A stretch of 64,000 nt of DNA from Tricharina praecox (Eukaryota). Positions 1-64,000 of the stretch are shown here, piece after piece; the stretch's first letter is position 1; the number at the start of each line of letters is the position of its first letter. The stretch covers positions 496,001 to 560,000 of the forward strand of contig NW_026250408.1 of the NCBI RefSeq assembly GCF_024521635.1. Reading direction: 5' to 3'. Under the pieces are notes generated by a model that did no database searches, was not told where the DNA came from, and saw only the letters and a program-made list of their open reading frames with translations. Position numbers and translations under genes: made by a program.

Positions 1-2289
1 AGGGTCGTGGTCCGATAACCAAGCAACCAAGCAACTGCCTACCCAGATACAAAGTTACCGCCCCCACCACAAACGCAGGGCTCGCGTGAGGGTAGATTAC
101 TTTCCGTGGAAACAGAGACAGAGGCGTTTCTCTCCGATGAAGATGAAGGTGCGGTCCGTGCATTGTACAATTACCGGGCATATCTCCCATGTCTTCCCTT
201 CCATGTCTCCCATGTCTCCCATGCTTTCCATGCCTTCCATGTCTTCCCTTCCATGTCTCCACGCTGAGATCTCCTCCACGAACGCTCGGCCGACGTCAAC
301 GCAACCTTCCACAAGTAGAGATGTGTGTAGTCCCGACCGGTTGGGACCCCCTTTCGAGGCGGACGAGCAGACCGACCTGGAGCGAGCGAGAGCGAATGAG
401 AGCGAACAAGAGGAGAGCGAATGAGAGCGAATGGAAATACCCGCCAATAGTTGGGGTCCCCGTACGCTACGTACGTGCCGTCTGTGAGTATGTAGAGTAC
501 GCTGGCACGGGTGGACGCTCCAGAGTATAGGTAGGCTCGGTAGGTGGTAGACTCCTGACTGGTGCGTCGGGGGCGTCGGGACTCGGGAGGCGGGGAGGGG
601 GCTTGGTGTCCTCGAAAGCCTCGAGCAAGAGCAAGCTCGGCGTCGCTCCGAGAGGGCCATTCCGTACAGTATTCCGTATTCTATATTCCATAGGTATTCC
701 GTATCCCAGATCCCATTTTCCGTATTCCGTATCCCATTATCCCACTCCTCGATCATCCTACAAATGTTGATCCCCGGATCTTGCTGCCTGGTCCCTGAAC
801 CTCCATCTTGCCGAAACCTAGGCAGGGCAGGCGGTTGCATCCCGTGCAGGGCTCGACTCACCTCTAGGCCCGGACCTTTGGAGCCGACAGTAGCCGATTT
901 GACCCTGTGCCGGAGTTCTCCCATGAGCGAGCGGCTCGGGATGTTTGGCTGGGGCCGGCTCAAACTCCCGGAGGCCCGAGGGTGCGGTTGGCAGTGGTGC
1001 GGTGCGGGCTGGTAGTGGTGCGGGCTGGTTGGTTGGTCAGGATTGCTAATTGAGCATCTATCTAGCTGTCGGAACTGGACTGGACTGATTTGGTCAGGTC
1101 AGGGCAGTGGACACGGGGCGCAAGTGGAAAGCTGCAAGCCACACACGCAATACCCCGAAATAGTTAAAATAGTTAGCTAACCGCGCTTCCGTAGTCCCGT
1201 TCCAACTTCAGTCTTCCGTTCCGTGGTTGCTGCTTCTTGAATTCTGAACCCTCAATCCTCGATAGGTTTACATAGCACGTGAGGCTGGTGAGGTCATTAC
1301 GACGGATTGATGGATGACTGGATGGATGGAAGGAAGGAAGGATGGAAGCGGGCACGCGCGGGGTCCGCCCTCCCCTCCCCCAGATGGTGCCGGGGATTGC
1401 GGATTTTACCTACTCGTACGGACTTACCTCCATGCCCACTCGTGTCGGAAAGCAAAGTCGCCGAGCAGCAGGAGCGGTGATCATTAACTCTAGGCTTCGG
1501 GGTTAGGGTTGGGGTTTGAACATCTATGCTTATGCTGCTGCTTCGGCGAGATGGAGATGGAGATGGATCTGGATGGAGATCTTGGAAGATCTTGCCATCC
1601 CTCCCCCCCCCCCCCCCCCTCCCCCCGGTCCTGGCCAGGCCGCTCCACAGATCGCTTCCGCACGAGATAAGACGCATGCTGCGGACGGGATCGAGGTATC
1701 CGACACACACAGCTGCTCGCAAGGGAGCGGGTTCCAGCGGCTCGGACTGGCGGACAGGGTCGTTCGCTGCTCGCTCGCTCGTGAAGCTGGCTGGGTTGAA
1801 GGGTTGTCAGGTTTTCCGAAAGCGGTTCGGGGATGAAGGGCGCGATAGGCTAGTTGCTACTTACCTGGTACTAGTTACTACTGGTTAGTACTGTTCATGG
1901 CTATCACAGGAGTGAAGTTAAAGTAGAACAAACGGTGAATAGAGTACCGTTATGCAGAATAGAGATAGAGACGGAGTTCCTACACAACTCGACACAGCGA
2001 GCCACGGCACCAGCTGCATCAGAAGCATCTCCCGTTCATCAACTGAGTTTTCCGGGAAGTAGTTAGGGTAGTTAGAGTACTGCCAAAAAGTTTCCGGCGC
2101 CCGTCACGCCGTCACGGGTTTCGGTTTCGGACGTTTCCCTCGAAGGTATCTAGACAGGCAAGCCTGTCACGGACTCATGGTGCGGACGTTTTCGCTCCCT
2201 CCCTCCCTGCCTCCCTCGAGGGCCCGCCGCCACTACCGGTAGATGGTTACTCGACTGTGCAACACGAGATCGATAGTCAGAGGAGGAGA

Positions 2290-2290
<1 letters not shown>

Positions 2291-2338
<48 letters not shown>
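2291..2338. repeat. (AC)24 microsatellite
   Basis: Perfect AC dinucleotide run read directly, followed by a degenerate GGGACACAC tail. Confidence 0.97.
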
Positions 2339-2340
<2 letters not shown>

Positions 2341-3860
2341 GACACACGCACACGGGACACACACAAAGCTGCACACAAATCTCCACGCCATCTGCCCCCA
2401 CACCCTCAACATCCGCAGCTGCCCTTCCAAGCCATGACGACAAGCTCCGTACTCTACCGCGTCCGGCTTGTTGATTGGCCGGAACCATCCTCCGCCGCCT
2501 AGCTCTGAACCGGGGGGAGCCAGGGGGGTGGAAGATCTGAGCGCCCATCCACAGGCGTGCAACGATCTGGTCTATGCCTGACGGGGCTAGCGCGGCTCGC
2601 GTATCTCTCTCTCAGTTCTCTCTGGTGATGGTGGTGGGGAGGGGGGGGGGGCACACTTCCGCTTCCTTCCCTGGCCGCTTGCATCGCTGGTACTGACTGG
2701 TACATACGATACGGTAGTCGGTCGACTACTAGAGAGGAGCTAACTGCATATTGCTGGGGAACCGGCGGTCTCCTGTCGGTCGGTCGGTCTGGTCGGTCTG
2801 TAAGGGCGGTCTGTAAGGGCGACTCGCCCGTCGCCCGTCGACAGGGACATGCGAGATTCGAGACACCGGCTTGGGACTGCGAGGATCAGGGAGGATCAGG
2901 GAGGATCAGGAAGACGCCGTGGTCGTGAGGTGACGATGCGGTGCGGTGTTTTATTTTTCTCTTTCTCTGCCTCCCTCACCGCTTCCCACGGGTCCCTGCC
3001 CCCCGCAAATCAGGGTCATCGTCGCGCGGCCGTGGCAAACGTCGTTAGTAGAGCACTCTAAATATCTGTTCGGGCTGTGTCACTGGTTGGGTTGGGTTAC
3101 GGAGTGGGTTGGGTGGGGAGGTATGATAGGTAGGAGGTATGGTAGTATGGCAGGTATGATGCTAGGTATTTGGAATTCATCAGGATTCGGCATTACACCC
3201 TTGGTTGCTTGGGCGCGCTCGGAGTTCCGTGGGCTTCTCGGAGGTGGAGAGGATAGCAAGTGTTTGGACAGAGGATCTATGGAATTGTAGAGGCGGCAAG
3301 CGCTGGCACAGAGCATTTACAGTTCCATAGATGTAGCGAGCAATTGCACAGAGCCGTAGATGCAGTGAGCATTGCACAGAACCGCAGATGTCTCCATAAA
3401 GCAGCTGTAACTATTATCGATAGCACCTATCGCGATGCTGCCGGGCTTCCACGCCGCCCCTGCTGCGTCCGTCGGTGGATGAAATGAAAGCATGCGGCCC
3501 TACCATCGGCAAGCAGCCACCTATGCACACCACCACCACCACACCGTTTTCCGCATCTCCCGCCAATCTTCAAACCCCATGAAACTCGCCAAGGTCCACC
3601 CACACCTGCAGCCGAATCTGGCTGTCCGATCTCCGTAACTTAGACATTGCTCGTGGCATCGCGGCGCAGTCCGCCCCCCAACCCATCTCCCTTTCTGCAC
3701 TTCTCCCTTTCCTCACCTCCCCCCAGTTCCTCCCGCTCCACCGCCTGTCGAGCAACGTCAGAGCAGAGCCAGCGCGCCAGACTTGCCCACCAAGAGCCGG
3801 AAAAAAAGAAGAGCCCCCCCCCCCTGCCCAGCGACCTTCTCCATCATTCCCTCCAGACCA

Positions 3861-3904
3861 TGCTTGCTTGCCTGCTTGCTTGCCTGCTTGCTTGCCTGCT
3901 TGCG
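3861..3904. repeat. Degenerate (TGCT/TGCC)n tetranucleotide microsatellite
   Basis: tgcttgcttgcctgcttgcttgcctgcttgcttgcctgcttgcg. Confidence 0.9.
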
Positions 3905-4661
3905 TGCGGCGCCCAGACGTGTTGTTCACCCTTCGCCTTCGCTCACTGCCGTGCAACCATGATTAACCAGCGCGGCTGCTCTGGACCCTTGGACGTAAGA
4001 GCCGATAGCATTTATGTTGGAAACTCTACCGCCCTCCCGGCGCCCTCGCTGCTCCGTATCAACCTCTGCCAGCCCTTTCCTTCCCCACCCCCCTCCCCAG
4101 ACTGTCAGTCAGGCTACTATACTTACCCTTCCTACCCTACCGCACCTTCTTCTCCTTCCTGGGAGATAAAGAAAAGAAAGGAAAGGAAAAAAAACATTCA
4201 TACTTTCCCCAACAAACTCAAGCAATTAACAGCCTCCCACCCCCCTCCTCACAACCCCGGCGCTCTCCTCACGCACGTTGTGTCTCGGTTTATCCGGTGT
4301 CGAACCCTCCGCCCCCCTCCCCCAACCCACTCACTCTCACACACCCCTCCCTCCCCGCTGTTACTCTTACATACTCGCTTTGCTCCCTCTCTGCTGTCTC
4401 GGACCCGGCCACCGCACTTAAGGATTCCCTTCTGCCCCTCCGAATCGACGATCTGGACCTCTGCACACTACATCTCCTCCTCCTCCTGCTCACGCATACC
4501 CGATCACCACGACCATCATCCCATAATAGATCCCTCCATCAACCGCCTCTCCCAATATTCTCCGACTGAACCACCGGACGCAATTAGAACGTGCAATCAC
4601 ACACACCCACCCACACACCGCTCCCCCGTAAACCCCAGCGTATTCTCGGTCATCGTCGGTC

Positions 4662-6046
4662 ATGCCACCCCAGAGAACGGCACATTCCAAGCCGGCTTCC
4701 AAGCCGGTCAAGTCTGAACGCACACACGAAGAGAATCAGGAACGGTATGTAGCACTTGTCTCCGTCTGCATGGGATCGGGTGGGATAGCTGATTGCCACT
4801 TCACAGAGCCTACATTGCTGCGTCCCGAAGAAGTGATAGAAGTCTCGAGGCGAGAATCGAATCTGCCCGCCGAGCCTCGGAGATCCACAAGAAAAGGACC
4901 GGCCGAGCTCTCCGAGTCACCGAGGCCGATGTCGTCAACGAGGAGATGTACGAGGAGGAGGACGACGACGTGACCACAGCCTACCGCAACCTGAGCGCGC
5001 TTATGGGCGGTGGACCCATCGATCGCCGTTTCGCCGCTTACTACCAACACCAGGTTTACATGAGGAATGCCGTGGACCGAGAACTGAACAACAGGATGGC
5101 TATGAGTCAGGCGAGTATGGGCATGGGCGTGAATATGGGAGTGGCTACCGGTTATTCCCCGCATCAGACCTTCCCCGGTGGATACGCTCTCCAGCAACAG
5201 CAGTATCCCTTCTTCAGACAGCCTCTACAGCAACAGTCCGCCTATCGCCAGCAGCCTTATGCTCCTCCCGCCGGTGGTAGCAGCCACAGCCATGGCAGGG
5301 CCATGTCTACGCACATTCCGCAGCAACAGCCGATGATGATAAGGGCAGCCCAGCCCGCCGAGATCAAACGGACATCAAACTCGCCCTCGCTCTCGCCGGA
5401 GACTCACGTCTCGCAAGAAGACCAGTTCGCTGCAAACATGCCTCACATCCAACAGATGCCAACGCCGTCCTCTTGTCGGCCCACGCCTTTGTACTCGAGC
5501 ATGCCGGCGTACCAGTCTCCGCCCCAGCCACCACCCTTGTCATCTCCCATGTCGAATGAGGAGGAACCCTACTCGAACTATCTGTTCTCGAACGAACTTC
5601 CCGCCGAATCCGCCAGGTTCTTTGCCGGAACAAGTGCGAACAGTCTCAACATTCCCGGAAACTTTGACCGGTTCGATAACGGCACCACGTACACCACCAG
5701 CAAAGGCTTCACCACGAGTCTGAGTCCCAATCAGCAGAGCGATCCCTTCGAGTCCAAGACCGAGGATGGCCTCGCGACCACCACCGGGGAGCTGAAGTGG
5801 CAGCCTAGCAGAGTCGACTCTCCATATCTCAACGTGGGCACCGCGAGCAACCCTAGCTTCTTGAACGACAATCAAAACCAGGAGGACGATCTCCTGAACT
5901 CGTTGTTCAGCGATGGGACGACGCTAGCGGGATCGGATGCGTTCGGAAAATTCGACTCGGCACCGATCGAACAGTACGCCGCCGATCAGGACGCGTGGGG
6001 CGAGTTTGTGAACCAGGACTGGATGCTCGAGTCGAGCGTCACGTGA
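4662..6046 (+). CDS. Conserved fungal uncharacterised protein with N-terminal RTHEENQERAYIAASRRSDRSLEARIESARRASEIHKKRTGR domain and Q/P/S-rich body; putative regulator
   Basis: Exon 4662-4744, intron 4745-4806 (GTATGT..GCTGAT..CAG), exon 4807-6046. Splicing joins NQE-R-AYIAASRR in frame. I recognise the motif from filamentous ascomycete hypothetical proteins. Confidence 0.88.
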
Positions 6047-8126
6047 ACCACGAAACCGGATCGTCTGTTCTTTTCTTTTCTTCCTTGTCTCATCATCGTG
6101 GTCTCGCGCCGTCTGCCTAGCCCCGCAACGCTTCTGAATACGATATTCACGGACACAGCAATAACCGCACTAGACATTCAAGATCTTCCAAAATTACGGA
6201 TATCTTGATTGTTGGCTTCTCTGGATAAAAGGCGTTCGGTGCATAAAGGGCTGGTATCCTTCCTGGTGCGAAAAGAATACATCGGCGTTAGTTTGTTTTC
6301 GGAATACATTTGTTATCCTATGGAGTTTGTCGTTCAGGACACTTGTTTTTCTTTTCTCTTTTTCTTTTCTTTTCACTCATGGTTATGATTCGGTTTAATT
6401 TTACGGGGGGGTTTTTTTTTCTTTTTTCTTTTCGGTATATTTGTTTCTTGATGGTTTTACTAGCTGCTGCTCTTTGGCTTCGGACGTATATAAGGTATCA
6501 ACCTTATACGTCCGGTTCGTCTCAATTTTTCCTTTTTTACCTTTTTTACCTTTTTTTTTTTTGCTGTTACTCGGTTTCTTGCCTAAGCGGTGAGGAGGTG
6601 TTGCAAGGGAAGGGAAACAGCTTTCGAATTGTCAGTTCTTATGATAAACTGCCGCATATGAGGATTAGCACAGTATGCATTGTACAATAGATACACAAAC
6701 TTCAAAGGTCTTTATGAGTGGCATACCTACTGCCTGGTAAAGCATTGCAAGTTTCGCAAGTTTTCCGTGGAGCGTTTTGGTGTCTTCCGTTTTTGAAATT
6801 CTGAAAGAAAGAATATTGCCCTGTCTGGGCGGTGAGGCGGAAATCTTGGCCCTCGGGTCTTGGGAGGGGGGCGGGGGTTAAGGTTAGGCTTTCCGTTGCC
6901 AGTTGACAACTTGCTATTGCGGAGTGAGTTTGTGTGGTAGCTTTGCGTGGTGACTTTGCGTGGTGGCGTGGGTTACAGTTGGGTTACGGTTAGGCGTAGT
7001 GAGCGGGTTTTTGGGTTTTATGGGGTTTTTTGGGCTTTGGGTTTTTGGGTTGGGGGCTCGGAGGGGGCTCGGGAGGAGACTCGGGAGGGAGACTCGGGAG
7101 GAGCACGGAGGGGCTCAGAGAGGGAGAGACTCGGAGAGATATTGGTATGACTATCTCGTGTACCTACGGATGGGGAGTACGGACGGGTAGTACAGACAGG
7201 GAGTTCTGGAGTTCTGGAAGCCTCTGGATCGACAGATACCGCACAACTACGGCACATGGCAGCGTACCTACCTGGGTATACAGATGCTCCATCTAGGTAG
7301 CCCGCAGACGGACGGTAGAGCACGGTAGGGCACGGCAGGAAGATGCTTTGAAGATGTTTTGAAGATGTTTTGAAGCTGGCTCGCCGTTATCCACACTGCC
7401 TAGTACTATAGTTACTCGGCTTCGGACGGGAAGTGACGGACGGGAAGTCACGGGCGTGACGGCCCACTATCACGGCCACGATCCTGAGGAGAGCTGAGGG
7501 GGCGGTGGGGAAGGTGGGGAAGGTGGGGAAGGTGGGGAAGGTTCGGTGCGCTTAACCATATACCTAATGCAATAGAGTGTGCAATAGAGTGTGCATTCCC
7601 CACAGGCCTGTCAGGCTCGTCAACGGGCAAACCCTCCCTCCCTCCCTCTCTCCCTCCGGAGTCTATCTGTCAGACCTGGATGGGGCCTACCAGACTCCTC
7701 GACGACTCTACGACGGCTCCAACAAGCACGCTACAGGACGACGGTGCCCTATCGATAAAACCCTTTCCTCCCCCACTTCTCCCCCGCACGACTGAGGGAG
7801 TGAGGAAGGATCCCCGGCGCGGAGCAACACCAACACCAACAGCGTCTCTACTAGAGTACCGGTATATTCCACACAGCTGGTGGTCGGTCGGTATCCAAGG
7901 CGAGTATGTACAACTGCCTATGCATGTGCCTACCAAGTATGAGGTATGCATGTATGAGGTATGTACATGCAACACACCCCAGGCCTGGCGGGCGGTTTCA
8001 GCACCCGGCTAACTATAGTACTACTATAGATATGGGCAACAGGTTACAGCTGTAGCCTGTAGCCTGTATGTAGCCTGTAGGGCTGAGCGATAGATGAGCG
8101 ATGCCTGAGTGACAAAGCATGATGTT

Positions 8127-8175
8127 CGGAGTCGGAGAGTCGGAGTCGGAGTCGGAGAGTCGGAGTCGGAGTCGG
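8127..8175. repeat. (GGAGTC)n hexamer tandem repeat with GA insertions
   Basis: cggagtcggagagtcggagtcggagtcggagagtcggagtcggagtcgg. Confidence 0.9.
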
Positions 8176-8594
8176 GTGGATATCTTCTCCTCCCCCGTCA
8201 GTGCTTTCGCGCTGACGTTTGGCATACATGTTGGGAACTTGGAGCTGGAAATTGCCCCGGTGTGATACGAGGATACCGCAGATGCGGCGGATACGGGGAT
8301 ACTTGGGTATGCCAGCTTGTCGATGACCCCTCACCCCCCCAACAGGCCGGACCAACAGTCTAGACCAAGCGCACGGAAATTGGGACGTCTCCAGCCATTG
8401 AAGCCAATCGTTAACACGACTGCATACATGCATGTATGCAACCCACCCCGGGAATGGGTTTCAGGACACGACCGTTGACCGTCGACCGGATGGCGGTGAG
8501 TGACCGGTGGTGAGCACGGTTGTTATGTGTGGAATAAACCCCCTCCCAACCCAGCGCTTCGCTAAGTCGACTCGTCTACTCCATACGTCCTCAT

Positions 8595-8618
8595 CCCCCC
8601 CCCCCCCCCCCCCCCCCC
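8595..8618. repeat. Poly-C homopolymer (C24)
   Basis: Read directly. A similar C17TC6 tract lies at 1603-1626. Confidence 0.95.
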
Positions 8619-11224
8619 AGCTGCTGATGATGCATGTATGCAATACATAGACTCACAGACTTCCCCAACATCCTTATCGGTATCACAGTCGATAACCTCC
8701 CGGTCCTGACTACACGGAATCACTCTACTGCACGCACGCACGCAAGGCCTGCCGGGTTCCAGACTTCCAGTGTTTCACCACCAAACAACCAACGACCAAA
8801 CCAAACAACATTAAACGCTTAATCGCTTAAACACACCCAGTGAGTGCCCACCTGTAATGCATGCATGCATATAATCTACTCTATAACTGGTAGTATAAAA
8901 GAAGAGAAGAGAAGAGAAGAGAAGCTTGGAAGTTGAAACGGTCGCGAGTGAGCTGAGCGCTAGTTACCTGGTCAGTCAGTCACTTGGTGCCTACTTTTAT
9001 GTACCTGACCTACCAGGTGTTCACCGAAGAAAGAAATAAAATGAATGAAGAAAAATGCAACGGTGCTTACTGAAACGTTATCCGGCCCGGTCACACCATG
9101 GCTGAAAGTTGAAACCGAGTGAGGCAGAGGGTGCGGATTAGAGTTGCCTATTCGGGCGGGGAATCCGAGAGGCGACGAGAGGTGACGAGAGGTGGCGAGT
9201 GATTTCCCGCCGGCCGGAAGGGAGGGAGAGAAAGGGAAAGGAATTCTGAAGCCTGAAGGGCGAGGCCGCTGAATGGTGTATGTACCCAGCCACTTGATGC
9301 TGCCGCATAGGCTGGTATGCAGGTACCTATTCGATCACTCGGAAACTTGCGAAACTTGCACTACTTGCGAAACTTGCGTGGGGCGTGGGGCCAGCCAGCG
9401 GGTCCGACACCGACACCGACACCGGTACCAGTGACTATGAACCTAACCACTCTACTATAGTAGGTAGCCGGCTGCCATCGTCTCTACCTGATTGTTCCGC
9501 ACGAGTTGGTAGATACCTACATTTTACGCCAGCAAGCATACCCCCCCACCAACCAACCAAGCATCAAGCATCCACCCACAAAGTGTGGGGAAAGTACCTA
9601 ATCTTACAAATCATTCCCGGCAGTCTGTTCCTCCGTTCCAGGTCCCCCCCCCCCACTCAAACGTGCGAGATTGGTAGTTATTGGTATTGATATTGGTAGC
9701 GGCACATGCCATGGATACCCCTACCCGCGAGGAAACAGTAACAGTTATCAGTGGTAGGTATTTGATATTGATATCTCACAAGCGAGTGATGGGGATGCGG
9801 GGCTGTGACAGTGCCGACTGTGTATGGCTGGGATAGTGCCGACTAGGTATGCGCAGACGTCTCTCTACCTGGAATATCTACTTATGCATATAACTCGATA
9901 CATAAAGTAGAGTGGCATAAGACACAAACATGCATCTCTGATCCCCCGGCTCGAGACGTTGCTTGGGAGCACACTCCCGTCTTCCCGGCTCCTGTTATTG
10001 ATATTGACATTGATATTGATACCCTGGATAACTCCGCTATGTAGTATGTATGCATCCAACATCCAGCCTCAGCGCAGCACGTGGTGCTGTCTCAGGCTCT
10101 CTACTCCACCCAAGCTCGCGATGCAAGTAGGTAGGTTGATGGGCGGGTGCATAATTCTTGGCTTTTATACGGTTTCAGGTCTGGGGGCGGTACCGTCTCG
10201 AGCTGAGGCCTGATGCATCTCGCTGCGGCCAATGGCGTGGCGGATTGTAGATGGGGGCGGGCGGGTTCGGTGGGGACGTCACGAATGCTCTGCCATCGGC
10301 ATAGACGGCGAGATCCCAAGCTGTTCTCTTCGAACACCCAATATCACCGCACGCACGCACGCACGCGGACAGACAGACGATTCCGTGAACTCGTAACGTC
10401 GTAAGTATTCCACTACATATAGCCACTTAAGTAGCCAGCTCGTACATATCCTACACTCCCTCGTCCCTCGTCCCGGCCATCCCCCTTGACAAAGTAAGGA
10501 CGGCCCCACCGATTATCCGCCACCTCCAGTTACGTCCCAATGCCCAATGCCCCCCGCCACCGTCCTCGTCCAATCAACCAACACTATAAAAACACCCCCC
10601 CTCCCCCCCCCCCAAGAAGAAGAGGAAGAAGAAGAAGAAGAAGCCCGCGGGACCAAGTGATCCGTTAGATGAAATAAGAAAAAGGGGAAAAAGAAGAAAG
10701 CCCCGGGGACCAAAGCGATCGCACGGGGTAAGAAGAGCCACAGGCACAGCCGGGCAGAAGAAAAGAAGAAAAAAACCCAAAGATCCAGCCATGGAATGAA
10801 GCAACAAATCAAAGAAACGTATAGTAGCGTCTAGCCAGCCGAGCGAAGCGAAGAAAGAAACCCCCCAAAGGAAAGAAAGCAAGAAAGAACAAAATACCCC
10901 CCCCCCCCACCCAACCAACTCCATTTCAGTGGCCTTCCTCTCATAGCGAGTACTCTGCAGCACGTACTTGGAGGGTCTCATCCCGTCGCTCCGAACACAA
11001 ACACATGCACCCATTTCATTCACCAATGATTCGAATCGTCGTGGAGAGAGAGAAGAAAAAATAGGAAGAAGAAAAAACACCCAGCCAGAGCGGGGGGAGG
11101 AGGCACGGTGGTGGTCCACATCCTTGGTCGGATTGGATTGGGCCGTGCACCCGAGCCCGCTCGATGCAAAACAAACAGACAGACAGACAGACGTAGGAAA
11201 CAGTTCGCGGTCCGCGGACACCAA

Positions 11225-11466
11225 CTAGTTGTTGCTGTAAGGGATCACCGCACCGCCGGCGCCAGACATGGACGGGACTCCGTCGTCGCCGAAGGTGATG
11301 ACTGCAGATCGAGCGGTTAGCACTGGAAGGAGAGGACGTGGCTGTCCATGGGACGGGAAGGAAGGGACTCACCCTGACGGGCGGCGAGCTTTCCGATGGG
11401 TGCGGCCATGGTCAAGCCAATGAACGCGACGGCGGCAACGAGGAGCGTGCTAAGCGTGAACTGCAT
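11225..11466 (-). CDS. Small secreted prepropeptide, 56 aa: MQFTLSTLLVAAVAFIGLTMAAPIGKLAARQVITFGDDGVPSMSGAGGAVIPYSNN
   Basis: ATG at 11466 after a CA-rich leader (CAACACAGCAAAT). Exon 11466-11373, intron 11372-11302 (GTGAGT..GCTAAC..CAG), exon 11301-11225 ending TAG. Classic signal peptide and C-ending codon bias. Confidence 0.88.
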
Positions 11467-12999
11467 ATTTGCTGTGTTGTGTTGTATTTGTTTTGTTCTG
11501 TTTTGTTTTTGCGTGGTTGGACGATGGAGACGATTCGGCGGATGGATGGATGGATGGATGAGTTGTTTTTTCAGCGGAGGAGGAAGGAGCCCAAAAAGTA
11601 CGTGATGTGATGGTTGCAGGCAAAAGATGGAGTGTATAAAAAGTCGAGCCGGTCGACAGGGTGCGTATTATGCGAAGAATGTAAAGAAACTACAAGTAGT
11701 CTATAGACGGACGGACGGAAGGGAAGAATGAGGATCGAGGAAGTGACCGATTGCTGGATGGTATTTTGGATGGGAGGGCAAGTTGGGAAGCACGAGAGAG
11801 GGGCGGTATATATACGGCTGTGTGGCAGGGCAGCAGTGATGATTTCCTTTCCATTCCGCACGGAAGACGTAGCAGAAGTTTCGAATGGAAGGGATCTGCG
11901 AGATCCGTGTCGGTGGCTGTTACAGCTGCAGCACCAAGTTCCAACCAACCAACACGACACAGCGAATGCGATGCACAGCAGACGGACGGAGCGGTGGTGG
12001 CTTGTGGCTGCTGCCTCACCATCGTCACCGACCAACACCTCTTTCTTCTCCAGGGGAGGAGCAGCACCGCCCCGCGCCGTATCGTATCGTATCGTATCGT
12101 ATCGGAATGGACCAGCAACATCGAAACGTCAGAGCTCTTCCCCCCCGCCGCGACCCAGCCCAACCCAACCCAGGCCAACCAGCCCGTGTCCAGTTTGGAA
12201 GTCCGACTCTTGACACATCTGTACGGTTTCAGTGCATACCTACCTGTCGCTGTCGGACCGGGGCGGCTACCTAGTTACTAGCAGGTAGGTAGGGCACCTG
12301 GATTATAAACGCGCCCTTGTTTTTTTTGTCATGGAACTCTTGCATCAGATTCGAAACCGAAGCGAGACAGAGCCTGAGGTTGATGAAGAACCTGGGCAGG
12401 CTTGGCTCGTATCCCCAGAGCCCGGGTTGGGCATGACAGGCGCTTCCGCAGTTGGCGAGGAGCGGGGTTGACTAGTACTTGCAAACTAGTTGGTTAGTTA
12501 GCAGCCGGCCAGCAAGGATGCTGGGGAACATCTTGATAACCGTAGTTAAAATCGTGCCTACCTCATGGATGATGATTCATTCGTGCGTACCGTACGATAG
12601 GTACTCTCAGATCAGAGCAGGACGACGCAGACAAAAGGAAGTCAAGAAATATGAGCCGCTTTTGGAATTTTTTCCTGCAACCCCTGGGGAGTCGTCTGGC
12701 TCATAGTATCGATTTCTCAAAACCAAAATGTTTCTTGGTGCCCCGAGCAATACAGGTAGAGTACTTGGTTAGCCGGAGCTTTGTCATGGGAATACCACAG
12801 TGTATCACTCGGCGACGGAGTATTCGGGCTGCTTACTCCCAACGAAGAAGCAAAGCTGAGGTGCTACGGACAAGTATCACGGTGGCGTGCAGTTATGTGT
12901 TTGTCATAAATTCTCAGGATCTATTCTCTATACTGAGCAGTCCCACCGAAAACAAGTGCGCGTTCTAGATCGTAACATTATAAACAGCGCTCGCGCCCC

Positions 13000-13935
<936 letters not shown>

Positions 13936-14217
13936 TTACATCCCTATTATACCTAGAGCTGGAACCCGGAACTGGCTCACGTAAGCGACTTTCCGTGAAG
14001 CTTCCAATAGAACGTGGCGAGCGGCAAGAAAACGAGAAAAGCTGCAAGAAATTTTCGTCGGAGAGAGAGGTGCTGATCGGAAAACCCTATTGGACGACAG
14101 CGAGTCCAGGCTTCTCTGTTGAATTTTTGTTCCTTTCCAACTCGGTAGAGCTCCGTAGCTCTCTCGATTAAGCTTCGTCCCTTGTTAACTAGTGGACAGT
14201 AGCAGTATTCCTCTCCA

Positions 14218-14583
14218 ATGAAGCTCCATCCCCATGGCGACGACAACAGCAATGACTCCTCCCTCCCACGATACAAAGCTTCCCGACCTCAGTCCATGAG
14301 ACCTTTTCGGAATCCAGTCATTACTCGTTACATATACACATCAAGAAATTTTGATGTTGGACAGCCCCCGGACACTCTCCGCCTCCTATCAACACCACTA
14401 GTTAACAACCCCAGCCCAGTGAACAATCACGACAGTGTGAGTACATACATTCAATAGAATATTTCTTCAAGCTGGAGGCTGACCCATTCCGTTCAGGTGA
14501 ACAAAAAAGGAGGAGCAGAAACGCTATACAAGTTCCCTAGATTATGTGGGCATATGGTCAACGCCAGAGTTATGTACCTATAA
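14218..14583 (+). other. Candidate spliced orphan ORF (~101 aa) or lncRNA divergent from AMMECR1
   Basis: Canonical 60-nt intron 14437-14496 (GTGAGT..GCTGAC..CAG) removes an in-frame TAG. No homology recognised. Confidence 0.3.
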
Positions 14584-15779
14584 ACGGCGAAGAGCTTGCT
14601 GAAGTTCTCACCGCCGACCCGCAGGCTGCCGCAGAGCCACCTTGGGGGTGCAGCCCGTCCAATCCCGAAGAAAGAGCTCAGCGTAGTCACATAAGGGGGG
14701 GTTGGAAATAACCCCCAAAGTACCTATTCTCGCTATAACAAACTCAGACACATGTGGTGATGCATTGCATCGTCCCGGTTCCGGACGAGCTTGGGAGGTT
14801 TCTGGAAAGACAGCTACTTGGGTAGGTATAAGTCTTTTTTCGAAGGCCGCATCTTCCGCGTTGAAGACGGTCTGACTTGGACGGCAAAGGGTGCTGTCAT
14901 TTCCCAGGAGTTTACTCGGATACCGATTCCATTTAGAGATATCAAAGTTCAGTACATACATTCATGTACTTGTCTCGACGCCTACTCGATACCAGGAACT
15001 TTGTATTCTAGTTAGCTAGCTATTCCTCCGCCCAAGTCGGTCAAATCAAATGAGAAAGCCGCTCCGCATTGGAGCTGGGTGCTTTCGAGGTCACAGCGAA
15101 CCTACTTGTCACTCGCCATCGATCGATGCCTAGGTTTCTTGCCAGGCCGATTCCACATCGTGAGATGGGGGAGGGGAAGAGCATACTTCCTATGCCATGC
15201 CCCTAGAATCCAGCCACGACGTAGCCATCCGCTACCACTACTCTACAACTATGCTCTAGTCTATCAGTCTAACTTAGGTAGGTAGTATTTGTAGCGGATG
15301 CTGCATTATCACTCGCTCGGTTTCCAGGATGGAAGTGGGTGAGACGTCAAGTGTCAATGGCGACAAGTTGCAGCGATACACACTGTCAGGGCGGTTCCAA
15401 GGTAGGTTGTCAACCTTACTGCCTTCGGGATGTCGTTCCAAGCGGAGAAAATCCTCATAATATATCACTCGGTCACTTACAGTCATCAAAAATCTGTGCG
15501 CAAGAAAATAGCTCTTCACGAAGCCACAGCACCGCAACTGACTGTACGGTAGCGGGTTTTCCATCCTGACCCTCTGCAGGGCGGGCAGGACAGGTCAGGT
15601 TGGTTTGATTAGTCATAATCTGGAAAGGCTGTACATATGCGAAATGAATTGATGTTCTCTCTCCCTCCACGAAGCCACAGCCACCGTGCGATGTTTACAG
15701 TGCAACCAACGCCACACGTGTGTGTGAATTCAATCTACAACCTATCCAATGCTATGCAAGCTAACATCCACTCCATCCT

Positions 15780-18667
15780 TCAAACCGCCACTGGGGGCAC
15801 ATCAATATCCATCTTCGCGAGCTCCTCCTCATCCGAGAAATCGTAATGACTCCCGACATCATCGCCGTCGCCATTGCCCATCTGCTCGGCATCTTTCCCA
15901 GTCACCTCCTCAACCCTGCCACCCACCGCGTTGCTCCGCTGGTGTTCCTCGAGCTCCGCCAGCGTCCACGTCGATATGCCGTCGCGCTCCTCCATGGGCT
16001 GGGCCATAGTTCTGAGAAACTTCTTGGCCGCTGCAACCGCCATATCCGTGGACAGGTTGACATCGCTCTCGTGAAGGGCCTGCGCGATCCATTTCGGAAG
16101 CTGTGTTCGCTTCCGGCCATAGCGCTTATCCGCGAGCACCATGATTCCGTAGTCATCTTTCCCGCGGAGGACACGGCCAAGGCACTGTGCGGCGTGGCGC
16201 ATCGCGTCGAACGAGAGGAAATCGCTCTCCCGGATCCGAAAGTTCTCGCGGAGGAATTCGAGGCGCGCTTTGAGGATTCGAGACTCGGTGTACTGGTATG
16301 GAACTCCTATGCAGAGCACAGTGCGTCCGTAGTGATGGTCGAAATCGATTCCCTCGCTCACCTTGCCGCGCGCGACGCAGAGCATTACTGCGCCGCGGCC
16401 ATTGCAGCAGGCGGTGCGGTAGGTTTCCAGAGCCAAACTGGTTTCCTGGCTGTCGGGAGTTTCCACTAGGAGGAGCTTGTATTTCCAAACTTCGTCGAGG
16501 ATCCCCATGCCTTGCCACATGCTGATTATGCTCTCCATGTAAAGGTAGGAGGGGAAGAAGACGACCATCCCGTCGGGGGTAATCTTGGAGAATTCGACAA
16601 GGAGACTGCCGTAGTTCCGTACGACACCGGGATCGTTGCGGATCTCGAATCGGCTGCTGACAGCTACTTGGTCGCTACCGCGGGTTACGATGAGGGGAAG
16701 GAAGGAACGTCGCGCTAGAGTCATGGTGTAGGACTCCATGACGACCGTCTCGAATTGCAACATCCGTGGGTACATATCCAGCGGGGAAATTGTCCCCGAG
16801 GTTATGACGACCGACGAGAAGCGGTCGAACACAGGCTTAATGGCAATAGAGGCATCCAGACAGGTAAAGTGTAGGACGGGATTAGGCACTTTGGCAGCTT
16901 CAGATTCGAATGGTTCCAGTATTAATAGGAACCCCTTCTCATATGTTGCCACTAAGGTTGCAAATGTTGCGACCTGTTGTAATGGTTGGTAGTCCTCTAT
17001 ATTGGCCAGCTCCAGAGTGCGTACGAGAGATGTGAGCCGTTCCGCACAGAACCTACGGACAGCCCGTCAATACTTTCCCACGGTGTAGAAGGAGTGGAAA
17101 CCAACCTCAGAGGCTTCTTCTCGATGAATGTCAAGTCTTTTAGATGCTTAAGGAATGATGCTGGAGTTTCCGAGATGACGTGCAGGACTTTCATTCGTGT
17201 CTGCAGACACTCAGCATGTTTGTATCCAACCGACATCCCAAGCATTTACATACCTTCAAATATTCGACAAACCGTTTCAAGAATGCCACAAAATGCTCAG
17301 CTCTCCGGATATTACCAGGCACTGCTTCTTTCAACAGATCATCAGGTAACACTATTACCTCGTCAGCTCATACGCTCCGTATCGTAATACGATAAACCCA
17401 CCAGGATTGGCCATGAACGAATCTTCAGATTCTCTCCTCTCATCTTCCTGCCGCAGGCCTTCAACAAGCTTCTGATATTCATTCTGTAGCTTCGCCGCAT
17501 CACTCGTTTTCATCTCCGCGATCTTACGTTCCAGATTGGTTGCTCCCCGAGAGGCTTTCCGTAGTGAGTCATCAGTCAGGTCTATGCTCAGCGACTCAAT
17601 GCACACGTTGTCGATATTGTGGGCTTCGTCGAATACCACGATACAGTCCTTGGAGAATTCCTTCGATACACGCTCGGCAATCTTAGGATCGAGTAGGTAA
17701 TGGTACGAGTAGATGATCACATCGCAGAACGGCATCTAGTACATTTCTGATGTGAGCATCGGTCGAACTCTTGTTGGATATTCAACTGGACATACCATTC
17801 TCCGTGCACTGAAGTACGGGCATTGTGTGTGCTTCTCGCAGTACTTCAACAGTCCATCGAACGTATATACACCCGGCGGGATGAGGTTACTCGGCTCCAG
17901 CAGGTCCAGATTCTGCCCCCACATCAGTCGCCCGTTCACCGTTATTACTGGGAGGCAGCTCACATCATGATAAACGCAAACCTCCACATCCTCGCCCTGC
18001 GCCTTCTTCTCCTTTACAAACCCCGCCGTAAGGCTTCTACATCTCGCATCGACCGCCTCGCCCCTCTTCTCCCTCTTCACCCCGGGGTGCAGACACAAAT
18101 TTTTCCTACTGGTTAAACCCAGCCCACGGAACTCCTCGACATATCCCAGCTCTTTGGCGCGGTACGCCATCAACGCCTTCAACTCTGCCAATGCCTTCTC
18201 GATCTCCGACATCGTGCGCGAGCAGTAGATGAGCTTTCGCGGCTCCGCGGACGCTTGCTGGTATGCCACAATCAATGAGAGAAGCGAGACGGTCTTGCCG
18301 GTGCCCGAAGGCATCTCGAGGATGCCATGGCCGCCCGCGTCGAGCGTTCCTGGAGCTTGTTAGTTCTTCTATTAAACTAGTCGTCGCGGTCGCTGGGGTG
18401 GTACGCTTGAGATCTGTCATGTAGCTTTGTTCCCGCAGGCCCGTTAGCTACCTCTAGCGCCCCGGTCGTCGTGGGTGTAAACATACGCATATTGTTCTAT
18501 CGATTGAGTCCGGAGTTAGCTATCAAGCTATCAGACACCACTGGGGAGTTCCGGAACATACCTGGATAGATCTTTGGATATGGGAAGAGAACTTCCAGAT
18601 CACTAGCACCAAGTTAAAAACTGACATCGCGAAGTTTGGAGGGGACATACCCAATCTTGAACCTCAT
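15780..18667 (-). CDS. RAD3: TFIIH DNA helicase subunit XPD/Rad3 (Rad15)
   Basis: 10 exons: 18667-18651, 18602-18562, 18496-18487, 18424-18405, 18349-17964, 17912-17796, 17735-17402, 17351-17254, 17200-17106, 17052-15780. Motifs [20 protein letters not shown], Fe-S cysteines (NLCLHP), [23 protein letters not shown] and QCLGRVLR. Confidence 0.97.
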
Positions 18668-19723
18668 CGTGGCGGTGGATGAAGGAAGTGGCGCGTGGAA
18701 AGAGCTGGGAAGACGCGAAGGTTTTCGGATCCATGAAGTTGGTGGCAACGTCAGTGGAACGCTAATGCCTGATCAGCTGATTTGGAACCCTTGGAACTCC
18801 ACATGGTATCACTCGTTGCCAATGGTATGTACTCACATCTTCTCGTTTGGAGCTGTAAGCAGGAGGGATGAACAGCGGTTTTTAACGGGTGGGATAAATT
18901 TCTACTCGTATATGGTGGCTTTCGGGATTCATTCACTCCACACACATCTAAGTTCCTGTTCCTTCCCCACCAGTAGCGGAGGTCAGCCGTTCTCATCTCT
19001 ATATTCTACTAGAGGGTAAGGTAACAATAGGTTATGCAGTAAATGAAGTCCTGTAATGGGAGGTTTTCATTCTGTATCTTTTGACCTCGAGGGCCTCTGG
19101 GTATAGTAAAGGAAGTCCAAAGATCTGGCAGCGGGGAAGCTAAAATGCTAGAGTTTTGAGGGAGCTTGGACGGAATTAGTGTTGGTTAGAACTTTATGCA
19201 GTAGGTGGATAACTATCACGGGGTCTTTGAGGCAATGGTTGCGCTTCCGGGTTGATGGTGGACGTTTGTGGAGGTTCGTCTTCACCGCTCTGCTAGACGT
19301 CAACTGACGCGAGCGCGACGCGAGTATGTCAGGTTGGAGACGCAGAGCTTCTCCATTCTACTGAATGGCCGAAAGGTTCATCCCAATCCCAGTGCAGCGC
19401 AAGCTTATTCATCGTCATTGTGCACGGTTACATTCTTTGTCGGCGCTTGACACATCTCGCGCACAGACATTCCCTCAGAATCCAGATGCCGAGGATCCAA
19501 GTTGCCCCCCTTCAACGTCTGCCACATGCTTGGATAGAAATGGTGGGGTAAAGTAAAGATGGGGCACACAGAGCTCAATCGATGCAAACAAGTAATCGTC
19601 CCGTGGACCTCCTACGAAAAGCAAAGCAAAGCAAAGCAAAGAACTGCCTCGATACCTATGCAAGGTTGACCTGTTCGTTTCCCTTCCATTCCACGCGTAC
19701 CGGCCCGGGTGTGCACTTTCCCG

Positions 19724-20461
19724 TCATACGAGTGCATGTACCTTGCTCCCTCCTTCCCTTGTTTCGTCGGGGATTGGTGGTGTGGCAGTGAATGCACGTG
19801 CTGGTGCGCTTGCTTCGAGATCTTGTAGCTCTTCACCGTTGTTCTCGAACTCCACGTCGTCTTCTGCCGACACTGGCTGGTAGAGCTTGGTGAGGCGCTT
19901 GCGCTCGAGCATTCGCCGGTGGTACCAGGTGCACAACAGCAACCCCAGTCCGGAGCCGAGGAGATTCGAGACGATGTCTAGAGGATCGAATTCACGGCTC
20001 TGTGACGGACGGTGTTGGTAAGGTGAAACATGGAAGAAACATGTGTAGTTGTTTGGGGAAGCATACTGTGGCCACGCTCTGCACGAACTCGCTACCGACT
20101 CCGCCGACCAGCGTACAGACTCCCATCGTGAGATTCACTACCCGACGGCGGCTCGCATCGAGAATCCAGTAGAAGCATACCTGCCGAGAGGTTAGACGAG
20201 TGCCGGAAGAAGTCGAGGAGAGTAGATGATGTAACTGACCGTCAAGGTCAGGAATGTGACGAAGTGTAGGAACTTGTCGTTGACGGGGAGGTGCAGTGAG
20301 GAGAAACCGAGGTAGGCCGCGATCAGGCACAAGGTCAGAAATGCGAGGGCAAAGGGCTTTCGTATTCTAGAGTGGGTGTGGACGAGTTAGCTACATGTTC
20401 GGTGAACCAGCCCCACTAACACAACGGTTCTCCGCGGTGATGGTGCAGAATCTCACCTCAT
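19724..20461 (-). CDS. VanZ-like membrane protein
   Basis: Exons 20461-20457 (ATGAG), 20366-20240, 20180-20067 and 19999-19724 give MRIRKPF..NDKFLHFVTF..GVGSEFVQ..REFDPLDIVSNLLG..WYHRRMLERKR. Confidence 0.88.
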
Positions 20462-21248
20462 GGCAGCGTCGTTTCGTATGCTATGATTGCATCAGTTTGC
20501 CGGCGTGGTTATGGTTGGGATTCGTCTGTCCGTTGGACCCGAGGATCGACTGGTCCGTGGTTTGCCTTTCCGTGTGCTTGTTGAAGTTCGGCCGAGTTGA
20601 AGTTTATGGATGGTGGTGGTGGTAGTGATAGCTATATCGATGGTGGAGACGATGATGGCGGGGATGATGCTTATGTGGTCGTATGAGATTAAGATGCAGT
20701 GGTGCCGTTGTGTCTGGATATACTAGTAAACCCTCTATTCTCCCTCTTCCATTGCCCTCTGACACTTCTCTCCTGCCTCCCATTTTGTTTCGACTCTGCT
20801 CTCTTCACTCTCCTGCCCCACTTCCGATGACATCTTCATGGTCTTAGCACGTTCACCTCCGCCAACCACCGCTGCTCGTCAGCCACATTCACCAGCCGCC
20901 CTGCCGCACCGCGTAGGGTTACACGAACCCATACCCATAACTAGAGCCACCTCCAGCTCGGCCAATCCCAAACCCACCATCCACCTGACTGATCTGATGG
21001 GACTTGCCTGACTAAGGCGGCTCTTCAACAACAACTTCCAACCCTCCCCTTCTCCGCGAGGGAACGATACTTCTTCCACAACCAAGCAAAAATATCAAAT
21101 CCCGCTTTTCATCCCATTCTCCAGTCCCCACTTTTCGCGGGTCGCCTGTCGCACGCGAGGGCTATGACCCGTGCTACTTGAATACGCTTCTGACGTCTCC
21201 CTTCGCGTCAGATATCCCCCAATCTGTGCCCCCCTTGTGTATAAAATC

Positions 21249-24200
21249 ATGTCCTCTCTACCTCCAGCACAACGGCAGCGCTTACAGCCCACCCGCGATG
21301 ACTCCTTCCCCCGTGCCGATCGCACGCGAACACTCTCAGCCGAGATCGTTGGCGACGTGGCCGACAGAGAGGAACAATCCGATCCTATCATGGCCGCCTT
21401 CCACGACCGATATCAACTATTCGAGAGATCCATAAACGCCCTGTTTCGCTCCGATCACCCGTGCTGCGCCGCGTCCGAGCTCGATATTGCATCGCTGGAA
21501 TTCGCCGAACATGATATGACCGACGATGCGCCCGCCGCCGCCGCAGAACCCCCTAAGCCGGCCGCCCCCGTGCGCGTGGAGGATGACGACTATGACTTCG
21601 ACGAGGACGAGGATGAGGCCCCCGCGAAAAAGCCAGCCACACCGCCGCCGCTGCCGAAGCGGTTGTCTTCCTCGCAGGTGACGTCGACCGGATCCCCGAC
21701 GAGACCAGGCATCGATGCCAAGGATATCGTCGCGACCCGGGAGAAATTGGAGGCCGACCGCAAGGCCGCCGAGGAGGCGGCGAAGCGCGCGTTCCATACT
21801 ACTTTCTTTACGTTGGAAACCGACCGCGATGCGATGCTGGAACAGCAGAAGTTGGACGAATCGGATCGTCAGGTCAATGCTGAGGCCAATGCGGCTCAAG
21901 ATACGCAGCCGGGGAAGCTCTCGAGCGCTAATTTGGGCGCATCAAGCTTGACCTTGAAGCATCTCATTGCTCGTATCGATGCGACCCGAGAGCGGGTTAA
22001 GATCTCGGACATGGAGCTGCGCAACCTTATGTCGGAGGTGCGCAAGAACCGGTCTAAATGGGCGAGCGAGGAGAAGGTTGGCCAGGAGGAACTCTATGAA
22101 GCTGCGGAAAAGGTTGTTCTGGAATTGCGTGCAATGACAGAGCATTCCACGGCATTCCTGAACAGAGTAAACAAGAGAGAAGCTCCGGATTACTACACGA
22201 GTGAGATATCCACAGGGCATACCATGGCCGTAAGCATTGACTAACAGTCGTTTGCAGTCATTAAACAGCCTATGGACCTTGGCACAGTTATGAAGAAGCT
22301 GAAGCAACACCAATACAAAAGCAAGAAGGAGTTCGTCGAAGATATTAATCTCATCTGGGCGAATTGCCTCAAGTACAATGCCGACCCGAACCATTTCCTC
22401 CGCAAACACGCGAAAGCCATGCAGAAGATCACAGCTACCCTAGAACCACTAATCCCCGACATCGTTATCCGGGATCGAGCGGAGGTAGAGGCGGAAGAAG
22501 CGGGTGCTGCTGAGGTTGATGCCGAGGGAGAAAGTGACGATGGTAGTTCACCAGTGACGTTATTACTGGAGTGGCTTTGTTGACACCTTATCTAGAACCC
22601 ATAATGTCCAGCCGCGGACGGAAAGGACCAGGCACAAAGAAGTCGAGAAAAGGTGCATCGCTACCGCGGGAAGGCACTCCCGACATCAAACCCCCAATAG
22701 TCAATCTCATCCGCGCCGATTCAAATCCCCCGCCAAACGACACCCATATGAGTCAAAACGGATTCCTTACACCAACCGGTGGAACACCGATGCCGAACGG
22801 GATCTCGGGAATCTCTCAGCTGGATTTGGACCATGACAAGCTGGCGGATGACAGCAAGGACCCCGAGTATCAAGCGTGGAAGAAGATTACCAAGAAGGGG
22901 AGGGCAAAGATTGCGGTAAGGACGATTGATTGTCTGGCTAGCCGGATATTGGGCTGATGTTTTGTCTAGAGCGAGCGCCATAAACTAGTTCGCGGTAACA
23001 AAATCAACCCCGAAGAGCCCGCTTTGATACGTTCGAGAATCGGTATGGCAAGACATATCAAGAACGCGGAAAGTCATCTAAAGGACATTGAGGAGGATGA
23101 CCTGGTGGGGACTCTCTTTGGGGATGCGGAAGAAGAGGATGGGATACTTTTGCCAGACTATTACTACCCACAGGCTTGCGTGCCTGAAATTCCATGGAGA
23201 ACAGTTTGGGCGAACGATGGGGACGAGGAAGAGGTCGAAATGCCCGACGAGCGAGTGAGGATTGCACCTAGGGGGATGTTTGTCCCGTCGAAATCGATAC
23301 TCGCCAGCAAAATTGATGGAAACATCAAACAGATCCAAGAGACAAGGAAACTATGTGCAAAGATTGGCGTTGTCAAGCAGATGCAGGTTCAGACTCAGGT
23401 ACGAACACACAGTCCGTCCTGGAGCCACAGTAACTGACTATAGCCCGCTTAAAGATGTACGCCAACCAATTCACGAAATACAATCCCAAAGAGTTTGTGG
23501 AGAAGGATGTGGATGATTTTGTCATATCTGATGACGGGCCGGTGATGTGTGCGAATGTCGCGCGGGCTGCGCTACAGCGTTCGATCGGGAAAGTCTTTTA
23601 CCATGCCGGCTTCGAGGAATTCCAGCCCACAGCTATAGATGCCATAACCGACATTGCAGTGGATTACTTCCAGAAACTCGGCAAGACCCTAATGGTTTAT
23701 CAAGAGGCGCCCCAGCACGAGCGCAGATTTGACACCGAGGTAGGTGGTCGTAACATCCTTGGTTCCTGCGTCACATCAAATTAACGGCTGGTTGCAGGAA
23801 ACCATACTACATACCCTCTGCCATAACGGCGCGGATGTCGAGTGCTTAGACAACTACATCCGAGACGACGTTGATCGGCTCGGTACGAAGCTGAATAGCA
23901 TCCATGAGCGTATGAAGTGCCACCTTGCAGATCTTCTGGTGGGTCTACCGCGCATCTATTGGGTATTTCTAGTGCTAACCGTTTCCAGCGTCCTGCACTT
24001 GCCGACTCGACCGGCGATGATGCGAACTTTGTTGACGGCAGTGAGCAATTCATCGGCGGCGACTTTGCATCGGACATTGGCGATGATTTCTTTGGATTTA
24101 AAGAACTTGGTCTTGATAAGGAGTTTTCCTTATCAACCTTGTCCGTACCCTTGCACCTGCTCCAAGGCAGAATGAACAAAGCATATCAGCCCATCCAGAT

Positions 24201-24646
24201 GTATGTCCCCCATTCTCATCCCACATGTTCCGCTTGCTTACATTTGAACCCATAGCCCTGGCGCTACTGCCGACGAAGGCCACAAACCTCCGCCTTCATT
24301 CGAACCAGTCACTCACGAGCTCCTCAAGCCTCAAATCGACCTGGTGCGAAACTTCTTCCTGGCCAAGCTCCACGCCAACAATGAGCAACCCCTTATCGAA
24401 GACGAGGACCTTCCGCTCAAGCAGCGGCCGCCTAAGCCGCGTCTCCCACCGACAGGAAAGATTTCCATGCCCCGGAAGCGACCCCTCAACGGCCAGGGCG
24501 GTGGCAGCAAAAAGAAAAAGAAGCCAAATGCCGCGCCGCCACCAGTCAAAAAGGAGTTTATGGAACGCAGCGCCAGCAAGATCTCCGAGGCAGACGACGG
24601 AAACGGTGGTATGATGAGTCCCGAGAGCTTAGTGGCTGCTGGGTGA
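21249..24646 (+). CDS. SPT7: SAGA complex subunit Spt7 (bromodomain + histone fold)
   Basis: Exons 21249-22200, 22258-22542, 22596-22915, 22970-23398, 23455-23739, 23798-23938, 23989-24200, 24256-24646. Motifs [28 protein letters not shown], bromodomain [49 protein letters not shown] and [13 protein letters not shown]. Confidence 0.95.
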
Positions 24647-26126
24647 GCGGGCGAGCGTGTACATGGTAGAGGAGGTTTTTATTTACTTTCTACTTTTTTC
24701 TTTCCGGGCTAGGTTTTACTGTGTTTCTTTTCGGGGAGAGGTTTACCGCCGTTTATTTCCTCGCTGGCTGATGATGATATCTCGGGCCCTTTCCGTCGTC
24801 CTCGCAATATCCCCCTTTTTTCCTTTACATTACTATGTATATGTATGTATCCCGCCGTCCCTACATACTCATCCTTCCAGGTTTGCTTTTGCTTTTTTGC
24901 TTTTTGCTTTTTGCTTTTTGTTACTTTGGGCGTTCAGGTTGAAATGTTTGTGGTCCTTTTTTTGGTTTCTGTGATGCGATGTGCTGCGATGTGATGTGCT
25001 GCTGTTCGGTTGACTACCTTACTTACTTACTTATACCATGAGAATGTATGATCGTGTGTGGTGTGTGTGCCCGTAGTGGTTTTTTTTGGCATCTGCAGTT
25101 TGTGAAGGGTGGTGGTGGGTGTTTTGCATTTTTGTCGAATGTGTTTTGGAGGGAGGGGGAGGAATGGAGATGGGAGGTGGGTGGATGAGTTGATGTGTGG
25201 ATGGGATACTATGGGTGGGCGGAAGGGAAGGTATGGTGACGATACTTAGAAATTGAGCTCGTTCAATTGGTATGGAGTATCATACGGCCATTGTAACAGG
25301 GCAGAATGCATTGTATGGTAGCCGACGGGACCGAATGATGAATCTTTTGCAAAGAGGAACCACCACCCAACACGATCGTGATCCGGCAACGACAAGCCCA
25401 GCCCACCACTAGCACTGTCCCCATGGAACATGGGACATACCAGCAGGCTCTCCAGAGTCCATTCACAGTGGTATGATCGAACGATACCGGTACATACAAC
25501 TTCGTCTCTTTAGTATATGTATCGTATCCTAAACAACAATTACATCCCTCCCTCTCCCGCTTTCCTTCCTTCCCTCCTTCCTCCCTGCGTCACAGACCCA
25601 CACTGAGATCTCAGCTCTTCCTATCATACCAGTATAACACACACACACACAAAAAAAAAGGGTATCAAGACCTAATGAAATCCCCCCCTCCATCCCCCTC
25701 CATCTCTCCATCCCTCTCCCTCTCCCTCTCCCTCTCCCTTCCTATTAAGTAAAGTAACCCAACTTCTTCCCTGAACGAAAATGAAAGTAGAAATTAAAAA
25801 GTAGAAATCACAACGCCCAACCGGATAACACGCAAAAGTAAAAGCAAAGGCAAAAGTAAAGCAAAAGTAAAGCAAAAGTAAAGCGCAGCAAAGCAAAGCA
25901 ACCCTCCGTTTTTATGGGCTGAGGAGAGGGAACGGAACTACAAAGGTGGGTAAAGAATCGAAAAGCTTGGTGATAGAAGAAAGAAGCAAAAAGAGAGTGC
26001 AAAGAAAGAAAAGAAAGAAAGAAAAGGAATATGCAGCGCTGATAGACAGATAGACAGGATGGATGGTAGAAACATCAAAGGCCATTAAATTCATGTGTGG
26101 GTGGGTGGGTGTGGGGAGGTCGTGGA

Positions 26127-29100
26127 CTATTCAAAAGACGTCGAAAAGCCGGTCAAATCCAGTTCTATCGGCGTAGGCTCTGGGGTGGTGGCGAAGCCGC
26201 GTTCGATGACGAATACGCCGTCTCGTTCGACGGCGGCATCCTTCTTTGCGGCTACCCACGAGAGCCGGTCTTGGCTGACTTTTTCGCGACGCTCAATCGC
26301 TGATTGGAGGGTTTCGATGTAGGTTGTGAATTTGATGATTTCGCGGAAGAGGTACGAGCTCTTCTTCTCCCAATTGGCCATGGTCCTGGCGCTGTTGGGA
26401 TGGCGTGGGGAGAACTATCAACTGGTCAGTATGGGAATTCGTGAAAGGGTGAGTGGATGGTGGGACTTACAGCTAGCTTCATGGCATGCTGGAGTTCGTT
26501 GTGTTTAGCTAATTCAGCCTCAATGTTCTCCACATAGTGCTTGAGCGCCTTAAGCTGGTCCCTTTCGGCGAGACTGGACGCCAGCATACTTTGAGTCGGG
26601 GGCGACCAGTCCTTGATGTTGATCTTGTCTCCGGGGAGTCTCGGACGCACTGCACCATGGTCCATACTGGAACGAATGCTCATCTGAAGACTTGCACGTC
26701 CATGAGCCCCACTTTCCTGATTATTCGAGGATGGCGGCGATGAACTAATCGTTTCGATACCAGCCAGGCACTCGCCCCAGCCGTACTCGACATTACTGAC
26801 ACCACCTGTCAGGGGTTCCTTCGACAGACGGGCAGACCAGTAATTGGCAGTTGTGACAAACTCGGTGACAATCTCGGCCGTCCCAACTTCGAAGAAATGG
26901 ACTGCACCGGATGGCAGCGAAAGCGCCCACACATTCGGCCTATCCTTCGAGTATCCCGGCGGCGGAAGAGCAGAAGCAAGAGTCTGGCGCAGAAGGAATG
27001 ATCCAATCGGCTCTGCATTCTCCGTCCAATTACCACCACCGACGACACCACCAGAGGCATGCGAGCCCTTCCCGCTCTTGCTAGGGAACTGGAAGAGGCG
27101 CATGTAGCCGCGTTGAATAACGGCAAAGCAGTCGGTCCATCCACGGTTCTTGGCCCGCTTATCAACCGACTCAAGGTGATGCTTATGCTTGAGCAATCCC
27201 TCCTTGGCCCATGGTGCTCCTTCCAACTCAAGTGCGTCATCCCCGTCGAGTATATCCACATCGTCATCCTCCCCGGCAGAAGTCATTGAAGCCCCTTCCT
27301 CCCTGATGATAGCGTTGTTGAGCGCACCGGCGAATCCTATTGATTGTTGATAGTCTCCAGAGTGCGCAAACGAGGATCCAAGGGAATCCACAGACATGGA
27401 AGTCTGGGTTTTGTCAAGCGTGTACTTACTCCAAGTGCTAGATGCCGAAGGGCTCCACATCGATCGGTCCTCGAGACTAGTCCTGCTCGATCCTGCGTGC
27501 GATGCATTGTACACTCTCTGGCGGGACCGGTTCTTTGACGACCACTTGGCGCCCAATTTGCTGCTGTCTCCACCTCTTTTCGATTGTTCGGACGGCGCTT
27601 TGCTGATAGTACTCGGTGATCGACGAAGCATGCCATTGTTCCCACCGAACACAGCCAATCCACCCGACTGAGACGACTCCATCCTCTCCTGCGCTCCATG
27701 TAGAGGCAAAGCGTTATTCTTGACGGAATGGTAAAAGTCCTTCAAGACGATCTCCAGCTGGGTTTCCCACAGCCGGAGTCCACCGCCTATCGGAGCATTG
27801 ACCAACGCAACAGCGCCGTCCAGGTCGAAGTCTGATTTTTCCGCATGGTCCTCCGGCAAGATCCTAGGGCTGAGGTTTCCGATGTTTCCAATCCGGCTCA
27901 AGCGCGAGCCCTTCGACTCCCGCCCGAAATCCAACGACCCTTTTGCCTTGTGTCCCCGGAGTTCTGGCGCAGCTAGGGGGAATGTGGCCGATGCGGATGC
28001 AAACAGCTGAGAGTCCCCATCGGTACCTCTCTGGAAAGATGTCTGGGAACGTGCTACCGAAGCACTTTGCGACTGTCTAAACTCCTCTTCGACGCTGGCT
28101 GTAGCCGCAGCTTCTTGGATACCACGTCGAATCGTAGCCATGGTATTCTTGATGAACTGACCGCGCGTCATCCTCTGCGAATTAGTCAACTCGGCGAGAT
28201 GAAGGTCAGTGTTCAACAATAGCAACGAGTAAAGAATCGTGTGCACAATGTCTGTAACTCATGTGTTAGATCAAGATATTTCAGATGCATTCCCAAGGGC
28301 TGTCTTACCTTCGCTCTTGAACCCATGGTTTGGGTTGCAAACACACCATCGATGCGCGAACGCCACGATGATTCTGTCGACCTGCTGGGTTTCTCCCTTG
28401 AGAATGAGTCTTCCACACAGTATCCTCATGGCGTGCAAAATGTTCACTCCCGACCAATCGAAGAGTCGCATATACGCTTTCAATATAATCGCCTTGCCCG
28501 CCTCACTGTTGAACCCGGTTAGTGATTTGATCCGACAACGTCGACTCTGCCGAGAGTCACTCACTTGTCGCCCAACCAAGCTGCCGCCCGTTCCTTTGCA
28601 ATGAAATCCTCGTCACCACCAAAAATCTTTTTCGCCATTTCGTTGTCCTCAGCCGACGGCTCGGGCAAGCCATCATCCAGTGCACTGTCCGTTTCTTCCT
28701 CGTGGCGCAGTGGTTCCGCCTCTTCACCGGGACCGTCTTTCTGTAGAGTCACGGTGGGCGTGCTGGGGCTTGGTCCTGATATCCAAGATCCTTCCTTCGG
28801 TCTCGGTGGCTCCAGGTTGATGGTATCCAATTCCAACTGATCGCCGCCCCTGCTGGTACGCGACGACGAATGCTTCTTCTTGGCATCCTCCTCGTTGTAC
28901 AGTCTTTCGAGCTCTTTCATGTCGACGATCGCGTTTTCCCTGGAGGCGGCTGATGTCTTCCGTGTCTGGCTCAGTGAAGCTGTTGAGGACTTCCGTACGG
29001 CGCTGAGGGATGTAACAGAAGACTCTCGCGCGCGTCCGAGAGAACTGTCCGAATCCTGTCGCTCTTTCCCTGATCCCAGGAACCCGGTAGTGCTGGACCT

Positions 29101-30750
29101 GGCATTGGTCAATATGCCGCGGCTCGGGGGCGTCGGTGGCCAGTTCATGTCCTTGTCATCCTCGTCCTTGTCCAAGAAAAAGGTGCGGCTGTTGAATGGG
29201 GTGTTTGGGGATGTTTGTGGTCGCTCTATGCCGCCTGTGGGCGATCTCGACGGCGCGCGGTGATCGGTGGTCACCGACATATCCTTTCCGCCACCCCACA
29301 TCTCCTTGTGGTACCTCTTCCCGCTGCTGTCTACGCTCAGGTGTGGTGCAATATCCCGATCCCTAGAGCTCTCACTAAAGAATGATGGGCGCCGAGGTGA
29401 AACAGGATCGGAGGAAGCAACCGTGCGGATCGTCGCATTACGTGCAAGGTAGGCTGTCTCGCGGTCTTCCATTGTGGATTCCAGTGTTCCAGGCCGGGGA
29501 GGCGCTCGGATATAGGGGTTCATGGCGGTGCGCAAAGACATGCCGGATGGGCTGGGCACGATTGCGTCGTCTTTTATGGCTGCGGGCGGAACATGGATGG
29601 GCGCGGGGACAGCTTGAGGGAGAGCTGGAACCGGCGGGGGTGCAGTGATGTCGGACAGCGACTTTTTCCGCCTCCTAAAGAAGGAAGCTTTCTTATGAAG
29701 CACTGGCTGTGATTGTTCGGGTGGGGGAGCTATCGGAGGATTCGGTGGCGGTGGATTCGGCGCACTGGGAGGGTAGGGGGGATTTGACACTATGCTGGTC
29801 TTGGAGCTGCTGTTACTTGTGCTCTGTGTGTGTGTTGAGTTAGAGCTTCCGCCGCCACCAAACACACGTCTGAAGAATCCGGGCCGCCCGCCCGACTTGG
29901 TAGAAGAACCCATTGCCGCTGCTGCTGCTACTGCTGTCGCTTGAGATGGGGGGTTGGCAAAGGCTGGGAGCGGCGGGAGTGTCGCGGGTTCAGGGGGCGT
30001 GTTGAATGGTTGATCTCTGCTTCTGCTCCTGTAGCTTTTGATGCTCTTGTTGGACGGTCGTCGCACAAGTCTCGGCGATCTCGGAGGAGAAGGTGTGCGG
30101 TTCCTAGTTCTTATGCTGGGCGCAGGTGCAGATTCAAAAGTTTCGTAACCGTTCGCATACCCATGTGATGAGCTTAGCCCTCCGCGTCCCCGCGAGCGCG
30201 TGTCTCTCTCGTAAGTAACTCCGAAACTGCCCTCGCCGTAGTCGTGTGCAGATTCCAACTGCCTAGGGGCAGAAGACGAAAACTGCGAGTCGTAGCCGGC
30301 ACTATTGGAACGTCCGCGCCGCGAATATACAGATTCGTCGTCGTCGACCTCGTCGATGTTGGAGAAGAAGGGTGAGGCGTCGAAGTTTCCAAAAGTGCCG
30401 TCGCCAATCTTGTCGAAGGAGAGAAGGAGGTTGTCTAGGAGTGAGTCTCGTACTCGGCCGCCGTTGCTCAATGAGAGATCGTGGGAATCACGTCTGCTGC
30501 TGTCGTGATTGTGGTGGTGATTGTGGTGGCTGTGGTGGTCGCTGTCCGGAACTTCCCCTGACTTTGGTAGATGGGACCTGTTGGAATTCGTGCTTCCGTA
30601 GCCCGACATCGATGATGTTAGATCCGTGACAGAAGAAGCTGTCGAAAGCGGCGACGGACCAGAAATTGACCTCTGGATAGGCCTGCGCCTCGTTTTGTCG
30701 GCGGTGTGGAATCGAGATGTCGAGGAGTCCGGCTCTAGAGGGGCCACCAT
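26127..30750 (-). CDS. Sec7-domain + PH-domain ARF guanine-nucleotide exchange factor (Yel1/Syt22/EFA6-like)
   Basis: Exons 30750-28565, 28505-28309, 28251-26471, 26414-26127. Sec7 motifs LKGETQQVDRI and YSLLLLNTDLH, PH region GAPWAKEGLLKHKH..NYWSARLSKEP, C-terminal MANWEKKSSYL. Start codon uncertain. Confidence 0.92.
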
Positions 30751-33710
30751 GGTCGAGGGGAGCCAACTTCTAATAAACACACTACCGGTGCTTAGTTCAA
30801 CGCTCGCGGACCCCAACTGGACTGGGAGTGTGTGTGGGTAGTGGATATGCGCCTCTCTTTCGAGGATGCCTTTCTAGCGTCTAGCGGGGAAGTTGCTGCA
30901 AATCGTAATTCGACAGGACAGGGAGAGGCGGTGGTTACCGATTGGCTGGAGAACTGGGTGGAGGGGGCACGGCAGGCGAGTTGTCTGCAGGTACATGTAC
31001 CTACGGGCTGGGCTGAGCTGAGTCTGTCCGCCCGAGCAAAAGATCCCCACGTTTTTTTCTTTCTTTCTTTTCCGCCTGGAGATGCAGGCAGCAGGCAGCA
31101 GCAGGCAGGTCAGGTCGGGTCGGATGAGTGTGGAATCTTTTCGTCTAATGTGCACGCAGGGCTGCTGAGACGAAGCTGAGCCGATGAAGCTAGACGTGCG
31201 GCATCAGTGTAGTCTCCGGTCCGGCACGGTTGGATGCCTGCGTACTGAAGTCAGTCCCTATGTACCGTAGGTACCGTGTGTAGGTATTCGAGGTCTCCAA
31301 TATACGCACACGCAGGTTGTCGGTGGAGAAGAATCTCCGGGGATCCGGAGCCAGAGCTTTGGTATGATGTGAGCAGTACCGTCTATACAGCTGCGATAGG
31401 TACCCAGGTCCAACAAACGAACGAGTGCGTGGGAAAAACAAAAGAATGTATGCGGAGAGAGCGAGGGGGTGGTGGGAATGGATGAATGATAGGCAGGCGT
31501 AGGTAGTGTGAGGTTACCCAGCCGGAGGAGACCACATGTATGCGAAGAGTTGGACAGAACAATCTGCACGTGTGTGAAACTTGGAGTAGCTTGACCAGAG
31601 AAGGTGCGTGCGATGCGGGTTTACATAAGTCCGTAGATGGCTATTGGGGAACGTGGGTGTGGATTAGTTGATCCCGAGGCATGCGTAGAAGGAAGGCACG
31701 AAGGTGAAGCGAGTAAGATATCATGCCTATATTGAGGGGCTGCGACGATTCAAAAACAATGGCGGCCATGCAGAAAAATTGCCTCGAGATGCGGTAAGTG
31801 AGAAGTACTCACGTATTCACTTCCACCTGTGTAGGTACATGTACTTGTGTATCTATGCATCGTGATCAATTTACGGGAAAACAGGCAGAATGTCTACCGC
31901 CTAATTGCGAGATCCGGAGGAACCATGATCAGCCTCAGGCCAGCCTTGGGCCTGAAGTCTTGACCGGGCGGGCTGCCCAACGCGCCGAGGAACTAAGCGG
32001 CCAACTGCGGTCTGGCCGAACGAACAATCCTCACTTTACTCGAGACGGAAACTTCAAGATTCACCATTGTTTCGGCCTTTCGTCCTTACTTCCCAACTCG
32101 TCTGTAGTCCATAATATCCCAATCACAGAGAAGATCTGCTCCTGAGGAATCTTAAATAAATACCTACTGGAAGCATCCATCCCTTCTCCCCTTAACTCAC
32201 CACCATCATCATCATCCCGATCCTCTGATTGAAGCAGATACGGAAGACTTTGCGGTTGAGTAGATACACACATGGCAAAACGTTAGATACTCCCCATCAC
32301 CAACCTTCCCAGAGACACGGTAACTTTTGCCACGCCACGCCGGTACCGAGATCATATGTATGTGCCGCATGTACGTACGGGAACCGGACGAACATCGACA
32401 TCTGTCAACATTTTCCCGTTAATTGGATGTCTGTGTGAAACCGAGCTGGAAGGACTTGCACCATGGGCAACTATGGCTCCATGTAGATAGCATCATAACG
32501 TCGGTAGGTAGGTCTCCCCCTGGAAATGCGGGGGTGAACCATGTCGTCAAAGGTTCTCCGGTGCCACGTCCGCTGGCTGCTGCTGCTGCTGCTACTGCCG
32601 GTGGCGGGACTGCTACAGTACCGAGAGTGCATTCTTTTGACTGCGAGACTTGAGGGCTGTCACTGGATTCTTGTGAAGATATTGGGCTTTCCGTCTGTGG
32701 ATACATAGAAAAAGAAGAGGAAAAGGTACATAGCGTACCTACAGTACAATATAATTCCCAGGAGAGTGAACCAGGGCGCTGGTTCCGAGCACAATGGGAT
32801 GGATGTTCACTACCGTATCATACGCGCGCACCCAACATACTTGGGTATCATCAGGTGTCCACTCATGAATCGTCATCTCCGACTCGGCGTTTGACGCTGA
32901 TGCCTAAGTATAGGTACTTTCGTGCGGTATCTTTCTCACGAGTGCGGCTTTTGTTTGTCTGTTCTAGCTCTCGATGCTTTTTAATCGCGCTTTCAACTGT
33001 AGGTAGCTGTGCATGATCGCATTGTGCAGCTGAGCCTGCGGTTGGAGAGATCTATGTTGGCCTTCTGGTCATGCTCATTGGCTGGAGATATGTACATAAC
33101 TGCACCCCCCGGGGAACGGAGGTGAATTTATGGTATCGCGGAAGTCGGGGCTGATCTGCAGGGGCGCTCGCGGAGGTCAAAGGGCTCCCGTTTCCAGCAT
33201 GAGGTCCGTCTTAGCCAGGCACGCGGAGCGGGAGCGGCGGCGGCACTTTAGTGGCCGTACCCAGGGACGATCCTACATACAACAGAAGACATCGTGGCCG
33301 ACGCGTGGGAGATGCAGTTCTCGTTCGCATCACCTATTGCATAACACAGCAACTCATTCGCATCACTACATAGAAGTAAGTCGCATAACACATCTAACAT
33401 CAGCCTGCCGTTCAATTCTCGGAAATTGTACTCACCTGCCGGTGAAAGGCCGTAACCATGGCACTTACTCAAGTCTTACATACTATTAGGCGAGTGCAAC
33501 CTGGCCTCATCGAGTGACATTCCATGTCCCACGTGACCACTCGTCGGAGGCTTGTATTGCCGTCGAAGGCCGTCAACCTTGAACGTCATTGAGAGCCACC
33601 CCCACGAACGAATCGCAACGTGCCCAAGTAACAAGCGCATCGAACCCTCGAGATACCATTCAAAGACTACCGCTTGCTGCCTAGATTCGTACCCGCGTCG
33701 ACACTTCGAA

Positions 33711-34943
33711 ATGGCGTCGCGTTACTCACCACCGCCCAACCGCTCCACGTTTTCTCCGCATAGTACCGCGCCCCGATACACAACGGCTGGTGCTAGAGAG
33801 CGCTCCGCGATGCGGTTACCGGTGTTCTTTCGAAGGATCTTCAAGTACCCACAGATGGATTTCGAGGTTCGTTTAGTTGGGAGGGGGGACCCGGAGGGGT
33901 CCTGTCGGCAGCGGAAAGGCGGCCCTTGAGATTGACGTGGTGAACAGGTTGCCATATGGGAGATGACCTCTCTGATCATCGCGCCCAAGAAGGTGTTCAA
34001 AGCGATATATTATCACGTGAGTAAGTCTAGCAGCTGTATGAATACTGCTTGCTGACTTTGGCTGGACAACGGCAGAAACGTAGGTTGTGTTCGAGCGCAT
34101 GCTGTCACGGACTTGGTTGATCTGACCCCGCGGGCTCTAGAAACCAAAAACTCGTGGTCGCGCGATGACCCATCCTTCATCGTTCTCCTCACGTTTTTCC
34201 TCACGGTTACGGCCGTAGCCTGGGGCCTCGCCTACACGCCCACGTTCAGCTCGATCGTACGATTGGTCTTCTCGCTCGTGTTCCTCCATTTCCTACTCAC
34301 GTCGCTCGTTTTCGCGACGGCCGGATACTATCTGTGTGGCAAGTTCTTGAAGGTTCCGCCTTCCGGAAGGCTACCGAGGGCCGGAATTGTTACCGGCGAT
34401 GGCGACCTTGAGTTTATGTACTGCTTCGAGATCAGTGTTAGGGCGTTCTTCCCGGTGTGGGTGTTTCTGTGAGTTTCCCGCATTGAAGGAGTGGAGACGG
34501 AGAGTGCAAGGCTGATACTGCCGGCGGGCGGTGTAAACCAGCTATGTCGTTCAGTTCCTGATGATGCCGCTCCTGAAGAACGATTATTGGTATGTATGGG
34601 TTGTTGACGCACTATTTCGGTACGAATCGGCTGATATTAGCTTGACGCAGGATATCGATCTTTCTCGGCAATTCGCTTTACTTGATCGCATTCTCGTTCT
34701 ACAGCGTAATCACCTTTCTCGGGTACAATGGTACGGGAACCCCGCTCCCTCCGTTTCACCGGACGGATTGACGCGATGGACGTACGATTGCTGACTGGCC
34801 GATGTTCTCGCGCTTCAGCTCTTCCTTTCCTCCACCATACCGAGGTCCTCCTTTTCCCTGTTGTTGTACTCGTCATCCTATGGGCGACCAGCTTGCTTGG
34901 GTTCAATGTTGCGAAGCATGTAATCGGGATGTGGTTGTTCTAG
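33711..34943 (+). CDS. GMH1: UNC-50/Gmh1 family Golgi membrane protein
   Basis: Exons 33711-33866, 33949-34016, 34076-34079 (4 nt), 34141-34468, 34542-34589, 34651-34729, 34821-34943. Motifs QMDFEVAIWEM, YYHKQTKNSWSRDDP, YCFEISVRAFFP and TFLGYNALPFL. Confidence 0.93.
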
Positions 34944-35294
34944 GGGGTTGAATATGTTGTTTTTGCTGGTGATTGTTGTTGGTTGTTGGAATGTCTTTGC
35001 CCTTCACGGCTGTGCCTTCTCCTTGCCCCCTTTAAATGCATATCTCCCCCACGTGTAGGATAGGTGGCGTATTAGAAGCATCGTTACTGGGCGTTTTATG
35101 GGACGTGTTTTCTCCAGCTTCGTACATATTATTCTCAGCTGTTACTCCTGTTTGTGGTCACGGGCTATTCCGGGTGCGTGACATGCCAAGGGTCTGTTGC
35201 TGTTTCGTTTCGTGGGCCCATCTATGTAGAGGGTGTTGTTGCCGAACGCTCATCCCTTCCGAACCATCGCCCACTACTACTACAACAAGCCCCC

Positions 35295-35333
35295 CACCAC
35301 CACCACCACCACCACCACCACCACCACCACCAC
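35295..35333. repeat. (CAC)n trinucleotide microsatellite upstream of the CBS-PB1 gene
   Basis: caccaccaccac... run read directly. Confidence 0.92.
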
Positions 35334-35430
35334 ACACCTCCACCTCCACACCCTCCCTAGTTGTGGCATCCAAACGCCGTCTCGTCAACATCACCTTTCC
35401 CAAAACCTCTGAACGCGGGCCGAAAGCAAG

Positions 35431-37737
35431 ATGTCTCATGTAGGATCTTTCAGAGGTACTCCCAGCAGAGCTGGTACCAATAGTGGTCGAAGCACCACTC
35501 CTGCTCCGTCGGGAATCCCTGTTCCTAACAGTCATACTCCGCCGGCTTCAGACTCCCAGCCCAGCGTCAGCGATAGCCGGAAGAGACAGTCAAAGAGAGA
35601 TGAGGTGTGTATAAGTCCCTCGATCTCTACGAAACGGGGGGTACGGCAGGGTCCGCTCATAGGCCATCTGCATACCGGCCCCCGTCTGGCTGTGGGGTTG
35701 TGGCTGCTTGGCCGGCCCGCTTTAGGGAGGAGAAAGGATATCGGAGGCTGACACCCGTTCTCTCTCTCGTACAGGCTATCCGTCGCAAAATCGAATCAGA
35801 TCTCAGCAAGAAGAAGAGCACGACTTCTCGTGCTAGACAGACGCGCAAAATAGCCCCCGGATCGGTCATGGCCCTGCGTCCATCCCAGGCACTCCAGATC
35901 AAGCCTCTCACGACGGTAGCGGAGGCTGCCCAGCTCATGGCGGCGAAGCGTGAGGATTGTGTGCTCGTTACCGATGACGATGACCGCATCTCTGGAATCT
36001 TCACCGCCAAAGATCTGGCGTTTCGTGTTGTAGGCGCCGGCATCGATGCTAGAGATATCACGATTGCTCAGATCATGACCAAAAACCCGCTCTGCGCCCG
36101 GACCGATACCTCCGCTACCGACGCTCTGGATTTGATGGTTCGCAAGGGTTTCCGTCATCTGCCGGTGATGGACGAGAACCAAGACATCTCCGGTATTCTG
36201 GATATCACCAAGTGCTTCTACGAGGCGATGGAGAAGCTGGAGCGTGCATATGCGTCTTCCAGGAAGCTCTATGATGCGCTGGAAGGTGTCCAGTCGGAGC
36301 TCGGGTCCTCGCAGCCCCAGCAAATCATCTCCTATGTCGAGGCTCTGCGGCAAAAGATGTCCGGCCCGAACCTGGAATCGGTCCTGGACGGCAATCCTCC
36401 TACAGTTGTTTCCGTCCGGACTACCGTCAAGGATGCGGCGGCCATGATGAAGGAGAACCGCACGACTGCGGTGTTGGTCCAGGATGCCGGGAATATTACT
36501 GGTATCTTCACGAGTAAGGATGTAGTCCTGCGTGTCATAGCGCCGGGATTGGACCCTGCCAACTGCAGCGTCGTGCGTGTCATGACACCTCATCCGGATT
36601 TCGCACCAATGGAGATGTCCATTCAGGCTGCCCTGCGAAAGATGCATGGTTCGCGACTCTCCTTACTTTTTTTGCCAATAAAAATATAACTGCTGACATG
36701 GTTATTGTCGCTAGATGGACACTATCTTAACCTTCCGGTTATGAATAATGAAGGGGAGATTGTTGGAATGGTGGACGTCTTAAAATTGACCTATGCCACT
36801 CTCGAACAGGTAAAATCCACGGGAGTAGGTGGATCAATGAATTCGGTGAGCTGACTTTGCATCATAGATCAACTCGATGCAAACTGCTGACAGCGAGGGA
36901 CCCGCTTGGAATAAGTTCTGGCTTTCGCTTGACAATGATACAGAATCCCAGATTTCCGATCACACCAGTGCGCGGGGTCCCACACCTTCGGTCCGAGGGC
37001 AAGGAACAGAATCGCCAATTGCTGCTATGCGACACACATCCGGCCTGAGCCACCTAGAACGTCACGATGCTGCCATCCAGCCTGGCGATTCAGCTTCGCA
37101 CATCGGAGACCATTCCGAAGGTTCCATGATCCATGATCCAGTTGCCGACCCGATGGATCAGCCGTATGCGTTCAAGTTCAAGGCTCCCAGTGGTCGTATC
37201 CATCGTGTGCAGGCGGCCCCAAACGGAGGATTGATGGAACTCCTCGGTGCTGTTAGCGAGAAGCTTGGAGTCGAGGTTGCTGAGGTTGGCGGAGAGCCTG
37301 AGTTCGGAGCGGACGGCAGTTTGATCAGCCAAGGCTTTGCGTTGAGCTATGTCGACGACGAAGGAGATATCATTTCCATCACTTCGGACCCTGACCTGCT
37401 TGATGCCGTCAACCTTGCCAGGCGTACCGGGAGGGACAAGGTTGACCTGTACGTTCACGACCCTTCGAAACCGGCTGTGGTCGCCACCGTAGACCCACAG
37501 CCCCCAATTGTGACGAGGAGGAAGCCAAGAATCGAGATCGAGGATCACGACGAGGACTCGGACGATTCCGAAGGACAAGTGCGTAGGCCGAAGAAGAGGT
37601 ACACGGCGCCGCCTGAACCCATCTCACCGGCTCAGCCCGAGTTGATTCCGGGAGTGCCCAACGAGCTGATCTTGCCGGGGGCCATCGTCACGCTCGCTGT
37701 GGCTATTGTTGCCGTCTTTGCTCTGTCCAGAAGATAG
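35431..37737 (+). CDS. CBS-domain (x4) + PB1-domain protein with C-terminal membrane anchor (Mug70-like)
   Basis: Exons 35431-35604, 35775-36648, 36715-36809, 36868-37737. Motifs SRKRQSKRDEAIRRK, GIFTAKDLAFRVV, RKGFRHLPVM, GIFTSKDVVLRV, FKFKAPSGRIHR and LSYVDDEGD; terminal TM LPGAIVTLAVAIVAVF. Confidence 0.94.
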
Positions 37738-39062
37738 AGACATAAACTTCAAGTACAAAGGGGAAGAGGAGTTGGTGAAGGAGAGATGGGACCAGCAAGC
37801 CTGAGAATTTGTTCTTTGGACCGCAATACCCATTTTTTATGTGCTTTAGAGGTAGACGGAAGCTTTTTTTCGGTTGTATTGATCTTGTTATTTGTCGTTG
37901 GAGCTCAGCGGCATAGCTTAACTGTATCTCTCTCTCTCTTGCCCATTCAATTACCCTACACAGACCGAGGGCTACTTTCTTGAATTCGATTCCAACCTTT
38001 TCATGTCTCATTTTTGTAATTTGGTCCGATTGTCCCGTTGCTTGACTTTTTTTTCTTCATTTGCACTGTGCTCACTAACTATCGCCTTTAGCCCTTCATT
38101 TCCGTCTGTTCGTCCTCTGTTTCGTTTCCATGCTATCATCCTCTATTCCCTTTATTTATTTCCTCTCGTAGGGTTCTTCTTTCTCTGTTCCTTGTAAAAA
38201 GAAACCTATCGAAGTTACGAAGTCTTTTACTATGAAGGTTTGGGTGTCCAAATTGTGGATGAGGGATTCTGAGCGGCTGAGAGAGCTGCGTATTGACTAG
38301 CAATCGTCGAGCGAGATATCATGAACGGATGTCGCTGCCACTTCTCATTCAGCCTGCCCACTTGCCAAGCCCGTAAACAAACGAAAATTGTTTGGGATTC
38401 AAGAGGCCTCCTCTCAAGTTGGGTCTGTAGACCTCAGATTTCCAACCCACTAGCACACCTTCCTTTCCTTCCTCCTTCTCTTCTCCCCTCTTCTTCTCCA
38501 CTCACTGCTCTGATCGACAACATCCTCCGGAAAAAGAAATCTCTCGACTCGCGAGCGTACGCAACTTGCTATCTTGCTGTTTGGTATGTACTCTACTGCC
38601 GTTGCAGGGTTCTGCCCTTCGGGCTACTAGTAACTGTAAGTAATCCTCTCGTACTGACTTCTACCTCAAAATTTAGGGCCATCCAACCAACCCCACCATC
38701 CGTTATCCCCCACCCACCCTACCCACCCCGAAAAAAGAATTCAACACGTCGCCCTCGAGCCCTGTGAACAGTGATCGCCGCCCTCACACCCGCCGGTTCG
38801 CTTGGCCTCTCATTTCATCGCCCGTATCACTTCTTTGCGACTGCAGCACATAACCAGCAGCACAACGACCCACCACACCAAACCGAATTCCACAACAATC
38901 ACGACCCATTACCACCACCCGCGTTAATTCTTCTGACGACCTACATACCCACGCCCAACTAACGACTACACCCCGCAGTTAGTTCGTCGCCTCTTGTCGA
39001 CGGCTAAGAGCACTTCCTCAAACGAAAAGGAAAAACAGTTCGACAAAAAGAAAAGCAAAATC

Positions 39063-42000
39063 ATGGCATCGCAGCTCCCTCCAGATATCGTCGAGAGCCT
39101 GCAGCAGTTGCTACAGGGCCTCAGCTCGGCCGACAATGCCATTCGTCACCGCGCGGAGGAGTCTCTGACTAACGACTGGGTCGCTACAAAACCGGAAATG
39201 CTGCTTTCGGGCCTGGCGGAACAGGTCCTGGGGGGTGGTGACGCGAATGTGAGTTTGAAATGATCGACCCCGGGGATGTGTTTTGCTACTAGCCGCGAAT
39301 CTTGCTCCGCCGAAACAAAAGGCCCGATATAGGCGGGTGTCTTGTTACGCGAGTGTGTTAAGATTTTTTGCGGCTTGGGCGGCGGAATCGTGGAAGATGA
39401 CATTTTCTGACATGCGACGTTCATACGCAGGCTCGCTCGTTTTCGGCCGTTCTTTTCCGACGATTGGCGCTCAAGACTCAGACTAAGAAGGATGAGCCGC
39501 AGGAACTCTACATTGGTTGCTTGCCCGCAGTAAGGACCTACATTCGCGATATCCTCCTGCGCGGCTTCGCCTCAGAAACCGACGACCATGTACGGAAGAA
39601 GATTGGTGATTCTATTGCGGAAGTTGCCAGGCAACTTTCGGATGCTGGTCAGTTCCAACCCCCACCAACAACTTCCGACGTGTTGCTTTGCGTTGGAAAG
39701 TGGTTGGGTTCTCTCGTATGAAATGAGCGAGCTGATGGATTTTGTTCCTGTGTTTAGAAGAGCCATGGCCCGAATTGTTGCAAGCACTGTTTTCGGCAAG
39801 CAAGTCGCCACACGCGAGCTTCCGAGAGGGCGCTTTCAGGATATTTACCACCACGCCGGGTATCATCGAGAAGCAGCATGGCGATACCGTCAAAGGTGTC
39901 TTCAATGACGGCTTCGCGGATCCCGAGCAGAAGGTCCGCATTGCAGCAATGGAGGCTTTCTCGGCATTCTTCCGATCGATTAAGAAGCCTGCGCAGAAGG
40001 CATACCACGGATTGTTGCAGAATATCCTGGTGATACTGGTTCCTCTGAAGGAGCAACAAGACTCGGACTGCCTCGCCCAGGCCTTGGTAGCTTTGATGGA
40101 ACTTGCAGAGGTTGCGCCTGTCATGTTCAAATCAGTCTTCAGCGAGGTCGTCAAGTTCGGCATTGCTGTCGTCCAAGACAAGGATCTCACCGACATGACG
40201 AGGCAGAACGCATTGGAGTTCCTTGCGACCTTTGCCGATACCGCACCGAATATGTGCAGGAAGGATCCTAACTATACCTCGGAAATGGTTACTCAATGTC
40301 TTAGCTTGATGACCGACATTGGAGCCGACGACGATGATGCGTCTGAATGGAATGAAACAGACGATGTGAGTCTTTCCTTCGGCTTGTCCTGCTTTCGGAG
40401 GGAAAGAATTCTGGCTAATGTATGCAATTCAGCTTGACGTTGACGAGAGCGACCTCAATCATGTTGCTGGAGAACAATGTATGGACCGTCTGGCCAATAG
40501 ACTTGGTGGTTCCGCTGTTCTTGCACCGACATTCCAGTGGCTTCCTCGGATGATGACTTCCTCGGCATGGCGTGATCGACATGCGGCTTTGATGGCCATT
40601 TCTGCTATTTCAGAGGGCTGCCGTGAGATGATGGAGGGCGAGCTTGACAAAATCTTGGATCTGGTCGTTCCGGCATTGAGAGACCCTCATCCCCGAGTTC
40701 GATGGGCAGGATGCAATGCGTTGGGCCAAATGAGTACGGATTTTGCTGGAATTATGCAGGAGAAGTACCACCAGGTTGTTATGTCGAGTATTATTCCGGT
40801 GCTGGAATCCCCAGAGCCAAGGTATGTTATTCCTGATACGTTTGTGGTAAATTGCCGCAGCGGGTGTTGACAATTTCTCAGGGTACAATCGCATGCCGCC
40901 GCGGCACTGGTCAACTTTTGCGAGGAAGCCGAGAAGGAGGTTCTGGAGCCCTACTTAGACGAGCTGCTTAAGAGGCTGCTGGCTCTGTTGACGAATGATA
41001 CCAAGCGATATGTCCAGGAACAAGCCTTGTCGACTATTGCTACCATTGCGGACTCGGCGGAACAGGCGTTCGGCCGCTATTATGATCATCTCATGCCACT
41101 GTTGTTTGGCGTTCTGAACCAGCCGCAGAATGCCCAAGTGAAGGAGAACCGATTGCTGTGTGCTAAGGCTATGGAGTGTGCCACTTTGATTGCTTTAGCC
41201 GTCGGCCGGGAGAGGTTAGGAGCGGATGCGGTTCAGTTGGTGCAAGTGCTCGGACGAATTCAGCAATCGGTGTCGGACCCGGATGACCCTCAAGGATCCT
41301 ACCTGCTTCACTGCTGGGGTAGAATGTGCCGAGTCATGGGCAACGACTTCTTGCCATATCTGCCTGCTGTTATGCCCCCACTGCTCGAGCTCGCTAGTGC
41401 GAAGGCTGATGTGCAACTTCTTGATGGTAACTTGGACACGTTCTCCAAACATTTTAGTTTGATGCTAATTGGTAATTGCAGACGAAGAGCAACTGGCTAC
41501 TATAGAACAAGAAGAAGGTTGGGAGTTGCTTCCCGTTCGAGGAAAGTACATTGGCATCAAGACTTCTGCTTTGGACGACAAGTATATGGCGATCGAGCTT
41601 CTCGTCATCTATGCCCAACAACTGGAAGCCGCCTTCGAACCTTATGTTCACACCGTTCTTAAGGAGATCGCTATTCCAGGCCTTCGCTTCTTCTTTAATG
41701 ATGCAGTACGCGTTGCCTCGGCGAAGCTGGTTCCTCAACTTTTGAACAGCATGAAGAAAGCACATGGACCTCAGTCTCCACAGCTGGCCGAGATTTGGCA
41801 GCCAACAGTCGGAAAGATCCTGGAAGACCTCGCCCAAGAACCGGCAGTTGATACCCTTGCGGAGATGTACCAATGTTTCTACGAGTCCGTTGAAGTCGTT
41901 GGTCAGAACTGCTTGTCTCAGGAGACGATGGCTGCGTTCATTTCTGTGGTCGAGAGCTCGCTTCAGGAATACCAGCAGCGTCACGAGCAGCGAGTAGTGG

Positions 42001-42890
42001 AGCTCTTGAAGCCAGAGGAGGAGCGTGAGGACACCGACGAGATGCTTTATGCCATCGAGGATGACCAGACCCTTTTGGCGGATATGAACAAAGCCTTCCA
42101 CACAATCTTCAAGAACCAGGGAACATCTTTCCTCCCTCAATGGGAGCGCTTAATTCCGTTCTACGATCGGTTTATCAACAGCTCGGATGCCACACAGCGT
42201 CAATGGGCACTCTGCATCATTGACGATGTGCTGGAGTTCTGCGGGCCGGAGGCGTGGAAATACCAGGCTCACTTTACGGGACCTCTCGTGCAAGGCCTGT
42301 CCGACAAGATTCCGGCGAACCGACAAGCGGCCGCGTATGGTGTGGGTGTTGCTGCTAAGAACGGTGGCCCCGCTTTCTCGGAGTTTGTCGCGCACACCAT
42401 CCGGCAATTGTTCGAAGCCACCCAGGGGCCCAAGGCACGCCGGGATGACCACGTTTTCGCCACCGAGAACGCCTGTGCTTCGATCGCAAAGATCCTGCAC
42501 TACAACAGCAGCAAGGTGCAGGACGTCCAGGCGGTTGTCAACCACTGGATCGGGACGCTGCCCGTCGTCAATGACGACGAGGCAGCCCCGTTCGCCTACG
42601 CATTCTTGGCCGAGCTCATTGAGCAGTATGTTCACATCCCATCGAGTTAACGTGCGAGACAGTAATGCTGAAAGTAATGCAGGAAAAACCCTGCTGTCCT
42701 GAACGCCGCCCCCCAGGTCTTCGACTACGTTGTGCAGGCGGTGGATGCGGAGACCATCCAGGGCAACGTTGCCGAGAGAGTGATCAACGCGACCAAAGCG
42801 TTGATCGCGATGACCGGAGCAGACGTCCGCGAGCTAGCAGCTCGCCTGCCCGCCGAGATGGTCCCCACCGTGCAGCGTCACTTCGTGTAG
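39063..42890 (+). CDS. PSE1: Importin beta-3 / karyopherin Kap121 (IPO5 family)
   Basis: 7 exons with canonical introns starting at about 39249, 39648, 40366, 40822, 41427 and 42627. HEAT-repeat motifs [59 protein letters not shown] and [12 protein letters not shown]. Confidence 0.96.
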
Positions 42891-43439
42891 GTCTGGCGGC
42901 TTGTAGGGGATGGTGTTCTTTTGTTGCTTTAGGGGAGGGTGGGGGGGGGGGGGGTATTTACGAGGGAATGAAATATGTTTTATGACCATGACTTCGGGGG
43001 GGTGAGAGAGATGTGGGTGTTTGTAGCTGTAGGGCGGGGGAGAACGAGGGGGTAGAACGGTGTCTTTGTCGATTTTGTTTTGCTTCTAATTCGTATTTTT
43101 TTCTTTCTGTATTCTCCTTCCTTTTGTTATTCCCACCCAGCTTGGAGATGATGCCTCAGTCACTACTCTGAGGCAGGGCATGCGAGGGCGTATAAATGAT
43201 ACACTTACAGTGCTTGTAGGGGAGAATGTGAAGATGAGTGAAGAGTCATATAGAGTATAGCCGCGCGGGTGCCCCACGAAATGCGCCTGCACGTGATTAG
43301 GGTAACGATCAACTTGGCAATGACGAAGCGAGTCCAACCGGCAGACTGGGGGACTGAAGCCTGAAGCTATCAACCCACCACTTCACCTCAACTCACCCTC
43401 CTAGGAACCTCCACCTCACACGCCCGCCCATTCACCAGC

Positions 43440-44268
43440 ATGAGCGGAATAATAGAATGGGCCTTTGGCCGCCGGCAAACTCCCGCCGAGCGTCTGCGCA
43501 AAGTATGCCCTCCCCCCCGTCAAATCCCTCTTCCCCCGGGGTCCTACTACTACAGCTAACAGCCAGCCATAGCACCAACGGTCCCTTGAGAAAGCCCAGC
43601 GCGAGCTCGACCGCGAACGCATCAAACTCGAGCAGCAGGAGAAGAAGCTCATCGCCGACATCAAGAAGTCCGCCAAGAACGGGCAGATGGGGGCGTGCAA
43701 GATCCAGGCGAAGGATCTAGTGCGGACGCGACGGTGAGTTGTCCCCTCCCCCGAGGACATGTCTTCGGCGGTGACGGGAGGGAGGGAGGGAGGGCTAACG
43801 TGGGGCGGCAAAAATAGGTACATACAGAAATTCGCGAGCATGAAGACGCAGCTGCAAGCGATCAGCCTTCGGATCCAGACGGTGCGGAGCAACGAGCAGA
43901 TGATGCAGTCGATGAAGGGGGCGACGGGGCTTTTGAGCTCGATGAACCGCAGCATGAACCTGCCTGCGCTGCAGCGGATCGCGATGGAGTTCGAGCGCGA
44001 GAACGACATCATGGACCAGCGCCAGGAGATGATGGATGACGCCATCGACGATATCACCGGCCTCGACGAGGAGGAGGAGACAGACGAGATCGTCAACCAG
44101 GTGCTAGACGAGATCGGCGTCGACCTCAATATGCAGCTGGGCGAGACGCCGAATGGAATTCAGTCCGGACGGGTCGCGGAGGGGAAGGTGCCGCAGGCTG
44201 TGGGCGTGCCTGGAGGTGGCGCCGAGGATGATGATTTGCAGGCGAGGTTGGATAGTCTCAGGCGTTGA
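43440..44268 (+). CDS. DID4: ESCRT-III subunit Vps2/Did4 (CHMP2, Snf7 family)
   Basis: Exons 43440-43502, 43574-43733, 43818-44268. MSGIIEWAFGRRQTPAERLRKHQR..KIQAKDLVRTRRYIQKF..DDDLQARLDSLRR. Confidence 0.96.
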
Positions 44269-44618
44269 ATGAAGGTTACGTACATGCATGGTGTTCTTTT
44301 GTTGGGCGTTCTTTTGCTTTGCTTTGTTTTGTTTCGTCACGCTGGCTGTTGCGCTCTTTGATGAATTCTACTGTCTGTATGTCACGTTTCTTACCATATC
44401 AATCCACCAGACCACAAAATCAACCTCGCTGTATAAAGCACGCATGAAAACACAAGTATCCAACGAGCAGTTCGCTAAATAGAGAAATTAACAGTAAGAC
44501 ACCCAAAAAAACACCCATGGATGCCTGAGAATCGACGAAATCACAACGCAAAACCACCAAAACGCATAGAGACATTGTCACTACCAACACAGACACTGCA
44601 TACACTATCTGAAACCAT

Positions 44619-45324
44619 CTAGACCTCATCGTCGACATAGTTTCCCCCTTCCCTTTTCAACTCCGCCGTCAAAGTCTCGAGTAAATGCCGATCCTTACTC
44701 ATCCGATCCTCATCTGTGAGCACCTCTCCACCCGCACTCAACGCCGCCCGTGCAGCCTCAACGGCATGTTGCTGCTGCTGCAATCGGCTGGCATGATCTG
44801 CTGCCGCCGCCGCCGCGACGGCCATGTGGTGGGCGGCGGGATGCATGGAGGCCACCGGCGCGGTATAAACTTGCATGTGTTGAACGAACTGTGCATGTGC
44901 GGCAGCGTGCTCAACGCCTTCCATCATCTGAGGATCCACAGGAATATCCATCCCTACTAGTGCGCCGGCGCGGGTGACGTCAAGTGGCATCAGGGGCGTG
45001 GATTGTGGGACCATAGATACCGAGACGGATGTGGGTACTTGGAGCGCCATTTGTTGCGCTTGTTGTTGTTGCATTTGCAGCGCCTGTCGCTCGAGCAGGA
45101 GTTGTTGCACTTGCTGTTGTACTTGGGCTTGGACTTGTTGGTGTTGGTGTTGATGCTGATGTTGTTGATGCTGTTGCTGTTGCTGGTGATGTTGCTGTTG
45201 CTGGTGGTGCTGTTGCTGCTGCTGATGATGTTGGTGCTGTTGATGCTGCTGTTGATGCTGCTGTTGATGCTGCTGCTGCTGCTGTTGATGCTGCTGTTGA
45301 TGCTGCTGTTGATGCGGTTGTTGA

Positions 45325-45359
<35 letters not shown>

Positions 45360-46732
45360 CTGCTGATGCTGCAGCTGCGGTGGCTGTTGCTGTTGCTGGA
45401 CCGGAACCGGGACCTGTTTCGACGGCGAAGCACGCTTCGGCGGCGTCCGGTTCTCTGTTCTGACAACTGGTGGCTTAGGGTGCTCCTTGCATTCTGGGCA
45501 ATTGCGGATGACCTGAGAAACGGTCTCCTTAATGCGGACCCAGTGATATTTCTCGGCGATATTTGCAGTAGTCTTATTGATCCCTCCGTGAGACTGTGCA
45601 TGCACGTTCCTGGCAATCTCGTACTGCAGTTGACTATCCGACACGACTTCTTTATCCTTCAGCATGAGCTTTCCATCCGTGATGCGGTAATGCGTAGCAG
45701 CTGATCGGAGGCGAGATTTCTCGGATCGGTCGGCGGAAGGTGGGTATTTTCCCTTCTCAAGGTAGAAGCGGATCTTGTCGAAACGCTCCTCCGACACATA
45801 GTCGTCGTCGTCTTTCAAGTCTCGACCGTAGATGATGGCGTCAACGAGGATGAGCGGGCACGACTGGAGACGGCCAGCGCCCCGGACGACTCCAATTCTT
45901 TTGAAGCCTAGGGAGTCCCATATCTTACACGATATGGCGTTGCTTTCGTAGACGAGGTTGAAGACAGAGTATGTAAACCCCTTTTTATTGAAAAGAGAAG
46001 TCAGCACCACCGAGTTATGGACCTTGTCCTGGGGGCACAGACAAGTTTTGGAGCATACTCCAAATATGATTCTCCCAACAGCCTGCCGCATCCTTTGCCT
46101 CGGGAGGCAGCAGATGTCAGGAATCCTCCATTACAGATGTGCGAACTCCGACCTACAATCCACAGCGTTCAATTAACCTCACTTCACTACGTCAATGCCT
46201 CCCTAGCACGCGGCTGTCCGCCGTCAGTTCAATATACCGTGAACGTACCAGGGTAATTTGGTTTTATATAGAACGTTCCCAAGACGAACTGCGACCAATC
46301 CCTCTCGTCGGTCAGGTCTCCATGCTCCTCCGGTTTGCCCTGAAGCATCACCGCAGCAAACGTGCCGAACCAATAGCTTACGAACTTATCAAAGCCCATC
46401 TCCTCTTCCATGGGGTAGGTATCACCCTTTCGGATCTCGCTATTGAACTCATCCTGTAGCACTTGGAGAATTCCGGTGGCCAGCTGCGCCGCCGACGCGA
46501 CGGGGTATATTGTCGCCTGCGTCACATGGTCTTTGAGGTATACGCAGCGGGGCTGCAGCGAGTGTGCGGCCGACGGGTTGGGGGCGGGAATGGGCGCCGC
46601 GTGGACGTTCTCCAGTATCGAATGTGAAGATGAAGGTGGGAACAGAACGGGTGCGGCCACGGGAGTGATCGGCGTGCTGTTGTTCTGCTGATCGTCCTTC
46701 AAGTTGTCCCCGTTTTGAGGGTGAGAGGCCAT
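44619..46732 (-). CDS. SPT10: Spt10-like GNAT acetyltransferase with integrase-type H2C2 zinc finger and poly-Q/H tail
   Basis: Three exons with introns ~46248-46154 and ~46043-45982. Motifs GDTYPMEE, GTFYIKPNYPGRSSHICNGGF, APKLGFTYSVFNLVY, IWDSLGFKRIG and HAQSHGGINKTT..YHW..IRNCPEC. Confidence 0.9.
45040..45400 (-). repeat. Coding CAG/CAA/CAT repeat (poly-Gln/His tract) in the SPT10-like gene
   Basis: About 120 codons of Q/H-rich low-complexity sequence in frame. Confidence 0.92.
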
Positions 46733-48159
46733 ATCCCTTTTCTCTTCTCTTCCTTTCTCTCTTCTCTTTCTTCTTTAATTGATTTTTGCCGGGGAGGACA
46801 GGCGCGGGGGGGCGGGATGTAACTTTTTTTTTTGGTGGTGGTGGGCGGTGGGTTTCTCGATGATGCGCGGTGTGGGCGTAGATGAAGGAACGGAGAGGGT
46901 TGATTTGGGGGTTTGGTTTTGGGGGGGATGGGATCGGAGCTGTCGGAGGCTCGGGAGTAGGGGCAATTTTTAGAAGCGGCGATCTGTTGCAAAAGCTTAG
47001 CGGACAAAGTCTGAAGGTGCGGCTGAAAAGTGTTTTTGTTAGACAGGAAACAGGAGACAAGAGACAGGAGACAGGAGACATGAGACAGGAGACGCTCGAC
47101 TACAGAGAAGTTCGAACGCCGGAGAAGAATATTTCTGGCCCCAGACATCGACAACCATCGGCGTAAGCTGTGCCAATCCGCCATGGGCTCGGACTCTCAG
47201 CTCTAGAGCACTCGTGTCGGCGACTGCGATGCCACAGTGACTAATCTGCCGGGCATGAGTTCTGTATCTTAGGCAGACTGCATTATCAGCAGCAGTCATG
47301 GTGGCACGATTCTGGTTATCCACCTTCAAACCCCGTTTTGACTCCGGTCTCGAGTATGGAGCCAATCGCGTTCGAAACTTAGCTTTCGGCGACGTAATCA
47401 GAGCACATATCTACTTCAAGGTGTCCGCGATGGTGGCCATTGTTGCACCTCAAATCACTCGTTACTTGCCGTATCGAGCAGCGAGCTTGGGGCCAACTAC
47501 TCTACGGCCGACCTGTCCCAGCAAAAGACCCCTACATATGGAAAATGAGAAGCTGCTGCAAGAGCCGCACTTTAACGGTATGTACGCACGTCAATTGCAC
47601 GCGTCGATAACCGGCCCGTCCGTGCTGGCGCCCTAGATAGTTGTACTCCGAGACATCAATCGCGTGTCCGGAGAATTGCTCTGGTGACAGCCGAGCTCAA
47701 GCTCGCGGAAGTCCATACACTACGGTACTTATGTAACTACCCTAAAGGTCTGAAATGGCACCCAACAGCAGAGCAGTTCCCAAACGCTGCAGTCTGCAGT
47801 CTGCAGATAGCGGGGTAAGTCCACCTGGCGAATAGGCAGACTGGGCCGAGACACGTAACCCACCCAATTGATCCCTCCGGCGACCAATCACACGTCTCCA
47901 GCCAAAGAAAGACGTCCATGAACGCGTGCAATATCGTTATCTGTAAGAGTTGTCACTCGGGGCAAATGCGGTTGCACCCGACTGGGTTAGAGGCTCACTA
48001 TTCCATTTGAAGCTTAGTGCTCCCTTATTATCAAACTAAGACCCTAAAAATTTGGAGGGGCGTCGGGACGATCTGAATCTCTGGAGATTGACTTAAAGCT
48101 CTGTTTGCCGGACACCAGACACCAAACAACGGACAGTCGACCTCATCAATTCGTCTACC

Positions 48160-51100
48160 ATGTTACGATCTTCGAAGAACATCACGGTGTGCCAATCACT
48201 CAAGAGCTTCCGAGGAGTTGCTAATAGTCGCAGAACCGGCCCTTCACCTGTGCGTTCTGCGCTATCCGTCCGTGCCCCTCCACGCTCGCTCTCTCTCAAC
48301 CACAACGACACCTACACAGCTCCAACAAAGCGAACGAATACGAAGTACCGCCAGCAACGCGCAGCTCGGAACCCTCCTATAGTCCCGCAGGTTTCGACTC
48401 CGTCCGCCACAAGAAGACTGCCGAGAGCGCGGCGGCAAAGTGGGGCATTCCCGAGCCGCGCAGTAACCCCAGCAGTAACCCCAGTGCTTGGAGGCCACGG
48501 AATGGAGGCGCTACACAGAACAATGCATCGCCGGGATCGAGACTGAATATCTCTCGCGTGGGAACGCACGGGAATGGTGGTGGTGGCGGGAGCAATTGGA
48601 AGGCGCAGCCAGCATCTGCCTCGGCGGTGACGGGACCACCCGGTAGAGACCCTGTATCATTCTTGTTGAAGAATAGCAACATCAATAGGGCGGGATCGCT
48701 GCCAGGGCTGGGTAATGATTCTCAGCGATCGTCTGGCGGGATTATGTCACGGATCACTGGGGATACCGAGGGGTTTGCACCGCGGTACGCGGGGAGAAAT
48801 GACCAGATGCCACGGCCACAAAGGGACAGCCGGTACGGTGGCGAGCGGACAGGCGGTGGTAACGTCACACGAAATGCCGGTGGCGACACATACGGGCAGC
48901 GATTCACGAGGGGAGACCAAACCCAGCAGTCTCCGCGTGGGAACTGGCAACAGAGAGGAGACCGTTTCGGTGGTGAGCAGGCAATCAACCGACATGGCGA
49001 TGATAGACAAGGCATGGGTGCTCGTCACGGTGGGGAGCGGAACTCTAGGCCTGCATATTCCGAGGATCGCCAGCAGAGGAACGAACGGTTTGGTGGCGAG
49101 ACCCGCTCTGGAAAATCGGATGGGGGAAATCTCTGGCATGAGCCTGCCGAGGAAGTGGAAGCCCCCACACCGTCACGATACACCACTGGTCAGGCCCGCG
49201 AGAAACCCCAGGATGCGTCCTACACCAAGAAGCAAGCTGCCAAGGCGAAAGACCGAGGCCGCAACCGCCGTTTCGATGACACTGAGTCTGCCATCCTCGA
49301 TGAGGCCGAATTGTCAGGCAAAGAAGCGAAGAAGGCGAAGAAAGCGAAGCGGAAGGAGGCACGGAAGGAGTTAATCCCCATCTTCTTGCCGCAGTTTATT
49401 AGCATCGAGACCCTGGCGGCCATGCTCAATATCCGTGTTGAGAGGTTTACGCAGCAGCTGCAGGATATGGGGTTCACTGAGACGAGCTATGGCCACGTTT
49501 TGGGTGCCGAAGAAGCTGGATTGATCTGTGGAGAATACGGATACGATCCTGTAATTGACAGAGGCAACGATCTTGACCTCAAGCCTAGGTATGCTCTCAC
49601 ATGTCGGTGCCCTAATACGTACTAATATCCATAGGCCTCCGCCCGAGGACAAAACATCATTGCCTACTCGCCCGCCGGTAGTTACAATCATGGGCCACGT
49701 CGACCACGGCAAAACCACTCTCCTCGACTGGCTCCGCAAGTCCGCTATTGTGGACTCGGAGCACGGAGGAATCACGCAACACATCGGAGCCTTCTCCGTC
49801 ACCATGCCTTCTGGTAAGGTTATTACATTCTTAGACACACCCGGCCACGCTGCATTCCTTTCCATGCGTGAGCGAGGTGCCAACGTCACCGATATCGTCA
49901 TTCTCGTGGTGGCAGCGGACGACTCGGTAAAGCCGCAAACGATCGAGGCCATCAGACACGCCAAAGCCGCAAACGTACCCATGATCGTCGCCATAAACAA
50001 AGTCGACAAGGAAGGTTCGGATGTGGAAAGGGTCAAGCAAGATCTTGCCCGGTACGGTGTTGAGGTTGAGGACTATGGAGGCGACACACAGACCGTCTGC
50101 GTATCTGGAAAGACGGGACAGGGAATGGAGGACCTCGAGGAGGCGACTCTGCTGCTTGGTGAAATTCTGGATCACAGAGCAGAGACGGATGGGCAGACTG
50201 AGGGCTGGGTACTCGAGGCTACCACAAAGAAGAAGGGGCGTGTAGCCACTGTTCTGATCACAAGGGGATCCTTGAAGCCGGGAGATATTCTGGTGGCTGG
50301 AAAGACGTGGACCAAGGTTCGGAGCATGACCAACGAATTCGGCGATGAGGTCCTACTTGCCACGCCTGGTACGCCCGTGGAAATCGATGGTTGGCGAGAC
50401 CACCCTGAGGCCGGCGAGTTGGCCCTGTCCGCCGAGACTGAGGACCGCGCGAAGCAGGCAGTTGACTACCGCATACAAAAGGCCGACCGAATCAAACAAG
50501 CCACGGACATGGAGGCGATCAACGAGTCGCGACGCCTAGCTCGCGAGAAGGAAGAAGCTGAAGAAGAGATCCGGCGAGACGCAATATCTCGGGGAGAAGA
50601 CCCGGAAAAGGCTATTCTCGAAGCGGCGAAGAAGATCCGTGAAGGAGCAGTGGCGAAGACGCAGGAAATTGGGTTGATCGTCAAGGCTGATGTCGCCGGT
50701 TCCGTTGAGGCGGTGGTGGACTCAGTCTCCGCACTCGGCAACAACGAGGTTAAAACGAGAGTGATTCGATCATCATTCGGTGCCGTCAGCGAGTTCGATA
50801 TCGACCATGCTGCTGCCGCTGGAGGTATACTGAACCGCCCCGCCCTTCCCCTGACACAAATTCAGCTAACATCGCCCAGCCTACGTCCTCGCCTTCAACC
50901 TTCCCGCTGACCCGCAGATCACACAATACGCGCGCGCCCGCAAAGTAACAATCATCTCTCACAACGTAATCTATCATCTAGTCGACGAAGTGCGCCACAA
51001 GCTCTCGGAGCTCCTCCCACCCAAGATCAGCACCAACGTAACCGGCGAAGCCGAGGTCGCCCAGATCTTCCAAATCAACATCAAAGGTAGTGTCTACAAA

Positions 51101-51340
51101 CCAGTTGCCGGATGCCGAGTCAAGCTTGGAGTCGTAGCGCGAAACTCGAAGGTCCGTGTCATACGCAAGAAGGAGGTGGTGTACGATGGTACCCTCGACA
51201 GTCTGAAGAACGTCAAGAAGGATGTGCCCGAGATGCGGAAGGGAAGCGATTGTGGTCTCGGCTTTGAGGGCTGGGGTGAGTTCCAGGAGGGAGATCTGGT
51301 TCAGTGCTATGAGGTTATCGAGGAGAAGAGATATTTGTAA
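48160..51340 (+). CDS. IFM1: Mitochondrial translation initiation factor IF-2
   Basis: Exons 48160-48186, 48234-49588, 49635-50824, 50880-51340. GTPase motifs [35 protein letters not shown] and [17 protein letters not shown]-terminal KGSDCG; basic presequence-like N-terminus. Confidence 0.95.
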
Positions 51341-52079
51341 AACCTTCTTCTTCTCTCTCCTTGCTCGTTTCTTTTTTTGCTCCTGGTTGGGTATAAAATT
51401 ACATACTATCGGCGGGGTTTTGTTTGTGTTTTGTATCAGACGGATGGATATGTAGAATTCACCTCACTTCATTCATACAATATCATTCATATATTGGAAG
51501 AAGAGATCACATGATATACCGACCGGTCCCCTGGACGAGCGGAACCCATGTTGGTTTTGGAGCGTAGTTACCTTCCGACCGAGGGCCGAGAAATCCAGTC
51601 GGCCTGCCAGTGACATGAATAAATTTGAACTTTTCTCCGCTTTGTTTCTTGCCGGCATGTGTTTTCTTTTTTCCTCTTCCACAACAAAAACAACACCTTT
51701 CACAACAGAACAGAACAGAACAGGACCGTCCTTCTTCTTCCTCCTCCCGCCTCTATAATTGTGGGTTACTCTACAAAAACACATCCCAGCACAACCGATC
51801 GATCGACCGCCAAAAATAAAGACAGAAACCAGGAACGAAAATGAAAATCACCCATGGGAAGCCCAAACAAAACAAACAAAAACACCAGTTACAGCAACAG
51901 TAGATATCCTCAACCAGATCAACACCGCACATACCACACCACACCACACCACAACCACATACTACAGGCAGAAAAGAAATCATTCGGAACAGCATAGCAC
52001 TGAAAAAGACATTACGTTTTCTTTTGTGCGGAAAACCTCCTGTTCGAGAATTACATGATTTCCTTTTTTCCTACCCCAC

Positions 52080-53482
52080 TTACAAACGGAGAAGTTGGAC
52101 GATCTTCTTCTCGATTACGTGCTCGTCGGGGAATGAAAGGGCCTCAAGACCTGCGGCGTAAGGAGTAGGAACCTCGGCTCCGGTGACACGCTGGGGAATG
52201 TTAGTTGACTGAAAGAGAGACAAAGGGGGACTGAGGGTAAGAGTATACCTGAGCGGGGGCATCGAGAGTGTCGAACATGTACTCCATACTCAGAGCGAGG
52301 ATCTCAGATGCAACACCGAAACTCGGGAATCCGGACTCGACAGCAACCAAGTGGTGGGTCTTCTGGACGGACTGGACGATAGCCTCAACGTCGAGAGGCT
52401 TGACGGAGCGCAGGTTGATGACCTCGCACTCGACACCGTACTTCTTCTTGAGGTTCTCGGCGGCGATGAGAGACTGTCCGACGGTGCGGGAGAGCGAGAC
52501 GATGGTGACGTCCTTTCCGACACGCTCAATCTTAGCCTTTCCGATGGGCAGGACGAAGTCGCTGCTCTGGGCCTCCTCAGACATGGGGAAGACCTGTCCG
52601 TATAGCAGCTCGTTCTCGAGGACGACAACAGGGTTGGGATCGCGGATGGCAGCCTTGAGGAGTCCCTTGGCGTCTTCGGCACTCCAGGGAGAGACAACCT
52701 TCAGACCGGGAATAGAACCGTACCATGCGGAGTAATCCTGCGAGTGCTGGGCGGCGACACCGGCGGCAAAACCGTTGGGTCCACGGAAGGTGATGTTACA
52801 AGGCTGGATGCCGCCAGACATGTAGTGAGTCTTGGCTCCCGAGTTGATGATCTGGTCAATGGCTTGCATCTAATTCGGATAGTTCGATATTAGCGATGAT
52901 CTCCCGATAACGCGGCTTTGCCATGTATGGAACAAACATACAGCAAAGTTCCAGGTCATGAACTCGCACACAGGATGCAAGCCAGCAAGAGCAGCTCCGA
53001 CGGCCAAACCGGTGAAACCGTGCTCGGTGATGCTGCACATGCAAAGTCAGGATATGGTTCGGAGAAGCACGGCGGGGAAATATGGATGATATACGGAGTA
53101 TCAATGACCCTCTTGTCACCAAATCTGTCCAGCAGGCCCTTGGTGACCTTATACGCACCGTTGTACTGAGCAACTTCCTCTCCCAAGATGAAGACCTTAG
53201 GATTTCTCTCCAGCTCCTCCGCTATCAATCACCACTACCATCAGCTTCCCCACGCTCACACTCACCATCTAAAATACAAAATCAAAATAGAGACATACCG
53301 AGAGCCTCGTTCAGAGCATCTCGCACCGTGTACTCCCTAGTACCAGAGCTAGCGTGGCGAGCCTGCAGCTGTGATGGCAACTTGAACGCTGGAACACGGA
53401 CGGCGGCGGCAGCAACGGGGGTGGTCCTGATGGTACGGAGCGCGGCCCGAGAAAGAAGGGTCCTCGAGGTGTTGAAGAGCAT
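52080..53482 (-). CDS. PDB1: Pyruvate dehydrogenase E1 beta subunit, mitochondrial
   Basis: 5 exons. Motifs [65 protein letters not shown] and [12 protein letters not shown]. Confidence 0.97.
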
Positions 53483-54213
53483 GGTGATGACGATCTACCG
53501 AAGGATGGGTGTGAGTTTGATTGATGGAGGGTGGTCGCGGAGAAGAATGGTAGGATTGAGGGAGATCGGAGGTGAAGGTGGTGGTAGTGGTGGTTGTTGA
53601 GGTGGACCGCGAGAAATTGTTGAACGCTAGTGAAAGGCGGATCAAGCCGTTTGATTTTCCAGCTTTGCCTGAAAGCGACGCGCCACATTGATGTGGCGTC
53701 TATCATAAAGTCTCATACAGCTGGATGTGCTGATAAGATGGCCACAAGTCACAGCTTGAGGCTGTCTTGGCGGGAACTCTGTAGGGAAGCGTAGATTACC
53801 CCGCATGAAAGACCTGAGGAAACTAGGAACTGTATCTTTATTCAATCGTGACGGAAATCTAGCCTTTGTGTTTCAGCTGTTCTTCAGACGATGAATACTG
53901 TAGAATACAACGACAGACATTTTACTCTCAAATTCCTTATCCAGTGCAATCACGCGACTAGGAGTCATAGGTTGTGCCTCGTAGCCGCCAAGCAGGCACA
54001 GAAACAACACAAACCAGCAAACCCCACTAAACAGCACTGACACCCTAAAAGCCCACCCCTCCTCTTTCCCCCTCCATCTAATAACCCACCGCCAACCACA
54101 CAACACCCGCCTCCCCAACTACCATCTCCGCCGCCACATAATCAACCTCCACGCGCTCTCACACCTCCCTTCCCCCGTCGAACATCACAACCTCTACTCT
54201 AACACTATCAACC

Positions 54214-55109
54214 ATGGCCGACTCCACCGACGTAAAAGACACCCCCGAGCAGACCCAGGAGGAGAAGAAGGAGGAGGCTGGAAAGCTCCCCCAGAACAAC
54301 ATCTTCTCCATGTTCGGAGGAGGCGCTCCCAAGAAGAAGGACACTTCCAGGGACGATGACGAGGAGCAGCCAGAGAAGAAGGAGAAGAAGGAGGGTGAGG
54401 TATGTGTTGTCGTCCGGTTCCAATTTGATAGCGTTTGTGTGTGTACCGGATGCTGATGCTATACTAGGAGGATGAGGCGCCCGAATCCCCCGATGTCCAC
54501 TTCGAGCCCCTGGTTCACCTCGAGAAGGCTGAAGTCAAGACCCACGAGGAGTCTGAGGAACAGACCTTCAAGATGTACGTTCCGTGCCCGTGCCGTGAAG
54601 AAAAAGCTGTGGATGCGATACTGACAAAGCTCTGGTCTTTCCCTCAGGCGCGCGAAGCTATTCAAGTTCGATTCCGATTCGAAGGAGTGGAAGGAGCGCG
54701 GCACCGGTGACGTCAAGCTGTTGAAGCACAAGGAGAACGGCAAGACCAGGCTGGTCATGAGACGGGACAAGACCCTCAAGGTCTGCGCGAACCACTACGG
54801 TAAGGGTTATCCGGATACGCCTACTCCCCGGATGATTGCTAATGCATGACATAGTTGTTCCCAACATGAAGCTCTCTCCCAACGTTGGCAGCGACAGGAG
54901 TTGGGTGTGGAACACCTCTGCCGACGTCAGCGAGGGTGCCCCCGAGGCGCAGACGCTAGCCATCCGATTTGCGAACGCCGAGAGTAAGGACCTGATACTT
55001 CCCGTCCAGCGGTCCAATGAACTAACAAACTACACCAGATGCCAACCTTTTCAAGGAGGCTTTCATCAAGGCTCAGCAGGAGAACGAGGAGCTCATCCAC
55101 AAGTCGTAA
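54214..55109 (+). CDS. YRB1: Ran-binding protein 1
   Basis: 5 exons (54214-54400, 54468-54574, 54648-54798, 54855-54983, ~55040-55109). Motifs [43 protein letters not shown] and [10 protein letters not shown]. Confidence 0.96.
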
Positions 55110-55735
55110 ACGCCTTTTGGTTTGGTTGTTCGGTCTCGCGCCTTCATTTGTCTCTCACAACGTTTACTTCGGTGTTTCCAGTCAAAAATAATCATGATCT
55201 GAATGAGAGCTGTATTGGAGGAGGTCCTTCGTCCGTGTTTTCAAAGGAGATTCATCATCCGTGTTGTCCCTGCCCCTTCATATTCCCCTTATCCTCTTAC
55301 CCTTTCCCCCAACCTCTATCCCCATTGTGTGTTACCTGTGTGAATTGCAGGGCTATTCTTAGCTTGACGTTCTTTCAACGGAACAAGTGTGATTTGATGA
55401 TGTACGCCACACCGGCTTCGAATTGTATATGTGTTATGCGTAGATAGCAATGGCACACCTGACTCGTGCCTTACGGCTCTCACGTTTTGTAACTGAGTGA
55501 TAAAATTTATGTTCTGAGGGCCGAAACTAAACAATATATCGTCAAAATGGGCCATGGAATGCTCGTTTCCTCCGGCCCGCGATGTAAAGTCCGATGGCGT
55601 TGAACTTACGGAGCATGACATATCTGCCCGGGCGAGCTACAAGGATGACCCACTATCACCACTGCCGACACCGAGGCCTGAGCAACACACCCATCACTGT
55701 TGCCATCTGAATTTCACAACACACTCCAACTCAAA

Positions 55736-56563
55736 ATGTTTACCGGAATCGTGGAAACCATCGGGAGTGCGCCTTCAATCCTATCCCCAACATCGCCACC
55801 TATTGATCTGTAATAGCTGTCTCGTCCCTCGTCCCGCTCGACGCAACCTCCACCGGCGGCGGCGGCACCTCCCTCACCATCTCCAATGCGGCCTGCATTC
55901 TCGACGACGTGCACCTAGGCGACAGCATCTCCATCAACGGCACCTGTCTCACCGTGACCGAGTTCACAGCCGACACGTTCAAGGTCGGCGTGGCGCCCGA
56001 GACCCTTCGCCGCACGAACCTGGGCGAGCTCAAGGTCGGCATGGGCGTCAACCTTGAGCGCGCCGTTGCCGGCCATGTTCGCTTCGGTGGACATTTTGTT
56101 CAGGTGCGTGGCCGGTTATGTTTTTTTTAGAGGGGGAGGGGGAGGGGGGGGAGATGGGGGCTGATCGATGGGACAACAGGGTCATGTCGACACCACCGCT
56201 GCGATCCTCTCCAAGACGCCGGACGGCAATGCGCTCACGATCCGGCTCCACCCCAAGGACCCGGCGGTGCTCACCTACATCGTTGAGAAGGGCTATATCA
56301 CGCTCGACGGCGCGAGTTTGACTATCGTCGCGGTGAACGATGAGGAGCAGTGGTTTGAGATCATGCTCGTCGCGTACACGCAGGAGAAGATTGTGATTCC
56401 CGGTAAAGCGGTGGGCGAGAGTGTCAATGTCGAGGTCGATATGGCTGGGAAGTACATTGAGAAGCAGGTAAAGGCCCATCTGGAGAAGGGCCTCGGTGCG
56501 AAGGGGGGAATACTGGAGAAGATGGTACGGGAGGCTGTCGAGAAGGCGTTGGCGAAGAAGTAG
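55736..56563 (+). CDS. RIB5: Riboflavin synthase (alpha chain)
   Basis: 3 exons. MFTGIVETIG, GDSISINGTCLTV, VNLERA, RFGGHFVQGHVD, KGYITLDGASLT and VNVEVD. Confidence 0.97.
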
Positions 56564-57192
56564 GGAATGCGAAGGGATTGGAGGGAATTTTTAGAGCAGG
56601 AAGTGAAGTAAAGTAAAATGAACAAAGTGACCTCTTCGGCTCGAACAGCGTCCAGCAGAAGATGTCACGGAAGGAAAAAAAGATGTGTCGCCGGATGTTG
56701 CTCTTTGAACTCTGGAATTTGAAGATTCGAAGAGCATGAGGTATCCAACGGCCGCAAGATAGAGTGATTAGGCTCTTCCACGGCCACTTTCTCTCCCCTC
56801 CATTTTCCCCTCCGAGATTCCATTGGTCTAGAAAACAGAGTGAATATGAAGGGTTTCAGTTTAAGTTTTATGTGGAGAAAAAAAGAAGAGGAGGAAACTC
56901 GGCGAGGAAATCGTAGTTTTGTAGGCCCAGAGGCTTGGCGGACGGCTAAAATTTCACAGATTATCAGTCTAAGATAGGGCTCAACAACCGACCATACCTG
57001 GAATTCACTAGTGGAATATGATGTCGACTGGTGCTTCCATGGAGCCTTCGACCCCGCGCTAAACTTAACTGCCTTGTCTCTTTGCCTCCATCCCCTCCCA
57101 CCGCGACCAAGAGCACTTCCTTAGACACCAGTCTACTCACAACGAACTACGACACTCAAACAAGCAATTACTACTCTTACCAAATCACAAAA

Positions 57193-57901
57193 ATGGCTCC
57201 CGGTGCCCCCCGTGCAAAGCGCAAGGTCGCCCGTGGTGGAGGAAAGCACTTTTCGCGTGACCTCCGACCCCTCGATGTATGACGCACCGCACGTTTCCCC
57301 AGTCCGCATTCCGCTGACAACCTTAGGAACCCATTGAGAAACCCGAGTCGGAAGAAGAGGAGTCTGAATCGGACGAGGAGGAGTCAGAGGATGAGTCCCG
57401 TCCCGCCGCAGGAGGAGGAGGAGAAGCCATGACCCGCGACGAACGTAAAGCCGCTGCAAAGGCTCGCAAGGAAGCTGCCAAGGCGCGTCTCGCTGGCCCC
57501 GCCGCTTCCGACGACGATGACGAGGAAGAGGAGGAGGAGGAGCGGAAACCTGCCAAGGCTGCGCCCAAGAAGACCATCGCCGTGTCGAATCCCAATGACC
57601 CAGCCAACGCGGCGGCTGGTGGACTGAGCAGGCGTGAGCGTGAGGCGCTGGAGGCGGCTGCTGCCAAGGAGAGGTACTGGAAGCTTCAGGAGGCTGGAAA
57701 GACCGATCAGGCGAAGGCGGACATGGCTCGTCTGGCGAAGATCAGGGAGGACAGAGAGGAGAAGGCCAAGCAGAGGAAGGCGGGTATGTTACCATGCTTC
57801 CTGTGCGGCGAGGATCACTTGCTGACGGATTCACAGAACAAGAGGAGAAGAAGAAGGAAGCCGAGGCCAAGGCGGACGCCAAGGGCGGCAGGAGAAGATA
57901 A
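57193..57901 (+). CDS. PP28 / PDAP1 (28 kDa heat- and acid-stable phosphoprotein) family
   Basis: Exons 57193-57276, 57328-57783, 57838-57901. Motifs [11 protein letters not shown], acidic tract and [37 protein letters not shown]. Confidence 0.9.
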
Positions 57902-58434
57902 AGGCTTTCTTTCTTTCTACAAGATTGCCGAATGTGTACGGCTCAGGTTGTCTATGGGACCATACATGTGTTACGAATTGCGATGTACGAGAACGTTGCT
58001 TAACATGGTGATCTTGCTGATGGTCGGAACCTGTCGATGTTTGTAGCACGCCTGCGTGCTCGGTGACATCCTGTGTTGTGCACTTGTTGGCTGGTATAAA
58101 GCTTGACTGACGACTTGTCGTCAATCCGTACCCTTACTTTTGGCCGTGGAGAGTGGGGGTATGTATGCTTTACGGTGGTTTCACACCCACCCGGGGAAGT
58201 TGATTGAATTTCAACATCTTGATATTGTGGAACATTCATGGTGTGCACTGAAGTAAATCTAGCCGAGTGATAAGTTGTATGGATAAGTATACATCCGTCT
58301 TTCGGCTGTAAGCTATATAGATCACATCATGTAACCAGTGATAACATCAAGACTTAGTTACCTAAACCTCCATCGCTTGTTCGCGGTCAAGACCTCTAGA
58401 CACTACTTGCCATTCAAGAACTCTAGATGTGCGA

Positions 58435-59603
58435 TTATTCTTCCGGCTTCTTGTCCTCAACCTCCTTAGTCTTGGGCTCAACCTCTTCGTTCTTGGGCTC
58501 AACCTCCTCAACAGTAGGCACCACCTTCTTACTCTCACCCTCCCTCTTCTCATCCTCACCACCGCCACTACTAGCATCAATTTGTAGCTGCCCAAAGTTG
58601 AATCGCTTCAGCTTCTCGAAATCAGTGACAACACTCATTCCGCAAACATTCTTGTAGAGCTCCACGAGGATGAGAAGATCTGGATTTTTGAGGTCGACCG
58701 TATGCGATGGTCCTACACACGACGCAATCGTGCGGATTATTTCGTCGCGCTTGAGGATACTGTGGTTTCTGGTTGTTGGACGGATGGCGAACTAATCAAA
58801 CGTGTCAGCAATTGAACGGGCGAACATGCCAGACAGACCAACTTTAATCCCTTCCTGTCCACTGTGAAAATGCGGCTTCAACACCTCCGCAGCAACCTCC
58901 CTCAGCCCCTCGAGCGTAGCCTTCCCCGTCCGCGTTACGGGCGTAAGGCGGTGCACGAACTTGCTGCGAATCGAGCCGCCGACGGGGTTACTCGCAGACT
59001 CGCAGAGTGCGCGGACCATGCCGGTCGCCTCAAGTGGGGGTTTCAGGCGAAAGAATGTCACTACACCCGGTCAGTGTTTTGGGGAGGTGGGAAGGCAAGG
59101 AGAGGTGCGCACGCACCACACATGGTGTCAATCTTCACAGAGGCAATTGACCGCGTGTCTTTCTTCTTCTTGTCTTTGTTGTCCGCCAATTCCTTCTTGA
59201 TCGCTGACTCTATGTCTTCCTCCTCATCGTCCGAGTCCGCTGCGCCTTCGCCGTCTTTCTTCATGTCGGGGTAGAGTTTTGAAGCGCACTGCCAAATCAG
59301 TCCCAGGTCCACGGCATAGCATAGAGAGAGCATGCGCGTACCTCCTCGAGTATAGAGTACATCTCCGCCACAGCCCTACTCTCTCGTCCTTTATCACACG
59401 TCGCAAAGATCCCCTGCCATCCCAGCTCGATTCCCGTCAACGTTTGGAAATTGTTCTTCTTCCACTGGTGATTTGTCTACCGCCAGCCTCAAAGTCAGAG
59501 TCGCGCAGAGTGTCTTTTGGAGTGTTGTGCGCGCCTTGTTCTTTTTGCCGGAATTGTCATCGCGCGAGTCGTGCTGACGCTTTTTGCTGCTTGAGTCGGC
59601 CAT
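58435..59603 (-). CDS. TAN1: THUMP-domain tRNA acetylation adaptor Tan1/THUMPD1
   Basis: Exons 59603-59535, 59476-59342, 59288-59117, 59060-58843, 58791-58435. Motifs GIFATCDKGRE, DIESAIKKEL, VHRLTPV, FAIRPTTRNH, HTVDLKNPD and YKNVCGMSVV..LKRFN. Confidence 0.92.
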
Positions 59604-59946
59604 GGCGCGTATGTGGTGGTGGTGGAGGCGGTGGTGGTGGTGGTGGGGTGTTCGTTTCGTTTTGTAGCGCGCTGCAGTTAGTGACGAGGCGAGACACCCG
59701 TGGTGGGAAGGGCTGTGGGAAGGGCCGTGTGTAACTTGAACCGCATCTCACCTCCTACGCGGTTGTCAGCTCCGCAGCACCCTCGAAGCTCTCTTCATAC
59801 GGCAGACCCGCGACAAAACGAGCCCGTCTACATATACCACTTGCATCGGCGATAGTTGATCTCCAGAGCATCTAATACTCATTACCACACAAGCGGACAC
59901 CCACGATTGGCTACACGAGCTCGCCTGCACCTCCGAAAGACCTACC

Positions 59947-62461
59947 ATGGACGAGACCGAAGCCATCACCGTGCGGCTATCCGAGCTGTTACGGCACCCG
60001 GAGGTATTCGAGTCACTACCTCTCAGCTCGTGCCTCAGCAGCTGACATAACCCCAGGACCTCGACAAGATAGCTGCGCTTCGCTCAGATTTCAGTCGCAA
60101 GAAGGCACATGTGGATACGCAGTTAAAGTCGGGATTGAAAAGCCAGCTCGAGGTTACAGAGGTACCTACTGCTAGCTGGAGAGGGAGACGTAAGATGTTT
60201 TGTCTGACGAGGGAGAGGTAGGCGGGTATCAATGCCATCAGTAATGGCCAGAAGACGCTTAATGGCATCAAAGAGGAGATGATCCGGGTACTACAAGCTT
60301 TCTCAGGATTTCACTGAGGCTGATGCTAATAGAACGTAGATAGACAAGCTCTGTGCGGAGGCAGAGAATATGATCTCGGAGTTCCCCCTGATCAATAAGG
60401 TACTAGGGCGAGCATAGTGGTCCGACCTAGGAGGAGTAGGCTGATGGGAGAAGATATCGAAAATCCATCGGAACTTTCTAGCAGTCGAAGATATCAAGTC
60501 GAATCTTGCCAGTCTGCACGATCAGCTGAGCAATGTGGATCGTATGCTCGAACAGGACGATGGCGATGGTACCAAATGCTTATTCACCCTTACGTCTTCC
60601 TGCTAACTAACCGCGGCTTCCTACAGAGCTGACGAACCCGATGCCGAATCTCCTTCCCATCCACTTCGCATTGACCCAGCTGCAAGATTTTCGGGACGAT
60701 GTAATGGAACAGAGTGACAAGGTCGGCGACAACGACGTACGGAAAACATTGGAGAGCTACTTCGCGCCGTTGGATAATACCATCGAACTTTTTAACGAAC
60801 GGATCGGTCTCATCGCGATGAGCATGGTAGACCTGGTCCGGGCCGAAAACCAGGGCTTGGTAGTGCGCCTGGCGAAGATCATAGAGGCGGAGGAGCGAGC
60901 AGACGAGAAAGTGCTGGCGCTGAAGGAGGCGCAAGAATCGCACCAGCATCTGACACAGAAGTTCAAGTCGATAGCACGAGTGCCAAAGACTGCGCGAGGA
61001 TACAAGCAGAAGTTCCTGGACTGCATCAGGGCCTCGGCCGAAGCGAAGTTCGAAAATGCGAGAAACAATTTCGAGGACGATCCAGATATGCTCGGGCAGT
61101 GGATGGAGTGGTACTTTGATGACCTGTCACTGGTCAAGCATGACTTTCCGAAGCTATTCCCGCCGAAATGGAGGATCTTCCACACCATACTGGACACCTA
61201 CCATAACCTAATGCACGACTTCCTGAAGGATCATATCGACCGGCCCGATCTGGACGGTCAGAGTTTACTCAGCATTATCCTTTGGAACGGCGAGTACTCT
61301 CAGGGCATGAAGAAGCTTGGTATCAAGGCGGCGGAAATGGTGCCTCACGTGATAGACAACAAGGAGGCAGATCTGCTCCGGGAGTACTCGCAGCTCATCG
61401 CCAGCAAGATGGAGGAATGGATGAACAACATCATGGATGACGACACACGGGAATTCGTGCAGCGGGAGAATCAACCGACCGAACAGGACGGAAAGTGGCA
61501 CATGCCTAGTGTACCAACCATGTTCACCATGATCAACCAGCAGCTCAACGTAGCTCTCGACAGTAACAAGGGCAACGTCGTGTCGAGCGTCATCGACGAG
61601 TGCGTACGGCTCCTCAAGAACCGCCAATCAAAGTGGGAGCAGGTCATCAAGGACGAGATCAGCAAGCACATGCGTGCTGTTACCAAGGAGGAGCTGGAGG
61701 ACCTCCCAGATGGTATCCTGGAGTACATGATCGCAGTAGCCAACGATCAGCTCCGCTGCGCCGCCTACACGCAAGAAATATCGGACAGCAAAGCGCCCCT
61801 CCTCTCCAAGAAATACGAAGACCGCGTGCGCGCCTCCCTCGACGATGCAACCAACGGATTCGTCGACTTAGCCACCTTCTGCATGGGCCAACTAATCGAA
61901 ATCATCTTCAACGACCTCAAACCAATCCGGAACACTCTCTTCACAGCCTCCTGGTACAGCGGTAACGAAATGGAAACAATGATCACGACCATCCGCAGCT
62001 ACGTCGCCGACATCGAAGGCGGCTTGGACGAAGATCTCTTTGCCGCGTTCATGCACCAGCTCTCGGAGCAGACCTGTATCACCTACCTCTCCGGCGTGTA
62101 CAACAAAGGCGCCAAATTCCGGATCGGCGAGGCGGTCTCTCAGATCCGTGCCGACGTGGCGCTAGCCTACCGTTTCTTTACGGAGTTCATCGATTCGGGC
62201 GAGGTCCGCAGCGTGTGGACGGTGCTGGAACAGTTCCTGGCAATGATCTCGACGGAAAAGGACGCGCTCCCGGAGCGGTACGAGGACTTTAAGACTGCGT
62301 ACTGGGACCTCCCGCTGAGCTGGGTCGAGGCGGTCGTCAAGTGCCGCGAGGACAAGACTAGGGACATGCTCGAGGGCGTCAAGTCTAGGAATGTCTACAC
62401 CCCTAGAGGACAGGAGCCCACTATCATGTCGAGGTATGCTAGGTTGCTCACTGCTTCCTGA
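59947..62461 (+). CDS. SEC6: Exocyst complex component Sec6
   Basis: At least 6 exons. LSELLRHPEDLDKI..FSRKKAHVDTQLK, MPNLLPIHFALTQL, LVVRLAKIIEAEE, FPPKWRIF and IAVANDQ. The final codons are uncertain because of a possible last intron from 62434. Confidence 0.94.
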
Positions 62462-62540
62462 GTGGGCTGTGGTCACTGACGAGTTGCGTGTGCGTGTGTG
62501 TATGTGTGTGTGTATGTGTGTGCAACACACACTCAATTGA

Positions 62541-62764
62541 TCGTGTGTTCGTGTGTTCGTGTGTTCGTGTGTTCGTGTGTTCGTGTGTTCGTGTGTTCGT
62601 GTGTTCGTGTGTTCGTGTGTTCGTGTGTTCGTGTGTTCGTGTGTTCGTGTGTTCGTGTGTTCGTGTGTTCGTGTGTTCGTGTGTTCGTGTGTTCGTGTGT
62701 TCGTGTGTTCGTGTGTTCGTGTGTTCGTGTGTTCGTGTGTTCGTGTGTTCGTGTGTTCGTGTGT
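62541..62764. repeat. Perfect (GTGTGTTC)27 octamer minisatellite
   Basis: 27 identical units at 62543-62758 plus partial flanks. Confidence 0.97.
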
Positions 62765-63268
62765 GGTTGTTTGGCTGGCGATGAATAGTGGTTGTGCGAG
62801 ATGTAGCGATGTAGCGATGTTATCTATACAGCGATGCTTATCTTTGGTTTTTATTTCTAGCGTTTGCCCGTCCGTCCGTTATAGTCTGGATCTGGAGGGG
62901 GAGCAATACCTACCGTACGTACTACAGCGCTGTTTTACGGGTGTGAACAGCCAGACAGGTGGTGAAGAATTACGAGTGGAATTATGCATACTGGTACGGG
63001 GAGCACTAGCATAATCACCATCCATCACAGGACGAAACGTAAAGATTTGTCTAGAGAAGTTCCTCCTATCATAAAATATAAAACAAGCAGGTACTCGGTA
63101 GAAGAAAAGGTCAAGTCAAGTCACGCAAGCAGAAAGAAAAGAAAAAAAGATGATGTAACTCAGAACACCGACCCATTGACGAAAACGCAAAGCAAATCCA
63201 GCAAAAAAAGAAACCCCTCAACCGCGGGAAGAAAGAAAAAAGAAGAAAAAAAGTAAACTCTATATCCT

Positions 63269-64000
63269 TTAAAAGTTGAATTCGAACCCGCCACCACCAC
63301 GACCAAAGGGACTTCCGCCACCTCCATGCTGCTGTCTAAACATGAACTGCTGCTGACCGCCGAATCCACCTCCGAACGGGCTGCCACCCTGCGCGAACGG
63401 GTTATGTCCCTCCTGGCTATTAGGATCATCGCCATTATCGAAGCGGGCGCGGAGCTCAGGGTTATTGAGGACCTCGTGGGCCTCGTTGATGGCGCTCATC
63501 TTCGTCTGGATCTCTTCGGGCGTCATGGTGCCGCGGTACTTGTCCGGGTGGTATTGCTTGGTGAGCTTGCGGTACGCCTTCTTGATCTCGCGCTCGGAGG
63601 CGTCGCGTGATACGCCCAGGACTTTGTAGTAGTCCTTGGTCTTGGACCGCCGCAGGAGGGTGTGTGCGTCTTGTAGCTTCTTCTGGATCCGACGGTCGTT
63701 GCTAGCTCCCTCTATCTCTTCTTTCGCTTTCTCGAGAAGTCGGATTGCCTCGTCAAACTTGTCTTCCTTTATTAACCGTGTAGCTTTGGACACCGTTGCT
63801 ACGATGGATTGCGGGTTAATTCGAAGAGTTTCTTCGCAGTATGGCTGCGCCTTTTCGGGTTTACCCATCTACAGTTTGGTCAGTACTAGTAGGCAAAAAA
63901 AAACGAAGCCAGCAAGACAACAACATACCTCAGTGAAGTCTTCGCAAACCATCTCCTGGAGATCTCCGAGCAATGTCTGAGGGCATTTTTCGTTGATGAT
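63269..64000 (-). CDS. TPR + DnaJ ER co-chaperone (DNAJC3/P58IPK/Jem1-like), 3' part only
   Basis: TPR helices followed by J-domain KDYYKVLGV..IKKAYRKL..HPDK..INEAHEVL..FDNGDDPN and a G/F tail. Intron ~63929-63869. The gene runs off the window. Confidence 0.93.

What the first reader, a model, noticed from the sequence alone, without database searches (positions are those of the whole stretch)
11225..11466. Hidden spliced 56-aa secreted prepropeptide gene: candidate fungal signalling peptide
Seen: the gene is absent from the ORF track, yet it has an ATG after a CA-rich leader, a perfect 71-nt intron and a TAG stop. The product reads as signal peptide (MQFTLSTLLVAAVAFIGLTMA), short pro-region (APIGKLAAR), then QVITFGDDGVPSMSGAGGAVIPYSNN. 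Established: AP..xR-Q is the usual fungal prepro layout cleaved by kexin-type proteases, and an exposed N-terminal Gln can cyclise to pyroglutamate. Inference: the mature product is a Cys-free 26-aa peptide. Its P-x-M-[ST]-x-x-G-x-V-I-P-[YF] core resembles a motif I recall from uncharacterised tiny ascomycete proteins (unverified). It has about 1.5 kb of upstream and several kb of downstream gene-free DNA, which fits a tightly regulated, possibly hormone-like peptide.
Basis: partly seen in the sequence, partly recalled or inferred. Interest (0 to 1): 0.8.

Follow-up and report, generated by a model that had tools for sequence, protein, structure and literature searches.

The report
Fungal peptide gene with clamped mRNA
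A tiny gene of soil cup fungi makes a short secreted peptide that has been kept nearly unchanged between species, and the two untranslated ends of its messenger RNA are predicted to pair with each other, which makes it a good but unproven candidate for a regulated fungal signal.

Summary
The gene is real. RNA contigs of 2 of 4 runs laid skip exactly the 71-nt intron. Homologues were found in two other fungi: Pyronema and an unnamed metagenome fungus. All three keep a signal peptide, a 9-residue pro-piece, a single-arginine AR|Q junction and 18 of 25 invariant mature residues. NCBI holds this locus as a 157-aa Tricharina praecox model with two non-GT-AG jumps that the RNA contigs do not show.

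New here: a 55-nt stretch in the 3' UTR is 95% identical between two species whose flanking UTR is at shuffle level. It is complementary to conserved islands of the 5' leader. 23 base pairs are predicted in the same register in both species, and 2 of 1,892 shuffles do as well. No two-sided covariation could be tested.

No Pfam, PDB or Rfam match; no paper in the searched library holds the peptide motifs. Kexin cleavage and pyroglutamate are plausible but untested, because the site is not dibasic. A signalling role is inferred, about 45%. It is not a KEP or a canonical pheromone precursor. A range beyond Pezizales was not shown.

The parts
11806..11815 (-). TATA-like box
   Evidence: 10 of 10 bases identical in L001 4751-4760; the transcription start itself is not mapped
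11467..11790 (-). 5' leader, about 0.3 kb, without upstream ATG; upper end approximate
   Evidence: contigs reach 11822 (X1), 11771 (X4), 11695 (X2); no ATG in 344 nt of the window leader or 251 nt of the L001 leader
11737..11750 (-). leader arm of predicted helix H1 (pairs with 10940-10926); least secure helix, the block also fits a recalled initiator consensus
   Evidence: p 0.91-0.93 in the window, 0.53 in L001, lost in the longer L001 fold
11643..11657 (-). conserved 5-bp leader hairpin
   Evidence: 14 of 15 bases as in L001 4868-4882; predicted in the isolated window fold and in the L001 mRNA fold at p 0.56
11615..11622 (-). leader arm of predicted helix H2 (pairs with 10959-10951)
   Evidence: 8 pairs shared with L001, p 0.73-0.94
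11590..11604 (-). leader arms of predicted helices H3 (11604-11596 with 10961-10969) and H4 (11592-11590 with 10973-10975), separated by a 3x3 loop
   Evidence: 7 pairs shared with L001, p 0.87-1.00
11373..11466 (-). exon 1: signal peptide (codons 1-21, by eye), 9-residue pro-piece (22-30), Gln31
   Evidence: same layout in P0003 and P0004; no SignalP run
11302..11372 (-). 71-nt phase-1 intron
   Evidence: skipped in contigs of X1 and X2; same position in L001
11225..11301 (-). exon 2: the conserved mature peptide and TAG stop
   Evidence: 22 codons against L001: 8 same, 10 synonymous, 4 changed; 18 of 25 mature residues invariant in 3 species
10923..10976 (-). conserved non-coding 3' UTR element, 249 nt after the stop; predicted partner of the leader islands
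   Evidence: 52 of 55 columns identical to L001 5523-5577, flanks 45-48% = shuffled level; single copy in the genome; frame-breaking indel and no shared start
10386..11224 (-). 3' UTR, about 0.84 kb; lower end approximate
   Evidence: contigs cover it with breaks at simple repeats; 8-T loose end at 10386 in one contig of X2

Best explanation
A single-copy gene for a secreted signalling peptide of pyronemataceous cup fungi, with an RNA-level control built into its mRNA. SHOWN: the gene is transcribed and spliced, and selection keeps the 25-residue mature part (Q-x3-FGDDG-x-PSMSGAGG-x3-PYSN). INFERRED from anatomy: the signal peptide takes it into the ER; a Golgi or surface protease (Kex2 or a yapsin) cuts after the single Arg; a 26-30-residue acidic, Gly-rich, unfolded peptide of about 2.6-2.9 kDa is released, possibly with pyroglutamate. 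PREDICTED by computation: a conserved 3' UTR element pairs with conserved leader islands in four short helices, closing the mRNA around the ORF. INFERRED: this clamp sets translation or lifetime of the message, and the peptide acts on the fungus's own cells (density, growth or development) through a receptor or after import, as Qsp1 does in Cryptococcus. My odds: real gene 0.98, secreted processed peptide 0.85, pairing real in the cell 0.7, signalling role 0.45.
For: Spliced contigs in 2 studies. Homologues P0003 (E 9.6e-6) and P0004 (E 1.5e-17). Pro-piece 9 residues in 3 of 3; mature identity 18-20 of 25 against 4-6 of 9 in the pro-piece. 10 synonymous against 4 changed codons. One copy in the 38.4-Mb genome. 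No fold, domain or solved relative (pLDDT 43-61 over the mature part), so the conserved residues are best read as a binding face. Element: the longest exact match (30 nt) between the 10-kb L001 and the window. Unconstrained whole-transcript folds give the same helices in both species. 23 shared pairs, reached by 2 of 1,892 shuffles; first half of the element, 1 of 3,597. One G-U pair is A-U in the other species. The diverged arms next to the core also pair better than block shuffles (5 of 200 and 3 of 200).
Against: No peptide, receptor or phenotype data at all. The site is not dibasic, and an ER glutaminyl cyclase would not see a Golgi-exposed Gln. Deep contigs fit a bulk product as well as a signal. 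Pairing: only two sequences, 22 of 23 pairs are unchanged letters, so there is no two-sided covariation; the idea was found by eye and tested afterwards. By raw energy 42 of 135 and 33 of 135 other 3' UTR 30-mers pair with the leader as strongly. Whole leader against whole 3' UTR gave only z -1.6 and -1.0, with 12 rough control ORFs at -1.0 to +1.4. The whole inner region (28 of 100, 6 of 100), the outer arms (55 of 300, 108 of 300) and the L001 core by duplex energy (18-26 of 200) were not significant. H1 may partly lie before the start site.
Confidence: 0.45

Rival explanations
1. The peptide is a bulk secreted product (wall or matrix component, surface-active or metal-binding peptide using its Asp-Asp and Met), not a signal.
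For: Contig depth 416 and 2,324 against 2-8 in the upstream flank (a coarse figure); GC3 0.82; acidic, pI about 4.1-4.2; two Gly-rich turns that could allow strand stacking (my reading of the sequence).
Against: No repeats, anchor, Cys or glycosylation sequon; near-invariance of 18 of 25 residues is more than a bulk role usually needs (inference); no ordered model.
Confidence: 0.25
2. The RNA is the main product: the leader and 3' element form a split structured RNA, and the short secreted ORF mainly carries it to the ER or reports on its state.
For: The element (95%) is more conserved than either exon (57%, 69%); four helices plus a conserved hairpin.
Against: Clear purifying selection on the peptide; no Rfam match near a gathering score at E <= 10 in either species; no complementarity to the organism's rRNA beyond chance (10 nt, reached by 113 of 300 random windows).
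Confidence: 0.1
3. The peptide acts on other organisms (antimicrobial, competition, plant contact).
For: Small and secreted, from soil fungi; leader pieces were found in 2 of the 3 soil metatranscriptome runs listed, both of those laid.
Against: Acidic and Cys-free, single copy and slowly changing, unlike typical cationic or disulfide-bonded defence peptides and effectors (general knowledge).
Confidence: 0.1
4. It is the missing peptide pheromone, the ligand of the Ste2-type receptor of Pyronemataceae.
For: Pyronema confluens has Ste2 and Ste3 receptors and the processing enzymes, but no pheromone precursor was found (PMC3778014 Text S2); the window's genome has one Ste2.
Against: None of the alpha-pheromone marks: no repeats, no dibasic sites, no Cys pair or Trp, no STE13 dipeptides; longer and more conserved than such pheromones usually are (recalled).
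Confidence: 0.07
5. The conserved 3' element works on its own (protein-binding, cleavage or splice-signal-like site) and the pairing with the leader is a by-product of a C/A-rich leader and a G/U-rich tail. This rival concerns the RNA part only.
For: Composition alone gives many strong duplexes; shuffled elements still pair about 20 nt with the leader in context; the element holds a donor-like GTACGT and a CUGCAG word (seen in the sequence); its isolated fold is not unusual (z -0.2 and +0.7).
Against: It does not explain why the conserved leader islands are the complement of the element in nested order (2 of 1,892); no contig shows a splice at the element.
Confidence: 0.3

Closest known systems
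Qsp1 quorum-sensing peptide of Cryptococcus neoformans (PMC7537855; author summary and passages read)
   Same: One small gene, a secreted pro-peptide, one short mature peptide; the closest working model.
   Different: Basidiomycete; 11-residue product matured outside the cell by Pqp1 and imported by Opt1. No sequence comparison was made; nothing here shows density sensing or import.
KEX2-processed repeat proteins (KEPs) and alpha-pheromone precursors (PMC6339444, PMC9769878; passages read)
   Same: Signal peptide and release of a short peptide after a basic residue; Gln-starting products can become pyroglutamate.
   Different: No repeats and no dibasic site, so KEP screens would not list it; the motifs were absent from the 4 supplement files of PMC6339444 searched.
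5'-3' UTR base pairing in icaR (S. aureus, PMC3868564; abstract and passages) and hbs (B. subtilis, PMC5737220; abstract and outline) mRNAs, and in BYDV and dengue RNAs (as cited in PMC3868564)
   Same: Complementary stretches in the two UTRs of one mRNA close it around the ORF and could set translation or decay.
   Different: Here a capped, spliced fungal nuclear mRNA; four interrupted helices 120-280 nt before the start codon, not over it; prediction only. Human p53 mRNA is a eukaryotic precedent that I recall but did not read.
Neurospora mfa-1 pheromone gene (recalled; the paper is not held)
   Same: As I recall, a tiny abundant peptide gene with a conserved 3' non-coding region.
   Different: mfa-1 is a CaaX lipopeptide precursor without signal peptide; this gene has a signal peptide and no CaaX.

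Membership tests
KEP (KEX2-processed repeat protein) | N-terminal signal peptide | tested here: met
   Hydrophobic core (best 12-residue hydropathy 2.6-2.9) and small residues at -3/-1 in 3 of 3; helix in the model; judged without SignalP
KEP (KEX2-processed repeat protein) | Internal repeats of the core peptide | tested here: not met
   One core in each of 3 proteins
KEP (KEX2-processed repeat protein) | Dibasic KR/RR/KK sites | tested here: not met
   0 dibasic pairs in 3 of 3
Ascomycete alpha-type pheromone precursor | Repeated peptide with Cys pair and Trp, STE13 dipeptides after the KEX2 site | tested here: not met
   No Cys, no Trp, no repeats; features from PMC6339444
Ascomycete alpha-type pheromone precursor | Activates Ste2 | not testable with these tools
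   Needs a receptor assay
a-type (CaaX) pheromone precursor | C-terminal CaaX and no signal peptide (recalled definition) | tested here: not met
   No Cys in any of the three C-termini; signal peptide present
Qsp1-like quorum-sensing peptide | Single small secreted pro-peptide | tested here: met
   Layout and single copy
Qsp1-like quorum-sensing peptide | Sequence homology to Qsp1 | not tested
   No Qsp1 sequence was fetched; no search returned one
Qsp1-like quorum-sensing peptide | Accumulates with density and acts after import | not testable with these tools
   Needs cultures and mutants
Any Pfam family or solved structure | Profile match | tested here: not met
   0 families for the two exon pieces, P0003 and P0004; 0 PDB sequences at E <= 10
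Any Rfam family | Covariance-model match | tested here: not met
   4 weak matches in each species, all far below gathering score and none on the element; a structure split around an ORF would be missed
mRNA with 5'-3' UTR pairing | Complementary arms in one transcript, kept between species | tested here: met
   23 shared pairs, 2 of 1,892 shuffles; X1 contig 3 (11822-10931) and X2 contig 8 (11695-10919) each hold leader arms and element
mRNA with 5'-3' UTR pairing | Compensatory changes on both sides | tested here: inconclusive
   Two sequences; 22 pairs unchanged, 1 one-sided change; diverged inner arms pair in both, 5 of 200 and 3 of 200, window chosen afterwards
mRNA with 5'-3' UTR pairing | Effect on translation or decay | not testable with these tools
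   Needs reporters

The most novel reading that the evidence does not exclude
An undescribed peptide hormone of filamentous ascomycetes, of a single-core, non-repeat, Cys-free type that KEP and pheromone screens cannot see. Its output is switched by a conserved long-range duplex between the 5' leader and the 3' UTR of its own mRNA, a design so far known to me mainly from bacteria and RNA viruses. It could be the ligand of an orphan receptor of cup fungi.
Probability: 0.22. Interest if true: 0.88.

Novelty: new variant of a known kind. Interest (0 to 1): 0.68.

Why it matters
Few secreted signalling peptides are known in filamentous fungi beyond mating pheromones, and in Pyronema even the pheromone precursors were not found. 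This gene gives a short, synthesisable candidate with an invariant core, in fungi that can be cultured. Its mRNA offers a concrete, testable case of conserved 5'-3' UTR pairing in a eukaryotic cellular message. It also shows how such genes are lost in annotation: the public Tricharina model replaces the last 7 residues with 108 residues read from the 3' UTR.

Tried and rejected
Word-index search with exon 2 plus intron frame: no candidate, although P0003 shares six 5-residue words with it, so that search is leaky. ESM Atlas twice: nothing at 0.9 or more; an Ascomycota cluster at 0.77 is below the tool's lead level and was not followed. AlphaFold on a 4-row alignment: mean pLDDT 61.6, pTM 0.25, no fold for the mature part, so no fold search was run. 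Complex prediction of the peptide with the genome's Ste2 (receptor given as two exon pieces, no alignments): no answer, score 0.05 against a mark of 0.34, no evidence either way. Coding reading of the UTR element: rejected, frame-breaking indel and no shared start. snoRNA-like guide to rRNA: rejected, chance level. Stand-alone hairpin: not unusual. tRNA/tmRNA: none in the window. Element in viral contigs: 0. Second-half pattern with 2 mismatches: 7 places against 3 for the control, not followed. The 157-aa NCBI model: rejected, its two extra jumps (11248-11099, 11053-10856) are not GT-AG, and contigs run 11301-10931 and 11301-10919 without gaps. P0005 is the unspliced read-through of the L001 gene. 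Finding the Pyronema locus tag for expression data by synteny failed: 17 neighbouring rows around AMMECR1, rad15 and UBP2 held no 57-aa secreted gene, and the table held is cut at 10,655 rows for 13,369 genes. Paper searches: accession numbers 0 papers; three peptide motifs 0; element motifs 2 unrelated listings; mfa-1 terms 0. No search was aimed at 5'-3' UTR pairing in fungi, so its novelty in print is not established.

Full report
1. Observation. The two-exon gene is in the sequence as described: minus strand, exon 1 at 11466-11373, a 71-nt intron with canonical donor, branch and acceptor, exon 2 at 11301-11225, 56 codons, GC3 0.82. Five public runs were listed and four laid. Contigs of X1 and X2, from two studies and at least 99% alike to the window in 17 of 18 records, both skip 11302-11372; X3 and X4 cover only leader pieces. 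The contigs span about 11820 to 10390, with a poly-T loose end at 10386, so the mRNA has a leader of about 0.3 kb and a 3' UTR of about 0.84 kb. Depth is 416 and 2,324 on the spliced contigs and 2-8 upstream; the tool warns that this is a poor measure of expression.

2. Relatives. A word-index search found nothing. phmmer over 1.84 billion representatives gave one hit, P0003, 56 aa, E 9.6e-6. With it, 3 of 14 candidates passed: P0003, its unspliced read-through P0005, and P0004, a 57-aa hypothetical protein of Pyronema domesticum / P. omphalodes. A search of longer proteins gave 1 of 7,999: a 157-aa Tricharina praecox model that can be read off the window in four blocks. It uses the true intron, then makes two jumps that are not GT-AG into a 3' UTR frame; the RNA contigs do not show them. 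The window is therefore T. praecox or nearly identical to it, and the public model is very probably wrong. One metagenome locus, L001, encodes P0003 with a 50-nt intron at the same place and lies beside the same neighbour gene (71% identical block), though in tandem instead of convergent orientation. Gene and UTR element are single-copy in the 38.4-Mb genome. No relative outside this group was found; the searches were too weak to say there is none.

3. The peptide. In all three species a hydrophobic signal ends before Ala-Pro, a pro-piece of exactly 9 residues ends in Ala-Arg, and Gln follows. The mature parts are 26, 28 and 30 residues, acidic, Gly-rich, without Cys, dibasic pair, sequon or CaaX; 18 of the first 25 positions are invariant. 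Against L001, exon 2 has 10 synonymous and 4 replacement codons among 22. There is no Pfam, PDB or confident Atlas match, and AlphaFold gives no fold for the mature part. On processing the literature cuts both ways. KEX2 sites are generally dibasic (PMC6339444, passages), and a Gln exposed in the Golgi may escape ER-localised glutaminyl cyclases (PMC5241404, passages). Yet cleavage after single Arg and pyro-Gln peptides from KEX2 substrates were detected (PMC9769878, passages), and yapsins are monobasic (PMC6624476, passages).

4. A 55-nt stretch 249 nt after the stop (10976-10923) is identical at 52 of 55 columns to L001, while the UTR on both sides is at shuffle level (45% and 48%) and the exons are at 57% and 69%. 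Its local score is 100 against a shuffle maximum of 33, and it holds the longest exact match between the two loci. It is not coding, not in Rfam, not a guide to rRNA and not a notable hairpin. I noticed by eye that it mirrors conserved islands in the leader, and tested this. Duplex folding picked the orthologous leader block in both species (3 of 200 and 6 of 200 leader shuffles). Unconstrained folds of the unspliced and of the spliced transcripts gave the same four helices: H2-H4 at p 0.73-1.0 in both, H1 at 0.9 in the window and 0.5 in L001, where it is lost in the longer fold. Co-folding gave 23 pairs in the same register, reached by 2 of 1,892 dinucleotide shuffles of the element; for its first 30 nt, 1 of 3,597 reached both energies; by a looser count, 1 of 83. 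Results against: the leader is C/A-rich and the tail G/U-rich, so 42 of 135 and 33 of 135 other tail 30-mers pair as strongly by energy. Whole leader against whole tail is only z -1.6 and -1.0, with 12 rough control ORFs from -1.0 to +1.4. Of eight regional tests only the two arms next to the core and the window core passed at about 3% or better in block shuffles. 22 of the 23 pairs are unchanged letters, which says nothing on covariation, and one is a G-U to A-U change. The H1 leader block also fits a recalled initiator consensus and may be conserved for that reason. I put the pairing at about 0.7.

5. How it most likely works. The mRNA is folded back on itself by the conserved arms, which lie 120-280 nt before the start codon on the path of scanning ribosomes, and so could gate translation or protect the message (inferred). 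The product enters the ER, loses signal and pro-piece, and is released as a short unfolded peptide (inferred from anatomy). A small single-copy peptide with an invariant surface, no fold and no anchor is best read as a ligand for the fungus's own receptor or transporter (inferred, 0.45). Rivals are a bulk wall or metal-binding product (0.25), an RNA-first role (0.1), action on other organisms (0.1) and the missing Ste2 pheromone (0.07). For the last, Pyronema has the receptors but no known precursor (PMC3778014 Text S2, read whole) and the window's genome has one Ste2, but the peptide has none of the alpha-pheromone marks.

6. Comparison and novelty. It fails the defining tests for KEPs and both pheromone classes. 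It resembles Qsp1 in layout only (PMC7537855, summary and passages). The RNA design resembles icaR and hbs in bacteria and the closed loops of some RNA viruses (PMC3868564, abstract and passages; PMC5737220, abstract and outline). Searches of the open library for the accession numbers and the peptide motifs gave 0 papers, and for the element 2 unrelated listings; three topic searches listed no paper on this family by title and abstract start. Subscription journals are mostly not covered, and no search was aimed at fungal UTR pairing. The Pyronema expression table (partly held, 10,655 rows; a few rows seen) probably contains this gene but I could not identify its row. This scan's earlier notes hold nothing at this place or with this sequence; eight prokaryotic and phage notes on paired mRNA ends pointed me to the two bacterial papers.

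7. Verdict. A real, uncharacterised secreted-peptide gene family of Pyronemataceae-type fungi, with an unexpected and moderately supported conserved 5'-3' UTR duplex. New variant of a known kind; interest 0.68. Function as a signal is unproven but directly testable.

Noticed in passing
window 4662-6046 (+); L001 9292-10218 (+): Conserved fungal gene without Pfam match next to the peptide gene in both species (first 99 codons: 49 same, 37 synonymous, 13 changed). It is convergent in the window and tandem in L001, so one of the two was inverted locally.
   Followed up: partly
window 11132-11111 (-); L001 5425-5448: A second, weaker shared block in the 3' UTR, in colinear order; score 27, below the shuffle maximum of 33.
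   Followed up: partly
window 11909-12500: Low-depth contigs (2-8) between AMMECR1 and the peptide gene in X1 and X2; read-through, a non-coding transcript or DNA.
   Followed up: no
window 2533-2606 (+); L001 8032-8105: A 74-nt non-coding stretch upstream of the neighbour gene aligns between the two species, score 38 against 25-32 in 8 shuffles; possibly a regulatory element.
   Followed up: partly
window 13000-13878 (-), 15780-18359 (-), 21249 onward (+), 26426-30873 (-): Ordinary neighbours: AMMECR1, XPD/Rad3 helicase, and by eye Spt7 and a Sec7-domain protein. In Pyronema rad15 and spt7 are neighbours, but AMMECR1 lies elsewhere.
   Followed up: partly
L009 1456-2626: The genome's Ste2 pheromone receptor gene, with an apparent intron before the last membrane helix.
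   Followed up: partly
L001 428-1454: Chitin-synthase-like sequence in short pieces upstream of the homologous gene, recognised by eye; introns or a decayed copy.
   Followed up: no
window 6046-10386: 4.3 kb without a recognisable gene, rich in short tandem repeats; the two ORFs tested there had no Pfam match at the curated cut-off, and no alignment to L001 above shuffles.
   Followed up: partly
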